DNA from: Candidatus Auribacterota bacterium
GTDB lineage: Bacteria > Auribacterota > JAFGBW01 > JAFGJP01
NCBI GenBank assembly: GCA_023144635.1
Contig: JAGLFH010000037.1
Location: 26,489 to 90,488 of the forward strand
DNA length: 64,000 nucleotides
Reading direction: 5' to 3'
The notes below the pieces were generated by a model. The model had not been told where the DNA came from. It searched no databases and saw only the letters and a list, made by a program, of their open reading frames with translations. This document shows positions 1-64,000 of the stretch, piece after piece (within the stretch, counting starts at the first letter, position 1; every line of letters starts with the position of its first letter). The position numbers and the translations under genes are program-made.

Positions 1-256
1 TATCACCGTTTTCAATTGCAGCTGCCTGTTTACTGATAAGAGGATCTGCAACTTCTCTTCCAGATTTTATTCCCATAAATATACCACCGGAAAGAAGTGC
101 AACGAAAAGGATTATTATTACTATACATCCGCACCCTCCAATAAGTATCCATTTAAGCGGACTCTTTTTTTTAGCTGGCGGCTGACTAGGTGTTTGAATA
201 GGCGCTCCATTAGACGGTTCACTTGCAGGAATGGATGGATTCATTTCATTATTCAT
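1..256 (-). CDS. hypothetical membrane protein (5' end complete, 3' end beyond window start)
   Basis: ATG at 256-254 with GGAG-type SD about 6 nt upstream; at least 85 codons open to position 1; one predicted TM helix (WILIGGCGCIVIIILFVALLSGGIF). Absent from ORF track because truncated by the window edge. Confidence 0.4.
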   Translation of the reverse strand, partial: MNNEMNPSIPASEPSNGAPIQTPSQPPAKKKSPLKWILIGGCGCIVIIILFVALLSGGIFMGIKSGREVADPLISKQAAAIENGD

Positions 257-273
257 AAGACATCTCCTTTTTA

Positions 274-1371
274 TTAATTGTTAACTTTATGAAACTTCTT
301 TTGTGAACTTTTTTCTCTTTTTCCCCATGTGAGAAACTTTCTTTTAACCTGAAAGCCATTACTCTTGAGAAATTTCACCATACCAGTCTTTGTCACAAGA
401 TGCCCAAAGCCTATTGCAATAAAAGCATTTCCTTTATTAAGATAAGGTAAAACCGCTCTGTTCATACGGTGATTTCTTTCAGTATATATTTTTTCATATA
501 GTTCTTTAGTCTCATTTTTTGAAATGCTTTCGATTAAAACATCTTCGATCTTTTTTACGTTCCCGCTAACATAAAGGTTCTTTAACTGAACCAGTTCCTT
601 TTTAGTTTTAGGATCAACAGATTCTTCAAGAAAAGTTTCTTGAATTTTTGGAGAAAGCTCCTCAAAATAAGATACCTGATCATCTACAGTTTCAAGCCCG
701 ACAGTTTTTATTTTATTTTTCTGAGCCAGTTGTATTACATAAAGATCCATTGGCAGATCCAGTAAATTAATAAATTCCTGACTCTGGAACTGTTGTGCAA
801 GCATACCAAGGTACCATGGCTTACATTTATTAGTAAACTGGCGAGGTAATCCAAACTTTGAAAAGAACCTCATTACTTTTGAATATAATTGCTGTGAGAT
901 AGATGTTTTTAATGTCTTATTGCCTTTAAACTGACCTGCAACACTTATTTTATTAAGTGCTTCAGAAAAATCATTTATTTCTACGATTATGACATCACTT
1001 GATATTATTTTTTTTCTTAAATTCCTAAGATATGAACCCGGAAGAATGTGCATAGTTCCAAAAAGAATGCTTTTTTTTCCATTTTTTACTGCTTCCCAAT
1101 AACAGATCTTTTGTTCGTTTTGAGGAGAAGCTGACGAAAAATTAACAGGAAAAAAGAAAACAGATATTAAAAAGATAAACAAAAATACAATACGTGAAAT
1201 AAAAAAATGAACAAACTTGCGTTTACCCGCCTCCGCAACGGATATGCTTCGGCGAGATTTCACAGAGTAGATGCGTGAAGTGCCATGGGTGACTGCCTTA
1301 AACTTTGTCGAAGGGTTAGCTTGTGAGGTTTCATTATTATGTTGATTATTTAGCATCTTTAATTGATTCAT
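274..1371 (-). CDS. TraB/GumN family protein
   Basis: 365-aa ORF; motifs LFGTMHILPGSY and AIGFGHLVTKTGMVKFLKSNGFQV resemble the TraB/GumN family; N-terminal hydrophobic segment. Start may be a downstream Met (overlaps the upstream PilZ gene by 26 nt). Confidence 0.6.
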   Translation of the reverse strand: MNQLKMLNNQHNNETSQANPSTKFKAVTHGTSRIYSVKSRRSISVAEAGKRKFVHFFISRIVFLFIFLISVFFFPVNFSSASPQNEQKICYWEAVKNGKKSILFGTMHILPGSYLRNLRKKIISSDVIIVEINDFSEALNKISVAGQFKGNKTLKTSISQQLYSKVMRFFSKFGLPRQFTNKCKPWYLGMLAQQFQSQEFINLLDLPMDLYVIQLAQKNKIKTVGLETVDDQVSYFEELSPKIQETFLEESVDPKTKKELVQLKNLYVSGNVKKIEDVLIESISKNETKELYEKIYTERNHRMNRAVLPYLNKGNAFIAIGFGHLVTKTGMVKFLKSNGFQVKRKFLTWGKREKSSQKKFHKVNN

Positions 1372-1753
1372 GAATAAATTCTTCTAAAGTTATTTTATCT
1401 ATATCATCTATGTTTAAAAACTGAATTCCAATAGCATATTTTTTTTCTATTTCGTCAAGGCGCGACCAGACTACCTGTCCTAGAACATTTATGATCTTAC
1501 AGTCAGAATATATAGGTAAAGTTAATTTCATTTTTATATATTTTCCAGCCTTGATCCTTAAGGGAAGCTTTAGCTGAACACCGCCAGCACTTATATTGTT
1601 CGTATATGCATACTGCGAAAGGCCTTCTTCTTTAAGATTGTCTTTATCATATCCACATTCTTTAAAGCGTACAGGGAAAGAAAAAGGAATACGCGTGTAT
1701 TGCCTGCGTTCATTAATTGAATATGAATCATTCTTCTCGAGATTTTTATCCAT
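1346..1753 (-). CDS. PilZ domain protein (putative c-di-GMP binding)
   Basis: 135 aa; RRQYTRIPF ... NISAGGVQL ... GIQF matches the PilZ RxxxR / DxSxGG pattern. Confidence 0.65.
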   Translation of the reverse strand: MDKNLEKNDSYSINERRQYTRIPFSFPVRFKECGYDKDNLKEEGLSQYAYTNNISAGGVQLKLPLRIKAGKYIKMKLTLPIYSDCKIINVLGQVVWSRLDEIEKKYAIGIQFLNIDDIDKITLEEFIHESIKDAK

Positions 1754-1900
1754 TTCGACCCTTTTTATAATATAATGATACTATCTTTATTAAGATTATA
1801 TAGTCAACGAGAAATTTTTTGAATACTTTAATTTTTATTGTTTCAAAATACTCCTCATATTTATATAATCATATATATAAACACGCAACAGGAGCTTTTT

Positions 1901-2341
1901 ATGGATTCAAATATCAAAGTAATGATCGTTGATGACTCTCTTCCATTCAGGAGCATACTTTCATCTTTACTCTCAGAGCATCCCGATATAACTGTTGTCG
2001 GAACTGCTTACAGCGGCAAGATGGTCTTAAACAGAATTGAAGAAGAGGGAGCACCTGATATAGTTGTTCTGGATTATGAGATGCCGGAGATGGATGGATT
2101 TCAAACCCTAAAAGTAATAAAATCTAAATATCCACAGGTAAGCGTTATAATGCTGACTGCATATGCACAGCAACAAGACGGCCATTTTGTAAAAAGAGCT
2201 AAAGAGCTTAAAGCTGACGATATTCTTTATAAAGTACGTGATGGAAAATCCAGAGAAGAAAATATAGCTTATATTAAAAAAGAACTTATAAATAAAATTC
2301 TTGAATGTTATAAGGCTAAGTGGACACCAAAAAGGAAATAA
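1901..2341 (+). CDS. response regulator, stand-alone receiver domain (CheB-type receiver)
   Basis: ORF track starts at 1838; ATG at 1901 has GGAG SD 6 nt upstream and yields MDSNIKVMIVDDS...DIVVLDYEMPEMDG...VIMLTA, a typical receiver domain with no output domain. Confidence 0.75.
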   Translation: MDSNIKVMIVDDSLPFRSILSSLLSEHPDITVVGTAYSGKMVLNRIEEEGAPDIVVLDYEMPEMDGFQTLKVIKSKYPQVSVIMLTAYAQQQDGHFVKRAKELKADDILYKVRDGKSREENIAYIKKELINKILECYKAKWTPKRK

Positions 2342-2347
2342 TATTTT

Positions 2348-2479
2348 ATAAACAAAGCTTAATTATGGCTATAATCTCTTTAAAGAAATCAATAAAGTAG
2401 AATCAGATAATTACAAAGTCAGAGACTCCCTCGCATCTTTCTTATAATGAAATAGATCATTTTTTTTAAGCTTTGTTTA
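2348..2479. repeat. inverted-repeat-flanked element (15-bp arms ATAAACAAAGCTTAA / TTAAGCTTTGTTTAc)
   Basis: Arms at 2348-2362 and 2466-2479 enclose about 100 bp that includes a unit repeated again at 2839-2880. Confidence 0.4.
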
Positions 2480-2689
2480 CCTAAAGGCAAGCCCTCTGCA
2501 CTACATCTGCTTTGTTATCAAACATTTCCAGTATAAGAATACAGCACAATGTTTGATGCCTCACATCTGCAGCGCATTTGACTTGTAAAATACTATTTCC
2601 TTTAAATATTTCTTTCATAAATAAAGCTGAATAAGAAACATAAACTCTTTAATCTAAGTCAATTGTCGATAGTCCATAGACCATAGCCA

Positions 2690-2760
2690 GAAATCAGAGG
2701 TCAGAGAACAGAAGAAAAGAAAAAACAAGATACAAAATAAAAAAACATCAAACCAAATTT
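2690..2760. repeat. T-depleted purine-rich low-complexity tract
   Basis: cagaaatcagaggtcagagaacagaagaaaagaaaaaacaagatacaaaataaaaaaac; similar tracts at 25366-25660, 37290-37350, 50485-50625. Confidence 0.45.
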
Positions 2761-3156
2761 AAAATCTCAAACAAATACTATTTCCTTTAAATATCTTCTA
2801 CATAAACAAAGCTGAATTAGAAATCTAACCCTTTTGAGCAAATCAATAAAGTAAACCCAGACAATTACAAAGTCAGCCTTGCAGCACATAAAATTAAATT
2901 CCAATAATCAAAAAAACAAATAACAAAACAAAATCCTAAAAGCCGTCATTCGGGTTTCGTGAATGGAACGCAAGGGTAAAGCACCAAGAACACAGATACA
3001 AAATTTATTATTTATTCATAGGCGAAGGCGGGTGCTAACAATTTAAATAAATAAAAAAAAGAGGCAGAACTTGAATATCTGATAGGTGGAAGAAGAAGGG
3101 TCATCAATTCAAAAGTCCTGCCTCACACGGCCGCCATCCTTGGCCGCAAATCTATA

Positions 3157-3333
3157 TTAAACTATTAGTTGTTTGGCATTTTCATTTTTTTCAAATAAGG
3201 TCTGGGCTTTTGCCTCCTCTGATATATAAGTTAAAATAGATCCCATAAAAGCAATTAATGATATAAAAAAGCCTATATAAAGCAGCAGCTTATTAATAGA
3301 TATATTGATTTTTTTTTCAGCTATGTCCAGCAT
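3157..3333 (-). CDS. small hypothetical membrane peptide (58 aa)
   Basis: ATG at 3333-3331 with GGTGG-like SD; translation MLDIAEKKINISINKLLLYIGFFISLIAFMGSILTYISEEAKAQTLFEKNENAKQLIV has one TM helix; lies inside the 1.3-kb intergenic region; below the ORF-track size cutoff. Confidence 0.15.
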   Translation of the reverse strand: MLDIAEKKINISINKLLLYIGFFISLIAFMGSILTYISEEAKAQTLFEKNENAKQLIV

Positions 3334-3645
3334 ATATCCCCACCATTAATTAATTAACACTTTTATATATTAGTATTATACCATACTTTTCATAAAAAAT
3401 CAATTAAACCAGTAATTTTCATTGTTATGCCTTGCAATATAACCACTTATAGCTACTTTAAAATTATCTAGATATATTATATTATTTTACAAATAGTCAT
3501 ATTGTTGATTATTTTGCTTAACAATTAGTTTTTTAAGAGAAGCAGGCCCTAAACCTATTCTATTTTGCTTATTATAACGTGTTTTTTAAGCTATATAATG
3601 TTTGATAGCTTGAATTAAACAGGAAAATACTCTATATTATTTAGA

Positions 3646-4422
3646 ATGGCTTCTTTTTATTTTACTAATAGTATTAAATTCAAAATATGCTGTTTTTTTA
3701 TTGTAGCTTTAGTCTTGTTTACCGCACCTTTTACCTCCACTGCCAACAACACATTTCCTGTTAAGACCATTGTTATTGATCCTGGACACGGCGGAAAGGA
3801 CCAAGGAGCATCAGGCCCCAGCGGAATAGCTGAAAAAGAGGTAACTCTTGATATTTCCCTAAAACTTAAAAAAGAGCTGGAAAAAACTAAAAAATTCAAG
3901 GTTTTTATGACAAGGACTACCGACAAGTTTGTTTCTTTAAAGAAAAGGAAAAAAATTGCAAAGCGATATAAACCAGATGTTTTAATAAGCATACACTGTG
4001 ATGGTAATAAGGACAGAGATATAAATGGTACAGCAGTTTATATTCTTTCAAAAAAAGGCGAAAATTTTACTATTAAACGATCCCTCACACAGGGTGATTA
4101 TGTTTTTAACGGAAACTACATGAATAACTCACTTGCAGACGCAAATCATACCATGGCAAAAACCATGAAGCAAAGCCGTAAATTGGCTGATATAACATTA
4201 AAATATCTTCTGGCACAATTAGGAACAAAAGATATGCATGTAAGAAAAGCCGGCTTCAAAGTATTAAAGATCCTAGATGTTCCTTCAATACTTATTGAAG
4301 TGGCTTTTATTACAAACTGGTGGGAAGAAAAACAGCTTAAGAAAGATAAATTCCGTCAAAAAGCTGCGGTAGGTATAAGAAAAGCACTTCTTGAGTTCTT
4401 TAAAAATAATCCACATAATTGA
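3646..4422 (+). CDS. N-acetylmuramoyl-L-alanine amidase (Amidase_3 family)
   Basis: 258 aa with signal peptide; VIDPGHGGKDQGASG ... VFMTRTTD ... DVLISIHCD are the Amidase_3 zinc-site motifs. Confidence 0.85.
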   Translation: MASFYFTNSIKFKICCFFIVALVLFTAPFTSTANNTFPVKTIVIDPGHGGKDQGASGPSGIAEKEVTLDISLKLKKELEKTKKFKVFMTRTTDKFVSLKKRKKIAKRYKPDVLISIHCDGNKDRDINGTAVYILSKKGENFTIKRSLTQGDYVFNGNYMNNSLADANHTMAKTMKQSRKLADITLKYLLAQLGTKDMHVRKAGFKVLKILDVPSILIEVAFITNWWEEKQLKKDKFRQKAAVGIRKALLEFFKNNPHN

Positions 4423-5513
4423 AATTGGAAAAACCAATACACATTATATACAGCCTTTCCGGTGAAGGAAGAGGGCATGCAACCGTTGCTCTTGCCATTC
4501 ACAAAGAGCTTACCACCCGACTCCCTCTCCTTAAAATCCATTATTTTTGCGGTGGAAAAGCTTTTTATTTTTTAAACGAATCAGGATTGGATGTAACTAA
4601 AATACCTCACTTAAGTTACTCTTATAAAAAAGGTGCAGTAAAGCCTTTTTCTACCTTTTTAAAAAATTTAAGGATCATGCTCAACAAGAAAAACTTCATT
4701 TCAATAAAGGAACAAATCATAAGTTTTTCACCGGTACTTTGTTTATGCGATTTTGAATATTTTGTCCCAAAAATTATAAAGAAGCTGAAAATACCCCTTA
4801 TAAATATAAACCATCAGGGCATTATTACAGAAACAAAATACCCTGTACCTTTAAAAGAAAGATTAAATCACCTTTCCGCTGTTTTAGGAATACATATGAT
4901 CTCATCTCGCGCTCTAATCAACATCATTACTTCCTTTTTTATACCTCCAGTTAAAAAAAATAAAAAAAATAATATCTTTGTCGGACCAATAATAAGAGAA
5001 AACATTGAAAACTCTAGAAAGACAAACTTAAAAAAGGACTTTGTACTTGTTTATGTCATGGATGAATCTTTTAGCTGGATAGAACCTCTTCTTAGTGAAA
5101 TAACAGAAGAAAATTTTATTATTTCAGGGTTCCCAGCAGCAGATGGTAAAAAACATAAAAACATAATACACAAAAAAATAGATCCTGATGTTTTTCTTGA
5201 AGATCTAAAAGATTGTAAATGCGTTATTGCCACATCAGGGCACACTTTGATTGCCGAAGCACTTGCTCTCCAAAAACCTGTTTTAGCACTTTATCAACCC
5301 AATCAGTTCGAGCAATTTTTAAATGCACACTTTCTGGAAAATATGGGTTACGGTAAATCAATAGAAGCTAAAGGAAATATACTGCCTTCCATTAAAAACT
5401 TTTTGAAAAATATTCCAAGATTTGAAAAAAATATTAAAAACTGTTTTTCTACAGGTAATGCAAAAACAATAGATATCATAATAGAAGAAATAAGAAACAG
5501 AAAAGGCTATTAG
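4419..5513 (+). CDS. glycosyltransferase (MurG/GT28-like fold)
   Basis: 364 aa; N-terminal SGEGRGHATVALAIHKEL glycine-rich loop typical of GT-B (MurG-like) enzymes; TTG start forced by an upstream in-frame stop; overlaps amidase stop by 4 nt. Confidence 0.5.
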   Translation: MKLEKPIHIIYSLSGEGRGHATVALAIHKELTTRLPLLKIHYFCGGKAFYFLNESGLDVTKIPHLSYSYKKGAVKPFSTFLKNLRIMLNKKNFISIKEQIISFSPVLCLCDFEYFVPKIIKKLKIPLININHQGIITETKYPVPLKERLNHLSAVLGIHMISSRALINIITSFFIPPVKKNKKNNIFVGPIIRENIENSRKTNLKKDFVLVYVMDESFSWIEPLLSEITEENFIISGFPAADGKKHKNIIHKKIDPDVFLEDLKDCKCVIATSGHTLIAEALALQKPVLALYQPNQFEQFLNAHFLENMGYGKSIEAKGNILPSIKNFLKNIPRFEKNIKNCFSTGNAKTIDIIIEEIRNRKGY

Positions 5514-5622
5514 CCACAGCCTGTCTCGCCATAATCTACCAAAGGTGGACGAAGGCGGGGGGGAGACACATGAAAGCGTAGTGCGTGTGATGCGTTGAGA
5601 GTGGTGCGTTCAAGGTGCTTCC

Positions 5623-5666
5623 TTTCACGTGACCACGTTGACACGTGGAACGTGACTCACGTGGCG
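5623..5666 (+). repeat. CACGTG-rich 41-nt repeat module (copy 1)
   Basis: ctttCACGTGaccACGTtgacACGTGgaACGTGactcACGTggc; 41/41 identical to 37382-37422. Confidence 0.7.
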
Positions 5667-5774
5667 GAAGCAAATATTAATATTTCACTACGGAAAAGCA
5701 CGAAAAAAACTAAATTTAAAAAAACCTTTTCCTAGATTCCTGCTTCCGCAGGAATGACGTACGTTTTATACTTC

Positions 5775-5806
5775 TACACGGGCACAGCACGCTGTGCCCC
5801 TACTAC
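5775..5806 (+). repeat. REP-like hairpin unit (GTAG-palindrome on complementary strand)
   Basis: tacacGGGCACAGCacGCTGTGCCCctactac; 9-bp arms. Confidence 0.65.
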
Positions 5807-5811
5807 TTTTA

Positions 5812-5850
5812 CAGTGGTACGGGCAGGCGCCCCCGCGTACCGCTGCTCAC
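5812..5850 (+). repeat. REP-like hairpin unit, degenerate
   Basis: cagtGGTACGGGCAGGCGCCCCCGCGTACCgctgctcac; imperfect palindrome. Confidence 0.45.
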
Positions 5851-5918
5851 TTTTTATATTTTTCTTTTCTTTTTTATTTTATTTTAATGTCGTCGAAGAC
5901 ACCATTATTTTTATTTTT

Positions 5919-5950
5919 TTTACATGGGCGAAAGATTTTTCGCCCCTTGT
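5919..5950 (+). repeat. REP-like hairpin unit
   Basis: tacatGGGCGAAAgattTTTCGCCCct; core identical to 55368-55395. Confidence 0.7.
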
Positions 5951-6023
5951 ATGTTTTCACAATTCAGGTAACATCAGAGAAAATATGGGACGCAGATCAA
6001 TAGGATTAAGAGCTTTATTATCT

Positions 6024-6060
6024 TTCACACGGACAGGGACAAGCCCTGTCCCTACATACT
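6024..6060 (+). repeat. REP-like hairpin unit
   Basis: cacacGGACAGGGacaagCCCTGTCCctacatac. Confidence 0.7.
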
Positions 6061-6147
6061 TTTACTTTCTATGGTTCATGACTCTGTGTTCTCTGTGAAC
6101 GTGCTAAAAGTCCGCCGGGGCGGGTGGTGTGAAAGGCTTTTGCTTTT

Positions 6148-7659
6148 TTATCCATAATTTTTATCAATAAGACGCATAATATAATGTTTCTCTATTGCTA
6201 CAATCAGAACAACATGAAAAAAGATATAATGCAATGTATTCGTATCTACAAAAGAATGCACAAATGATCCTACGAAAACACCCAGTAAAGCTACTGATAT
6301 TAATTTTTCATCTTTTTTTAGTTTTTCTTTTGAAATAAATAAAAACATCTTATATATAAGAACAATGTAAAATATTAGTGCTGTCAGTCCTGCAAAAACA
6401 CCCATTTCCACTGAAAGGTTTAGAAAAAGATTATGAGCATGAAAATTATGAAATTCTATCTCTTTAGTAGCATACTTGAGCTTGTCAAAGAACAGCATCA
6501 TATCAATAATATAGGCTGGACCAAACTGTTTATAAAACTCCTCTCCCATATTCAAAAACCCTACTCCAAACAACGGAGAACGCTCTATCATTCTTAAAGA
6601 ATAATCCCATATCTGCCCCCTTCCGCTAAGCCCTGATTTTAAACGCAGAAGAAATATGATCTTCTCCAGATAAATCATAATAACGGCTACGACTGATGAT
6701 ACACCTGCAAAGACCATCTTCCACAAATGTTTAGGACGGACATATAGAAGCACTATCCCGCACCCTATCATCATATTAAGAAGCCCTCCTCTGCTAGAAG
6801 CAATAAGCTGTGCAAAAGCTATGCAAGCAAACAAAAAACCATAAAAGATCTTTAATGAGCGCTTCTTATTCACAAAAAACAAAACAAGGGCTATCGGCGC
6901 AATGGATGCAAGTACAGCACCAAAAATATTCTGATGAAAAAAAACAGAACTGGCTTTAAACTGTTTTAAATCACTTGCCTGCCAGCCAATTTTTAAAGCT
7001 ATATTCTGCCAACCTATGGGAACTATATAATCCTGAAGAAAAAGAAATTTTTGTTTTCTGACAACTATCCACTGCAATATACCGAAAAGAGCCAGAAAAG
7101 TAACGACCAGACAAAGGTTCCTAATAAATACTGAAACTTTCCTTTTTTCATTAAAATAATCACTTAAAGCTAGCATAAACAAAGGAAGAAGAAGCATTCC
7201 TAGGCCGCGAATAAAAGTCTTTGAGGGATTTTCTGCATTAATTGTTGATAAGAGGAAAAAAGTAACCAGAAGAAAAAGAAATTTTTTCGTAAACCCAAAA
7301 TATTTAAGACGAATCTTTACTATAGGCTCTGCATTTCTCTTTAATGACCATATGATACAAAATATAATTATGATTATAGGAGTCATGACCGGTATTGCAA
7401 AAGATATTTCATCAACAGGTGAGTTCTGAAAATACATCATTAGAAATATCAGCGCAACCGCAATATCAGGCTTAAAAAAGATAAGAGCTATTAAAAAAAC
7501 ACCACCAATAATAGCAATTGTATACAGATAGTTATAATTTGAAAAAAAGCTTATGCACCATCCTGCAAAAAGGATTATAAAAAAAAAGATTAAAAGTTTT
7601 TCAGTTTGATCTTTCAGTAAAATTTCTTCTACCCCACGTAAACAAGTTAATAAAAACAT
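6148..7659 (-). CDS. O-antigen ligase / Wzy-like polytopic membrane protein
   Basis: 503 aa, about 10-12 predicted TM helices plus a periplasmic loop, typical of the O-antigen ligase family; directly downstream of the Wzz-like gene. Confidence 0.55.
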   Translation of the reverse strand: MFLLTCLRGVEEILLKDQTEKLLIFFFIILFAGWCISFFSNYNYLYTIAIIGGVFLIALIFFKPDIAVALIFLMMYFQNSPVDEISFAIPVMTPIIIIIFCIIWSLKRNAEPIVKIRLKYFGFTKKFLFLLVTFFLLSTINAENPSKTFIRGLGMLLLPLFMLALSDYFNEKRKVSVFIRNLCLVVTFLALFGILQWIVVRKQKFLFLQDYIVPIGWQNIALKIGWQASDLKQFKASSVFFHQNIFGAVLASIAPIALVLFFVNKKRSLKIFYGFLFACIAFAQLIASSRGGLLNMMIGCGIVLLYVRPKHLWKMVFAGVSSVVAVIMIYLEKIIFLLRLKSGLSGRGQIWDYSLRMIERSPLFGVGFLNMGEEFYKQFGPAYIIDMMLFFDKLKYATKEIEFHNFHAHNLFLNLSVEMGVFAGLTALIFYIVLIYKMFLFISKEKLKKDEKLISVALLGVFVGSFVHSFVDTNTLHYIFFHVVLIVAIEKHYIMRLIDKNYG

Positions 7660-7672
7660 TCATTATAAGGAG

Positions 7673-9832
7673 TTACCTCCAGATCTTGTCAATAAAAGGA
7701 AATACTGGAATATGTGAACTTTTCTTTGCAATAAAAACATGAACATTTCGACCATGAACCAGTTTTGATTTAAAGAAAGCCTCTACATCTTCTATAGAAG
7801 TTTTATCATACTGAGTAACAAGAAGTGTCATATCTGCATGAGGTATGACTGTCTGCCAGTCGTCAGACAAATGAGTCGGTGTATTTTCAATAAATATCAC
7901 TTTATAATGACGCCTAAGAATAGGAATAAAATCTTTTAAATGCGCAAGGAGATAATATTCAACAGGAGAGACCCCCTTACCGCCTGCATAGAAATAATCT
8001 ATACCGTCTTTTGTTTTTTTTGTCATTATCTTTTCTAATTTATCTTCATCCACATCCTCTGCCTGAAAAGAATCCTCTTCATTTGAAGTCACTTCTTCAA
8101 GATTTGGATACTGAGCACTTCCCGATGTATTAAGATTTATTATCACCGGCTTAAGACCAAGTTTATTCAGGAAAACTGCCCAGTGATGCAACAAAAACGA
8201 CTTCCCTTCTTTACCGTTTATGCTGATAACTTGCACAACAAGTGAACTTCCATTCGTGTTTGAATATAACGTCCTTGTAAAATCTCTGATATTTCTTTCT
8301 GCAAATACTTTATGCCCCATATGTACAGACGGGAACTTCGGTACAGTACGCATTGAAGATATACCTTTTTGAAATTCAGCAAGATCTTCTTTTGACCTTA
8401 TCCTTCGTTGAGGAAGATCTATAAAAATTATGATAAAGAGACATACTGCACATGCAGAGCCCAGACACAATGCCAGAATGATAAATTTCCCTGATGTCTT
8501 TACAGGAGGCAAAGCAGGAGAAATTATTTTAACGACTTGAAGCTGCTCCTTATTCATTATTATTCTGTTCTTCTGCTGCTCCTTAATAAGGAACTGGTAA
8601 ACTTTTTGAGCAGTCGTAAGATCCATTTTGAACCTTACCATCTCCATTTCCAAAGCCGGAAGATCTTTTAATTTTCTCTCATAGATATCAACTATATCTT
8701 TGAGCGCTTCTTTCTTTGAGATCAATGCATATTTTTCGGATTCATTTTCAATAATACCTTTTAAAATATCCTGAATAAAAGGCTCTGTTGGAAGATTGTC
8801 ATAATTATCATTTACCATTCGCCTTATCTTATCTTTCATCTGTTTTTTCAGTTCATTGATCTGCCTGCGTATTGATTCAGCAGCACCAGGTGTAGCATAT
8901 CTATTTCGCTGTACGTTAAAATACTCATGTTCTAAAGAGACAAGTGCATTACGCGATTCTATAATAGATGAAGAATCAAACATCTCATCTGATTTTTTTA
9001 AATTTGATGCATATTTAGTAAACTTCTCTTTTAAGTTTTTGATAATTGCTGTCTTTTCTTTGATAGAGATTGCTACAATATTAAGCTCTGAATTATAACG
9101 GCTTAACGTTTCAAGATCTATTTTTGCTTCCAATGCAAGAGAATCGCTAAGTGCTATATTATATTCTCTTTGAAACCTTTCCATCTGGTCCTGAATATCA
9201 TGAAACTCACGTCGGGATCTTTCTGCTTCAGCAAGAACAAAGTCATACTGCAATTTTGCTTCACTATGCATAATATCAAGAAGTTTTTTTGAATACTCTG
9301 ATATGAGAACAGATACTATTTTATCGACCTTATCCCGGTAAGAATACTCTGCTTTTATTTTTGATATAAAAGTAAAAGGCTCATTTTTTATCTTTAGTAT
9401 ATTCTTTTTTAAAACTTTTATTTTTTTTCTTATTTTTCGCTCTTTTTTATCTTTAAGGTCTTTTTCAGTAGCATATTTGTCCATTATATTATCAAGCAGC
9501 CTTCCAACAGTAAGTTGAAAATAATCATATTTTATATCATCAACAAGATTTAGCTGCTCCACTACTTCACGAAGCACAGCATCGCTTTTTAAAAGAGCCA
9601 CATTAGTTTTCATATAGACAAGCGCACCCTGAGCTTCCATTGCAGGAGTTTCAACTGATGTTAAAGAAAGATTAGGGCTGATCATTATTTCAGCTTCTGA
9701 GCGATATTTGGGAAGAAAAATTATTTTAAGGAAAAATAATCCTGTAAAAAAAATAAAAATTAATGTAAAAATAAAAAATCTTTTAAAAAAGATCTCTGTT
9801 AATCTGGTAACAATTTTTTTAAATTCTTTCAT
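7673..9832 (-). CDS. polysaccharide chain-length determinant (Wzz/GumC-like) with C-terminal degenerate P-loop domain
   Basis: 719 aa; N-terminal TM, long coiled-coil periplasmic region, second TM, then a C-terminal domain with a degenerate Walker-A-like segment (SINGKEGKS). Confidence 0.55.
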   Translation of the reverse strand: MKEFKKIVTRLTEIFFKRFFIFTLIFIFFTGLFFLKIIFLPKYRSEAEIMISPNLSLTSVETPAMEAQGALVYMKTNVALLKSDAVLREVVEQLNLVDDIKYDYFQLTVGRLLDNIMDKYATEKDLKDKKERKIRKKIKVLKKNILKIKNEPFTFISKIKAEYSYRDKVDKIVSVLISEYSKKLLDIMHSEAKLQYDFVLAEAERSRREFHDIQDQMERFQREYNIALSDSLALEAKIDLETLSRYNSELNIVAISIKEKTAIIKNLKEKFTKYASNLKKSDEMFDSSSIIESRNALVSLEHEYFNVQRNRYATPGAAESIRRQINELKKQMKDKIRRMVNDNYDNLPTEPFIQDILKGIIENESEKYALISKKEALKDIVDIYERKLKDLPALEMEMVRFKMDLTTAQKVYQFLIKEQQKNRIIMNKEQLQVVKIISPALPPVKTSGKFIILALCLGSACAVCLFIIIFIDLPQRRIRSKEDLAEFQKGISSMRTVPKFPSVHMGHKVFAERNIRDFTRTLYSNTNGSSLVVQVISINGKEGKSFLLHHWAVFLNKLGLKPVIINLNTSGSAQYPNLEEVTSNEEDSFQAEDVDEDKLEKIMTKKTKDGIDYFYAGGKGVSPVEYYLLAHLKDFIPILRRHYKVIFIENTPTHLSDDWQTVIPHADMTLLVTQYDKTSIEDVEAFFKSKLVHGRNVHVFIAKKSSHIPVFPFIDKIWR

Positions 9833-10048
9833 AGCCCGTTTTCTGTAATGTATTATTGTTATTTAAATATAGTTTAACATAATACATATAAAATGTCAAC
9901 TTCTAATTAATATTTAATATATACCTATCTCCCTGAGTTACAACATAATAACTATTATTTCATATATTGATCAAATAAACACTACTATGCATATTTTTGA
10001 TACTTACATGAATTTTTGAAGAAAATGAAAAAAAATCAAAAATACAAC

Positions 10049-10711
10049 TTATCTTGAACGGGATTTTTCTATGTTTTTTTTGATTACCGAAAAATTTGAT
10101 GTCGAAGAACCTACCATATGCCCTTTTTTATCATATACGCTGACACTGGGTATAGATGTTATCTTGTGCTGTTTTGCAACAGGACTACCCCAATTATCAA
10201 TGTTTATCTTTCTTAAGATAACATCATCATATTTTTTTATTAGATCTTCAAGCTTAGGGCCCAACACTTTACACGGACCGCACCAATCAGCATAAAAATC
10301 AAAGACAACAACGTACCCCCTTACTGTATTACTTTTAATGTTTACCTTGCTGCCCTTTGATATGGTTTTTATTCTTGCAACATTACCTAATAATTTCTTT
10401 CTTGGCTGTGGACTTTCTTTTAAGCCTGGATCAGCTTCTTTTGCTTTAGAACCAGTTTTTTTTGACTGTATATAGACTCTTTTTATTTCTGAAACATTGA
10501 CTTTTTCTGTTTTATTATCACTCATCTTTACAAGATATCTTTTACCGTTAAAATACAATAACTTTCCCTTAATGACCTGACTGTCCTTTTTTATTATCAT
10601 GACAATCTGCTCAAACCCTTTGTTTTCACTGAAATAAATATTCTCTGAAAAATAAGAGCCTATTATGATTATCAGCAATACTACCATAATGAAAATTAAG
10701 AAATTCTTCAT
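10049..10711 (-). CDS. thioredoxin-domain protein, membrane anchored
   Basis: 220 aa; N-terminal TM; C-terminal FDFYADWCGPCK thioredoxin active site (WCGPC); AGGAAA SD. Confidence 0.7.
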   Translation of the reverse strand: MKNFLIFIMVVLLIIIIGSYFSENIYFSENKGFEQIVMIIKKDSQVIKGKLLYFNGKRYLVKMSDNKTEKVNVSEIKRVYIQSKKTGSKAKEADPGLKESPQPRKKLLGNVARIKTISKGSKVNIKSNTVRGYVVVFDFYADWCGPCKVLGPKLEDLIKKYDDVILRKINIDNWGSPVAKQHKITSIPSVSVYDKKGHMVGSSTSNFSVIKKNIEKSRSR

Positions 10712-10775
10712 ATTTTTTCCTGTGTTTTATATTAAATATTTTACTATAAATAACTTTTAGATTAAAGCTAAAGGA

Positions 10776-11474
10776 TCAATTGTCATACAGAAATGATATC
10801 CTCTTCTTTTTTCTGAAAAACGACAGCAAAAAGACCCCCATAATAAATCCTCCTATGTGAGCCCACCAAGCAACGCCTCCTGATGATAATGAATCTTGCG
10901 AAGACAAAGCTGAAAATATCTGTATAAGTAACCATAACCCAAAATAAAAAAATGCAGGAACTTCTAAAAAATAAGGTATGAAAAAAACAGGAACAAGGAC
11001 AACTATTCTTGCCCTTGGAAATATTAGCATATAAGCCCCCATGACAGCTGCTATTGCCCCTGAAGCACCTATTATAGGAACAGCTGAATGAATATTAAAT
11101 AAAAAATGTGCCATATTTGCAATAACTCCACAAAGTATATAAAAAACCAGAAACCCAACATGACCTACATGATCTTCCACATTGTCTCCAAAAAGCCAAA
11201 GCGTCCACATGTTCACAAAAAAATGCATCCACCCACCATGAAGGAACATATTTGTAATAAACGGTAATGGATTATACTGCAGAAGAGCTCTTTCCATTGC
11301 CCAATTAAGATCAATATAGCGGGCAGGAACCATACCGTAAATCGCAAAAAACCTCTGTAAAGCATCCTTTGAGAGTGATTTTTCATACAGAAAAACTAGA
11401 GCACTTACAATTATGATAGCCCCTGTCATAAGAGGAGGTTTTTGATGAGGGTTTATATCATTAAGTGGTATCAT
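10776..11474 (-). CDS. rhomboid family intramembrane serine protease
   Basis: 232 aa polytopic; GASGAIAAVMGAY (catalytic Ser motif GxSG) and AHIGGFIMG (catalytic His). Confidence 0.85.
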   Translation of the reverse strand: MIPLNDINPHQKPPLMTGAIIIVSALVFLYEKSLSKDALQRFFAIYGMVPARYIDLNWAMERALLQYNPLPFITNMFLHGGWMHFFVNMWTLWLFGDNVEDHVGHVGFLVFYILCGVIANMAHFLFNIHSAVPIIGASGAIAAVMGAYMLIFPRARIVVLVPVFFIPYFLEVPAFFYFGLWLLIQIFSALSSQDSLSSGGVAWWAHIGGFIMGVFLLSFFRKKKRISFLYDN

Positions 11475-11595
11475 ATCTTTAATTTTCTCTTACATTTACT
11501 ATAAGCTAACATCTTTCTAAATCAAATAATAATTATTATTATTGACCAAAACGTTTTCAAACATAATAATTACTCTAAATTTAAAGGAGGGCTTA

Positions 11596-11700
11596 ATGAG
11601 GGTAATTGAAGATGATTTTGAAGATGACCTAGGGGATGATTTTGAAGATAATGAAACAGATGATGATGCTGAAGATGATGATAACTATGACTATGATTAA
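11596..11700 (+). CDS. small highly acidic peptide (34 aa)
   Basis: ATG 11596 preceded by GGAGG with 5-nt spacer; MRVIEDDFEDDLGDDFEDNETDDDAEDDDNYDYD; followed by a perfect 16-bp hairpin plus T5 at 11751-11791. Coding status unproven. Confidence 0.3.
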   Translation: MRVIEDDFEDDLGDDFEDNETDDDAEDDDNYDYD

Positions 11701-11750
11701 TCTTTTGAAGACGAAGATAATCAAGATTAATGAGTGAATTTAATAATATA

Positions 11751-11791
11751 CTACAAAGGACAGCATTCAAATGCTGTCCTTTGTAGTTTTT
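11751..11791 (+). terminator. intrinsic terminator-like hairpin (16-bp perfect stem, 4-nt loop, T5)
   Basis: ctacaaaggacagcat-tcaa-atgctgtcctttgtag followed by ttttt; ends 8 nt before the rlmN ATG. Confidence 0.6.
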
Positions 11792-11799
11792 AGGTCACC

Positions 11800-12837
11800 A
11801 TGGAAAAAAATGACATAAAACTTATTGATACTGAAAAGCTAAAAGCCATTATGACATCAAATGGTTTTAAGGCATATAGAGCCTCCCAGATACAACACGC
11901 AATATGGAAAGAAGGCGCAAATACCTTTGAGATGATGCCCATTCCTTTAAACCTTAAAGATTTTCTTAAAAAACATTTCTATATTTATACTTGTAAGGTC
12001 ATAAATAAAAGTTCCAGTAAGGATGGAACCATTAAATTTCTTTTAGAATTTTTGAATAAAACATATATAGAAACAGTTTTTATTCCGTCATCATCACACA
12101 ACACACAATGCATATCATCCCAATCAGGATGCAAAATGAGATGTCGTTTTTGCGCAACAGGTGAAAGTGGTTTTAAACGAGATCTTTCAGCCGGAGAAAT
12201 AATAGAACAGATCCTGATAATACAGAAATTAACCGGAGAAAGTATCGGAAATATTGTTGTTATGGGAATGGGAGAGCCTTTTGAAAATTATAACAATTTA
12301 ATGCAGGCGATCCGTATCATAAATTCAAAACATGCTCTTAACATAGGAGCAAGAAGAATCACTGTTTCAACTGTAGGGATCCCAGAAGCGATAAAACGCT
12401 TTGCTGATGAAAACATACAGGCACGGCTTTCGATATCACTTCATGCAAGCGAAAATTCACTTCGCTCTCAAATAGTACCCATAAACAAAAAATATCCAAT
12501 AGAAGATATATTAAAAGCCTGTCGTTATTATAATAAAAAAGCAAAAAAATATGTCAGCTTTGAATACATCCTTTTAAAAGGGATAAATGACTCTGAAAAA
12601 CATGCAATATCACTTTCAAAAAGACTAAAGGGCTGGAAATGCAGAGTAAATTTAATTCCTTACAACCCTGTAAATTCATCAGAATTTATGCGATCAGATA
12701 ATGGTCAAATAAAAACTTTCAGTAACATCCTTAAAAAGTTCGGCATCAATACCACCATAAGAAAAGAAAGAGGCGTGGACATAAAAGCAGCTTGCGGCCA
12801 GTTAAAAAGTTCTTTTTTGAAAAACAAAAATACTTAA
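11800..12837 (+). CDS. rlmN: 23S rRNA (adenine2503-C2)-methyltransferase RlmN, radical SAM
   Basis: 345 aa; FKAYRASQ N-terminal motif, CxxxCxxC radical-SAM cluster (CKMRCRFCATG), GMGEP motif. Confidence 0.9.
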   Translation: MEKNDIKLIDTEKLKAIMTSNGFKAYRASQIQHAIWKEGANTFEMMPIPLNLKDFLKKHFYIYTCKVINKSSSKDGTIKFLLEFLNKTYIETVFIPSSSHNTQCISSQSGCKMRCRFCATGESGFKRDLSAGEIIEQILIIQKLTGESIGNIVVMGMGEPFENYNNLMQAIRIINSKHALNIGARRITVSTVGIPEAIKRFADENIQARLSISLHASENSLRSQIVPINKKYPIEDILKACRYYNKKAKKYVSFEYILLKGINDSEKHAISLSKRLKGWKCRVNLIPYNPVNSSEFMRSDNGQIKTFSNILKKFGINTTIRKERGVDIKAACGQLKSSFLKNKNT

Positions 12838-12907
12838 CCAATATTTTGCCTGGTCTTAATTTTTATAAGACTTTATAATATGTTCAATTAAATAAAAGTA
12901 ATAAAAT

Positions 12908-13717
12908 ATGATAAAAAAACGTTTAAATGTTCATTTATTACAATTTTCAATTTCCTGGGAAAAAAGGGAAAAAAATTTTAAAAAAGTCTTATCGATTTTA
13001 AAGAAAAACCGCATTAAAAAAGGAAGCATTATCTGCCTTCCGGAATATTTCGCAACAGGGTTTACATTGAATTCGCGTAACCTTGCCGAAGATGAAAAAG
13101 GACCAACATCATCATTTTTATCCTTCCTTGCCAAAGAATATAGCTCTTTTGTAATAGGCTCATCAATAATAAAAACAAGTAATAAAAAAAGGCCAACCAA
13201 CAGTGCACTTGTCTTTTCTTCCAATGGGAAAAGAATTGTTCGTTATGACAAGTCTCATCTTTTTACACCAGGCAAAGAAAAAACATTTTATTCAAGAGGC
13301 AAAAATATTTCTACATTTAAGGTAAAAGGGAAATTGTTTGCAGTTGTTATCTGTTTTGACTTAAGATTTCCTGAACTATTCAGGATACTTTATGAGAAAA
13401 ATGTAACCGGTATATTTGTAATTGCAAACTGGCCGGAGACAAGACATCACCACTGGGAAACACTTCTTCGAGCAAGAGCAATTGAAAATCAGTGCTTTAT
13501 TTTTGGAGTAAATAGAAAAGGTTCCTCGCCTTACCAAAACTATAAAGGCGGTACTTCAATTATAGGCCCTTTTGGAAATATTATAGAAAGTTCAGGCAGG
13601 AAAAATATGATTTCTGCTGAAATAGATATTAACAATGCAGATAATGAGAAAAAAAGATTTTCAATAAAGAATGATAGGGCTTTTGATACTTATAAAAAAT
13701 ATAATCCATATAAGTGA
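12908..13717 (+). CDS. carbon-nitrogen hydrolase (nitrilase superfamily)
   Basis: 269 aa; catalytic Cys context ICFDLRFPE and overall Nit/omega-amidase-like layout. Confidence 0.8.
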   Translation: MIKKRLNVHLLQFSISWEKREKNFKKVLSILKKNRIKKGSIICLPEYFATGFTLNSRNLAEDEKGPTSSFLSFLAKEYSSFVIGSSIIKTSNKKRPTNSALVFSSNGKRIVRYDKSHLFTPGKEKTFYSRGKNISTFKVKGKLFAVVICFDLRFPELFRILYEKNVTGIFVIANWPETRHHHWETLLRARAIENQCFIFGVNRKGSSPYQNYKGGTSIIGPFGNIIESSGRKNMISAEIDINNADNEKKRFSIKNDRAFDTYKKYNPYK

Positions 13718-13733
13718 GGACAGAGGGAAGAAC

Positions 13734-13790
13734 AGTTAATTGGTTTACTTGTTAAATAGTTAACTGGTTCAAGGAGCACTGAAGCGCGAT
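13734..13790 (+). repeat. intergenic repeat module (CAGTTAATTGGTT...GTTAACTGGTTCAAGGAGCACT)
   Basis: About 55-nt module also at 50633-50690 (+) and 46503-46557 (-). Confidence 0.6.
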
Positions 13791-13846
13791 AATTATAAAA
13801 AAAAAGATAACTGTGTAAGGAAAAATTACAATTTACATTTTGCGTG

Positions 13847-13885
13847 GATCCCGCGGTTAAACACGCGGGATGACATACGTTTTGG
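13847..13885 (+). repeat. hairpin repeat module (GATCCCGCG...CGCGGGATGACATACGTTTT)
   Basis: 8-bp stem atcccgcg/cgcgggat; second copy at 43281-43316 has the same stem and a different loop. Confidence 0.55.
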
Positions 13886-13982
13886 TTTCGAATTTTAAAC
13901 CTTTTACGGGGGTTGCTTCGTCGCAATAAATCACAATGATTTACTGCTTCTCGCAATGATAACGTTTTCTTTTTTATTACTT

Positions 13983-14020
13983 TTTATACGGGCGTATTGC
14001 AATACGCCCCTACATACTTT
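13983..14020 (+). repeat. REP-like hairpin unit
   Basis: tacGGGCGTATTGCAATACGCCCctacatac; perfect 20-nt palindrome, identical to 48090-48109. Confidence 0.75.
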
Positions 14021-14134
14021 TATGTTTTTCTCTTCGTGGTTTTTGTGGTTAATTAAAATAATGCGTCGCAGACACCATAATTTTAAGTACTTTAGCTCAC
14101 TTTAGGCATTTAAAACTTTATATATCTGTCTTAC

Positions 14135-14509
14135 CTAGGCGGGATTTAAAACTTCTGAAATTTTACTGATCACATCTTCAAATTTGAAAGGTTTTACTAT
14201 ATATCCTGCTGCTCCTACCTGCAACGCCTCTTTTAATTCCTCGACAAGAGATCTACCGGAAATCATTAGAACAGGAATATCCTTTGTTAAATCATCTCTT
14301 TTTAATTTTCTGCATGTTTCAACTCCGTCTATCCCGGGCATTTTTCTATCAAGCAATATTATATCAGGCCTACTTGTTCTCGCTTTTTCTATACCCTCTT
14401 CACCACTGCCTGCCTGAATAACTTCATACCCATTTTTCTGGAGGTCAAACTTAAGAATAAACCTTAAATCCTCTTGATCATCAATAACTAAAACCAGTTT
14501 CTTATCCAT
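14135..14509 (-). CDS. response regulator, stand-alone receiver domain (CheY-like)
   Basis: 124 aa; VIDDQEDLRF ... ILLDRKMPGIDG ... KDIPVLMISG ... KPF receiver motifs. Confidence 0.85.
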   Translation of the reverse strand: MDKKLVLVIDDQEDLRFILKFDLQKNGYEVIQAGSGEEGIEKARTSRPDIILLDRKMPGIDGVETCRKLKRDDLTKDIPVLMISGRSLVEELKEALQVGAAGYIVKPFKFEDVISKISEVLNPA

Positions 14510-14606
14510 AGTACAAAAACTCTTTTTTTTATTAAAATTTTATTTGTAGCTCAATCATAAAATAACAGTTTCTAAAAATTTTATCAATAAAACTATTATT
14601 TTATCG

Positions 14607-15914
14607 TTAGAATCCATATACAAGCGGATCATAATTTAAGATACTTAATATAGCCTGTGCCGCTCCTATCACACTTAAATTACCTTTTTTAGGAGTATTA
14701 AAACCATGACCTTTCGGCACATCCGGTAAAGTTGCATAAGGATAACAAAAAGTCCCATTATCATCTATTGCAAGCTCCATCATGCTTTTCAATAGTTCAA
14801 GCCTTTTTTTGGAGTATCTATTTGATCTTTCATTTTTACCTAACCTTTCAAAATCACTTGATAATCTTTGATATGCATTTATTAGCTGAAATGTCCACTC
14901 GGGTGATACAAGCACTTCTCTATTTAACTTTTTGGCTGTTTTTTTATCAATAAAATCAGCACCTTTTACGAAAACTTCTTTCCCGTCAGGCTTTATAAAA
15001 CTTACAATGGATACACAATTATTTTCTACAAACTCAATAATATTTATCGCAAGTCCGGCCTCTATAGTATCCAGCACTTCCACACCAAGAGCTGAAATAC
15101 CCCAAGTTTGAACATCTGTAGCAACATTTTCATCAGGTTCCTTTCTGCAACCTCTATTAAATCGTTGCTGGGTTTTATTAAAACCCGCTTTTTTTATCCA
15201 AATTAAAATATTTTTATTAGCAGAATTGTATTTTTCATTTTTTGTTTCCTGATAAAGCAAATTAAACAAAGCATATGCATCTATGTTATGCTCGGTTGCA
15301 AAGATTTCCGTAAAGCTATAATCCGGCATTTTTTCAAAAATATCTGAAGTTACGATTGCCTGATCCTTTGGATATATAGGGTCTCCCTTTGGCCCCAAAG
15401 GGATGCCACCGTAATTAATATCTGTTTTATCCTTATTCTGTAAAGATAAATTAAAATCAGCTAGCTTAATGGCAAAACTTAAGTATTTCTTCTCACCCGT
15501 TGCTTTATAAAGATGAAAAGATGCAATTCCCATCCAAAGGTTCTCACCAGACCATACAAGCCAGCTTACTCCTGCATTAGGTTCATACGCAAAAACCCCA
15601 CCTATAAGCCCTCCTAGTCTCCATACATTTTCTTTTGACATATAAAGATCTATTATTTTTTTTGCCTTATCAATGTTACCCGATGCAGTATAAGCTAAAG
15701 CTACCACTGCCGCATCATAAGTAATACACCATTTTTCAAACCTTTTATCACCAACATGGCTATATGGAAGACCGGTATCAGGATCAGAGTTCTTTGTTAT
15801 CCATTTTAAAAAACCATCAATATTGTTCTTATATAAATCTGCATGGATCTCTTTAAAACAAAAAGTAATTGCAAATAAAATGATAAATAAAATAAGTTTA
15901 TAATTAGGTTTCAT
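14607..15914 (-). CDS. hypothetical secreted protein
   Basis: 435 aa with N-terminal signal peptide (MKPNYKLILFIILFAITFCF); no family recognised by eye. Confidence 0.5.
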   Translation of the reverse strand: MKPNYKLILFIILFAITFCFKEIHADLYKNNIDGFLKWITKNSDPDTGLPYSHVGDKRFEKWCITYDAAVVALAYTASGNIDKAKKIIDLYMSKENVWRLGGLIGGVFAYEPNAGVSWLVWSGENLWMGIASFHLYKATGEKKYLSFAIKLADFNLSLQNKDKTDINYGGIPLGPKGDPIYPKDQAIVTSDIFEKMPDYSFTEIFATEHNIDAYALFNLLYQETKNEKYNSANKNILIWIKKAGFNKTQQRFNRGCRKEPDENVATDVQTWGISALGVEVLDTIEAGLAINIIEFVENNCVSIVSFIKPDGKEVFVKGADFIDKKTAKKLNREVLVSPEWTFQLINAYQRLSSDFERLGKNERSNRYSKKRLELLKSMMELAIDDNGTFCYPYATLPDVPKGHGFNTPKKGNLSVIGAAQAILSILNYDPLVYGF

Positions 15915-15943
15915 ATTAGAAATTGATTGAAGAGATTAATTTA

Positions 15944-16195
15944 TCAGATAGAACTGTCATCTAATATTAAAACAGGTTCAACTAACTCAGATTCTATCCA
16001 TATTTTGTGATTATTTCCGAGATTTGGTATTCTTCCGAGTTTGACTTCAATATGCCCATCAGGGCTTACGTTTGTAACTTTTAGAGCTTTGCCTACATTG
16101 TTTTCAAGATATGATACTATTTCTTTTGATAACTTATAGACTTCTTCCGGCACTTTCAGCATTTTAACAAAACCGCCTACTTTTAATTTGCTCAT
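15944..16195 (-). CDS. hypothetical protein (83 aa)
   Basis: ORF co-directional with neighbours and tightly spaced; no recognisable motif. Confidence 0.4.
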   Translation of the reverse strand: MSKLKVGGFVKMLKVPEEVYKLSKEIVSYLENNVGKALKVTNVSPDGHIEVKLGRIPNLGNNHKIWIESELVEPVLILDDSSI

Positions 16196-16343
16196 TTTTA
16201 TTACCTTTTCTAATTAAATATTATGTTTAAGAAAATCGTGTCCAGAGTGGACTTTCAAGTTTTAATAATACAATTTTTGGTTTAAAATCCAAAGAAATAA
16301 TTAAAACACTAATTCTCCATTAGTTTTTTCATTTTCATCCTTT

Positions 16344-17069
16344 TTAAATTTTCTTTTGTTCTTTATTATACCAGAGTAAAGAACAAACCGATTTAAAGCA
16401 TATTCCAAAAGGAAATAGAATAAGAACAAAAACCATTAAAAAAGCACGTATTGGATTTTCTATTCTTCTATTTGATGTAGTTACAGGATGATCGGTAATT
16501 ATATCAAATGACATTTTTCTTTTTTTACCCCAAACAAACATATTTCTTGAAAACCATATTTCCTCACTTGCATAAACTTTCTCGCTAAATCCTCCGATAT
16601 CATCAAACGCTTGCCTAAGGCAAAAAACAAAACACCCTGCAGCTAAAGAAAATTTTACTGATGCAAAAGTCCATAGACTCATAAGAGTTCCTGCAAAAAA
16701 ACCTATTGGTTTATCCATTGTTACGATTACTCCGCCGCCACAACAAGTTCCTGTTGATAATTTTTTTAAAGCATCTTGTAAAAGATCTTTTGATAAGACA
16801 GTATCTGCATCTAAAAAAACAAGATATTTACCCTTTGCTATATTTCCACCTTTATTCCTGGCACGTGATATCTGGTTTACTGGTTCAAAAACTACCTTTG
16901 CACCATACTCTTTCGCTACTTTAGAAGTTTTATCAGAAGAATTGTTATCAACAACAATGACCTCACCCAAAAAATCTATTTTTTTCATAGCTTCATTTAA
17001 TGCTTTTAAAGACTTTGGAAGCCAAGTCTCTTCATTAAAGCTGGGAATAATAACAGAATAATCGATCAT
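16344..17069 (-). CDS. glycosyltransferase family 2
   Basis: 241 aa; YSVIIPSFNEE ... VVDNNSSD ... FLDADTV (GT2 DxD region) plus C-terminal TM. Confidence 0.8.
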   Translation of the reverse strand: MIDYSVIIPSFNEETWLPKSLKALNEAMKKIDFLGEVIVVDNNSSDKTSKVAKEYGAKVVFEPVNQISRARNKGGNIAKGKYLVFLDADTVLSKDLLQDALKKLSTGTCCGGGVIVTMDKPIGFFAGTLMSLWTFASVKFSLAAGCFVFCLRQAFDDIGGFSEKVYASEEIWFSRNMFVWGKKRKMSFDIITDHPVTTSNRRIENPIRAFLMVFVLILFPFGICFKSVCSLLWYNKEQKKI

Positions 17070-17452
17070 TTTGAGATTAATAGATCCAGGATAACAGCCA
17101 GTATCGACATAAAGAAAATAAAAAAGTAGTTAATACCTTCTTTTGTTTTAACAAGAGATGATAATATGTATGAAATAAGATACCTGTCTTCAACAGAAAT
17201 CTCCTTTTCACATTCTATTTTTGCAATAAGATCATTTTTTCTGATTATTCTTTTTCTTTTTTTAGATATATAACCTCTATATGCAAAAAAATAGATATAA
17301 CCAATAACAGCAAAATACCATACAGGCCTTACAAGGTGGGGATAAAGCTTATCTATAACAGTAAGTGAGCGGAAACAAGCCGCACAAATAATACCTATAA
17401 TAAAGGTGAAAATTATAACCAGTCTCGAAGCTGTTTCAGGTTTTTTATTCAT
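17066..17452 (-). CDS. small integral membrane protein
   Basis: 128 aa, hydrophobic N- and C-terminal segments; stop overlaps the GT2 start (ATGA), suggesting co-translation. Confidence 0.5.
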   Translation of the reverse strand: MNKKPETASRLVIIFTFIIGIICAACFRSLTVIDKLYPHLVRPVWYFAVIGYIYFFAYRGYISKKRKRIIRKNDLIAKIECEKEISVEDRYLISYILSSLVKTKEGINYFFIFFMSILAVILDLLISK

Positions 17453-17533
17453 TTTTTAAATTTTAGACTTATTTTAGAATACTTGCAATGATTAGAAATA
17501 AAGAGAAAACAATTTATGAAGGATAGAAATGAA

Positions 17534-18010
17534 TTATCTTTCTTCTATAATGTACGTATAACGTCCGTTATCAGTTAGCCGGAATGTGCCTGTAGATAAG
17601 TCACCATCATCAAGTAAAGAATCAAGTGCTTCAAGCTCATCTGTAGTAGCTTTTGTTTCAAAAAGAGCTATACCTGCATAATCATAACCGCCGCCTTCAC
17701 CCCATGAAGGCCCCTCCCAGTTATAACTACCTCCTAAAGCATCTGAATTCCAGCTATTTTCAGTTATATACCCCTGCATACTGGCCGGATATATAAGGTG
17801 AGTATCAAGAGGATATTTCCCTTCTTCCATACAGTACATCTGGAAAGCATCAGCAAAAACCTTTATATTTTTAGCTACGCGAGCTACTCTGGCATTTTTT
17901 CTGGCCCTTAAAAAAGATGGCATTCCAATGGCAACAAGAAGGCCTATTATCGCTACGACTATCATGATTTCTACTAAAGTAAAACCTGATCTTTCGTATA
18001 TTTTTTTCAT
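17534..18010 (-). CDS. prepilin-type pseudopilin (type II secretion / type IV pilin-like)
   Basis: 158 aa; N-terminus MKKIYERSGFTLVEIMIVVAIIGLLVAIGMP is a prepilin cleavage/methylation signal (G-FTLVE). Confidence 0.8.
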   Translation of the reverse strand: MKKIYERSGFTLVEIMIVVAIIGLLVAIGMPSFLRARKNARVARVAKNIKVFADAFQMYCMEEGKYPLDTHLIYPASMQGYITENSWNSDALGGSYNWEGPSWGEGGGYDYAGIALFETKATTDELEALDSLLDDGDLSTGTFRLTDNGRYTYIIEER

Positions 18011-18179
18011 ATTTTATCCCAGCTTCTATTTTTATTCGTAAAACACTAGTACAACAGCATTAACAACTTTACATAAAATTTGAAAAATATATATTTATTC
18101 TTATAATATTATACAATTAAATACATTAAAAAGGAAGTCTTTGACTGCTTTTTTGAGTGTTTTTTTGTAAAAAAACAGC

Positions 18180-19256
18180 TCAATTTTCATACTCAAGATA
18201 TCTGTAGGTATGCTCTTTTAACATATAAACATATTCATCTGAAATAACAGTATTTTTTTCGGACATTTTATCTATAGTCCATGCAAACTGAGACATAAAA
18301 GGAACAGCAAGATTATACTCATTTTTGAGCCACTTTTTGCTGCCGATGTTCATAACCTGCAAATCTTTTAGTTGATCATTTTTTAAAACCTGTGCAAGCT
18401 CCTTAACTGAAAGCCAGTTACTTTCTTTATCTTTTACTATCGCTCCATAATCAGTATCTATCATAAGCCATCTTTTTGAAGATGTTGATAACACTTCACT
18501 GACAACATGGCCCACTTCACCTTTTTCAGGTTTTAAATAAATCTCTTTTGTTTTATAGCCACTTTTTGACATCAAAAAGTTTAAGAATTTCGTTATATTA
18601 CCGCAATGTAAGCAAAGAGGCTGATCACTTGCAAAAAATTTTCTAAGCAAATTTTGAGGCACACATGAAGTTGCACCATGCTTTTTCATCATTTCAATTG
18701 AAGCATCGGATTTTGAATGAACAGAGTTTTTTGCAACAAAGGAAGCTATTGATAAAATTTCTTTTTCTACTTCCATTTCATCTTCAAGGATCAATATTTT
18801 AAAGTTACCCATTGTAGTCCTTAAATAGTAATCACCTTCTTCAGGAAAAGTTATTTGTTTTCTATCAAAAATGATCTTACTTATATCAGTACCTTTATAA
18901 TTTCCGGGTACAGGAAATGTCCCGACTATTTCAGGAGGACTCTTTTCAAGAAAAGGCTTAAAGACTTTATCTATATTTGTAGCTATTTCTGACCATTGTA
19001 CTTTTTTCTTTTTAAAGATAAGAAACAGATCATCCGTTACAGGCTCTACAGCTATTTTATCCCAACCGTACCTTACCCCCTTTGAAAATCCTTCCTTTTT
19101 CCCTTCAATAAATCCTGAAGACTTTCCTCGCAAAAAACCTGAATAATATGAAAATATCAGAATTGCGATAATAAATAAAAAGCTTAGAGCAATTGTTCTT
19201 TTTTTTATTTTATTAATTGTTCCCTCCACATTTACAGTGATAACAAGAAGATGCAT
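18180..19256 (-). CDS. hypothetical membrane-anchored protein (start uncertain)
   Basis: 358-aa ORF; the annotated ATG overlaps the upstream gene by 44 nt; an in-frame ATT at 19217 behind GGAGG would give MNKIKKRTIALSFLFIIAILIF. Confidence 0.5.
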   Translation of the reverse strand: MHLLVITVNVEGTINKIKKRTIALSFLFIIAILIFSYYSGFLRGKSSGFIEGKKEGFSKGVRYGWDKIAVEPVTDDLFLIFKKKKVQWSEIATNIDKVFKPFLEKSPPEIVGTFPVPGNYKGTDISKIIFDRKQITFPEEGDYYLRTTMGNFKILILEDEMEVEKEILSIASFVAKNSVHSKSDASIEMMKKHGATSCVPQNLLRKFFASDQPLCLHCGNITKFLNFLMSKSGYKTKEIYLKPEKGEVGHVVSEVLSTSSKRWLMIDTDYGAIVKDKESNWLSVKELAQVLKNDQLKDLQVMNIGSKKWLKNEYNLAVPFMSQFAWTIDKMSEKNTVISDEYVYMLKEHTYRYLEYEN

Positions 19257-19518
19257 AAAAAGCTCTTATTGGTATTCCGTAAAAATGTTTCCCGCATTTC
19301 GGGCATTTTGAACTTATGGAATATGTAGCTACAAATACACCTGACATTACAAATGGCATTATAAGTAGCGGATTAAATCTTATATTTTTAATTTCTGTAA
19401 CTACAGCTACAACTATTATTGCTAATAACATCAAGCCAAAGAAGCCAAGTCCTAAAGTTCTTTTTCTATTAAGTTTTTTTATCTCAAGAGAAAAATCTTT
19501 TTCTATTTCTTCTGTCAA
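19213..19518 (-). CDS. small membrane protein with C-terminal zinc-ribbon
   Basis: 101 aa; TM segment then CPKCGKHFYG...CYHCKCGG. Confidence 0.45.
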   Translation of the reverse strand: MTEEIEKDFSLEIKKLNRKRTLGLGFFGLMLLAIIVVAVVTEIKNIRFNPLLIMPFVMSGVFVATYSISSKCPKCGKHFYGIPIRAFYASSCYHCKCGGNN

Positions 19519-19533
19519 AACTAACCTCCTTTT

Positions 19534-19935
19534 TTATACTTCTTTTGGAAATTCATTTTCTACTACATCAATCAATTCAAAAGATTCAACTTCTAAAGAA
19601 TAGTAAATAAAACTGCTTGTATACCCTTGCTCATATTTGGAAACCGGTTTCACTTTTTTAATAGAAAGAACACCAATAATACGTACCAATTTACCTTCCG
19701 TATGTTTCTTTAAATATTCTTTTCCTGAAAGATATATCTTATCACCAGATGATAGAACAACTCTTTCACCAAGCCCTTTAGCAAAAGCACCCCATGCTAT
19801 ACCATCTATCTGAATACGTTTTCCAACAAGTGGTTTAATAATATGGTCAACATCTGATATCCTTTCATCAGCAAAACAAACAGTACTGATAAAAAGTAGA
19901 AATATTATAATAGTTGCTTTCATTCCCCTCTCCAA
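19534..19935 (-). CDS. hypothetical secreted protein
   Basis: 133 aa with signal peptide (MKATIIIFLLFISTVCFA). Confidence 0.5.
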   Translation of the reverse strand: MERGMKATIIIFLLFISTVCFADERISDVDHIIKPLVGKRIQIDGIAWGAFAKGLGERVVLSSGDKIYLSGKEYLKKHTEGKLVRIIGVLSIKKVKPVSKYEQGYTSSFIYYSLEVESFELIDVVENEFPKEV

Positions 19936-20341
19936 TAAATTTAAATTAACTGAGTTGTTAATTCTTTAATTTTAATAAAAGTTCCTCCAAACTATTATTC
20001 ACAATCTAAGTGTGCTGTATATGCAAGGCATCACATAAAAAGATAAACTTATTTAACTTTGTCTGTTGTCTGTAGCTTTTAAGAACTTAGTGTGTTTTAA
20101 ATGTGAGGCTTGCGAGTGAATATGACGCAAGCGTATTTTTTCCATACGCTGAGGAATCTTTAGCGAGTATAACGAAACAGTTGAAATTCAATAAGTTCTT
20201 AAAAGCTATAGACAGACTCCGTCCCTCTAACTTACATTAAAACACACTAAAATATTATATCATAATGTACTTAATATTATTTAAAAAAACAGGAGTGAAA
20301 CAGAAATTTAAAAAGCATTTAAGAACTTCGTAAGCCAGGTT

Positions 20342-20719
20342 TTATTCGCCAATAAGCTTTATGACTTTATCGGACATAATATTCGGGGTGGTGCTTAACT
20401 TTACACAAAAATCATCAGCACCTAATTGACGGCCTTTTACTACTTCTTCACCACTTGATTTTCCGGTTAAAATAATAACAGGAATATCTTTTGTTATATC
20501 ATTTTGCTTCAGTTCCTGTAATACTTCAAAGCCATTTTTGTCAGGAAGCATAATATCAAGAAGAATAAGATTGGGCTTTTGTTCAAAAGCAGATTTCAGA
20601 CCAGCCTCTGCTGTCTGCTCATACATGATCAGGAATCCTTTCGCTTCTAATGAAGAACCCATTACCATGCGGACAGTCGGACTGTCGTCTATCAATAAGA
20701 TCTTTTTTATTTCAACCAT
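20342..20719 (-). CDS. response regulator, stand-alone receiver domain (CheY-like)
   Basis: 125 aa; LLIDDSPTVRM ... ILLDIMLPDKNG ... KDIPVIILTG ... DDF. Confidence 0.85.
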   Translation of the reverse strand: MVEIKKILLIDDSPTVRMVMGSSLEAKGFLIMYEQTAEAGLKSAFEQKPNLILLDIMLPDKNGFEVLQELKQNDITKDIPVIILTGKSSGEEVVKGRQLGADDFCVKLSTTPNIMSDKVIKLIGE

Positions 20720-20781
20720 TAAAATTAATATAAATAAATTATAAAAAGAAGTAAAGGTTAAAGTAATTTGTTAGTTTGTAT

Positions 20782-22092
20782 TTACTTCAAATTTTCAATC
20801 ACAATAACATCTTTTTTTCCGCATTTATCACATTTACTAACATTAAGGCGTTTTTTAAATAAAGCAGGCCTTAATGATTCACGCGTCTTTTGCTGTACAT
20901 TTCCACATGTTGTACATTTCCCCTTAAAGAACACCTTACCATTTAAAGCATCATCTTTTACAAGTAATGCACCATGAAGATTAACAGATCCTTTTTTTGC
21001 GATTTTTTTGACTTGCTTATCTTTAACTTGATTGGACTCTTCCACAGCAGGTACTGAAGATACAACTTTTGGACTCTTCTTTGAAAAAAGTGCAAAAAGA
21101 ATAACAGCAATAATAAAAACAAAGAATACACCGGAGAGAACATAAAACATCTTTTTAATTGAAGGAGAAGATGCTTCCTTACTCTTTTCTGGTGCAGAAG
21201 CTTCCTTCTTTTTCTGGGGCAAAACAGTAATAATTGTTCCAAGATCAGTATCTGCTTTCTTTTTCTGATTTGGACTTATACGTAACAGATTTTTATCTAA
21301 CTCCTTAACAACATCCTTAAAAGACTGAAAACGGTCTTCAGGTTTTACTTTTGTCATTTTGAAATAAATACGCCTTAAGAAATCAGGAGTGTCAGGATTT
21401 AAATCTTTAGGATCCGGACGTGAAGTATTTAAATGCTGTTGAATAACCGTATAAAGGTCACCCTTAAACGGTTTCTTTTTTGTAAGCATAAAATAAAGAA
21501 TAACACCTGTTGAGTAAATATCGCTGCGACTATCCACATCTGCACCATTTATCTGTTCAGGGCTCATGTAATAAGGTGTCCCTAAAAGCTTTCCTGTTCC
21601 GGTAAGTGTTGAATGTGTATCAATTGCCTTTGCAAGACCAAAATCCATGACCTTCAATACTCCTGCGGAAGTTACCATTATATTTGAAGGTTTCATATCT
21701 CTGTGAACGATCTTTCGTTTTTCAGCCTGAAAAAGTGCTTCAGCAATACTTTTCATTATCAATGCCATTTCCTTTGGCGAGATCAATGGATTATCAAGGA
21801 TCTTTTTCTGAAGAGTTTCTCCATCAACGTACTCCATTACAAGATAAAGGTTATTATCTTCCTTACCGGTATTATAAATTTGAACAACATTGGAGTGGTT
21901 TATTCGTGCAGCAGATCTTGCTTCTCTTATAAAACGCTCTTCATAATCTCTTTCTTTCACAAACTGAGAAGATAAAAGTTTTAGAGCTACTTTCCTGCCA
22001 AGGGATAACTGCTCGGCCTCATAAACAATGCCCATACCCCCTTCACCGATTTTCCGAATTATCCTGCATCCGCCTATTACTTTATCTTTCAT
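20782..22092 (-). CDS. serine/threonine protein kinase with TM segment and C-terminal zinc-ribbon
   Basis: ORF track extends to 22137; Met at 22092 gives MKDKVIGGCRIIRKIGEGGMGIVYEA. HRDMKPSNIM, DFGLAK, SPEQ Hanks-kinase motifs; TM near residue 330; C-terminal CTTCGN...CDKCGKK. Confidence 0.85.
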   Translation of the reverse strand: MKDKVIGGCRIIRKIGEGGMGIVYEAEQLSLGRKVALKLLSSQFVKERDYEERFIREARSAARINHSNVVQIYNTGKEDNNLYLVMEYVDGETLQKKILDNPLISPKEMALIMKSIAEALFQAEKRKIVHRDMKPSNIMVTSAGVLKVMDFGLAKAIDTHSTLTGTGKLLGTPYYMSPEQINGADVDSRSDIYSTGVILYFMLTKKKPFKGDLYTVIQQHLNTSRPDPKDLNPDTPDFLRRIYFKMTKVKPEDRFQSFKDVVKELDKNLLRISPNQKKKADTDLGTIITVLPQKKKEASAPEKSKEASSPSIKKMFYVLSGVFFVFIIAVILFALFSKKSPKVVSSVPAVEESNQVKDKQVKKIAKKGSVNLHGALLVKDDALNGKVFFKGKCTTCGNVQQKTRESLRPALFKKRLNVSKCDKCGKKDVIVIENLK

Positions 22093-22251
22093 AGAGTACC
22101 TTTTATAAATTTTAATACAGAAAAGCATGTAAAGCAAATGATTTGTGGGACTTATAAAAAATAAAAAAACCTCTAATATCGAAAAACAGAGTCGTATATA
22201 TAATTTTTTTAGTGCGAATTAATCTTTTATCTTATAATATTAAATATAATC

Positions 22252-25200
22252 ATGAATACATCAATACGAATACAATTTCGTTTTCTTTATATTATTTTTT
22301 TTATATGCCTTTTCCTTTTTATCCCAAACAAAGATGTACTAACAGATACCAATGCTGATAAATATTATGAACAGGGTAATTTATTTTTTGAAGAAGAAGA
22401 ATTTGGTAAAGCTCTTTACGAATACGAAAAAGCTATTATATTGGAACCAAATCATGTTTTTGCTCTCCTTGGAATCGGAAATGTTCATTTTAAGTTAAAT
22501 GATATTGATAAAGCATATGAAAAGTTTATTCTTGTTATTAAGCTAAAGCCAAAATGTTTTGATGCCCACCTTAAATTAGGAATAATTTTTAAAGAAAAAA
22601 ACAAAAGAAAGGATGCTCTAAATTCTTTAAAAAAAGCCATAAAATTAAACTCCCATTCTGCTGAAGCATATTTTTATCAGGGGCTTATATATTTGGATCT
22701 TAAACGATACATTGATTCAAACAACTCATTTCTTGAAGCAACAAATGAAGAACCTGTTTACATGTTAGCACACTACTATCGAGGCATTGTCCTTGTTAAG
22801 CTTGATAAATTTGAAAATGCAGTTGAATCATTTAATAAAGCAATAACGATAGACCCGACTTATCCTGATTCACACTTCCAAATGGGAATCAGCTATATAA
22901 ATAAAGAACAGTATAAAGAAGCACTCCCCCATCTTCAAAAAGCAGTGAATATTATAATACCTAAAAAGGAAAAACCCGATTACACAGGAAAGCTCTATTT
23001 TTATATTGGAGAAGCGTTCCTCAATCTTAAAGAGTACCCAAAAGCAATAACAGCTTACAGCGAAGCTTTAAATTCAAATGAAGAAAGTGCTGGCCTATAT
23101 CTTCATCTTGGGAAAAGTTTTTTAAATATTGATAGGTTACAAGATTCTATAAAAGTATTTGAAAAAGCTGTAAAAAAATATCCGGATAATAGCTCTATCA
23201 GAATATGCCTTGCGAGATCTTATGAAGGCATAGGATTTCACAGTTCTGCTCTGCCTCATTATGAAAAAGCTCTTTTGTTAGATCCTGAAAACCCCGACAT
23301 CTATTATTATCTTGGGCTAGCTTATAAAAAATCAAAAAAATATGAAGATGCCGTTAACTCTCTTAATAAAGCGATTGAACTGAAAAAGGATCATGCTGAT
23401 GCATATTTTCACCTTGGAATAAGCTATCAAAACTTAAAAGAATATGATAAAAGCCAAAATGCATTTAAAAACACCATAAAGCTTAATAAAGGACACACTG
23501 GAGCTTATAAAAATCTTGGAAATATTTTGTTTCAAAAAGGAGATTATTTAAAAGCTGTAAACCTTTACAAAAAAGCAATTAAAATAAGTAAAAATGACCC
23601 TGAATTATTCTTTTATCTTGGAACATCATTTCGCATCTTGAATAAAATGCCCAAAGCAGAAAATGCTTTTAAAAAAGCTATAGAAATCAATCCTGACTAT
23701 TTGGAAGCAAGAATACGCCTTGCACAAGTCTATTATGATCAAAATAATTTCCCAAAAGCAATCAATACATATAAAGAGATCATTGATCTCGATAAAAATA
23801 ATACCTCTGCCCATCTTTATATCGGTCATTCCTATTTTAAACAAAAAAAACACCTGTTAGCAGCAGGTGCTTTTTCTAAAGTAGTTTTGATCGAGCCAAA
23901 AAACATTGAAGCCTACAAAAATCTCGGATTATGTTTTTATGAGTTAAAACAATTTGATAAAGCAGCAATTGCATTTAGTAATGCACTAAAATTTAAAAAA
24001 GATGATGCCCACATTCTTTTCCTTCTGGGAGATTCTTATTTTAATATTAAAAAATTTAAAGAAGCTCAAGATAAATTTAAAAAAGCTGTAGAACTTGCCC
24101 CAAGAGATGGAAAGGCACTAAAAAGACTCGGAATTTCGGAATTTAAACTTAATAATTTCACACAATCTGCTAACGCATTTGAAAAAGCAATAAAAAGAAA
24201 GCAAAGATCTCCAGAAGTTTATTCTTATTTAGGAATTTCCTACTCTGAACTTAATAAAAAAGATAAAGCTATTGAAGCTTGTCAGGAAGCTGTTTATCTT
24301 AGCAATAACAACGTAGAATATATACGAAATCTTGCAAAAGTATATTATAAGTTCGGTGAATATGAAGATGCCATAATATCTCTAGACGAAATTATCCAAA
24401 CAGTTCCTGACGACATTGATTCTTATTTGATGCTCGGAAATATCTATTTAAATATTGATAAACCTCTTGAAGCAGAAAAAAATTTCCATGAAGTTTTAAG
24501 TCTTAATAACGATAACTTAGAGGCAGAGACACAGCTTGGGCTTATTTACTACCAAAAAGGCCTTTATTCTGATGCAATTAACTGTCTCAAAAAATCCCTT
24601 ACAAAAGAACCTGACAATGCTGACGGACATAGAATAATAGGTAAAGCCTATACTTCTATTAATAATTATGATGAAGCAATCCTATCTTTAAAAAAAGCAC
24701 TCCGCCTGATTCCAGAAAGAATCGATGTAATAAATGATCTTTGCAATGCAATTGCGGTTACAGGAGAATTTGAAGAAGCAGAAGAGATCTATAATAAAGC
24801 TCTTTCAAAATATCCCGAGAACGCTTTTCTTCGTTCCAACCTTGGAATATTCTATAGTAAAACAGGTAAAAAAGAGCAAGCTGAAAAAGAATGTATTGCT
24901 GCAATTAAAATGAAACCTGATTCGGTTAAATTACATCATAATCTTGGGCTTGCTTACTATTACTTAGACAATAAAGAAAAAGCATCAGAGATATTTAATA
25001 AAACTATTCTTCTTGATAATAATTACACAGATGCATACATAATGCTCGGCTTTATATCTGAAGAGAAAAAAGATTTTGAAAAAGCATTGTTCTATTATAA
25101 TGAGGCAATACGCACTGATGATAAGAATATTGAACCTTATTACTATAAAGGCGTAGTACATGCTAAATTAAATAATTATGAAAAAGCAAAAAAGAATTTT

Positions 25201-25365
25201 AAGAAAGTTATACTGCACAAACCAAATCATATTGATGCTATCTATAATTTAGGTGTCATTTATACTCTTCTTGGTAATACTGGAAAAGCACACAAGCAAC
25301 ATAAAATTTTAATCAGGCTTCACAAAGGATCTGCAGACGAACTTATGGGAATAATCCTGTACTGA
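22252..25365 (+). CDS. tetratricopeptide (TPR) repeat protein, 1037 aa
   Basis: N-terminal signal/TM then more than 25 tandem 34-residue TPR units (recurring W-LG-Y...A...F..A..L.P.N pattern). Confidence 0.85.
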   Translation: MNTSIRIQFRFLYIIFFICLFLFIPNKDVLTDTNADKYYEQGNLFFEEEEFGKALYEYEKAIILEPNHVFALLGIGNVHFKLNDIDKAYEKFILVIKLKPKCFDAHLKLGIIFKEKNKRKDALNSLKKAIKLNSHSAEAYFYQGLIYLDLKRYIDSNNSFLEATNEEPVYMLAHYYRGIVLVKLDKFENAVESFNKAITIDPTYPDSHFQMGISYINKEQYKEALPHLQKAVNIIIPKKEKPDYTGKLYFYIGEAFLNLKEYPKAITAYSEALNSNEESAGLYLHLGKSFLNIDRLQDSIKVFEKAVKKYPDNSSIRICLARSYEGIGFHSSALPHYEKALLLDPENPDIYYYLGLAYKKSKKYEDAVNSLNKAIELKKDHADAYFHLGISYQNLKEYDKSQNAFKNTIKLNKGHTGAYKNLGNILFQKGDYLKAVNLYKKAIKISKNDPELFFYLGTSFRILNKMPKAENAFKKAIEINPDYLEARIRLAQVYYDQNNFPKAINTYKEIIDLDKNNTSAHLYIGHSYFKQKKHLLAAGAFSKVVLIEPKNIEAYKNLGLCFYELKQFDKAAIAFSNALKFKKDDAHILFLLGDSYFNIKKFKEAQDKFKKAVELAPRDGKALKRLGISEFKLNNFTQSANAFEKAIKRKQRSPEVYSYLGISYSELNKKDKAIEACQEAVYLSNNNVEYIRNLAKVYYKFGEYEDAIISLDEIIQTVPDDIDSYLMLGNIYLNIDKPLEAEKNFHEVLSLNNDNLEAETQLGLIYYQKGLYSDAINCLKKSLTKEPDNADGHRIIGKAYTSINNYDEAILSLKKALRLIPERIDVINDLCNAIAVTGEFEEAEEIYNKALSKYPENAFLRSNLGIFYSKTGKKEQAEKECIAAIKMKPDSVKLHHNLGLAYYYLDNKEKASEIFNKTILLDNNYTDAYIMLGFISEEKKDFEKALFYYNEAIRTDDKNIEPYYYKGVVHAKLNNYEKAKKNFKKVILHKPNHIDAIYNLGVIYTLLGNTGKAHKQHKILIRLHKGSADELMGIILY

Positions 25366-25499
25366 TACAGACACAAGACTCAAGCAAAACCTCAGAATCC
25401 AAAGACCTAAAACAAAGAAGAAATAACAAAAGGCACAAGACTCAAAAGCGTTGTTCGTCGTTCGTGATTCGGGGTTCGTGAATTGAGCGCTCCGCGATA

Positions 25500-25660
25500 T
25501 AAAATAAAAAGCAGAGAACAGAAAAAAATCGAGGGATGAAGGACGAGGGACAAAAAAACAGAAGATGCACGATACAAGATACACGATAAATAAAAGCAAA
25601 AGACTTTAGACTCAAGGGGAAAAGCACAAGATAGAAAAGAATAATAAAGAATAAATGTCC
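25500..25660. repeat. T-depleted purine-rich low-complexity tract
   Basis: agcagagaacagaaaaaaatcgagggatgaaggacgagggacaaaaaaacagaagatgcacgatacaagatac...; several GGA motifs. Confidence 0.45.
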
Positions 25661-25723
25661 ATGGACCGTGGTCAATAGACCATAGTCAGAAAAAAACAAA
25701 AGAAAAATTAAAAATAAATAAAT

Positions 25724-25767
25724 CACCCCGCAGGAGTAACCAAGTAACACCTACGGGGTGGTTTTTT
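25724..25767 (+). terminator. terminator-like hairpin repeat (CCACCCCGCAGG...CCTACGGGGTGG plus T6)
   Basis: caccccgcagg-agtaaccaagtaaca-cctacggggtgg-tttttt; second copy 47979-48027. Confidence 0.45.
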
Positions 25768-25776
25768 ATACTACGC

Positions 25777-25810
25777 TTTACAGCGGGCGCAGGCTAGCGG
25801 CGCCCCTACT
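25777..25810 (+). repeat. REP-like hairpin unit
   Basis: cagcGGGCGCaggctagcgGCGCCCctactcac. Confidence 0.6.
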
Positions 25811-25872
25811 CACATTCTACTTTTTATGTTTTACAAGGGCGGTTCGCTTATTTTACACCAAATCCTTGCCCT

Positions 25873-25919
25873 CATGAACCACGTGGGGTTCATGACCGTA
25901 AACCCTACGTGGTTTACGG
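25873..25919 (+). repeat. double-hairpin repeat module (CATGAACC...GGTTCATG / CCGTAAACC...GGTTTACGG)
   Basis: Related copies with the same stems and different loops at 33927-33961 and 46408-46431. Confidence 0.5.
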
Positions 25920-25967
25920 CTATCGCAGATCCGCCAGCGCTTTGAGGAGGACTCACTTTTTATTTTG
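25920..25967 (+). repeat. intergenic repeat module (CTATCGCAGATYCGCCAGCRCTTTGRGGAGGACT)
   Basis: Three copies in window (25920, 28432, 41733 inverted), each preceded by a GC hairpin and containing GGAGGACT followed by a T-run. Confidence 0.6.
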
Positions 25968-26169
25968 TTGTTTTTCACTTGAAACCTCGAATCCTTGAAC
26001 TCTTTTTTTCTACTTTCTACAATTACAATTGACAAATAAAATACTGATTGTTAACATAAAAATTCAACTGATTTATTAGTATTTATTTTTACGTAAAAAA
26101 ATTTATAATTTACTGCTGTCAAATAAGTTATTTCAACTTCTAGTAAATTTATTCTCGGAGGGAAACATA

Positions 26170-27186
26170 GTGAGTCTTCAACGCGCATTCATTAAAAATA
26201 TTATTGAAAAAGCAAAAAAAGATCCTAAACATATCGTGTTTCCGGAAGGAGAGGATACGCGTATCCTTGAAGCAGCGCACGTAATTACAAAAGAAAAAAT
26301 TGCAAAGATAACTATTCTTGGCGATGAAGATAAGATATCTAATTTTTATGATGAAAAAGGATATTCGAAAGAAAACATCTCTATAGTTGATCCTACTAAA
26401 TCACATGACATCCCTCATTTTGTAGAACTCTTTTATATTTTAAGAAAACATAAAGGAATTTCTATTGAACAGGCAAAGGAATTTGTAAAACAGAACAATT
26501 ATTTTGGTACTCTTTTAGTATACGATAAAATGGCTGATGCTCTTATATCAGGAGCATCACATTCAACTGCTGATACAGTAAGACCTGCTTTGCAAATAAT
26601 AAAAGCTTCAAGAAAGACATCTATTGTATCCAGCATGTTCTTCATGTGTTTTGATGAAAAAACACTGATATTTGCAGATTGCGGGCTTGTTGAAGATCCT
26701 AATGATAAACAACTTGCTGATATGGCAATACAAAGTGCACTAACCGCTCTTCAATTTGATATTGAACCTGCTGTTGCGCTTCTGTCATATTCCACCAAAG
26801 GATCAGCAGAGAGCCAGATGACAAATAAAATAGTCAGAGCAACAAAAATAGCTCAGGAAAAAATAGCCCAGCTATATCCTGATCTGCCAATAAAGATAGA
26901 CGGCGAGCTTCAGGGAGATGCTGCAATAGTCCCAAGTGTTGCGATCAAAAAATGTCCCGGAAGTATTTTGCAGGGAAATGCAAAGGTTCTTGTATTTCCT
27001 GATCTGAATGCTGGAAACATTGCTTATAAGCTTGTACAAAGATTATGCGGAGCATCTGCTTTTGGTCCAATATTACAGGGGCTTAAAAGACCTGTAAATG
27101 ATCTTTCTAGAGGATGCAGCATAGATGATATTGTCGGAGTAACAGCAATAACGGTAGTTCAATGCCAACAAAAAGAAAATGAATAA
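26170..27186 (+). CDS. pta: phosphate acetyltransferase (Pta; could be a butyryltransferase)
   Basis: 338 aa, GTG start with GGAGG SD; phosphate acyltransferase family; immediately upstream of ackA. Confidence 0.85.
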   Translation: MSLQRAFIKNIIEKAKKDPKHIVFPEGEDTRILEAAHVITKEKIAKITILGDEDKISNFYDEKGYSKENISIVDPTKSHDIPHFVELFYILRKHKGISIEQAKEFVKQNNYFGTLLVYDKMADALISGASHSTADTVRPALQIIKASRKTSIVSSMFFMCFDEKTLIFADCGLVEDPNDKQLADMAIQSALTALQFDIEPAVALLSYSTKGSAESQMTNKIVRATKIAQEKIAQLYPDLPIKIDGELQGDAAIVPSVAIKKCPGSILQGNAKVLVFPDLNAGNIAYKLVQRLCGASAFGPILQGLKRPVNDLSRGCSIDDIVGVTAITVVQCQQKENE

Positions 27187-27205
27187 GAAGGGTTAAAAGT
27201 TAAAC

Positions 27206-28408
27206 ATGAAAATTCTAGTAATCAATTCAGGATCCTCATCTATAAAATATGAATTATTTAACGTTCACACTCATGATGAATATACTGTTCTTGCAAAAGG
27301 AGTAGCAGACAGAATAGGAATAAGCGGAGCATATATACAGCATAAAAAAAATGATGAGGAGGAAGCTATTATTGATATGGATCTTCCAAATCATACAACA
27401 GCAATAGATGCGATTCATAAACTACTTGTCGACCATCAGCATGGCGTTATTGAAAACATCAGCGAAGTAGAAGGTGTCGGGCATAGAGTTGTACACGGAG
27501 GTGAAGATTTTACAGGCTCTGTTCTTGTTGGCAAACAGGTGATAGAAGCTATTAAAAAAAACTCTGAACTTGCCCCCCTTCACAACCCGCCTAACCTCCT
27601 TGGAATAGAAGCAACAAGTAAAACTCTCCCCTCTGTTCCACAGGTAGCAGTTTTTGATACTGCTATTCATCAGACAATGCCGCCAAAAGCATATTTATAC
27701 GGCTTATCTATTGAACAATATAAAAAATATGCTATTAGAAGATACGGGTTTCATGGAACATCGCACGGATATGTTTCAAAAAAAGCAGCAGAAACAGTCG
27801 GTAAATCACTAAAGGAACTAAAAATTATAACATGTCATCTTGGTAACGGTGGATCTATTACAGCATTTTTAGATGGTAAATCAGTTGATACTTCAATGGG
27901 ATTTACTCCTTTAGAAGGAATAATTATGGGAACACGCTGCGGTGATCTTGACCCATTCATACCAATTTATATTATGGAAACACAAGACATGACGCATGAG
28001 GAAGTCAATATCCTTATGAATAAAAAGGGCGGGCTATTAGCATTAACCGGAAAAAGAGATATGAGAGATGTCCTTCAAGAAGCTAAACAAGGCAGCATCG
28101 ATGCAATAAACGGAATAGAGATGTATGTATATAGAATACAAAAATATATAGGTGCCTATGCTGCTGCTATGAATGGGGTAGATGTTATTGTGTTTACTGC
28201 CGGAATAGGAGAAAACAGCTTTTATATCAGAGAAAAAATACTTAAAAACTTTAGTTACCTTGGCCTGATCTTAGATACTGAAGCAAATAATAATAATGAA
28301 ATTATAATATCCACAGAAGATTCCAGCATTTATGCAATGGCCATCAAAACAAATGAAGAACTAGTAATAGCAACAGAGACATTTGATATCATCTCTAAAA
28401 AATCGTGA
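27206..28408 (+). CDS. ackA: acetate kinase
   Basis: 400 aa; MKILVINSGSSSIKYELF N-terminus, VGHRVVHGG, GFHGTSH acetate/propionate kinase signatures. Confidence 0.92.
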   Translation: MKILVINSGSSSIKYELFNVHTHDEYTVLAKGVADRIGISGAYIQHKKNDEEEAIIDMDLPNHTTAIDAIHKLLVDHQHGVIENISEVEGVGHRVVHGGEDFTGSVLVGKQVIEAIKKNSELAPLHNPPNLLGIEATSKTLPSVPQVAVFDTAIHQTMPPKAYLYGLSIEQYKKYAIRRYGFHGTSHGYVSKKAAETVGKSLKELKIITCHLGNGGSITAFLDGKSVDTSMGFTPLEGIIMGTRCGDLDPFIPIYIMETQDMTHEEVNILMNKKGGLLALTGKRDMRDVLQEAKQGSIDAINGIEMYVYRIQKYIGAYAAAMNGVDVIVFTAGIGENSFYIREKILKNFSYLGLILDTEANNNNEIIISTEDSSIYAMAIKTNEELVIATETFDIISKKS

Positions 28409-28431
28409 TTCGTAATTGGCGGATTTATAAT

Positions 28432-28480
28432 TCGCCCCTATCGCAGATTCGCCAGCACTTTGTGGAGGACTAACTTTTTT
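28432..28480 (+). repeat. intergenic repeat module (CTATCGCAGATTCGCCAGCACTTTGTGGAGGACT)
   Basis: cgcccctatcgcagattcgccagcactttgtggaggactaactttttt. Confidence 0.6.
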
Positions 28481-28483
28481 ACC

Positions 28484-28520
28484 GTTTTACAAGGGCGGAT
28501 TTAGAATCCGCCCCTACATA
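28484..28520 (+). repeat. REP-like hairpin unit
   Basis: acaaGGGCGGATTtagAATCCGCCCctacata; identical core at 55528-55548. Confidence 0.75.
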
Positions 28521-28597
28521 CCTTTTATGTTTTTTGCTTTTATTTTTTTCTGTCTTCTGGTTTTTCCAATCTGTGTGGTCTGTGCAACTTTTATTTA

Positions 28598-29269
28598 TTA
28601 TTGTGTTACAGGTGCACCAGCAGGAACTTTAGCCATTCCTTTTGCTATTGCATCTTTTATGAGCTGTCCTATATCTGCCTTATATTCCTTGTTAGGAATA
28701 CCTGCATTATCTGCAAGTGATTTAATCTTTTTTAAAGCTGTTTTAAGCTCTTCATCTGTTACTACTTTTTTGAAATTCTTATTGGTGTTACCACCTGAAG
28801 TTTGAGATGTAACCATTATTGATTCCATTGCAGATTCTAGCTGATTACCATTAATGTTTTCTTTTACCATACCATGCATAGCGCGAGAAAGAGTTATCCG
28901 GGCTGCTGTTTTTTCTTCTGCTGTCAATTTTGATTTCTCTATATAGCCTGCTTCAAAACCACGTACCATAATAGCACCCACAAGAGATTCCTGAGCAAGT
29001 GCTTCCATTATAGCTGCTCCCTGCTGAGCACTTATTTTTCCATCACGTATATCTTGAGTAAAAGAACTTATAGCACTTTTAGCTTTTTTAAATTCTTCTT
29101 CAGGAAGACCCAGTTCCTTTAACATTGCATCTGAAGCTTTTTCTATACCTATAGCTGCCAGTTTAGGAAGATTCTTAAAAGCAAGATATCCGCCTATTCC
29201 ACCTAATAAAACAACCACGACACAACCTATTGCAAATAGCTTCCAGCAACCGCCCTTTTTTTCTGACAT
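28598..29269 (-). CDS. hypothetical membrane-anchored protein
   Basis: ORF track starts at 29368, but that N-terminal extension overlaps repeat hairpins; ATG at 29269 has AAGGAGA SD 6 nt upstream and gives MSEKKGGCWKLFAIGCVVVVLLGG (TM anchor). Confidence 0.55.
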   Translation of the reverse strand: MSEKKGGCWKLFAIGCVVVVLLGGIGGYLAFKNLPKLAAIGIEKASDAMLKELGLPEEEFKKAKSAISSFTQDIRDGKISAQQGAAIMEALAQESLVGAIMVRGFEAGYIEKSKLTAEEKTAARITLSRAMHGMVKENINGNQLESAMESIMVTSQTSGGNTNKNFKKVVTDEELKTALKKIKSLADNAGIPNKEYKADIGQLIKDAIAKGMAKVPAGAPVTQ

Positions 29270-29421
29270 ACTATTTCTCCTTTTTATTATTATGTTTATA
29301 AATACAGTAATCCAGTTACATAAAAAAATCAAAGGATTTCCGAATATTGGATAAAACAAAAGAAGCATGTTTCATAAGTTATTCGCTTATAAAACATGCT
29401 TCTGATAAAATTTAAATTGAA

Positions 29422-30636
29422 TTACATATTTTCGATTATTTTTTCTGCAAATTCTGAACACTTAAGAAGTGTTGCACCTTCTATCTGTCTGTGCAGATCA
29501 TATGTAACTGTTTTTTTGTGGATCGCACCGCTAATACCAACAAATATTAGATGAGCTGCTTCCTTCCATCCCATATATTCAAGCATAAGTTTTGCAGAAA
29601 GTATGAGTGAGCCCGGATTGACTTTATCCTCGCCAGCATATTTCGGAGCTGTTCCGTGTGTAGCTTCAAAAACAGCTATGCCATCTCCTATATTAGCACC
29701 GGGAGCAAGACCAAGTCCTCCTACCTGAGCTGCAAGCGCATCTGACATATAATCACCATTAAGATTAGGCATTGCAAGTACGCTGTACTCCAAAGGACGA
29801 AGCAATATCTGCTGGAACATAGCATCAGCTATTCTGTCCTTTATGAGAATTTTACCCGCAGGCATTTTCCCATCATGCTCTTTCCATAACTCTTCTTCTG
29901 ATATCGTTTTATCACCAAAATTCTCTTTTGCTTCCATGTATCCCCAATCACGGAACGCCCCTTCTGTAAATTTCATAATATTACCTTTATGAACTAAAGT
30001 CACGGAGTCACGGCCATTATCAATTGCATATTGTATTGCTTTATGGACAAGACGTCTTGTTCCTTCAGGAGATATAGGTTTTATTCCAATACCAGATGAA
30101 GTACGTATATTACACCCCATCTCTTTATTTAAAAAGCTTAATACTTTTTCTGCTTCATCACTTTTACTGCTCCATTCAATACCAGCATAAACATCTTCAG
30201 TATTTTCACGAAAAATTATCATATCAACTTTCTCTGGCGCTTTAACAGGACTTGGTACTCCAGGAATATACTGAACAGGACGCACACAAGCATAAAGTTC
30301 CAACTTTTGCCTAATAGCAACATTAAGGCTTCTTATTCCTCCACCAACAGGAGTTGTTAAAGGCCCTTTGATTGCCACACGATATTTTTTTATTTCTTCC
30401 AAAGTCTCATCAGGCAAATAATCACCCATTTTTTCATTGGCCTTTTCACCTGCATAGATCTGTTTCCATTCGATCTCTTTCTTTCCGTTATAGGCTTTCT
30501 TTATAGAAGCATCAATAACAGATCTTGTGGCTCTCCATATATCCGGCCCAATGCCATCACCTTCAATATAAGGTATTACCGGTTTATCAGGCACAACAAG
30601 AGTACCATCGTCTTTTAACTCTATAATAGACATCAA
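29422..30636 (-). CDS. icd: isocitrate dehydrogenase (NADP-dependent)
   Basis: 404 aa; long identical stretches to the canonical prokaryotic Icd as remembered ([56 protein letters not shown]). Confidence 0.95.
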
Positions 30637-30651
30637 TTTCTCCTTCCTTTT

Positions 30652-31818
30652 TTACTTGCTCAACTCTTTAGCAAACTCTTCAATACGATCAAGTCCGCGC
30701 TTTATTGTCTCTTCATCAGATGCATAAGAAAGCCTTATATTTTCATCTACTCCAAATGCTTTACCCGGTACTACTGCAACATTTTTTTCTTTAAGTATTT
30801 TCTCTGCAAATTCAAATGATCCCAGTCCAAGTTCTTTTATATTTGGGAAAACATAAAAAGCTCCTTCAGGAATATTACAGGTTATACCCGGTATGTCTCC
30901 AAGACGGTTTACAATATAATCGCGCCTTTTTTCAAAAGCCTGTCTCATCTTATTTATCTCGTCATCCACCCAAAAAGAATTTTCTAATCCCCGCATTATA
31001 ATAGACACTGGATTTGAAGTACTGTGGCTCTGAAGCTTTGATATACCTTTTACTACCTCAACAGGTCCTGCAATATAGCCTATTCGAAGACCTGTCATTG
31101 AATATGATTTTGAACATCCGTTTACAACGATTGTCTGCTTAAATATATCTTCGTTAAGAGAAGCAATCGATACATGTGTTGCAGGAGAATATATGATCTT
31201 TTCATAGATCTCATCAGATATTACAATAATATTTTTCTTAACGCAAAGTTCAGCGATTTTCTCAAGATCTTCTTTTTTATAAACAGCCCCGGTAGGATTA
31301 CACGGACTATTGATTATAAGAAGCTTTGTGCGGGATGTTATTTTGCAAGATATCTCTTCTGCAGTAAGCCTGAAGCCGTTTTCTTCATGGCACTTTACTG
31401 AAATCGGTTTTCCTCCTGCAAGCTTTACCATCTCAGGATAACTTACCCAGTATGGATCAGGTATAAGTACTTCATCATCCGAATCTATAAGAGTAAGTAT
31501 TATATTAAATATAGAATGCTTAGCTCCACATGATATAACTACATTTTCCGGCAAATAATCAAGCCCGTTATCTTTTTTAAATTTTTCACACACAAGCTCT
31601 TTTAATCTTAATGTTCCGGTTGCCGGAGTATATTTTGTAAAACCTTCATCTAATGCTTTTTTGATACTTTCCTTAACAAGAGAAGGTGTATCAAAATCCG
31701 GCTCCCCTGCACCAAAACTTATTACATCAAGCCCCTCGCTTTTCATTTTTTTTGCTTTGCTTGTTATAGCAAGTGTAGGAGAAGCCTCTATACGCGATAT
31801 TCTTTTTGAAATCTTCAT
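30652..31818 (-). CDS. aspartate / aromatic aminotransferase (class I PLP-dependent)
   Basis: 388 aa; GAGEPDF, NSPCNPTG and PLP-lysine region GCSKSYSMTGLRIGY. Confidence 0.85.
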   Translation of the reverse strand: MKISKRISRIEASPTLAITSKAKKMKSEGLDVISFGAGEPDFDTPSLVKESIKKALDEGFTKYTPATGTLRLKELVCEKFKKDNGLDYLPENVVISCGAKHSIFNIILTLIDSDDEVLIPDPYWVSYPEMVKLAGGKPISVKCHEENGFRLTAEEISCKITSRTKLLIINSPCNPTGAVYKKEDLEKIAELCVKKNIIVISDEIYEKIIYSPATHVSIASLNEDIFKQTIVVNGCSKSYSMTGLRIGYIAGPVEVVKGISKLQSHSTSNPVSIIMRGLENSFWVDDEINKMRQAFEKRRDYIVNRLGDIPGITCNIPEGAFYVFPNIKELGLGSFEFAEKILKEKNVAVVPGKAFGVDENIRLSYASDEETIKRGLDRIEEFAKELSK

Positions 31819-32987
31819 TATAAATACTCCTTTATTACTTTTTTAAAATAATTCTCTTTAATTCCTATTATTTTCATTTCACGCAAAGCATTTTTCGGAG
31901 AATCAGAAGCATGAGCAGTGTTTTCCATAACATTCTGACCAAATTCTTTTCTGACCGTAGAAACTGCAGCTTTTGAAGGATCTGTAGAACCAAGCTGATC
32001 ACGTATTTTTTCAATAGCATTATATCCCTGATAACAAAGAGCAAGACATTTTACTTTACCACGTGCTTTTTTTTCTTTTGCAGATATCGACTTTGTCAGA
32101 TCATATCCTGTCATAAAATTAACGATTTGATTAAAACTCGTTTCAGCATTTAATCCCTTTAACTTCTCTGTGATAGAATCTACTAGTTTTGAAGGAATAT
32201 CAAAAGGGAATGCATCATTCAAAGAATTCTCTACTTTATTTCTTACCATAAATTTCAATTTTTCCCTCAAAACTTCTTTTACAGGCCCGTAAAACTCTTC
32301 TGCCTGAGAAACACTCATCTGAAGGACTTTTGCACCTATTATAAAAAGACCTGTCCTTGAAAAAGAATCTATAATATTACCGGGACGGCCTGAAGGAAAT
32401 CTAAAATTATCGGGCTTTATAAGTACAAGCGTTTTCTGAACCTTTTCCATTTTACGATAGCTTACTACATCTTCAAGAAGACCACCTTCTTTATCACTAT
32501 ACTTTGCAAGTATTTCTAATTGTTTTTTTGTCTCACTAATTGAAACACCGGTTACTACTGCAGGCTCAAAATATTTTATATTTCCATCCACATCCTGAAT
32601 ATAATCACCATAAGTCTCACGTATAGTCTCACCGCCGCTATCTGTTGATACAGCCCCAACAACGTTTTTTAATTTTTCAACTGCCTCGTCACCTTTAAAA
32701 AGAAGACACATCACACGCTTTCTTTCTCCGGTGACTTTATCAGGCGCATAGTTTTCGTACAAGTATTTAACAAATAACTCTCTTACCTTTGCCTTATGTT
32801 TTTTATCTGTTATAACTTCTCTTATTGCCTCAACATATTCATCTATCATTTTTTTTGAAGGAGCAAACATCCTTGCACCTATAAGCTCAAGTTGCGTTCT
32901 TGCAAGAAGCCGGCTTATAATACCACCTGTGCGGGATTTTCTTAGGGAATACGGATTAATGAAAACATATCCTATCTCTTTTGCCAT
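31818..32987 (-). CDS. tandem nucleoside-diphosphate-kinase-like domain protein
   Basis: 389 aa. C-terminal half has NDK motifs (KTLVLIKPDNF...GNIIDSF...EEFYG...NTAHASDS with putative catalytic His); N-terminal half is a degenerate NDK-like repeat (GYVFINPYSL...GGIISRLL) lacking the His motif. Confidence 0.6.
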   Translation of the reverse strand: MAKEIGYVFINPYSLRKSRTGGIISRLLARTQLELIGARMFAPSKKMIDEYVEAIREVITDKKHKAKVRELFVKYLYENYAPDKVTGERKRVMCLLFKGDEAVEKLKNVVGAVSTDSGGETIRETYGDYIQDVDGNIKYFEPAVVTGVSISETKKQLEILAKYSDKEGGLLEDVVSYRKMEKVQKTLVLIKPDNFRFPSGRPGNIIDSFSRTGLFIIGAKVLQMSVSQAEEFYGPVKEVLREKLKFMVRNKVENSLNDAFPFDIPSKLVDSITEKLKGLNAETSFNQIVNFMTGYDLTKSISAKEKKARGKVKCLALCYQGYNAIEKIRDQLGSTDPSKAAVSTVRKEFGQNVMENTAHASDSPKNALREMKIIGIKENYFKKVIKEYL

Positions 32988-33277
32988 ATAAATACCTCTC
33001 TTTTACTTTTAATTAACCCGTCTACGACGGGGACTTTTTTTAGCCACTAAGGGACACTAAGAATTACTAAGAGGCAGCAAAGCTGCCTTTTTTTGATACA
33101 CACTTCCTCTTTTTTTCCCTTCGTGCCTTCTTCGTGAACTTCGCGGTTAATTCACTTTTTTTAAAAAAGGAAATTCTTATATGTTTTAATTATAAAAAAC
33201 TTTGCTTTTTAAAAGTTTGAATAGTATATATTATTATCATCATTTTTAAAAATATTTTTTTAATTTGGAGTACTATA

Positions 33278-33715
33278 ATGAAGATTGTTGCCCAGCGTGT
33301 TAAAAAAGCTTCTGTGTTTGTTGATGGAAAAGAAATCGCTAGCATGAATAAAGGTACTCTCATATATTTTGCTGCTGCTAAAGAAGATAATAAAAAAAAT
33401 GCTGACTGGCTTGCAGATAAAATCTTAAGCCTCAGGATATTTGAAGATGAATTTGGGAAAATGAACAGGTCTTTAATCGATGTAAAGGGAAGCTTAATGG
33501 TAGTTCCACAATTTACTCTTTACGGAAATTGCAGAAAAGGCAAAAGACCGGGTTTTGATGAAAGTGCCTCTCCTGAAACAGCTAATGAACTATTCAAATA
33601 CTTCGTAAATAAGCTAAAAGAATCTTCTATTCCGGTATATACAGGTAAATTCCGATCCCACATGGAAGTTACAAGCATAAATGACGGCCCTGTTACTTTT
33701 ATAATCGAAAAATAA
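33278..33715 (+). CDS. dtd: D-aminoacyl-tRNA deacylase
   Basis: 145 aa; MKIVAQRVKKASV N-terminus and C-terminal NDGPVT (SQFTL / GPVT motifs); GGAG SD. Confidence 0.9.
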   Translation: MKIVAQRVKKASVFVDGKEIASMNKGTLIYFAAAKEDNKKNADWLADKILSLRIFEDEFGKMNRSLIDVKGSLMVVPQFTLYGNCRKGKRPGFDESASPETANELFKYFVNKLKESSIPVYTGKFRSHMEVTSINDGPVTFIIEK

Positions 33716-33990
33716 GACTCAATAAAACGTGGTGCGTGATGCGTTGTGAGTTATGCGTTCAAGGAGCACTGCGTAATAAAAAACGTCATTCGTCGTTCGG
33801 GATTCGTGGTTCGTTCAAGGAGCGCTTCCGCCTTCGTTAAAACTATGGCGAGACAGGAAAGCGAGATAAAAAAACATTAAAAGCGTGATTCGGGGTTCGT
33901 AGTTCGTAAATGGAGAGAACACAGAGTCATGAACCACGTCCTAAACCACATAGGGTTCAGGATAAACAGAAAAAGTAAAAGGTAAAATGT

Positions 33991-34025
33991 GAGTAGGGTT
34001 CTGGCCTGCCTGAACCGTGTAAAAG
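33991..34025 (-). repeat. REP-like hairpin unit (inverted orientation)
   Basis: Plus strand gaGTAGGGTTCtggcctgcctGAACCgtgtaaaag; identical core at 43158-43187. Confidence 0.6.
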
Positions 34026-34231
34026 ATAAAATGTGAAAGTAAGAAAGGGTTACAGCGTTCAAGGTTATTCGATGGAGTTTATTCTGAGCGGAGTCTAAGA
34101 TCCATTCACGAAGAACACGAAAGACAAATTACGAATACCCCTATTTTCTCCCCCTCTGTCCTCTGCTTTCCGGGCTTTTTCTTCAGTCTTGAGTCTGGTG
34201 TCTTGAGTCTTGAGTCTTACATAAAAATCCC

Positions 34232-34260
34232 TTGTTTATTATATATAAAATGTATATAAT
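34232..34260 (+). promoter_or_regulatory. candidate sigma70-type promoter upstream of purQ
   Basis: TTGTTT (34232-34237), 17-nt spacer, TATAAT (34255-34260), about 38 nt before the purQ ATG. Confidence 0.35.
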
Positions 34261-34297
34261 GCCATTCCCTGAAACCTGAAAAATAAAGGAATCTAAT

Positions 34298-34993
34298 ATG
34301 AAGTTCGGAGTTGTTGTTTTTCCCGGTTCTAATTGTAATGAAGACTGTTACTGGGCTCTTAAAAATGATATTGGCGTTGATGTCAGATATATATGGCACA
34401 AATCAACTGAAATCGATGATCTGGACGCAATCGTCCTTCCGGGCGGATTCAGTTACGGAGATTATTTAAGAGTAGGGTCCATTGCGCGATTTTCACCTGT
34501 TATGAATTCAGTTATCGACTTTGCTAAAAAGGGAAAACTTGTGATCGGGATATGTAATGGCTTTCAAATCCTTTTGGAAGCAGGACTGCTTCCCGGAGCT
34601 ATGCTTAAGAACAAACATTTAAGTTTTATATGCAAATACGTATCTCTAAAAGTAGAGAATTCATCTACACCTTTTACTATAGAAACTAAAGATCATAATA
34701 CATTAAACATTCCTATCGCTCACGGAGAAGGAAATTATTATATAGATAATAACGGACTTGATGAGTTAAAAAAGAATAACCAAATAGTATTTAAGTATTC
34801 TAATAAAGATGGAAAAACTGATGATAATACAAATCCCAATGGTTCAGTTGAAAATATAGCCGGTATCTGCAACAAAGAGAAAAATGTTCTCGGAATGATG
34901 CCGCATCCTGAAAGGTGCTGCAACGCTAATTTAGGTTCCGTGGACGGACAATCTATATTTTTATCCATGAAAAATTTTATTAAGCAGAATTAG
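34298..34993 (+). CDS. purQ: phosphoribosylformylglycinamidine synthase subunit PurQ (glutaminase)
   Basis: 231 aa; [26 protein letters not shown], catalytic GICNGFQ and HPER triad. Confidence 0.92.
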
Positions 34994-35002
34994 GAGCTAT
35001 TT

Positions 35003-37240
35003 ATGTATAAAGATCAACCCGTAACTGACAAACTTGTAGAAGAACACGGTATTTCTCCTGAAGAACATGTAAATATAAAAAAGATGCTCGGAAATAGAGA
35101 AATGAATTTTACCGAGCTTGGACTTTTTTCGGTAATGTGGTCAGAACACTGTAGTTATAAGAACAGCAAACCTCTTTTAAAAACATTACCAAACACCGGA
35201 GATAACATACTTGTCGGAGCCGGAGAAGAAAATGCCGGTGTTATAGATATTGGCGACGGCTGGGCAATATCCTTTAAAATAGAATCTCACAACCACCCTT
35301 CTGCTATTGAACCTTTTCAGGGAGCAGCTACAGGTGTAGGCGGTATAATACGTGATATTTTTACTATGGGAGCAAAACCGATCGCTGTAATGGATTCATT
35401 AAGATTCGGTGATCCATCAAAGCCACGTACAAAATGGTTAGCAAATGGAGTAGTTGCAGGTATTGCTCATTATGGAAACTGCATTGGACTTCCCACAATA
35501 GCAGGGGAGACTTTTTTCGATTCGTCCTATGAAACAAATCCTCTTGTTAACGCCTTTTGCCTTGGAATATTAAGACATGAACATCTTGCAAAAGGAGCGG
35601 CTACAGGTGTAGGTAATCCTGTGTTTTATGTAGGAGCGGCTACAGGACGTGATGGAATTCATGGAGCAACGTTTGCATCAGAAGACCTTGATGATTCTTC
35701 TGAAGAAAGACGCTCTGCTGTTCAAGTAGGAGATCCTTTTATGGAAAAGCTTCTTATGGAAGCATGCCTTGAACTCTTAAAGACCGGTGCTGTTGTTGGT
35801 ATTCAGGATATGGGTGCAGCAGGCCTTGCATGTTCCTGTTCTGAGACGGCAAGTAGAGGTAACGCAGGAACTGATGTAGACCTTTCCCTCGTGCCACAGC
35901 GTGAAGAAGGAATGATACCTTACGAGATCCTGTGTTCAGAATCACAGGAACGTATGCTTGTTATCGTCAAAAAAGGAAGAGAAAAAGAAGTTAATGATAT
36001 ATTTGAAAAATGGGATCTTCATGCTGTTCAAATAGGAACAGTTATTGACGGAGAAAAAATGATCGTCCGCAACAACGGTGAAATCGTTGCTGATGTAAAA
36101 GCAAAAGACCTTACGGACAATGTTCCTGAATATACAAGAAAAGTTATTGAGGCAGATTATTTCAGCAAACTCAAAGAGCAAAATGATAAAGATATTGAAA
36201 AAGCACTTGCTAAAAATAATTTAGATCATAATAATTCTCTATCAAAACTTCTCTCATCACCAAATATTGCAAGTAAACATGAAATATACGAGCAGTATGA
36301 TCATATGGTAAAAACAAATTCTACTGTTCTTCCGGGTTCTGATGCTGCAGTACTTTTAGTAAAAGAAGCAGACAAGATCCTTGCCATGACTACTGATTGT
36401 AATGGACGTTACTGCTACGGAGATCCATTTACAGGAGCAAAAATAGCTGTTAGCGAAGCAGCAAGAAATCTTACATGCAGCGGAGCAACACCAATTGCCG
36501 TTACTAACTGCCTTAATTTTGGTAATCCATATAATAGTGATGTTTACTGGCAGTTCAATCTGGCCATAAAAGGCATGAGTGAGGCCTGCATTAAATTTGA
36601 CACACCTGTAACAGGAGGAAATGTCAGCTTCTATAACCAAAATCCTGATGGTGCTGTCTTCCCCACTCCTGTAATAGGAATGGTGGGATTAATAGAAAAA
36701 AAAGAACACATAACTTCTCAATTTTTTAAGGAAGCAGGTGATATGATAGTACTCCTTGGGCCTGTAGGAGAAGAATTAGGTGCCTCTGAATACATGAACG
36801 TAATAGAAGGTGTCTCAATTGGAACACCCCCAGCATGCGACCTTGAAATGGAATACAATATTCAGAGCTTTTGTAGAGAATCTATTAAAAGCGGATTTGT
36901 TAGTTCTGCTCATGACATTTCAGAAGGCGGACTTGCGGTATCTTTAGCAGAATGCTGTTTTTCTTCCCTTGGACATCTTGGAGCTGCAATAGAACTTCCA
37001 TATGAAATAGTAAATAATACAAGTGCTCTTTTTGGAGAGACACAATCACGTATAATACTTTCCATTAAAAAAGATAAAATTAAAGATTTCATGAATTTTA
37101 GTGCAAATTATCGCGTTCCATTCTGTGAAATCGGCAAAGTTACTGAAGAAAAAGATCTTATTATTTCAGCTAAAGGAAAAAAATTAATAGAAAGATCTAT
37201 TAATGATCTTTTTGATTCCTGGATGATAGGAGTGCTTTAA
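35003..37240 (+). CDS. purL: phosphoribosylformylglycinamidine synthase subunit PurL
   Basis: 745 aa; FSVMWSEHCSYK, ESHNHPS, two AIR-synthase-related domains. Confidence 0.95.
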   Translation: MYKDQPVTDKLVEEHGISPEEHVNIKKMLGNREMNFTELGLFSVMWSEHCSYKNSKPLLKTLPNTGDNILVGAGEENAGVIDIGDGWAISFKIESHNHPSAIEPFQGAATGVGGIIRDIFTMGAKPIAVMDSLRFGDPSKPRTKWLANGVVAGIAHYGNCIGLPTIAGETFFDSSYETNPLVNAFCLGILRHEHLAKGAATGVGNPVFYVGAATGRDGIHGATFASEDLDDSSEERRSAVQVGDPFMEKLLMEACLELLKTGAVVGIQDMGAAGLACSCSETASRGNAGTDVDLSLVPQREEGMIPYEILCSESQERMLVIVKKGREKEVNDIFEKWDLHAVQIGTVIDGEKMIVRNNGEIVADVKAKDLTDNVPEYTRKVIEADYFSKLKEQNDKDIEKALAKNNLDHNNSLSKLLSSPNIASKHEIYEQYDHMVKTNSTVLPGSDAAVLLVKEADKILAMTTDCNGRYCYGDPFTGAKIAVSEAARNLTCSGATPIAVTNCLNFGNPYNSDVYWQFNLAIKGMSEACIKFDTPVTGGNVSFYNQNPDGAVFPTPVIGMVGLIEKKEHITSQFFKEAGDMIVLLGPVGEELGASEYMNVIEGVSIGTPPACDLEMEYNIQSFCRESIKSGFVSSAHDISEGGLAVSLAECCFSSLGHLGAAIELPYEIVNNTSALFGETQSRIILSIKKDKIKDFMNFSANYRVPFCEIGKVTEEKDLIISAKGKKLIERSINDLFDSWMIGVL

Positions 37241-37381
37241 AAAAGTGTTGAGTGTTAAGTTTTGAGTGATGAGTTGAAGGAGCACTTCGTGCGAAGATAG
37301 ATACAAGATACAGGATAAAAACAAGAACAGAAGACAGAGGACAGAAAGAATAGAATTACATTTAACAAATTATTGAGGTTG

Positions 37382-37424
37382 CTTTCACGTGACCACGTTG
37401 ACACGTGGAACGTGACTCACGTAG
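37382..37424 (+). repeat. CACGTG-rich 41-nt repeat module (copy 2)
   Basis: Identical to 5623-5663; lies between purL and purF. Confidence 0.7.
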
Positions 37425-37547
37425 CACCCTACTGCTTAGCTTTGCAAGCAAAACTAAGCAAAAATCAGAGTTCGCAATAACGAAATTTTACTTTTATATT
37501 TAACTAACAACTAACTTGAAAAACAATTTCTACTAAAAGCTAAAATT

Positions 37548-38975
37548 ATGAAAAATTACACCGACAGACCAAAAGATGAATGCGGTATCTTCGGCATCTA
37601 TGGAAAAGAAGATGCAAGTGAACTTACTTACCTAGGTCTTTTTGCCCTTCAGCACAGGGGACAGGAAAGTGCCGGAATAATTTCAGGAAGCAAAGACGAA
37701 TTAAAAATATATAAGAACATGGGGCTTGTCGGTAAGATCTTTAAAAAGAGATTTCTTGACAGCCTTACAGGCAATTATGCTCTGGGGCACGTAAGATATT
37801 CTACAACAGGTTCATCAATGCAGAAAAATGCTCAACCTCTTCTTATTAGTTATGCAGGAGGAGAACTTGGAATATCACATAACGGAAATCTTGTAAATGC
37901 AGGAAAATTAAGAAATGAGCTTGAAGCAGAAGGCTCTATCTTTCAAACAACAGTCGACAGTGAAATTATTCTTCACTTGATCGCAAGAGATAAAGCAAAA
38001 GACTTTAAAGATAAATTAAAAAATGCACTTTCACAAATACAAGGAGCTTATTCTTTAGGGCTTATAAGAAAAGGACTCCTTATTGGTGTTCGTGATCCAA
38101 ACGGATTCAGACCTCTTTGTATTGGAAAACTCGGATATTCACACATACTTTCTTCTGAAACATGTGCGCTTGATCTTATAGGTGCTGAATTTATAAGAGA
38201 TGTTGAACCCGGAGAAATAGTGTATATCTCAGATAACGGTATTATCTCTGACAGGATACCCGGGGAAAAACAAAAAAAATCATTCTGTATCTTTGAACAT
38301 ATTTACTTTGCCCGTCCTGACAGCATAATCGATGGCAAAAGCGTACACGTTATGAGAAAAAATATGGGGAGACAACTTGCAAAAGAACATCCGGTAGAAG
38401 CAGATATGGTCATACCTGTTCCTGACTCTGGAAACTCTGCGGCCCTTGGTTATGCAGAAGAATCAGGAATTCCGTTTGAGATGGGCATAATAAGAAATCA
38501 TTATATAGGAAGAACCTTTATTCAACCTTCACAAAATGTAAGAGATTTTGCCGTTAAAATAAAACTGAATCCTGTTAAAAATATTATTAAAGGTAAACGC
38601 ATTGTTGTTATTGATGATTCTATTGTTAGAGGCACTACAAGCAGAAGCCGTGTAAGGAGCCTAAGGGAAGCAGGAGCAAAAGAAATACATATGCGAATTT
38701 CCTGTCCGCCACACCGTCATAGATGTGTATACGGAATTGATTTCCCGTCTGAAAGTGAGCTTCTGGCTGCAAATAATGACATGCAAGCTATAAAAGGATT
38801 TCTTAATGTTGATTCTATAGATTATTTAAGTCAACCGGGCCTTTTAAAAGCATTAGAAGGTGATCAAGATGAGTTTTGCTGTGCCTGTTTTGACGGAAAC
38901 TATCCTGTAAAATTTGATAAAAGTACAACAAAATTCATTCATGAAAAAGGAACATTGATCACTGAGATCCAGTAG
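37548..38975 (+). CDS. purF: amidophosphoribosyltransferase
   Basis: 475 aa; N-terminal CGIFGIYG nucleophile, PRTase loop VVIDDSIVRGTT, C-terminal Cys cluster. Confidence 0.95.
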   Translation: MKNYTDRPKDECGIFGIYGKEDASELTYLGLFALQHRGQESAGIISGSKDELKIYKNMGLVGKIFKKRFLDSLTGNYALGHVRYSTTGSSMQKNAQPLLISYAGGELGISHNGNLVNAGKLRNELEAEGSIFQTTVDSEIILHLIARDKAKDFKDKLKNALSQIQGAYSLGLIRKGLLIGVRDPNGFRPLCIGKLGYSHILSSETCALDLIGAEFIRDVEPGEIVYISDNGIISDRIPGEKQKKSFCIFEHIYFARPDSIIDGKSVHVMRKNMGRQLAKEHPVEADMVIPVPDSGNSAALGYAEESGIPFEMGIIRNHYIGRTFIQPSQNVRDFAVKIKLNPVKNIIKGKRIVVIDDSIVRGTTSRSRVRSLREAGAKEIHMRISCPPHRHRCVYGIDFPSESELLAANNDMQAIKGFLNVDSIDYLSQPGLLKALEGDQDEFCCACFDGNYPVKFDKSTTKFIHEKGTLITEIQ

Positions 38976-39040
38976 ACGCAAATATGTTAGACGCGAATTG
39001 AAAAACTAATTAACGCAAATAAAAAATAGATGGTGGTAAT

Positions 39041-40090
39041 ATGAACCAAGAAAATGAAAAGAAAAATATTTCTTACTCTGATACAGGGGTTGATATCTCG
39101 ATGGGTAAAAAATTTGTAGAAAGCATTAAAAACCATGCAAAAAAAACTTTCAATAATAATGTATTAACAAATATTGGACAGTTTGGAGGACTTTTTGATA
39201 TATCCTCACTTCCCTTTAAGGAACCTGTACTTGTTTCCAGCACTGATGGGGTCGGAACAAAAATAAAAGTCGCTGTTGCTGCAAACTTACATAAAAATAT
39301 CGGCATCGATATTGTATCTCATTGTGTAAACGACATTATGGTGCAAGGTGCACACCCGCTTTTTTTTCTTGATTATATTGGCTGTGGAAAATTATCTCAC
39401 CAGATCATGCTTCAATTAGTAGAAGGAATGAAGGATGCCTGCATTGAGTCAGGATGCGCTCTTATTGGCGGAGAGACTGCAGAAATGCCCGATGTTTATA
39501 AAGAAGGCGAATATGATCTTGTGGGAACTATTGTAGGGATCGTTGACAAAAAAAACATCATAGACGGAAGCAAAATAACTTGCGATAACGTTTTAATAGG
39601 ACTGCCTTCAAATGGTCTTCATACTAACGGATACACTCTTGCCCGTAAAATAATATTTGATATTAAAAAATTTGCCCCAAATACAAAAATAGATGAACTT
39701 GAAAATACAATAGCAATTGAGCTTTTAAAGCCTCATCGTTCATACTGCAAGGTATTAAAAGAACTTTTTGATAAAACTCAAATAAATGGTATCGCCCATA
39801 TAACCGGAGGCGGAGTTATAGAAAACATTCCTAGAATACTTCCATTAAATTGCAGTGCTGAAATAAATAAAGACACAATGCCTGTACCCCAAATATTTGA
39901 TCTTATGAAAACTTGGGGACCCGTAGATGAATCTGAGATGTACAGAGTCTTTAATATGGGTATAGGTCTTGTAATTGTTGCTGAAAAAAATGACTCGGAA
40001 GCAATACTTAAAATAGCAAAAGAATTTTACCCCGAAGCATCTGTAATTGGAAAGATAATAACTGGTAACCAAAAAACTGTTTTAAACTAG
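39041..40090 (+). CDS. purM: phosphoribosylformylglycinamidine cyclo-ligase (AIR synthase)
   Basis: 349 aa; YSDTGVDI, DGVGTK, IGLPSNGLHTNGY motifs. Confidence 0.95.
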   Translation: MNQENEKKNISYSDTGVDISMGKKFVESIKNHAKKTFNNNVLTNIGQFGGLFDISSLPFKEPVLVSSTDGVGTKIKVAVAANLHKNIGIDIVSHCVNDIMVQGAHPLFFLDYIGCGKLSHQIMLQLVEGMKDACIESGCALIGGETAEMPDVYKEGEYDLVGTIVGIVDKKNIIDGSKITCDNVLIGLPSNGLHTNGYTLARKIIFDIKKFAPNTKIDELENTIAIELLKPHRSYCKVLKELFDKTQINGIAHITGGGVIENIPRILPLNCSAEINKDTMPVPQIFDLMKTWGPVDESEMYRVFNMGIGLVIVAEKNDSEAILKIAKEFYPEASVIGKIITGNQKTVLN

Positions 40091-40116
40091 AGAATATTTA
40101 ACCAAAGAGGAAGTTC

Positions 40117-41691
40117 ATGGCAGAGATCAAAAGAGCACTTGTCAGTGTATCTGACAAAACAGGAGTTGTTGATTTTACACGTTTTCTAACAGAAAAAGGC
40201 ATAGAACTTATTTCTACCGGAGGAACATATAAATTGCTTAAATCCGAAGGCCTTAAAGTCACGGAAATAAGCGAGTATACAGGTTTTCCAGAAATGATGG
40301 ACGGCAGAGTAAAAACGCTTCATCCTAAAGTACATGGCGGATTACTTGCATTAAGGAATAACGATAAACACCTTACCCAGATGAAAGACAATAATATTCT
40401 TCCTATTGATATGGTAGTAGTCAACCTGTATCCTTTTAAAAAGGTTTCAAAAGACACAAGTAAATCTTTTATGGAAGTTATTGAAAACATAGATATCGGC
40501 GGACCTTCTATGCTTAGAAGCGGTGCAAAGAATTTTGAAAGTGTTGTTCTGGTATCTTCCCCATCCCAATATGAAAATATACAAAATGAAATGGAAACTA
40601 ATGGGGATGTATCCCTTGATACACGTAAAAAACTGGCACGAGATGTTTTTAGGCTGACTTCATCATATGATGCTGCTATCAATTCTTTTCTCTCCCGAGA
40701 TATGGAAGATGAAAGTATGCCGGATGAAATAGTTCTTTCAGGAGACAAGATCCAAGACCTCCGCTACGGTGAAAATCCACACCAAAAAGCAGCATATTAT
40801 TCTGACGGATCAAAATGGACCAGTGAACAACCAATAACGAATGCTAAACAGCTTCATGGAAAAGAACTTTCTTTTAATAACATAATAGATTTTGACGGAG
40901 CTCTTGACCTAGTTAAGGAATTCTCCAAACCTGCTGTTGTTGTTGTCAAACATACAAACCCTTGCGGATGTGCTGAAGGTGAGGAAGAGTTATCAGAAGT
41001 ATTTAAAAAAGCCTGGGCAACAGACCCTACATCAGCTTTTGGAAGCGTTATAGCAATAAACACTACAGTAGATGAAAAAACTTCCCAAGAAATATCTAAC
41101 TATTTTGTAGAAGGTGTAATTGCACCTGCTTTCCACGAAAAAGCAATTGAAATACTTACAAAGAAAAAAAACTTACGTCTTCTTACGCTTCCCGGACTTG
41201 ATGAGTGGTGCAAAAACAAAAAGAAGCGCGCTGCTTCAATAGATGTTAAAAAAGTAAGCGGCGGAATACTTGTGCAGGAAAGAAATATTTCTATAGGAGA
41301 TGCAGAAAATTATGAAGTTGCTACAAAAAGAGCTCCTACAGATGAAGAGAAGGAAGCACTTGAATTTGGATGGAAGGTTGTAAAACACGTAAAATCAAAT
41401 GCAATCGTATATGTAAAAAAAGGTGAAACTGTAGGTATTGGCGCAGGACAGATGAGCCGTGTTGATTCTTCAAAAATCGCAATAATGAAAGCACAAAAAG
41501 AAGTTAAAGGTTCTGTTCTTGCATCTGATGCTTTTTTTCCATTTAGAGACGGAGTAGATGCTGCAGCAGAAGCTGGAGTAACTGCAATAATACAACCCGG
41601 TGGATCAATAAGAGATGAAGAAGTAATAAAGGCTTGCGATGAACATAACATAGCTATGGTCTTTACAAAAATGCGTCACTTTAGACACTAG
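40117..41691 (+). CDS. purH: bifunctional AICAR transformylase / IMP cyclohydrolase
   Basis: 524 aa; ALVSVSDKTG MGS-like N-terminus, KTLHPKVHGG, C-terminal SDAFFPFRD. Confidence 0.95.
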   Translation: MAEIKRALVSVSDKTGVVDFTRFLTEKGIELISTGGTYKLLKSEGLKVTEISEYTGFPEMMDGRVKTLHPKVHGGLLALRNNDKHLTQMKDNNILPIDMVVVNLYPFKKVSKDTSKSFMEVIENIDIGGPSMLRSGAKNFESVVLVSSPSQYENIQNEMETNGDVSLDTRKKLARDVFRLTSSYDAAINSFLSRDMEDESMPDEIVLSGDKIQDLRYGENPHQKAAYYSDGSKWTSEQPITNAKQLHGKELSFNNIIDFDGALDLVKEFSKPAVVVVKHTNPCGCAEGEEELSEVFKKAWATDPTSAFGSVIAINTTVDEKTSQEISNYFVEGVIAPAFHEKAIEILTKKKNLRLLTLPGLDEWCKNKKKRAASIDVKKVSGGILVQERNISIGDAENYEVATKRAPTDEEKEALEFGWKVVKHVKSNAIVYVKKGETVGIGAGQMSRVDSSKIAIMKAQKEVKGSVLASDAFFPFRDGVDAAAEAGVTAIIQPGGSIRDEEVIKACDEHNIAMVFTKMRHFRH

Positions 41692-41732
41692 AAGAAGCAG
41701 AAGCTATTTAGACACGAAGAAAAAAAGATATA

Positions 41733-41795
41733 AAAGGTAGTCCTCCACAAAGCGCTGGCGGATCTGCGATAGGGGCGATTCATGAATCGCCCAAT
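41733..41795 (-). repeat. intergenic repeat module (same family, inverted) with perfect 20-nt palindrome gggcgattcatgaatcgccc
   Basis: Plus strand aaaaggtagtcctccacaaagcgctggcggatctgcgataggggcgattcatgaatcgccc; lies between purH and purD. Confidence 0.6.
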
Positions 41796-41818
41796 AAAAA
41801 AAATAAAAGGAAAATATC

Positions 41819-43084
41819 ATGAAAGTACTTATCATCGGTAGCGGAGGACGAGAATCTACTCTTGCTTGGAAAATTTCACAAAGTGATAAGGTGAAAAAAA
41901 TATTTATGGCTCCCGGAAATGCCGGTAATGATCACATAGCGGAAAGGGTAAACATAGGCGCAACTAATATTGAAAAACTTAAAGAATTTGCAAAAGAACA
42001 AAAAATAGATATTACTATTGTTGGACCTGAAGCCCCACTTGTACTAGGAATAACTGATGTTTTTGAAAAAGAAGGTTTACCAGTTTTCGGACCATCACAA
42101 AAAGCAGCTCAGCTTGAAGGAAGCAAAGCCTTTTCTAAAAAAATACTTCTCGATAACGGAATACCTACAGCAGATGGTGCAATATTTGATAATTATGAAA
42201 ATGCTCTTGCCCATATTCATACAATTAGAAGGCCTGTAGTTATAAAAGCTGACGGCCTTGCAGCAGGAAAGGGAGTTATTCTGGCTGATACGGAAAGAGA
42301 AGCTATTGAGGCTCTCAAAAGAATAATGGAACAAAAAGAATTTGGTGATGCAGGAAACACCGTAATCATTGAAGAACAACTTAAAGGTTATGAAGTATCT
42401 ATTCTTGCTATCTGCTCAGGAACTGACTTTAAACTTCTTGTACCTTCTCAAGATCACAAACCAATTTTTGATGGAAATAAAGGCCCGAATACAGGCGGCA
42501 TGGGAGCTTATTCTCCGGTTTCAATGTTTCCCGATGAAGATATGGAAGATGTGATAAAAATAATTAAAAAAACTCTTACATCATTAAAAACACAAGGAAT
42601 CACATATAAAGGAATTCTTTACGTAGGATTAATGATAACTGAAACGGGTCCTAAAGTGCTTGAGTTTAATGTAAGGTTCGGAGACCCTGAAACACAGGCA
42701 GTATTACCACGCATGACATCAGACCTTATTGACCCTATTGAAGCTGTGGCAAAAGGAGAAGGACTTAAGGATGTTCATATAGAATGGACAGATAAAGCTT
42801 GCGTTGCAGTTGTTGCTGCATCAGCAGGATATCCAGGATCATATAAAAAAGGATATACAATAAACGGAATAGATGAAGCAAGAAAGGATGATGATTGCTT
42901 TTGCTTCACTGCCGGATGTGAAAAGCTTGATAATGATATAGTCACATCAGGAGGCAGAGTTCTTGCCGTATCTTCACTTGGAGCTAATTTTGATATTGCT
43001 AGAGAAAAAGCATATAATGCTCTCACAAAAATTAAGTTTACTGATATTTATTATAGAAAAGATATCGGTATTGTTTATAAGTAA
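41819..43084 (+). CDS. purD: phosphoribosylamine-glycine ligase
   Basis: 421 aa; MKVLIIGSGGRE, ATP-grasp motifs, GPNTGGMGAYSP. Confidence 0.95.
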   Translation: MKVLIIGSGGRESTLAWKISQSDKVKKIFMAPGNAGNDHIAERVNIGATNIEKLKEFAKEQKIDITIVGPEAPLVLGITDVFEKEGLPVFGPSQKAAQLEGSKAFSKKILLDNGIPTADGAIFDNYENALAHIHTIRRPVVIKADGLAAGKGVILADTEREAIEALKRIMEQKEFGDAGNTVIIEEQLKGYEVSILAICSGTDFKLLVPSQDHKPIFDGNKGPNTGGMGAYSPVSMFPDEDMEDVIKIIKKTLTSLKTQGITYKGILYVGLMITETGPKVLEFNVRFGDPETQAVLPRMTSDLIDPIEAVAKGEGLKDVHIEWTDKACVAVVAASAGYPGSYKKGYTINGIDEARKDDDCFCFTAGCEKLDNDIVTSGGRVLAVSSLGANFDIAREKAYNALTKIKFTDIYYRKDIGIVYK

Positions 43085-43154
43085 GATAAAAAAAGCAAGA
43101 AAGTCGTGAGTCAAAAGTCCATAGTCAATGGTTAGAGGATAAAAGGTAAAATAT

Positions 43155-43190
43155 ATGTAGGGTTCTGGCCTGCCTGAACCGTGTAAGATA
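43155..43190 (-). repeat. REP-like hairpin unit (inverted orientation)
   Basis: atGTAGGGTTCtggcctgcctGAACCgtgtaag. Confidence 0.6.
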
Positions 43191-43200
43191 GTGAAAAAGT

Positions 43201-43235
43201 AAGTAGGGGCGCTGCTTGACTGCGCCCGTGTAAAA
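43201..43235 (-). repeat. REP-like hairpin unit (inverted orientation)
   Basis: aaGTAGGGGCGCtgcttgactGCGCCCgtgtaaaa; same GGGCGC/GCGCCC stem as 25785-25805 in opposite orientation. Confidence 0.65.
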
Positions 43236-43280
43236 ATAGCTGCCTGAACCGTTGTTAAACTGTAAAAATAAATTTATCTA

Positions 43281-43316
43281 GATCCCGCGATCAAGTCGCG
43301 GGATGACAACGTTTTA
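43281..43316 (+). repeat. hairpin repeat module (GATCCCGCGA...TCGCGGGATGACAACGTTTT)
   Basis: 9-bp stem; upstream of purE. Confidence 0.55.
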
Positions 43317-43427
43317 TTTTTTGTTCTTTTACTATATTGTGCTGTAAAGCACACCAATAACTTTAAGTACTTTAAACTTTAGTGCACTTTAGGCACTTTT
43401 ATATGTTTGAAAAAAGGAGGATTTAAT

Positions 43428-43934
43428 ATGGCTACACCTATCGTTTCTATAATAATGGGAAGTAAAAGTGATTTTAATACTATGAAAAAAGCAGCTGATG
43501 TCCTTGATTCTTTTGATCTTGGTTATGAAATGGAAATAATGTCAGCTCACAGAACTCCTGAAAAAGTAGCTGAATATGCAAAAACAGCTGCAAAAAGAGG
43601 ATTAAAAATAATTATATGCGGTGCAGGTATGTCAGCTCATCTTGCAGGTGTAGTTGCTGCTCATACAGATCTACCTGTAATAGGAATTCCTTTAAGCTCA
43701 GCACAGGGACTTGGTGGTATGGATGCTCTTTTATCTACTGCTCAGATGCCTAAAGGTGTACCTGTTGCTGCAGTAGCAATAAATGGTTCAGTAAATGCCG
43801 CCCTTCTGGCAATAAAAATACTTGCTCTTTCAGATAATACACTGACTGATAAGTTCAAAGCATATAAAGAAAACATGCGAAAAGAAATAGAAGAAGCATC
43901 ACAAAAGATGAAAAAGGGAGAATCTCCTTTGTGA
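43428..43934 (+). CDS. purE: N5-carboxyaminoimidazole ribonucleotide mutase
   Basis: ORF track uses TTG at 43407; ATG at 43428 follows AGGAGG with 7-nt spacer and gives MATPIVSIIMGSKSD...SAHRTP...GAGMSAHLAG (PurE signatures). Confidence 0.9.
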   Translation: MATPIVSIIMGSKSDFNTMKKAADVLDSFDLGYEMEIMSAHRTPEKVAEYAKTAAKRGLKIIICGAGMSAHLAGVVAAHTDLPVIGIPLSSAQGLGGMDALLSTAQMPKGVPVAAVAINGSVNAALLAIKILALSDNTLTDKFKAYKENMRKEIEEASQKMKKGESPL

Positions 43935-44539
43935 AAGTTTTTTATCTTGATGCTAAAAACCCAGATTTAGCCACAATTGACAAAGCTGCTAAAATTGTAA
44001 GGGAAGGTGGACTTGTAGCTTTTCCAACTGAAACTGTCTACGGAATTGCAGTATCTGCCAAAAAACCTGAAACCATACAAAAGTTATACGAGCTTAAAAA
44101 GCGTGCTGTTGATAAACCTTATTCTTATCACTTTGGTTCACTGGAACAATTTTTTTTATTTTCAGGCAATATAAACGACAAATTAAAAAGTTTTTTCAAT
44201 CATTTTTGTCCCGGACCAATAACAGTTGTCTATTATGATGATATAAAGAAGAAAAAACTCGGTATAAGGATACCTAACCATAAAACCGCCAGTCTTTTTC
44301 TTGAAAAATGCGATTGTCCTGTTTTTGCTCCAAGCGCAAATCCATCATCAAAAAAAAGCCCAACGACTTCACAGGAAGTAATATCCTATTTTGAGAATAA
44401 AATAGATGCTGTGCTAGATGCAGGTCCTTGTGACTTTGGAAAAGATTCTACTGTTGTTGAAACAGATGGAAATAAATATAAAATACTACGTCACGGAGCT
44501 GTTACCGAGGCTAAAATAAAAGAATTCCTTGATTCTTAA
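43931..44539 (+). CDS. tsaC: L-threonylcarbamoyladenylate synthase (YrdC/Sua5 family)
   Basis: 202 aa; GTG start overlapping purE stop; VAFPTETVYGIA YrdC motif. Confidence 0.8.
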   Translation: MKVFYLDAKNPDLATIDKAAKIVREGGLVAFPTETVYGIAVSAKKPETIQKLYELKKRAVDKPYSYHFGSLEQFFLFSGNINDKLKSFFNHFCPGPITVVYYDDIKKKKLGIRIPNHKTASLFLEKCDCPVFAPSANPSSKKSPTTSQEVISYFENKIDAVLDAGPCDFGKDSTVVETDGNKYKILRHGAVTEAKIKEFLDS

Positions 44540-44584
44540 AAAAAGGTTCATCTCTAAAGCTATAACTTAATTATTACCTTATTT

Positions 44585-44911
44585 TTACTTCAAACGGGCA
44601 ATCTTAATAGTTGTCTGGGTACCATTCCCCCAAGGCCAAAACATTGCTATAACCGTACCCTCATCAAGAGATTTCGAATATAAGGTCTGGTTTCTTGAAA
44701 CACCACCGAAATCATCAGTTAATTTAAGAACCTCTTTACTGGGTGAAGTTCCTGCAGGTTTTGCAGCATCACCAAGAAGTGAAGCACATGCTTCGTGCCA
44801 CTTGTCTATTTCAGTATTTGCAACAACTACTTCTATATATTCATCAGAATTAGCTCTTTCTTCATGTATTTTTAACCCACTGCACTTTTCAAGGATCTCT
44901 TTAATATTCAC
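44585..44911 (-). CDS. hypothetical protein (108 aa)
   Basis: Well-spaced ORF between tsaC and cspA; no recognisable motif. Confidence 0.45.
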   Translation of the reverse strand: MNIKEILEKCSGLKIHEERANSDEYIEVVVANTEIDKWHEACASLLGDAAKPAGTSPSKEVLKLTDDFGGVSRNQTLYSKSLDEGTVIAMFWPWGNGTQTTIKIARLK

Positions 44912-44990
44912 ATTAAGTCTCTCTTATTGAAGTTTTATGTTTTAGATAAATCACTATTTGAAAAAAAGTATAAACAAGTTTGTTTACTAA

Positions 44991-45019
44991 AAAAGCCCGA
45001 CTAATTAGCCGGGCTTTTT
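44991..45019. terminator. bidirectional intrinsic terminator downstream of cspA
   Basis: aaaaagcccgactaattagccgggcttttt: GC stem flanked by an A-run and a T-run. Confidence 0.6.
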
Positions 45020-45032
45020 ATTTATTTTTTGC

Positions 45033-45233
45033 TTATAATTTTACTACGTTTTTGGCTTGTTCTCCTTTGGGGCCCTCTTCAACATCAAATTCAACATCCT
45101 GACCCTCTTCCAAAGATTTATAGTCATCACCCTGAACAGCAGAAAAATGTACGAATACATCGTTTCCTTCTTCAGGAGTAATAAATCCATAACCCTTTTT
45201 GTTGTTGAACCATTTTACCTTACCCTTTGCCAT
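45033..45233 (-). CDS. cspA: cold-shock protein (CspA family)
   Basis: ORF track starts at 45263; ATG at 45233 follows AGGAGG (8-nt spacer) and gives [18 protein letters not shown]...DVFVHFSA (RNP1/RNP2 motifs); bidirectional terminator hairpin at 44991-45019. Confidence 0.9.
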
Positions 45234-45371
45234 TACAACTACCTCCTTTTTACTATTTACCACACAGAGTATAAGAATAAAAAAGCGGTATATAATCTTT
45301 ACTCTATTTAATACTAATAATATAGTGCAAAATATTTATGCTTTTTGTCAATAAAATAAATCAAGAAAACA

Positions 45372-46214
45372 TTATTCTAAAAAAACTTTTACCTGTGATC
45401 CTCTACCGTGAGCAAATGAAAAAACAACATCACTTGCACCTTGAGGAATTGGTACATTAAAAATATTTTTTCCCTGAGATAAACGTCCATTCTGAGCATA
45501 GGGATGCCATGCGCCATTATAATAAACTTTAATCGTATTTATTATTATTGCATGCTTTTCAGTAATATTGACATCTACAATTATCTTTGAAAAACTTCTG
45601 CCACCCGTATAAGCACTTACATTATACTTTCCAACTTTTTTATCATAATTAGCCTTAGTAAAAGAAGCGATCAAAACCTGCGAACTATGTTTTTTTACAA
45701 TAGGATTGTGACTTGATTTCTGACGTGTACAACCGGGACAACTGCTATTATTTGAACCATACCATCTTTTGCAATGAGTACAACGTATACTGGGGTTTGA
45801 AGAATGAGAAAGACTTACATCAAAACCTTGTCTGCAATGCGGGCAATTAACAAAAAATTGATCAGTGTTCAGTTTTCTTCCGCAATTAACACAAAAAGAA
45901 CTATTAGACTTATTACGCGCTCCACAATTCTGGCAAAGAGCAATCGTATTACTTGTGTTTAAACCAAAATTTCTGTGACAATGCGGACAATATACATTTT
46001 GAGAATATGATGAATTTGTTGATGATGTTAGTTTTGCACCACACCCCGCACAATAATTAGCATTAGATTTATTCTGGTAACGGCAGCTCGGGCATTCATA
46101 ACCCGATCGGTTACTTTGTGATCCTTGATTAAATATATCCAGCCATGAATTGTCTGCAACAACAACAGGCACTATTAAAAAACAAATTAATAAAGTAAAA
46201 ATTATTTTTTTCAT
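45372..46214 (-). CDS. secreted protein with four to five tandem zinc-ribbon (CxxC...CxxC) modules and C-terminal beta-rich domain
   Basis: ORF track starts at 46295 inside a repeat region; ATG at 46214 follows GGAAGGA SD and gives signal peptide MKKIIFTLLICFLIVPVVVA; repeated CPSCRY...CAGCG, CPHCHR...CQNCG, CVNCG, CPHCRQ...CTHCKR...CPGC. Confidence 0.55.
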   Translation of the reverse strand: MKKIIFTLLICFLIVPVVVADNSWLDIFNQGSQSNRSGYECPSCRYQNKSNANYCAGCGAKLTSSTNSSYSQNVYCPHCHRNFGLNTSNTIALCQNCGARNKSNSSFCVNCGRKLNTDQFFVNCPHCRQGFDVSLSHSSNPSIRCTHCKRWYGSNNSSCPGCTRQKSSHNPIVKKHSSQVLIASFTKANYDKKVGKYNVSAYTGGRSFSKIIVDVNITEKHAIIINTIKVYYNGAWHPYAQNGRLSQGKNIFNVPIPQGASDVVFSFAHGRGSQVKVFLE

Positions 46215-46275
46215 ATCAAATCCTTCCTTCGGGGTTTGCCGCGTCGCATCTCCTCGCAATGACAACATTTTACGT

Positions 46276-46312
46276 TTTATAGCGGGAGGAGGCAAGCACC
46301 TCCCCTACATAC
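46276..46312 (+). repeat. REP-like hairpin unit
   Basis: tagcGGGAGGaggcaagcaCCTCCCctacatac. Confidence 0.55.
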
Positions 46313-46360
46313 ATTTATTTTTTCTCTTTTCTATTCGCCGTTAATTCGTGGTTCCTTATT

Positions 46361-46395
46361 TTTTACACGGTACGGGCAAGCCCGCACCCTACTCA
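46361..46395 (+). repeat. REP-like hairpin unit
   Basis: ttttacacGGTACGGGCaaGCCCGCACCctactcac. Confidence 0.6.
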
Positions 46396-46502
46396 CATTT
46401 TACTTTCATCATGAACCCTATGTGGTTCATGCCCCTTTTGTGTCCTTCCCTTTGATTTACTTTATTCACTCAGGACAGGATGGCGGTGAATTTTATAATA
46501 AT

Positions 46503-46557
46503 CGCACGAAGTGCTCCTTGAACCAATTAACTTTTTAACCAGCTAACTAATTAACTG
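46503..46557 (-). repeat. intergenic repeat module (CAGTTAATTGGTT... family, inverted)
   Basis: Reverse complement reads cagttaattagttagctggttaaaaagttaattggttcaaggagcacttcgtgcg. Confidence 0.6.
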
Positions 46558-46683
46558 TTTCCATCTATGTCCGTGCTGAATTTTCATTCTTTTTAAACTT
46601 CTTATACATAGATATAGACGATCAAAACACATAAATATTTCATAAAACAACAGAAATTCGCTGGCAAGGTCAAAGATTAAGAA

Positions 46684-47427
46684 CTAGTATGAACTTCCAG
46701 GATTTTCCTCTCTTTTTTCTAAATATGTAATGTATTTAAAAACTTCTTCCAGCGCTTCAGAATATTCCTTTGAAAACTCCATACCATTCTGATACAACTG
46801 GCCATCCATTACTTTTCTGGAATGCCTTATAATTCCTTCAAGTTTGATAGGATTAGGAAAACTTGTAGGTACTATCATTTTCATCCTTATTTGACAGCCT
46901 TCCTTTATTTCTATATCACTGTTAAATAATAATCCACCTGATGATATATCAACTATCTGAGATGTTTTTATACTGCCTGAGCCAAGTTCAATATATTGAA
47001 TAATAACCTGAGATTTTAAACGTTTATAACGGCGGTTTTCATGATTCAAGAAAGAAGCTTTTTCAGCATTCTCTTCTGCATCACCCTTATCGGCACCTAA
47101 ATAATCAAGATAATCATTTATTTCTTCAGTTATCTCCGGAGTATTCTCAGTAAATTTGATTCCAGTATTATACAACATATCCTTCATTTTTTCGCGAGAA
47201 TGAAGAACAATTCCTTTTATATTAAGCTTATCAGGATAGCTTGTAGGTACAAGTACATTGATCTCGATTGGAGTGTTTGGGGGATAATCTTTTGCTGTTG
47301 TAAACTGCATTCCGCTTCTACTTATATCAAGAAGCTGGGAAGAGTTAAATTTCTCATCATATAAGCCCTTATAAAAAAGCACTATATGAGTTTCTATGCG
47401 CTCATGTTTTCTGCTAAAATTGCTCAT
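46684..47427 (-). CDS. tandem PilZ domain protein
   Basis: 247 aa; two PilZ-like units (RKHERIETH...DISRSGMQF and RRYKRLKSQ...DISSGGLLF). Confidence 0.65.
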   Translation of the reverse strand: MSNFSRKHERIETHIVLFYKGLYDEKFNSSQLLDISRSGMQFTTAKDYPPNTPIEINVLVPTSYPDKLNIKGIVLHSREKMKDMLYNTGIKFTENTPEITEEINDYLDYLGADKGDAEENAEKASFLNHENRRYKRLKSQVIIQYIELGSGSIKTSQIVDISSGGLLFNSDIEIKEGCQIRMKMIVPTSFPNPIKLEGIIRHSRKVMDGQLYQNGMEFSKEYSEALEEVFKYITYLEKREENPGSSY

Positions 47428-47891
47428 TTTTCCTTTTTACTTTGATTTAAAAGCAACTGCAGTTCACTCATAAACTGATTTATATCCTTAAACTGTCTAT
47501 AGACAGAAGCAAAGCGGACATATGCTACTTCATCTATTTTCTGAAGTTTTTTTATTACCATTTCACCAATAACATCAGACTGGATTTCCTTTAATGCGTT
47601 CCTGTTAATATACTTTTCAATTTCTGTAACTATCTCCTCTATTTGTTCTGTGCTGACCGGTCTTTTTTCACAAGCTCTAGAAATACCACCAAACAATTTT
47701 ACACGGTCAAAATTTTCACGGCTTTTATCTTTTTTTATAACTTTTACAGGAACTTCTTCGGTTTTTTCATAAGTAGTAAACCGACTATCACATTTAATAC
47801 ATTCACGCCTACGCCTTATTTTATCCCCTTCAGGAGAAAGCCGTGAATCTATTACTCTGTCATTGAGATGTCCGCAAAAAGGGCATTTCAT
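47424..47891 (-). CDS. nrdR: transcriptional repressor NrdR
   Basis: 155 aa; MKCPFCGH...RVIDSR zinc ribbon plus ATP-cone (VIKKDKSRENFDRVKL). Confidence 0.92.
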   Translation of the reverse strand: MKCPFCGHLNDRVIDSRLSPEGDKIRRRRECIKCDSRFTTYEKTEEVPVKVIKKDKSRENFDRVKLFGGISRACEKRPVSTEQIEEIVTEIEKYINRNALKEIQSDVIGEMVIKKLQKIDEVAYVRFASVYRQFKDINQFMSELQLLLNQSKKEK

Positions 47892-47978
47892 AATATGTCT
47901 TCCTTTATAACTGATTTATATTATTGATGCAATAAATAAAAAGATCAAAAAAAGTGACTAAAATACGTTAAAGTTTCT

Positions 47979-48027
47979 CCACCCCGCAGGAGTAAACAAA
48001 TTACACCTACGGGGTGGTGGTCTTTTT
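47979..48027 (+). repeat. terminator-like hairpin repeat (second copy, plus orientation inside a minus-strand operon gap)
   Basis: ccaccccgcaggagtaaacaaattacacctacggggtggtggtcttttt; between nrdR and glyA. Confidence 0.45.
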
Positions 48028-48082
48028 CAAATTACACAAGTAAAAAACAAATTCTAAATATCAAATTAGATTCAAGACATAT

Positions 48083-48120
48083 CATACACGGGCGTATTGC
48101 AATACGCCCCTACTAACTTT
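48083..48120 (+). repeat. REP-like hairpin unit
   Basis: cacGGGCGTATTGCAATACGCCCctactaac; identical to 13990-14009. Confidence 0.75.
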
Positions 48121-48155
48121 TTACTTTTCCATTTGTGGCTAATTGCCTTTTGTTC

Positions 48156-48195
48156 TTTCACACGGACAGGCACAGAGACCTGTCCCTACATATAT
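48156..48195 (+). repeat. REP-like hairpin unit
   Basis: cacacGGACAGGcacagagaCCTGTCCctacata; identical core at 55483-55504. Confidence 0.7.
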
Positions 48196-48261
48196 TTTAT
48201 TTTTTATTTTAATGTCGTCGAAGGCTCCTTTCACGAACACCAAACGACGAACCACGAGTTT

Positions 48262-49506
48262 TTATATTCCTTCATAAAGAGGAAATTTTTTGCAAAGTGC
48301 ATGAACAGAATCTTTTACTTTCTGAATTTCAGCATCTCTACCACCTGATTTCAAAGTTTGCGAAATAAACTGTGCTATAAGTTTCATTTCTTCCACGCCC
48401 ATACCGCGCGTAGTAACAGCAGGTGTACCTACCCTTATACCACTTGTTACAAAAGGAGACTGAGGATCAAAAGGAATAAGATTTTTATTTACAGTTATCT
48501 CTGACTTATACAGTAAATTTGCAGCATCTTTTCCTGTCATGTTTATACTTCTAAGGTCAACAAGCATGAGATGATTATCAGTACCACCTGAGACTATCCT
48601 TAAGCCTAGCTCCTCTAAAGAAGAAGCAAGTTGTTTTGCATTTTCTATTATTCTCTTCTGATAAAGTTTAAATTCATCTGTTAATGCTTCTTTAAGTGCA
48701 ACTGCTTTTGCAGCTATAACATGCATAAGCGGGCCACCCTGTATGCCCGGGAAAACGTGCATGTTTATATCCTTAGCATATTTTTCTTTAGCAAGAATAA
48801 GCCCCCCTCGTGGGCCACGAAGTGTTTTGTGAGTTGTTGTTGTTACAATATCACAGTATTCACAAGGATTAGGATGAAGTCCGGCTGCAACAAGGCCTGC
48901 AATATGTGCCATATCTACAACAAGAAAAGCATTTATTTTATCTGCAATTTCACGCAATCTTTTAAAATCAATTATTCTAGGATACGCAGAAGCACCGGCA
49001 AGTATCATTTGAGGTTTTTCATCTACAGCCATTTTTTCTAATTCATCATAATCGATCATTTCTGTTTCTTTTGAAACACCATAAGCAATGATCTGAAATA
49101 ATCTTCCTGAAAAATTCATTTTATGACCATGAGTCAAATGTCCTCCGTGATCAAGACTCATTGCAAGTATCTTGTCTCCTGGTTTAATGATAGCAAAATA
49201 TGCAGCCATATTAGCCTGAGATCCTGAATGAGGCTGAACATTAGCATACTCTGCTTTAAAAAGTTCTTTAGCCCTTTCTATAGCAAGAGATTCAACTACA
49301 TCCATATATTCACATCCGTTATACCATCTTTTTCCCGGATATCCTTCTGCATACTTATTAGTAAGGACAGAACCCTGTGCTTCAAAAACAGCACGTGATG
49401 TAAAATTTTCCGATGCTATAAGCTCAAGACCATTTTGCTGGCGTTTAATTTCATTTCTAACAGCCTGAAACACTTCCGGATCAGTTCTCTCAAGATATTC
49501 CATCAT
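48262..49506 (-). CDS. glyA: serine hydroxymethyltransferase
   Basis: 414 aa; [22 protein letters not shown]-lysine region [14 protein letters not shown]. Confidence 0.95.
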
Positions 49507-49948
49507 TATTGCTCCTCTCGATATCAGTTATCTTATCCACACGTCTTCCATGCCTTCCGCCCTCAAATTCTGTATTAAGCCAGATATCCAATATTTCAAC
49601 TGCTGTTTTATCCTCTACAAAAGCACCTCCAAGAGCAAGCACGTTAGCATCATTGTGCTTCCTGCTCATTTCTGCCGCTTTTGGAGTTCTACAAAGTGCA
49701 GCTCTTATTCCACGTACCTTATTAGCAACCATAGACATTCCAATACCTGTTGTACAAATAACTATTCCTTTATCTGCCTTTTTATCTGCTACTGCACGCG
49801 CTGCCTTTATACCAAAATCAGGGTAATCTACAGAATCTTTATTGGGACATCCAAAATCATCAACTTCATATTCTTTTTTTAGAAGATATTCTTTTACAAA
49901 TTCTTTTAACTCAAATCCTCCATGATCACTGGCAATTGCTATTTTCAT
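49490..49948 (-). CDS. rpiB: ribose-5-phosphate isomerase B
   Basis: 152 aa; [25 protein letters not shown] motifs. Confidence 0.9.
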
Positions 49949-50412
49949 ATAATATCAGCCACCTTTTCTATTGCTGGTTTCATTAATTCAAAACAATTTT
50001 CATAAGCATGCATTGGAAGACCTATTGGATCAAAAACATCAGGATCTTTAGGATTATGATTTTCCTCAAATTCTCTTAAAAGATAAATCTTTTTTTTACT
50101 TTCAGGAAACCTTTCTTCAAGTTCCCTTACATGTGACCATGTCATTCCAAGTATAATATCTGATGCTTCCACAAGTGCACCTGTTACAGGCTTTGCTTTA
50201 TTTCCACTTATATCAAGAGCAACGTCTGATAAAACCTGGATTGCATGAGCACTTGGAGAAGACCCTTCATACGCGGCAAGTCCTGCAGAATATACTATAA
50301 CATCCATTTTATTTATATTTTTAAGTACTTCTTTCATATATCCTTCTGCCATCTGAGAACGGCAAGAATTTCCTGTACAAACAAAAAGTACTGCTTTTTC
50401 GCGTTTATCCAT
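49945..50412 (-). CDS. low-molecular-weight protein-tyrosine phosphatase / ArsC-like
   Basis: 155 aa; VLFVCTGNSCRSQMAEG is the LMW-PTP P-loop (CxGNxCRS). Confidence 0.85.
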   Translation of the reverse strand: MDKREKAVLFVCTGNSCRSQMAEGYMKEVLKNINKMDVIVYSAGLAAYEGSSPSAHAIQVLSDVALDISGNKAKPVTGALVEASDIILGMTWSHVRELEERFPESKKKIYLLREFEENHNPKDPDVFDPIGLPMHAYENCFELMKPAIEKVADII

Positions 50413-50484
50413 AATTCCCCTTATAATGTTGTTACATATTAAAGAAATAGTATATTACTATGAATATATTATATTTGCAAATAG

Positions 50485-50625
50485 TGATATAAAAATCAGA
50501 TGACAGAAGACAGAGGGCAGATAACAGAAAACCACATGATTCGTCTTTGGCGAAAACGTGGCTTCGCAGAGGATAGAAGATAGAAAAAGCAAGAGAAAAA
50601 CACAAGATTAAGGCAAAACAGAAGA
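50485..50625. repeat. T-depleted purine-rich low-complexity tract
   Basis: gatgacagaagacagagggcagataacagaaaacc...ggatagaagatagaaaaagcaagagaaaaacacaagattaaggcaaaacagaagaaaaag. Confidence 0.45.
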
Positions 50626-50632
50626 AAAAGAT

Positions 50633-50690
50633 CAGTTAATTGGTTAACTCATTAAAAAGTTAACTGGTTAAAGGAACGCTCCGCTGATTA
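50633..50690 (+). repeat. intergenic repeat module (CAGTTAATTGGTT... family)
   Basis: cagttaattggttaactcattaaaaagttaactggttaaaggaacgct. Confidence 0.6.
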
Positions 50691-50953
50691 TTATAATAAT
50701 GACCAAGGAAAAACACGAGAGGAAAAGTAATTCGTGGTTAATTAATATTATATCGCCGAAAGCTCATTAATTTCACATTTTCTGGTTTTTTTACCTGGCT
50801 TCCGCGGTCTCTCCCAACAAGATGGCGGACAAGTAAACTACGTGATGACAACATTATACGTTTTACTTTTATCTTTTAACCATTTACTATGGACTATTGT
50901 CTATCGACTATTTTTGTTTTTTCTATTATCTGCTATCTGCCTTCTGATTTCTG

Positions 50954-51925
50954 TCACTCATATCCAAGCTGTTTAAAAAGTTTATCGGTAGATTTTAAAT
51001 ATATATCTTTATTTATTTCTTCTAGCCAGTGTTCTTTTATATATTCATTTGCCTGGACACGTGCATCTCCCCAACCCTGCCCCACCCACATAGGCTGGTC
51101 TTCCCAATTGCTGTTTATATAACTAATAGCTTTAATATTATGCTTTTTTACAAACTTGAAAAATAATTTATACCATGCTTCCCAGCCTGTTTTATCAAGA
51201 GATGTACTCATTCCCTTCGGCGTAGCTTCTCCTATCATCACAGGTTTATTATATTTTTTTGCAAACGCTATGACAGGTTCCATCATATCTTCAGGCTGGC
51301 TGAAATAGGAAAGACCTATCCAATCAACATAAGCATCTCCCGGATACCATTTGATAAGGTCAGGTTCTACCTGATGACCGTGTGCATGCCACACATAAGC
51401 TGTATTATTTACTCCTGCATCTTTTAGCTTATCTACAAGATAACAATAAGCTTTTTTATATTCTTCAGGATCATGATGATTGTGCGGGCCATTGAATTCA
51501 TACCCTATACGAAGATATACGGGTACTTTAACCTTTTTAAGCCAGCCTGCTAATAAAACTATATTGTCATCATACAGGCCTTCATAAGTCTTTGATAAAG
51601 CATCTACCATGTAAAGCCCTATCTGGATAACAGTAAACGGATACTTATTCAAAAGCTCATCAGCATAGAATGTACCTGACCCATAATCCTTTGAAATATA
51701 ATTTAGTCCATCCATATCCTGAATCGAAGTATATATCATGAAACCGCCGGGGATGTTTCCTGTATCATCAATATATGTTTCTATGGTCTTATTATCCTGA
51801 CCGATTATTAGAAGGACCTTATCTTGTGGGGGTTCGAGTTTTGATAAAACATTTTCTGCAAAAGAAGTATGACAAAAAAAGATAAAAAATAATTGCAACA
51901 TGAAAAGTGAAATAATAAATCTCAT
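50954..51925 (-). CDS. secreted glycoside hydrolase, clan GH-A-like (GH26/GH5-like)
   Basis: 323 aa with signal peptide; candidate catalytic glutamates in RIGYEFNGPHN and MIGEATPKG; family assignment by eye only. Confidence 0.45.
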   Translation of the reverse strand: MRFIISLFMLQLFFIFFCHTSFAENVLSKLEPPQDKVLLIIGQDNKTIETYIDDTGNIPGGFMIYTSIQDMDGLNYISKDYGSGTFYADELLNKYPFTVIQIGLYMVDALSKTYEGLYDDNIVLLAGWLKKVKVPVYLRIGYEFNGPHNHHDPEEYKKAYCYLVDKLKDAGVNNTAYVWHAHGHQVEPDLIKWYPGDAYVDWIGLSYFSQPEDMMEPVIAFAKKYNKPVMIGEATPKGMSTSLDKTGWEAWYKLFFKFVKKHNIKAISYINSNWEDQPMWVGQGWGDARVQANEYIKEHWLEEINKDIYLKSTDKLFKQLGYE

Positions 51926-51971
51926 AATAATTCCTTTCTATTATTAATTTATAAAAAATATTTGAGTAATC

Positions 51972-52697
51972 TTAGTAATTACCATGGAAATCTGCATCAT
52001 AATCAAATATCGGCTCCTTAGATAGATCAATTACTCTATGATAACCTGCTGTGTTTCTCTTTCTTGTAGTAGATCCGGCATCATAGCAACGTTTAATCCC
52101 CCATTTACCATGCCTTTTTTTGCCTAAATGATTATGACCGTAAAGCAGAGCATCAATGTTTCCATTTTCCATTAAAACATTTCCAAGTTCTTTTGAATCC
52201 TTAAGTTCATGGAAAGGAAGCGGATCAAAAGGATGGTGATGCATATATACAACTATATATTTACTATTCTTTACCTCTTTAAGTGTAAGTACTTTGCTAA
52301 GACGATCCAGCTGATTTGTTCCGATTTGACCTTCAGCAAAAAGCCTGTTATACCAATGGATCTCCTCTGCCATAGAATCAATACCTATAAATGCTATATT
52401 ATCTATAATATCGAGCTTTGGATATTGTACATTTGAATTTTCTAAGATCTTTTCTTTAAAAAGCGAAACAAATTTTTTAGAGCTTTTGGAAGCTGTTCCG
52501 TAATCATGATTTCCGGGAACTACAAGCACAGTAAAACCTGCTGATTCAAGTTTTCTTATATACATCCTTGCTTCAAGATAATTAGAAGGGTCTATTGCGT
52601 TTTCGACCAGATCACCAGTTATTACTATCACATAATCCTTAGCAGGTTCTTTTAAAAAAATAATACTTTCTAATATACACTTGAATCTTTCTCCCAT
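51972..52697 (-). CDS. metallophosphoesterase (calcineurin-like); true N-terminus probably 16 codons upstream at an ATA codon (52745)
   Basis: GDLVENA (motif II), GNHD (III), HHHP, GHNH present; motif I (IIHLSDIHVGF) lies in-frame upstream of the first ATG, with no ATG/GTG/TTG available and GGAGG 6 nt before an ATA. Confidence 0.8.
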   Translation of the reverse strand: MGERFKCILESIIFLKEPAKDYVIVITGDLVENAIDPSNYLEARMYIRKLESAGFTVLVVPGNHDYGTASKSSKKFVSLFKEKILENSNVQYPKLDIIDNIAFIGIDSMAEEIHWYNRLFAEGQIGTNQLDRLSKVLTLKEVKNSKYIVVYMHHHPFDPLPFHELKDSKELGNVLMENGNIDALLYGHNHLGKKRHGKWGIKRCYDAGSTTRKRNTAGYHRVIDLSKEPIFDYDADFHGNY

Positions 52698-52805
52698 ATT
52701 CTCAAAACCAACATGTATATCACTTAAATGTATTATCTTTTTTATTTCAGACCTCCATAAGGTTTTACTAAATTATATCATAAAAAATAGTAGGGCAGAT
52801 ACTTT

Positions 52806-54659
52806 TCAGAACATCTGTTCTTCCTCTTCAAATTCCTTAATTTTTTCCTCATATACTTCTGTTGTTTTTCCAAGTTCTTCATAACCAGTATCTATTAGAC
52901 CCTGTAATTCCTGAACGAACCTTGATAGTTCGGATATAGCACTTATATTTGAAGAGTTAGAAGCATCTATAAGAGCTTCCATCTTTTCTTTTAAAACTTT
53001 TTCTCTTTCCTCAATCTCTTTTTCCAGTAATGGGATTTTGTTTTTATATGGAGTCAATACTCTTGAACGCCTATTTATAAATTCTGCCCGAGCTTTCTTT
53101 TTCTGTTTTATTGATACTGATTTATTAATTCCATTTTTATCCTCAGACTTTTCCTTTGTAAGGTCACCGTTAGTATCTCCCCAACCTACTTCATCAAGAA
53201 AATCTTCATAACCTCCATGATAAATAAATAATCCGTTATCGTGAAAAACGATCAGCTTTTTTGCAACCCTATATAAAAACTCTTCATTATGAGTAACGAT
53301 CACTGATGCACCGTCAAAATTATCTACTGCATCTATTATTCCCTCACATGATTCCATATCAAGATGATGGGTAGGTTCATCAAGTAAAAGTACATTTGCC
53401 GGTGTTACAAGCATTTTACCAAGGAGGACACGGCATCTTTCTCCTCCTGATAAAACACTTATTTTTTTAAGAGCATTATCTCCGGAAAACATCATTAAGC
53501 CGCAGATATCCCTGCTTCTTTTGTTATCACTTCCAGATCGGCAGGATAAAATTTCTTCTTCAACACTCAAATCATCTCTTAAGTTTGCAGTGTCACCCTG
53601 CTCAAAATAAGCTTTTTTAGTTTGAGGGTGGTAACGAACCTGACCATTCTTAGGGTTGAGTCTTTCTGCGAGCAGCTTTAAAAGCGTTGTCTTACCTTTA
53701 CCATTTTTTCCGATAATGCAAATTCTATCATTTTTTGCCACAGCAAGATTAAAATTATCTATTAGTTTTGGAGAATCATCGGAATAAGAAAAACTGAGAT
53801 CAGCAATATCCATTACATATTTTGCCGGAAAAGAGGCAAAATTAAAAGAGAACGAAAGAGTTGATATTTTATCCAGTTTTTCCAGCTCCTGCTCTTTTCT
53901 AATTCGCTTTACACGAGATTGTACCAATGATGCCCTTCTCGCTTTGGCTCTAAATTTATTTATAAACTCATTTGTCTTCTTGTGTTTCTTTTCAATATTG
54001 ATACGCTGTTTTTCATAAACCTCTTCTTCTTTTGAGACCCTTTCATAATAATTACCGGTTAAGCCAGTACATTTTTTAACATTTTTTCTATGAATACCCA
54101 CTATATGAGTTACAACGCTGTCCATAAAACATCTGTCGTGACTGACTATTACACATTCACCGCGCCAAGAATTTAAAAAACGTTCCAGCCACCTTATAGA
54201 AACAATATCAAGAAAGTTAGTAGGTTCATCAAGCAATAACAAATTAGGATTTGATACAAGCACTTTTGCAAGATTAAGACGTATTTTATAACCACCGGAA
54301 AATTCCAGAGGATCACGTAAAAAATCCTCTTCAAGAAAACCAAGTCCAGCAAGGACTTTCTTTACTTTCCACTCGTTTAAGTTTTCATGCTTAGGAAGCC
54401 CAAGACAACCTTCTTCAAGAACAGTTTTAGCACTAAAACTTATATGCTGGCTCAAATAACCTATACGGTAGTCTTTTGGAAGACTGATGGTGCCTTTATC
54501 ACAAGGCTCTTTCCCTGTAATCAAGTTAAAGAGTGTAGTCTTGCCGTGCCCATTTCTGCCTACAAGACCAACACGTTCACGGGGATTGATGCAAAAAGAA
54601 ACATCATCAAAAATAACCTGGTCCCCATATTGTTTGCTGATTTTCTGTATTAAGATCAT
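52806..54659 (-). CDS. ABC-F family ATPase (two ABC domains, no TM domain)
   Basis: 617 aa; two Walker A (GRNGHGKTT, GKNGKGKTT), two signatures (FSGGYKIRL, LSGGERCRV), linker with coiled-coil. Confidence 0.9.
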   Translation of the reverse strand: MILIQKISKQYGDQVIFDDVSFCINPRERVGLVGRNGHGKTTLFNLITGKEPCDKGTISLPKDYRIGYLSQHISFSAKTVLEEGCLGLPKHENLNEWKVKKVLAGLGFLEEDFLRDPLEFSGGYKIRLNLAKVLVSNPNLLLLDEPTNFLDIVSIRWLERFLNSWRGECVIVSHDRCFMDSVVTHIVGIHRKNVKKCTGLTGNYYERVSKEEEVYEKQRINIEKKHKKTNEFINKFRAKARRASLVQSRVKRIRKEQELEKLDKISTLSFSFNFASFPAKYVMDIADLSFSYSDDSPKLIDNFNLAVAKNDRICIIGKNGKGKTTLLKLLAERLNPKNGQVRYHPQTKKAYFEQGDTANLRDDLSVEEEILSCRSGSDNKRSRDICGLMMFSGDNALKKISVLSGGERCRVLLGKMLVTPANVLLLDEPTHHLDMESCEGIIDAVDNFDGASVIVTHNEEFLYRVAKKLIVFHDNGLFIYHGGYEDFLDEVGWGDTNGDLTKEKSEDKNGINKSVSIKQKKKARAEFINRRSRVLTPYKNKIPLLEKEIEEREKVLKEKMEALIDASNSSNISAISELSRFVQELQGLIDTGYEELGKTTEVYEEKIKEFEEEEQMF

Positions 54660-54727
54660 AGGTCAGTATTGTATCAATTCTTTTAAAAATCAAAAAGAAA
54701 TTAAAGGGAAACGGGTTAGATAATTGA

Positions 54728-55174
54728 TTATTCTGTTTTTGGGATATTGGTAAATACTTTTTGGCGGTCAAGAGAATATATCAACTTTGTTTGATCAACA
54801 ATAATTATCATTTTTAGTTTATCTTTTGATTCAAAAGAAAATTCAAAAGTCTCATTTACATTGTTTTCAAAATCAATAGTAAGTGTATTTTTCAACAAAG
54901 AATAAACACCCATTATTTCTTCAGCATATCCATCAAAAATATTTTTTTTCCTGCATTTACCATCTTCCGTAAAAGCATAGGTAGTTACCATATCCAAATC
55001 GCTACCCATTGCATTTGTTTCTACTATTTTCCACGTACCGATAATACTTGCATCTACATTAATTATGCGGGGAGTATCTTTCTTTACTGCAGTTGAAGTG
55101 GAATCGCATCCTTCAAGACAAAAAACAGCAAAAACCATACAAAAAAATACACTTATTATTGTTTTTGGATTCAT
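54728..55174 (-). CDS. putative lipoprotein
   Basis: 148 aa; signal peptide with lipobox-like LEGC. Confidence 0.55.
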   Translation of the reverse strand: MNPKTIISVFFCMVFAVFCLEGCDSTSTAVKKDTPRIINVDASIIGTWKIVETNAMGSDLDMVTTYAFTEDGKCRKKNIFDGYAEEIMGVYSLLKNTLTIDFENNVNETFEFSFESKDKLKMIIIVDQTKLIYSLDRQKVFTNIPKTE

Positions 55175-55365
55175 AACATCCCCTTGAATACTTTATAACT
55201 CTATATGAAATGTATTTTAAACCTTAATTTATATTTTTGAAAGGAAAAACTACTTCACCACGAAGGGCACGCCCGCTTTCGCTAAAGCTTTAGCGAGGCC
55301 TCATTGTCTCGTCGTAGCCTTGGCGTAGAACGGGAAGGAACACGAAGAAAAGCTTTTCTTTTTAC

Positions 55366-55400
55366 ATTACATGGGCGAAAGATTTTTCGCCCCTACTACT
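55366..55400 (+). repeat. REP-like hairpin unit
   Basis: tacatGGGCGAAAgattTTTCGCCCctactac; identical to 5926-5945. Confidence 0.7.
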
Positions 55401-55476
55401 TTTTACCTAGATTCCTGCCTAGCGGCAAGGTCGCTGGCATTCGCAGGAATGACATACGTAATAGTATTTTGTGCTT

Positions 55477-55515
55477 TTACACGGACAGGCACAGAGACCT
55501 GTCCCTACATGCGTT
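55477..55515 (+). repeat. REP-like hairpin unit
   Basis: ttttacacGGACAGGcacagagaCCTGTCCctacatgcg. Confidence 0.7.
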
Positions 55516-55517
55516 TA

Positions 55518-55555
55518 CATTTTACAAGGGCGGATTTAGAATCCGCCCCTACACA
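55518..55555 (+). repeat. REP-like hairpin unit
   Basis: ttttacaaGGGCGGATTtagAATCCGCCCctacacac; directly abuts the previous unit. Confidence 0.75.
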
Positions 55556-55670
55556 CTTTTTACTTCTTACTTTTTTCCTCTGATTCTTTTTTATCCTGTA
55601 AATCCTGTCTAAATTTATAATCATCAGCGAAGGCGGAAGACTCCTTGACCTATCACCTATAACCCATTAC

Positions 55671-56951
55671 CTATGACCTGTTTAACTTTTTTATCAATTT
55701 TCTCCAGATCCTAAATTCTTCAGACAACAAAACTATAGCACCAATTAAATAAAATGATGAAAGTATCCAGAAACTTCCCGGACCATTTCCTTTGTAAGAA
55801 GTCTTTTTTTCTGCCATTACAGGACGTGTCATGCAAAAAAGCATGGCTATTTCACCAAGGCATGATGAATCTGCAGCTTTACTTCCCATCAGGCTTGGGA
55901 TAAGACATCCAAAAGGTGTTGGCCATGAAAAAACTGACGCTTCAAGCATTATTGGAACACTTCTATCAAAACGCCCCATTGTACGTGCTGCACCTACTCC
56001 AAATGCCGATGCAACTGTTCCATAACCAAAAAGAACAGGCCCTGAATCTACATCCTCATATAAACCATTATGTTTAATACTGGCCTCACGATAGCCAGCA
56101 AAAAACCGATCTTCCTGCCAGAAATATTTGTCATGCATCTTAAACCACTTATCAGCCGAGATCATATCAAGTTCTGGTACAAACATAAGTATGCCTGAGT
56201 TACCGCACCCTCTAGCAATGCCAAGAGGACGCGCAGTCTTTTCATCTACTATAAAACCTGGGAGACCTTCATTTGTTAGTGAATATTTCTTTAGGACATC
56301 TATTAATTTACTTTTTAAAGCCGAATGGTCTGTTCCTAATAATTTATCTGCTCTAATAATAGATGCAACAGCCCAAACAACATCATTCGGATAGCATTCA
56401 CCCGGATAATCATCAAGCAAATGAGACGGTGCGTTTAAAAGTTCACGACCAAGAGACGTTGTCTGATCATAAAGCATTTTCCGGTAACGCTTATTACCCG
56501 TTACTTTTTCATAGCTTGATAATCCCATTATTAAAAGCATTCTATAAAAAAGATTTTTTTTAGTTAAATATGAGGATCCCCATTTTTCTTTTACCCAATT
56601 TCCTGTTTTAGGATCAGTGATGACATCTGCTGCAATATCTGCTGTTTTTTGTATTAAAAGAGTTATTTCTTTTATCTGACAAGAATCCTTATCTTTTATA
56701 TGGCTTTGTATTTCTTCTGCAGTTAAAAGATAAAAAACAGATCCGAATATAGGCCATTCTGTTCCTGCCACATCTTCAGAATCAACAGATGAAGCAAATC
56801 CTGTTTCCATATATTTTTTTGCCCATTTTTGATAACGATGCGATGTATTTTTAAACCATGGCAAAGTTATTTTTGGAAACTCACCATTCCTGACATTTTT
56901 ATCAAAATATATTTTAAAAGATATTATTGCAGGATATAGAAGCAAAAACAC
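55671..56951 (-). CDS. hypothetical membrane-anchored protein (start uncertain; possible ATT start at 57044)
   Basis: 426-aa ORF from GTG without SD; the frame stays open upstream to the GH17 stop, with AAGGAG 7 nt before an in-frame ATT that would give MKNIFRNLLKQVGVFKLYSQIIFTFFIIFVAV (classic n-region plus TM). Confidence 0.5.
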   Translation of the reverse strand: MFLLLYPAIISFKIYFDKNVRNGEFPKITLPWFKNTSHRYQKWAKKYMETGFASSVDSEDVAGTEWPIFGSVFYLLTAEEIQSHIKDKDSCQIKEITLLIQKTADIAADVITDPKTGNWVKEKWGSSYLTKKNLFYRMLLIMGLSSYEKVTGNKRYRKMLYDQTTSLGRELLNAPSHLLDDYPGECYPNDVVWAVASIIRADKLLGTDHSALKSKLIDVLKKYSLTNEGLPGFIVDEKTARPLGIARGCGNSGILMFVPELDMISADKWFKMHDKYFWQEDRFFAGYREASIKHNGLYEDVDSGPVLFGYGTVASAFGVGAARTMGRFDRSVPIMLEASVFSWPTPFGCLIPSLMGSKAADSSCLGEIAMLFCMTRPVMAEKKTSYKGNGPGSFWILSSFYLIGAIVLLSEEFRIWRKLIKKLNRS

Positions 56952-57047
56952 AGCTACAAAAATTATGAAAAAAGTAAATATGATTTGAGAATATAATTTA
57001 AAAACACCAACTTGTTTTAAAAGGTTTCGAAATATGTTTTTAATTTT

Positions 57048-58091
57048 TTATCTCCTTCCTCGAATCTTTTGATCTTGATTAATGGAAATTATCGGCATTA
57101 TCTCAGGAAAACTATCCGTTTTATCTTTAAGAGTATCTATATAATGCTTCTTCGTGCCATCTGCAAAATATATCCCCCAGTGAGGGCCTACTCGATTTGG
57201 TTCTTTTACTTTATATTCTTCATCAAAAGCAGAAAAAAAGAAGAAATCTATTTTTTCTTTTTTTGCTAATTCTAAAAAACCTTCTAAAAACTTTTTTTGA
57301 TTTTCTATACTTGCTACAGAAGCACCATTTGCATCACCATCACTCGGCCATCCCGTTTCACTGATGATAATTTTTTTAAACTTATACTTGTTTTTGATTT
57401 CCATGAATTTATTAAACGTGTGGTCAATTGCTTTATCAATATCTATTTCTTCCCAATATGGATGAATGTTTAAAAAGATAAAATCTACAGCATGTACAAG
57501 ATCAGGATTATCTCTCCAAATACTCCACGGCTCAGACGTTGTTACAGGACAATCAACCTGCTGCTTAATTCTCTTTATATGTTCTATTACAACTCCCTTC
57601 GCATAACCTTCGGGCCACCCTTTACCAAATCTGAATATACCCTCATTACCAACAACAATAAATGGTATGTTGTTATAAGTATTTGCAATGCGTACAAGGT
57701 TTTCAATTTGCTCATGGTTATTTTTTTCATTATGAGTAAGCCATGCACCTGTAACGACTTCAATGCCAGCATCTGCAGCACATTTTAAAATCTCTTCATG
57801 TCCATGATCTACAGAATAGATCCTTATTATATCTGCAACATGTTTAAGAATCTCCATGTCTTCACAAAGCTGCAAGGAAGAGGGAAAGACTCCCTTGGAA
57901 GGATCCTGACCTTTTCTAAAAGGACCATAATCAATACCAATAATCCTTTTTTCATTATCAGATGCAAAAGAAAAGTTACTATTTGTTAAAAAAAGACCGG
58001 TTGCTAAAATAAAAAAGAAAATAAGGCCGGTCTTTATGCCTTTTAACTTTGAAAAAGACAACTTATTGTTTTTATATATGATAAAATCCAT
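57048..58091 (-). CDS. glycoside hydrolase family 17-like (beta-1,3-glucanase / glucanosyltransferase)
   Basis: 347 aa, signal peptide; IVVGNEG and IIISETGWPSDGD are hallmark GH17 catalytic-Glu motifs. Confidence 0.75.
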   Translation of the reverse strand: MDFIIYKNNKLSFSKLKGIKTGLIFFFILATGLFLTNSNFSFASDNEKRIIGIDYGPFRKGQDPSKGVFPSSLQLCEDMEILKHVADIIRIYSVDHGHEEILKCAADAGIEVVTGAWLTHNEKNNHEQIENLVRIANTYNNIPFIVVGNEGIFRFGKGWPEGYAKGVVIEHIKRIKQQVDCPVTTSEPWSIWRDNPDLVHAVDFIFLNIHPYWEEIDIDKAIDHTFNKFMEIKNKYKFKKIIISETGWPSDGDANGASVASIENQKKFLEGFLELAKKEKIDFFFFSAFDEEYKVKEPNRVGPHWGIYFADGTKKHYIDTLKDKTDSFPEIMPIISINQDQKIRGRR

Positions 58092-58262
58092 TAATTTCCT
58101 CCGGATAATATAATTAAACTATTTTTGTATAATTTATAAATTTTTTTTCCTCTTGGCGAGAAATATTTTACCATTAAAATAAAATAGCTGTTAATAAAAT
58201 AACATATATTGATAAAATACTACAATCAAGGCAGTTACAATACAACTTAAGGCCGGTTGCAT

Positions 58263-58291
58263 TTGACTTTTTTTAAAAAATAGGTTATAAT
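58263..58291 (+). promoter_or_regulatory. candidate sigma70-type promoter upstream of ORF 58314
   Basis: TTGACT (58263-58268), 17-nt spacer, TATAAT (58286-58291). Confidence 0.4.
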
Positions 58292-58313
58292 AGTTTGGAG
58301 TGATAGCAAAAAA

Positions 58314-58667
58314 ATGCCAAAAGTAAGCCTTTCAAAAGAGATAACAGATAATATAGTATGGCCTTTAAAATTACGTTCATACCTGCAAGGCATGGAAGAT
58401 ATTCCTGAAAGTAATATACTCTCAGAAAAATGCTGTTGTTATTTAGGGAAATGGCTTTCAAAAGAAGGTTTAACACACTTTGGGGATATTCAAGAGGTAA
58501 AGGAACTTGAAAAGATACATCTAGAGTTTCACGAATCTCTCAGCAGACTTGTCCATATGAAAAACGAGGGAACAATCTCACTTGCAAAGCAAGAACTTAA
58601 GATAATTGACCCTATAAGCAAAAGAATCATCCACTTGCTTACTACGGTAGAAAGAAAGATCTACTGA
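58314..58667 (+). CDS. hypothetical protein (117 aa)
   Basis: ORF preceded by a consensus-like TTGACT-17-TATAAT promoter and GGAG; no recognisable domain. Confidence 0.4.
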   Translation: MPKVSLSKEITDNIVWPLKLRSYLQGMEDIPESNILSEKCCCYLGKWLSKEGLTHFGDIQEVKELEKIHLEFHESLSRLVHMKNEGTISLAKQELKIIDPISKRIIHLLTTVERKIY

Positions 58668-58812
58668 ATATTTCGCAGCGCAACGAACTACTTAAGTAAT
58701 TTTGTAACCACATCAGGTAAAACAAATTAAAAACTAATTGAGGAAATTGAATATTTCATAAAAATATCCGAAATAATTTTTATTAATTCTTAGTAAATAA
58801 AGACAAAAAAGC

Positions 58813-59928
58813 CTATTTAAATATCAACATAGTCGCAGTTTGATTAATATGGCCTATAAACTCTTCCCCATAAGTACTGAACCCTATTGTAGGGATATCT
58901 GTAAAAAGTTCCCCATAGGCACCAGTAAGATCTTTCTGTTCCAGCTCAAGAGTCCTTAAAATACAGTTAAAATTTATAATACCGCTTATGTTTCCTAATT
59001 CATTTTTTTTATTATCTACAGCTTCTTTTGTATCTTTAATAATATCTGTTGCTTCAAGCAAAGCAAGTTCCATTCCCTCACCAACAGCACAATAGAAAAC
59101 CATACTATTTTCTTTTATCTGCTGAGGACTACGCACAAATATATCATCACCAACAAGAAGGCCGACAGGATTATGCATAAATTTATCACTTACTTTATCA
59201 ACTGTTGTCCCAAGAACTTCAGAATAAACCTCTGCTGCAGGCTTTTCGTTAAACTCAAGTATCTCACGGCTTGCTTCATTTACTTTTGTTGCTTTAAGTA
59301 TTATATCTTTCATGGGGCAAAAACTTTGAGTTTTAATATAATCAAAACCATTGCTTGGTTTTAACAAGACAAGTACTGCTGAATTTGGATATGATTTTCC
59401 ATTTGCATAGACAAATGTTTTTTCAAACTTACAGTCATCGCCTGCAGAACCACCTATAAACATTATGTTTGTACGAACGCCTATTTTATCCATTACCTTT
59501 TCTTCTACTACGCTAAGTCCGTCTATAAGAATAATTCCAACGTATTCCTTGGGCGAAAGATCACTCATCTTTGAGCCCAATTTATTTTCAAAAGAATTAA
59601 AAGCATCTTCTACACTTTTCTCTGCATCTTCGCTGATATTCTCAAGAACCTCGATTTTAACATCACTTATAACTTCTTTATCAAGAGACATTGCAACAAT
59701 ACTGTTTTTTAGCATTTTACCGGATACTATTTCCCCGGCAGTAGAACATCCAAACATATCGGTGTCAGAAAAACTATTTTTCATCTCTTTACTTAAAAGT
59801 TCACCTTCAAATGAAGATGAAGCAAAATACACGATAAGCTTAGGATCAACATTTGAAAAAGTATTTTTGATATCATTTACGGCTTCAGTAACAGACTGCT
59901 TATTAGAATAAGCTGTAATAATACCCAT
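58813..59928 (-). CDS. FIST-domain sensory protein
   Basis: 371 aa; N-terminal LIVYFASSSF...FGCSTAGEI and C-terminal GFSTYGEEFIGHINQTATMLIF resemble FIST_N / FIST_C; AGGAGG SD. Confidence 0.55.
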   Translation of the reverse strand: MGIITAYSNKQSVTEAVNDIKNTFSNVDPKLIVYFASSSFEGELLSKEMKNSFSDTDMFGCSTAGEIVSGKMLKNSIVAMSLDKEVISDVKIEVLENISEDAEKSVEDAFNSFENKLGSKMSDLSPKEYVGIILIDGLSVVEEKVMDKIGVRTNIMFIGGSAGDDCKFEKTFVYANGKSYPNSAVLVLLKPSNGFDYIKTQSFCPMKDIILKATKVNEASREILEFNEKPAAEVYSEVLGTTVDKVSDKFMHNPVGLLVGDDIFVRSPQQIKENSMVFYCAVGEGMELALLEATDIIKDTKEAVDNKKNELGNISGIINFNCILRTLELEQKDLTGAYGELFTDIPTIGFSTYGEEFIGHINQTATMLIFK

Positions 59929-59952
59929 GTGGTGCCTCCTTAATAAGAAAAT

Positions 59953-60162
59953 CTAGTTAAAATCAACTTCTACATCAAAATCCTGAGCAACACTTTTCAG
60001 TTTTTCTAAAACAGCAGGATCATCTGAAGATACTTCAGAATATTTATCAGGATCTATTCCTTTAAGTACAAATTTAGTCTTTAATGTAAGTTTTATAAGA
60101 TCACTTCCGTTTGATTTTTTATCAAGTATCTGATTTATTATTTGTTTGATCCTTCCCGACAT
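59953..60162 (-). CDS. small hypothetical protein (69 aa)
   Basis: ORF track starts at 60189; Met at 60162 follows AGGAGG with 8-nt spacer. Confidence 0.45.
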   Translation of the reverse strand: MSGRIKQIINQILDKKSNGSDLIKLTLKTKFVLKGIDPDKYSEVSSDDPAVLEKLKSVAQDFDVEVDFN

Positions 60163-60269
60163 CCTAATAACCTCCTTAACATTGAACAAACTATGAGCAA
60201 ACTATATATTATCATAAATATCTAAATATTTTTAACTAATTTAATATTTATTTAATTAAACAACTACTA

Positions 60270-60794
60270 CTAATTATTTTTAGCATATTTTTGAGCTAAA
60301 TTATGTTCGGGATAAAATAGTAAACAGAGCTTTAGGTATGTTTTATAGCCTTGCTCATCTTTTAAGGTTTTGGCCATATCTGCCAGATGAAAGTAAGCTC
60401 CGCCTTTCATTTTCCGCATGTATGTTTTATTTAAACATAGATCAATTGATTTAAGATATTGCTTCGCTGCTTCTTCTAATTTACCTTCCTTTTTTAAATT
60501 GGAAGCTTGTTTGTATATATCAGCAGCTCTATTTAATTTTTCTCTATCAATACTTAAAGATGTTGATGCTTTCATTAATAATAAAAAAGCATCATCAATT
60601 GTTACTTTGTTTGTACGGGCAATACCGGCTAGAATATTTTTGATCTCTTCATTGGTTTGTAATTTATAAAGTTCTCCTTCTTTGAATATTTCTAAAGCAT
60701 TTTTAAATTTAGGATCTAAAGCTATTGTAGAAAAATATTTAGAAAAATCTTCTTCTGTTAGATAAATGAAGGATTCTTGATTTATTTTACCCAT
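60270..60794 (-). CDS. hypothetical helical (TPR-like) protein
   Basis: 174-aa ORF; alpha-helical composition; no strong motif. Confidence 0.45.
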   Translation of the reverse strand: MGKINQESFIYLTEEDFSKYFSTIALDPKFKNALEIFKEGELYKLQTNEEIKNILAGIARTNKVTIDDAFLLLMKASTSLSIDREKLNRAADIYKQASNLKKEGKLEEAAKQYLKSIDLCLNKTYMRKMKGGAYFHLADMAKTLKDEQGYKTYLKLCLLFYPEHNLAQKYAKNN

Positions 60795-61104
60795 GAGCTC
60801 TACTATAAAATAAGATCAGTTTTTAGTCAAATACCTATAATAATAATAAACGTATAGGAGTCAAGGGAAGGACACAGAGGGGTTGAGGGAAGAAAAAGAT
60901 AAAAGAAGTGTTGAGTGTTGAGTTAAGGTGCGCAGACGCGCGATATTGTAAAAAAAGAAAAAACAATTTAGCCACGAAGTGGTTCGACTACGCTCACCAT
61001 CCTGAGCAACCTGCAGTGAGCGCAGTCGAACTGAATGAAATGAGTCGAATGGAGACACGAAGAAAAGCAAAAAATAAAATTTGACGGAAAAGGAAAACGT
61101 AAAT

Positions 61105-61557
61105 TCAAGCCTCTAAATCATTTAGCTTTTTCTCTATTTCAATTCTCTCCTGCGTAGATTGAACTAAGGCATCTCCATAAGCCTCAATTGTCGGATTACC
61201 TTTTAAATAAACAGCTATTTTAAAAAGTTCATCTTTATCCATCCATAGACCATTACAAGCATCACATTTATCTAAAATAATGTTGGAATCATAGCCATAA
61301 TTGAAAGTTGTTAATTTACAATTGCATACAGGACAAGATCTCTTAGGGTGATCAACTTGTCTTATAGTTATAGGTTTTTTATGTAATTCTACTTTAGCAA
61401 CAGGAATGTTATTATTTTCCAGTAATAAATATACTATGTATTCTTTTAATCTACGACTATCATCAACCCAAGAGCCATGACAAATTGGACACGTATTAAT
61501 AAAAACACCATTTTTATTATATCTTTTTAATTCAGATTGGCATGATGGGCATTTCAT
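61105..61557 (-). CDS. zinc-ribbon domain protein
   Basis: 150 aa; two CxxC...CxxC units (CPSCQS...CPICHG and CPVCNC...CDACNG). Confidence 0.55.
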   Translation of the reverse strand: MKCPSCQSELKRYNKNGVFINTCPICHGSWVDDSRRLKEYIVYLLLENNNIPVAKVELHKKPITIRQVDHPKRSCPVCNCKLTTFNYGYDSNIILDKCDACNGLWMDKDELFKIAVYLKGNPTIEAYGDALVQSTQERIEIEKKLNDLEA

Positions 61558-61584
61558 ATGATCTTCTTATTTTTTATTCTTTTA

Positions 61585-61833
61585 TTAAATAACAAATTTA
61601 ACGGTAGGAATATCTTTTAAAACATTGAAGATATCAATACGTTCATTTTCACTATTAACGTATGCTTCAATCTTAAACGAAACATACGTTCCTTGGCTAC
61701 TTTGGTTGCTTAGATTTATTTCAAATTTTATATGTTTTAGTTTATTTAAAATTTCTTCTGCTAAAAAAGCTTGATCTGAACCAATAACTTTATATGACCA
61801 TTTACAGGGATAATTTATAATTGGCTTTTTCAT
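61585..61833 (-). CDS. YbeD/UPF0250 (DUF493) family protein
   Basis: 82 aa; YPCKWSYKVIG ... SSQGTYVSFKI ... VKFVI matches the YbeD pattern as remembered. Confidence 0.65.
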   Translation of the reverse strand: MKKPIINYPCKWSYKVIGSDQAFLAEEILNKLKHIKFEINLSNQSSQGTYVSFKIEAYVNSENERIDIFNVLKDIPTVKFVI

Positions 61834-61871
61834 TTTTAATATTATAACTATATAAAAAGGAATAAATTAAT

Positions 61872-62303
61872 CTAGATATTATCGATTAAGGTAAATAATT
61901 CGTATTCTTCTTTTTCTATTAGTCCTGAAAGGCACTTAAAAAATATTTTACTTTCTTTTAAAAAAGAGCTGATATCTTTTTTTATAGCATCAAGATTTTT
62001 CCATCTATTCCTATAATTATTAAACATCTCTCTCATGTTTTCCATTTCATTGTTCAATTTTTTTGCTGCTGATTGTACATCTACATTTTCATGCCCAAGA
62101 GCATCAGAATATATTGTTTTATCTTCTATAATAATATGTGCTGTTATCCTTCCTATTAAAACTAAAACTGCGTTGCTGTTTATAAAAATATCTTTATTAA
62201 ATTCTTCTTCCCTTAATAAAGGTTTTATTTTTGTCATATGAGATAAAATATCGGAATGCTGTTTTCTGAAGATCTCTGTCCTTCTCATGTTACACCTTCC
62301 CAA
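61872..62303 (-). CDS. hypothetical protein (possibly hemerythrin-like)
   Basis: 143 aa; spaced His/Glu residues (QHSDIL, AHIIIED, EKEEYE) suggest a hemerythrin-like bundle; weak. Confidence 0.35.
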   Translation of the reverse strand: MGRCNMRRTEIFRKQHSDILSHMTKIKPLLREEEFNKDIFINSNAVLVLIGRITAHIIIEDKTIYSDALGHENVDVQSAAKKLNNEMENMREMFNNYRNRWKNLDAIKKDISSFLKESKIFFKCLSGLIEKEEYELFTLIDNI

Positions 62304-62528
62304 AGTTGGATGTAAAAAATAGACTTTAAGTAGACCTCATTTACACCTATCTACTAAATCAACACTTAATATTTTACGTCATTCTACATTCAATGTCAAA
62401 CATGATATTGAATAGTTTTAGATTTTAAGCTGAAAAAATACTTAGAAGATTGACTGATGTAATTTGGCAGGACAAATTGCGTTTTGGCTGGTTCAGCCAC
62501 AGGCGGACAACAATTTGTTATCTGGTTT

Positions 62529-63941
62529 TTATACTTTTCTATAAAAAAATCTGCATAACTTTTGCATTAAAAAACTATTCATTTTTTTCATCATCCACAT
62601 TTCCGCAACGCGTTTGCTCAAAAAACCCATAGTAGGAAATGAATGTGCTAAAAATAAAATACTATGTAATCTAATCTTTTTTTGAATTATAAGGGCCCAT
62701 TCATTTATCATTTCTCCTGAACCATCACCAATAATGCTTACGCCAAAAACTTTACCAAAAGAATTTGTGAATACCTTAACAAAACCAACGCCGACATTTT
62801 CCGCAATTGCAGCACCATAATCCTCATATTTTGCAATATGTGTCTCATAGTTAATTCCTTTTCCCTTAATCTCTTCTTCTGTCATTCCAACAGATGAAAC
62901 TTGAGGTTCTGTAAAAACTGTCCATGGAATAACATAATTTTTATATTGGAACAATGCAAAAGGACTTACAGCATTCATAATTGCAAACATGCCTTGATGC
63001 ATTGCAGCGTGAGAAAGCATGACACCACCATTACAATCTCCCACAGCATAAATATGTTTGACGGATGTTCTGTATTTTGCATCAACCTCTATGGCACGCT
63101 TATTGTATTTTACACCTGCATTGTTAAGTTTTAATGCATCAAGATCAACTTTCCTTCCTGCAGCCAGCAGCATTTTCTCAGATTTAAGACAAATGCCATC
63201 CTCTGTGTACAGACATATTTCGTTACCCTCTTTTTTTACGTTTATTATTTTTTTTGAATTATAAACTTCAATACCCTCTTTTTTAAAAACATCTTCGAGT
63301 AAATCGCCTGCTTCTTTGTCACCAAGAGGAATAAGAAAATCATCCATATGTACAATGATGCACTTAGTACCAAGCCTGGTGAACGCCTGAGCCATTTCAC
63401 AACCGATGGCACCACCACCAATTATTGTCATACTTTTAGGGATTTCTGTTAAATCGAATATATTTTTATTAGTAAGAATATCTATATTTGAAAGGCCGTC
63501 AATCGGAGGAACCATAGGTTCAGTGCCCGTTGCAATAAATATCCTTTGGGCAGTAATAGATCTCTCGCCAACCTTAATTGTATGTGAATCTACAAAACTT
63601 GCGGATCCCTCACCCATAATAAGATCCACTTTTTTAAACATCTTCAATGTTTTTTTGTTGGAAATATAGTCTAAATAATCAGCTATTTTTGAGAAAGGAG
63701 ATTTGATGTTTGGTATTTCTCCATTCATCAAGTCCATTTCTTTGAGCTTTGATGATGAGTGTCTGAATTTAGAAATTCTAAGCAGAGATTTGCTGGGTAT
63801 ACACCCTACATTCATACATTCTCCACCAATTTTATCTTTTTCAATTGCACAGACTTTCAGGCCCATTTCCGTCCCCATTATAGAGACAGCCATTCCTGCA
63901 GGACCTAGCCCGATACAAATTAAATCAAAGTCATATTTCAT
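62529..63941 (-). CDS. FAD-dependent pyridine nucleotide-disulfide oxidoreductase (dihydrolipoyl dehydrogenase family)
   Basis: 470 aa; FAD motif ICIGLGPAG, redox-active disulfide GGECMNVGCIPSK, NAD motif IIGGGAIGCE; AAGGAG SD. Confidence 0.8.
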   Translation of the reverse strand: MKYDFDLICIGLGPAGMAVSIMGTEMGLKVCAIEKDKIGGECMNVGCIPSKSLLRISKFRHSSSKLKEMDLMNGEIPNIKSPFSKIADYLDYISNKKTLKMFKKVDLIMGEGSASFVDSHTIKVGERSITAQRIFIATGTEPMVPPIDGLSNIDILTNKNIFDLTEIPKSMTIIGGGAIGCEMAQAFTRLGTKCIIVHMDDFLIPLGDKEAGDLLEDVFKKEGIEVYNSKKIINVKKEGNEICLYTEDGICLKSEKMLLAAGRKVDLDALKLNNAGVKYNKRAIEVDAKYRTSVKHIYAVGDCNGGVMLSHAAMHQGMFAIMNAVSPFALFQYKNYVIPWTVFTEPQVSSVGMTEEEIKGKGINYETHIAKYEDYGAAIAENVGVGFVKVFTNSFGKVFGVSIIGDGSGEMINEWALIIQKKIRLHSILFLAHSFPTMGFLSKRVAEMWMMKKMNSFLMQKLCRFFYRKV

Positions 63942-64000
63942 ATATTTTTACTCCTTGAATTTTGTCTAAGGGCAGAGTTTTCGCGTCCGCTGCAAACATT

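Follow-up and report, generated by a model that had tools for sequence, protein, structure and literature searches.

Probable AUU and AUA start codons behind strong SD sequences in an uncultured Auribacterota bacterium

A membrane-protein gene behind a GH17-family gene

The window analysed here is a stretch of 64,000 nucleotides from contig JAGLFH010000037.1, derived from an uncultured member of Candidatus Aureabacteria/Auribacterota with a GC content of 34%. On its minus strand a GH17-family gene (57048–58091; Pfam PF00332) with its own start (GGAGG, 6 nt, ATG) is followed by a gene for a membrane-anchored (alpha/alpha)6-barrel protein, which is revised here to 55671–57044 (457 codons plus stop). 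A promoter scan located a promoter-like site upstream of the GH17 gene at 58194–58165, a terminator scan found no convincing terminator between the two genes, and the GH17 gene is the probable partner of the barrel-protein gene in translational coupling. Read directly on the minus strand, the sequence presents AAGGAG at 57057–57052, within the last GH17 codons, then the 7-nt spacer ATAAAAA and an in-frame ATT at 57044–57042, which stands 3 nt past the GH17 stop codon at 57050–57048 (TAA AAA ATT). This ATT is in frame both with the GH17 gene and with GTG 56951, which lies 31 codons downstream, and translation from it gives (I/M)KNIFRNLLKQVGVFKLYSQIIFTFFIIFVAV.

Public annotations place the start of the barrel-protein gene either at GTG 56951 (426 aa, ENA/Logan) or at TTG 56945 (424 aa, NCBI MCK5707709.1) and so omit the segment 56952–57044, which codes for a positively charged N-terminus and for the N-terminal TM helix as far as its midpoint. 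No ATG, GTG or TTG was present in the 32 codons scanned between the GH17 TAA and GTG 56951, and no SD was found upstream of GTG 56951 or TTG 56945; AAGGAG at 57057–57052 is the sole strong SD in the 5′ region of this open frame. The coordinates and translations that the initial annotation had given for this gene, and for the gene at 18180–19256 considered below, were all confirmed on the sequence. As a separate observation, a gene for a FIST/FIST_C protein (58813–59928, minus strand) just upstream of the GH17 gene gives a below-cut-off match to the nitric-oxide sensor NosP, and is adjoined in divergent orientation by a gene for a CZB (chemoreceptor zinc-binding) domain protein (58314–58667, plus strand).

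The barrel protein belongs to a large family, of which at least 1,581 members passed E ≤ 0.001 in the set of scored candidates. The typical length is 440–460 aa, and no model in Pfam or NCBIfam matches the family; its named members come from MAGs of Kiritimatiellae, Verrucomicrobia, Hydrogenedentes and Opitutaceae. Identity to the nearest homologue outside this organism is 51–57%. A comparison of N-termini with homologues, as the initial annotation had proposed, speaks for the earlier start. A hydrophobic N-terminal 19-mer is found in 113 of 118 homologues, and the annotated GTG and TTG starts would halve the membrane helix that these proteins have in common. When the invariant TEWP motif is taken as an anchor for N-terminal length, it falls at residue 95 counted from ATT 57044, against homologue modes of 86 and 95 (24/118 each), and at residue 64 counted from GTG 56951, a length as short as which is seen in just 6/118. 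All 28 homologues from other organisms in the alignment span the region encoded by 56952–57044, and eight of them have their Met in the column of ATT 57044. Rather than being an untranslated leader, the segment 56952–57044 makes up the opening 31 codons of a conserved gene for a membrane protein.

In the AlphaFold model derived from this alignment, which has a mean pLDDT of 90.4, an (alpha/alpha)6 barrel is flanked by one helix at the N-terminus and one at the C-terminus. The N-terminal helix is continuous over residues 14–46, with block pLDDT values of 86–95, and GTG 56951 corresponds to residue 32, so that initiation there would bisect it; the suspicion that this GTG lies in the middle of the hydrophobic segment and has no SD was correct on both counts. 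The nearest solved fold is that of linalool dehydratase-isomerase (Foldseek E of about 1e-8, target-normalised TM score 0.66–0.69, 18% identity), with GH76 mannanases, N-acyl-glucosamine 2-epimerases and related barrels as more distant matches far behind.

For the N-terminal helix to be complete, initiation has to fall within about 12 codons of the beginning of the open frame, where just two near-cognate codons are present: ATT 57044 at a distance of 7 nt from the SD and ATA 57035 at 16 nt. A fixed-register start-site PWM, trained on 28 SD-supported canonical starts of the same contig, scores ATT 57044 at −0.2 bits, among the top 6% of all 12,928 ATH triplets, as against −21 bits for GTG 56951 and −14 bits for TTG 56945. 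Comparison with homologues thus gives good support to the view that this protein would need an N-terminus that only a non-canonical codon could supply, although by itself it would leave the exact codon unfixed, since N-terminal lengths vary about the two modes. Together with the lack of any upstream canonical codon and the SD placed 7 nt before ATT 57044, the homologue N-termini lend good support to the AUU start that had been proposed for this gene.

Two further near-cognate candidates

A second case lies 4 kb away in a metallophosphoesterase gene on the minus strand, where a strong SD, GGAGG(T) at 52752–52756, is followed after 6 nt by ATA 52745–52743, giving a revised gene of 257 codons (51972–52745) preceded by an intergenic gap of 60 nt. 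The 257-aa product has the length of many of its closest homologues and matches PF00149 over profile positions 2–189 (2.1e-17), whereas from the annotated ATG 52697 the Pfam Metallophos profile is covered only from position 24. The annotated start drops KKIIHLSDIHVGFEN, including the catalytic DxH motif, which precedes the first ATG: the motifs SDIH, GDL, GNHD, HHHP and GHNH are all present in the protein that starts at the ATA, while motif I is absent from the one that starts at the ATG. The opening sequence MKKIIHxSDxH is shared by 96 of about 119 metallophosphoesterase homologues.

At the DNA level, a single-protein scan of genome contigs gave no match, and an alignment-based scan gave 80 orthologous loci in GTDB genomes from many phyla, among which the genome of the window itself does not figure. 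The motif was found in 75 of these loci, and in 71 of the 75 the codon aligned with ATA 52745 is canonical (ATG in 50, GTG in 14, TTG in 7), and a stop in the same frame often precedes it by a few codons. On this comparison AUA 52745 as the start of the metallophosphoesterase can be regarded as essentially proven, as the initial annotation had supposed, and since nearly all orthologues have ATG, GTG or TTG there, the ATA appears clearly to derive from a canonical start. Among the few orthologues that depart from this start position is that of a Victivallaceae MAG (L024; JAKIUY010000003.1, at about position 1500), which has CAA there and an apparent start four codons upstream (MPTRQKKIIH). The SD of the window gene is itself overlapped by an out-of-frame mini-ORF, ATG GAG GTC TGA (52747–52758, minus strand), which ends 1 nt before the AUA. 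A +1 frameshift from this mini-ORF into the phosphoesterase frame was considered and rejected: the shift from GUC to UCU would allow no re-pairing, and the orthologues start at the ATA position.

The third candidate concerns the gene annotated at 18180–19256 on the minus strand, which follows a gene for a 101-aa membrane zinc-ribbon protein (19213–19518, minus strand). Within the variable C-terminal tail codons of this upstream gene lies GGAGG (19223–19227), followed after 5 nt by a candidate AUU start (19215–19217) that shares 1 nt with the upstream TAA at 19215–19213 (ATTAA). Here a canonical start is available: the annotated in-frame ATG 19256, 13 codons upstream of ATT 19217, which overlaps the upstream ORF by 44 nt; overlaps of 17–26 nt between genes are found elsewhere in the window. 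The PWM, which discriminates among the start candidates of the barrel-protein and metallophosphoesterase genes, fails to do so in this gene, with ATG 19256 (+1.0 bits) and ATT 19217 (−0.9 bits) scored as equally good. Local mRNA folding is −3.4 kcal/mol at ATT 19217 as compared with −11.6 at ATG 19256.

Only two homologues of this third gene were found, both distant, in which the hydrophobic segment is preceded by 3 and 8 residues; ATG 19256 would add an extension of 20 residues. In one of the homologues, P0122, a TAA in the same frame immediately before the start fixes the N-terminus, and the opening MKKG aligns with I17-K-K-R of the window protein, which places its Met at ATA 19208, three codons past ATT 19217. 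These N-termini would fit ATT 19217 or ATA 19208 better than ATG 19256. The ATG may moreover be fortuitous, because it is formed by conserved Tyr-Ala codons of the 101-aa gene, whose conserved C-terminus contains it in another frame. In the 101-aa protein a predicted membrane segment precedes the zinc ribbon of the C-terminus, and the gene has a perfect SD before its own start (AAGGAGGT, 5 nt, TTG); its 11 homologues keep C72, P73, C75, C92 and C95 invariant (CPxC...CxxC), and no Pfam family for it was found. Of what had been claimed for this locus, the arrangement of GGAGG, 5 nt and ATT and the removal of the 44-nt overlap stand, and the choice of AUU becomes plausible only, given the equal score of ATG 19256. 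The odds that this gene uses an ATT or ATA start are about even.

Initiation at AUU and AUA and its alternatives

The caution in the initial annotation that an ATT or ATA close to an SD is not rare by chance proved justified. An ATH triplet in any frame is found 5–7 nt downstream of 23% of the GGAGG/AGGAG pentamers in this DNA, and the chance of ATH at one fixed position after such a pentamer is 8.3%, so that the juxtaposition of SD and ATH alone is weak evidence; it is the comparison with homologues that takes the barrel-protein and metallophosphoesterase genes beyond chance. The DNA of the start regions is identical in 7 (barrel-protein gene), 5 (metallophosphoesterase) and 1 (third gene) other assemblies from NCBI, ENA and Logan, representing several BioSamples, and an assembly or sequencing error was rejected on this ground. 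Identity to the window is 99.9% or higher in every other assembly of the region, which therefore represents the same population, and the next homologues, at 51–66% identity, have canonical starts. Reassignment of AUA to Met was likewise rejected: ATA ATA in KKIIH of the metallophosphoesterase aligns with a nearly invariant Ile-Ile, and the standard code therefore applies. A tRNA scan found no tRNA genes in the window. Elsewhere in the region, gene calls on the assembly from sample ERZ23498442 divide the gene for a 470-aa pyridine-nucleotide disulfide oxidoreductase (window 62529–63941; L002 3012–4423 versus L003 3011–4423) into pieces of 231 and 214 aa. This implies that the sample has a nonsense or frameshift variant, or else that its assembly has an indel.

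We put at about three in four the probability that translation of the barrel-protein gene begins at AUU 57044 by SD-positioned initiation and that the same mechanism serves the metallophosphoesterase and perhaps the third gene. We infer that AAGGAG, 7 nt upstream, would position the 30S subunit on this AUU rather than on another codon, that initiator fMet-tRNA would pair with it despite the third-position mismatch and provide fMet as the first residue, that output would probably lie below the level of AUG, and that ribosomes ending GH17 would help to feed the weak start by translational coupling. The metallophosphoesterase would be read in the same way (GGAGG, 6 nt, AUA 52745), as possibly would the gene at 18180–19217 (GGAGG, 5 nt, AUU 19217). 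Spacing between SD and near-cognate codon is within about 5–9 nt at all three sites, which have A-rich second and third codons and local folding of −3.4 to −5.5 kcal/mol, as compared with a mean of −4.65 at true starts. All three also lie 0–3 nt from an upstream stop codon, which for the metallophosphoesterase is that of the 3-codon mini-ORF, and may be fed by terminating ribosomes; tightly coupled junctions make up about one-fifth of the gene junctions in the window.

Were the annotations right, GTG 56951 (as called by Prodigal-type programs) or TTG 56945 (as called by NCBI) would be the start of the barrel-protein gene and the 93 nt upstream an open untranslated spacer. These are indeed the first canonical codons of the frame, and the mRNA near them is as unstructured as at true starts; yet neither has an SD, both have very poor start-site scores, their product would begin in the middle of a TM helix present in nearly all homologues, and the 31 codons upstream align with homologues over their full length, all of which makes this reading very unlikely. 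More has to be said about loss of the start codon, in which AT-biased mutation would have turned an ancestral ATG into ATT (barrel-protein gene) or ATA (metallophosphoesterase) and left genes that are silent or decaying pseudogenes. The low GC content of the genome is in keeping with this, as is the derived nature of the ATA to which the canonical codons of the phosphoesterase orthologues point. Near-cognate codons are moreover inefficient in E. coli, where AUU and AUA reporters gave about 1–2% of AUG output (10.1101/063800), so that the genes could be poorly expressed or decaying. Behind extended SDs in S. aureus, however, the AUU and AUA of cvfC1, ccpN and citZ gave about 10% of AUG output in reporters in poor medium (PMC13009471). 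The frames here are intact over 457 and 257 codons with every invariant family residue kept, strong SDs are retained at optimal distance, and the same sequence recurs in several assemblies from different samples; two to three independent recent losses within 64 kb, each with a perfect SD kept, would be improbable, and we regard start-codon loss as unlikely.

Use of another near-cognate codon, ATA 57035 in the barrel-protein gene or ATA 19208 in the third gene, would be compatible with the TM helix of the former, which ATA 57035 still precedes, and with the alignment of ATA 19208 to the fixed N-terminal Met of P0122. The distances from the SD (16 and 14 nt respectively) are, however, outside the usual working range, and the PWM gives these codons −7.8 and −8.5 bits as against −0.2 and −0.9 for the corresponding ATT codons, which renders their use highly improbable. 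Alternatively, the GH17 gene could read on into the barrel-protein gene, by readthrough or as a recently split fusion, and thereby supply its N-terminus. The two genes share a frame, with only TAA AAA between the last GH17 sense codon and the ATT, but a shared frame has a chance of one in three, and a TAA stop with A as the next base terminates efficiently. A fused protein would also contain a second membrane anchor midway along its sequence. No fusion to GH17 occurs among the 120 best homologues of the barrel protein, whose lengths are about 420–500 aa save for two longer ones that carry PF10882, and GH17 is absent beside the homologues in the three genomic contexts examined; readthrough or fusion was rejected on these grounds and retains hardly any credibility.

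Known systems and local frequency

The window sites belong to the known SD-led near-cognate initiation of the infC, pcnB and ccpN type, which is normally very rare. SD-driven AUU initiation is established for infC and pcnB of E. coli (bioRxiv 10.1101/063800), with which the barrel-protein gene shares a chromosomal location, an AUU as the only workable start, use of the initiator tRNA and an upstream SD; a weak codon that limits expression is a further point of likeness. In E. coli infC, in contrast, a widely conserved AUU has its role in the autoregulation of IF3, whereas the window genes encode a membrane (alpha/alpha)6-barrel protein and a phosphoesterase, the AUA of the latter being derived from a canonical start. 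The sites of S. aureus, infC (AUA), cvfC1 (AUU), ccpN (AUA) and citZ (AUA), are similar in that they belong to a low-GC bacterium, closely follow a strong or extended SD (extended in the three described in detail), were missed by automatic annotation and were recognised from their initiation context (PMC13009471). They differ in having been shown by Ribo-RET, three of them also by luciferase reporters, whereas the window cases were recognised by comparison.

Further likeness is found in coupled operon junctions, with the upstream stop 3 nt before the AUU of the barrel-protein gene, an overlap of 1 nt with the AUU of the third gene and an SD embedded in the end of the upstream gene, although classical junctions of this kind use ATG or GTG (ATGA, TAATG) and the metallophosphoesterase follows its gap of 60 nt. 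As in mitochondria and Mycoplasma-type genomes, the DNA is AT-rich and AUA and AUU starts may be commoner than in model bacteria; unlike many mitochondria, in which AUA is Met in elongation, ATA here aligns with Ile and initiation is SD-dependent.

The frequency of such starts was examined over 78 kb, comprising the window and 14 kb of flanks, in which 80 ORFs with a minimum of 90 codons passed a non-overlap filter, a number of them probably spurious. A recognisable SD (≥4 nt) at a canonical start was seen in about 35 of these ORFs and in none of the other 45; as SDs accompany only part of the genes, it is conspicuous that all three ATH sites have strong ones. Within the 78 kb only these three cases present a strong SD leading to an ATH with no canonical codon on the same SD, and no further genes without a canonical start were found beyond them. 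Weaker AAGGA-led ATH sites at 62273 and 71549 lie downstream of canonical starts and were set aside as looking like chance. There are thus two firm cases and one possible among about 60–80 ORFs, or about 3% for the firm ones in a small sample of 78 kb. The genomes of E. coli and S. aureus contain a few thousand genes each. Confirmed non-canonical starts of the AUU type number two in E. coli (bioRxiv 10.1101/063800), and S. aureus has four AUU/AUA start sites in the whole genome (PMC13009471), as against two to three within 78 kb here. If the background rate were 0.15%, the probability of at least two such cases among 60 genes would be about 0.004.

The suggestion that this organism uses AUU and AUA starts more often than usual fits this local count and can be taken as a credible hint from a small sample of 78 kb. 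Extending it to the Auribacterota lineage, with AUU/AUA starts in a few per cent of genes and at more than 20 times the rate of E. coli or S. aureus, is a tentative step that we consider possible though rather doubtful. On such a lineage-wide view AT-biased mutation would erode ATG starts, while strong SDs, coupling or relaxed proofreading by IF3 and initiator tRNA would keep the genes with eroded starts working, and standard gene callers would systematically truncate or lose part of the proteome. If the frequency of about 3% holds genome-wide, this candidate phylum would offer a natural instance of relaxed start-codon choice in an SD-using bacterium and would bear on the trade-off among IF3 proofreading, SD strength and AT mutation pressure; if it fails to hold, the genes described here would be further examples of a known rare mechanism.

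For the window itself, two and possibly three proteins appear to be mis-annotated publicly, one without half of its membrane anchor and one without its catalytic metal-binding motif, because Prodigal-type callers and PGAP called only ATG, GTG and TTG here. The N-terminal peptides expected from the candidate starts would be fMet/Met-KNIFR..., MKKIIHLSDIHVGFENMGER and MNKIKK..., as against MHLLVITVNVEGTINK.
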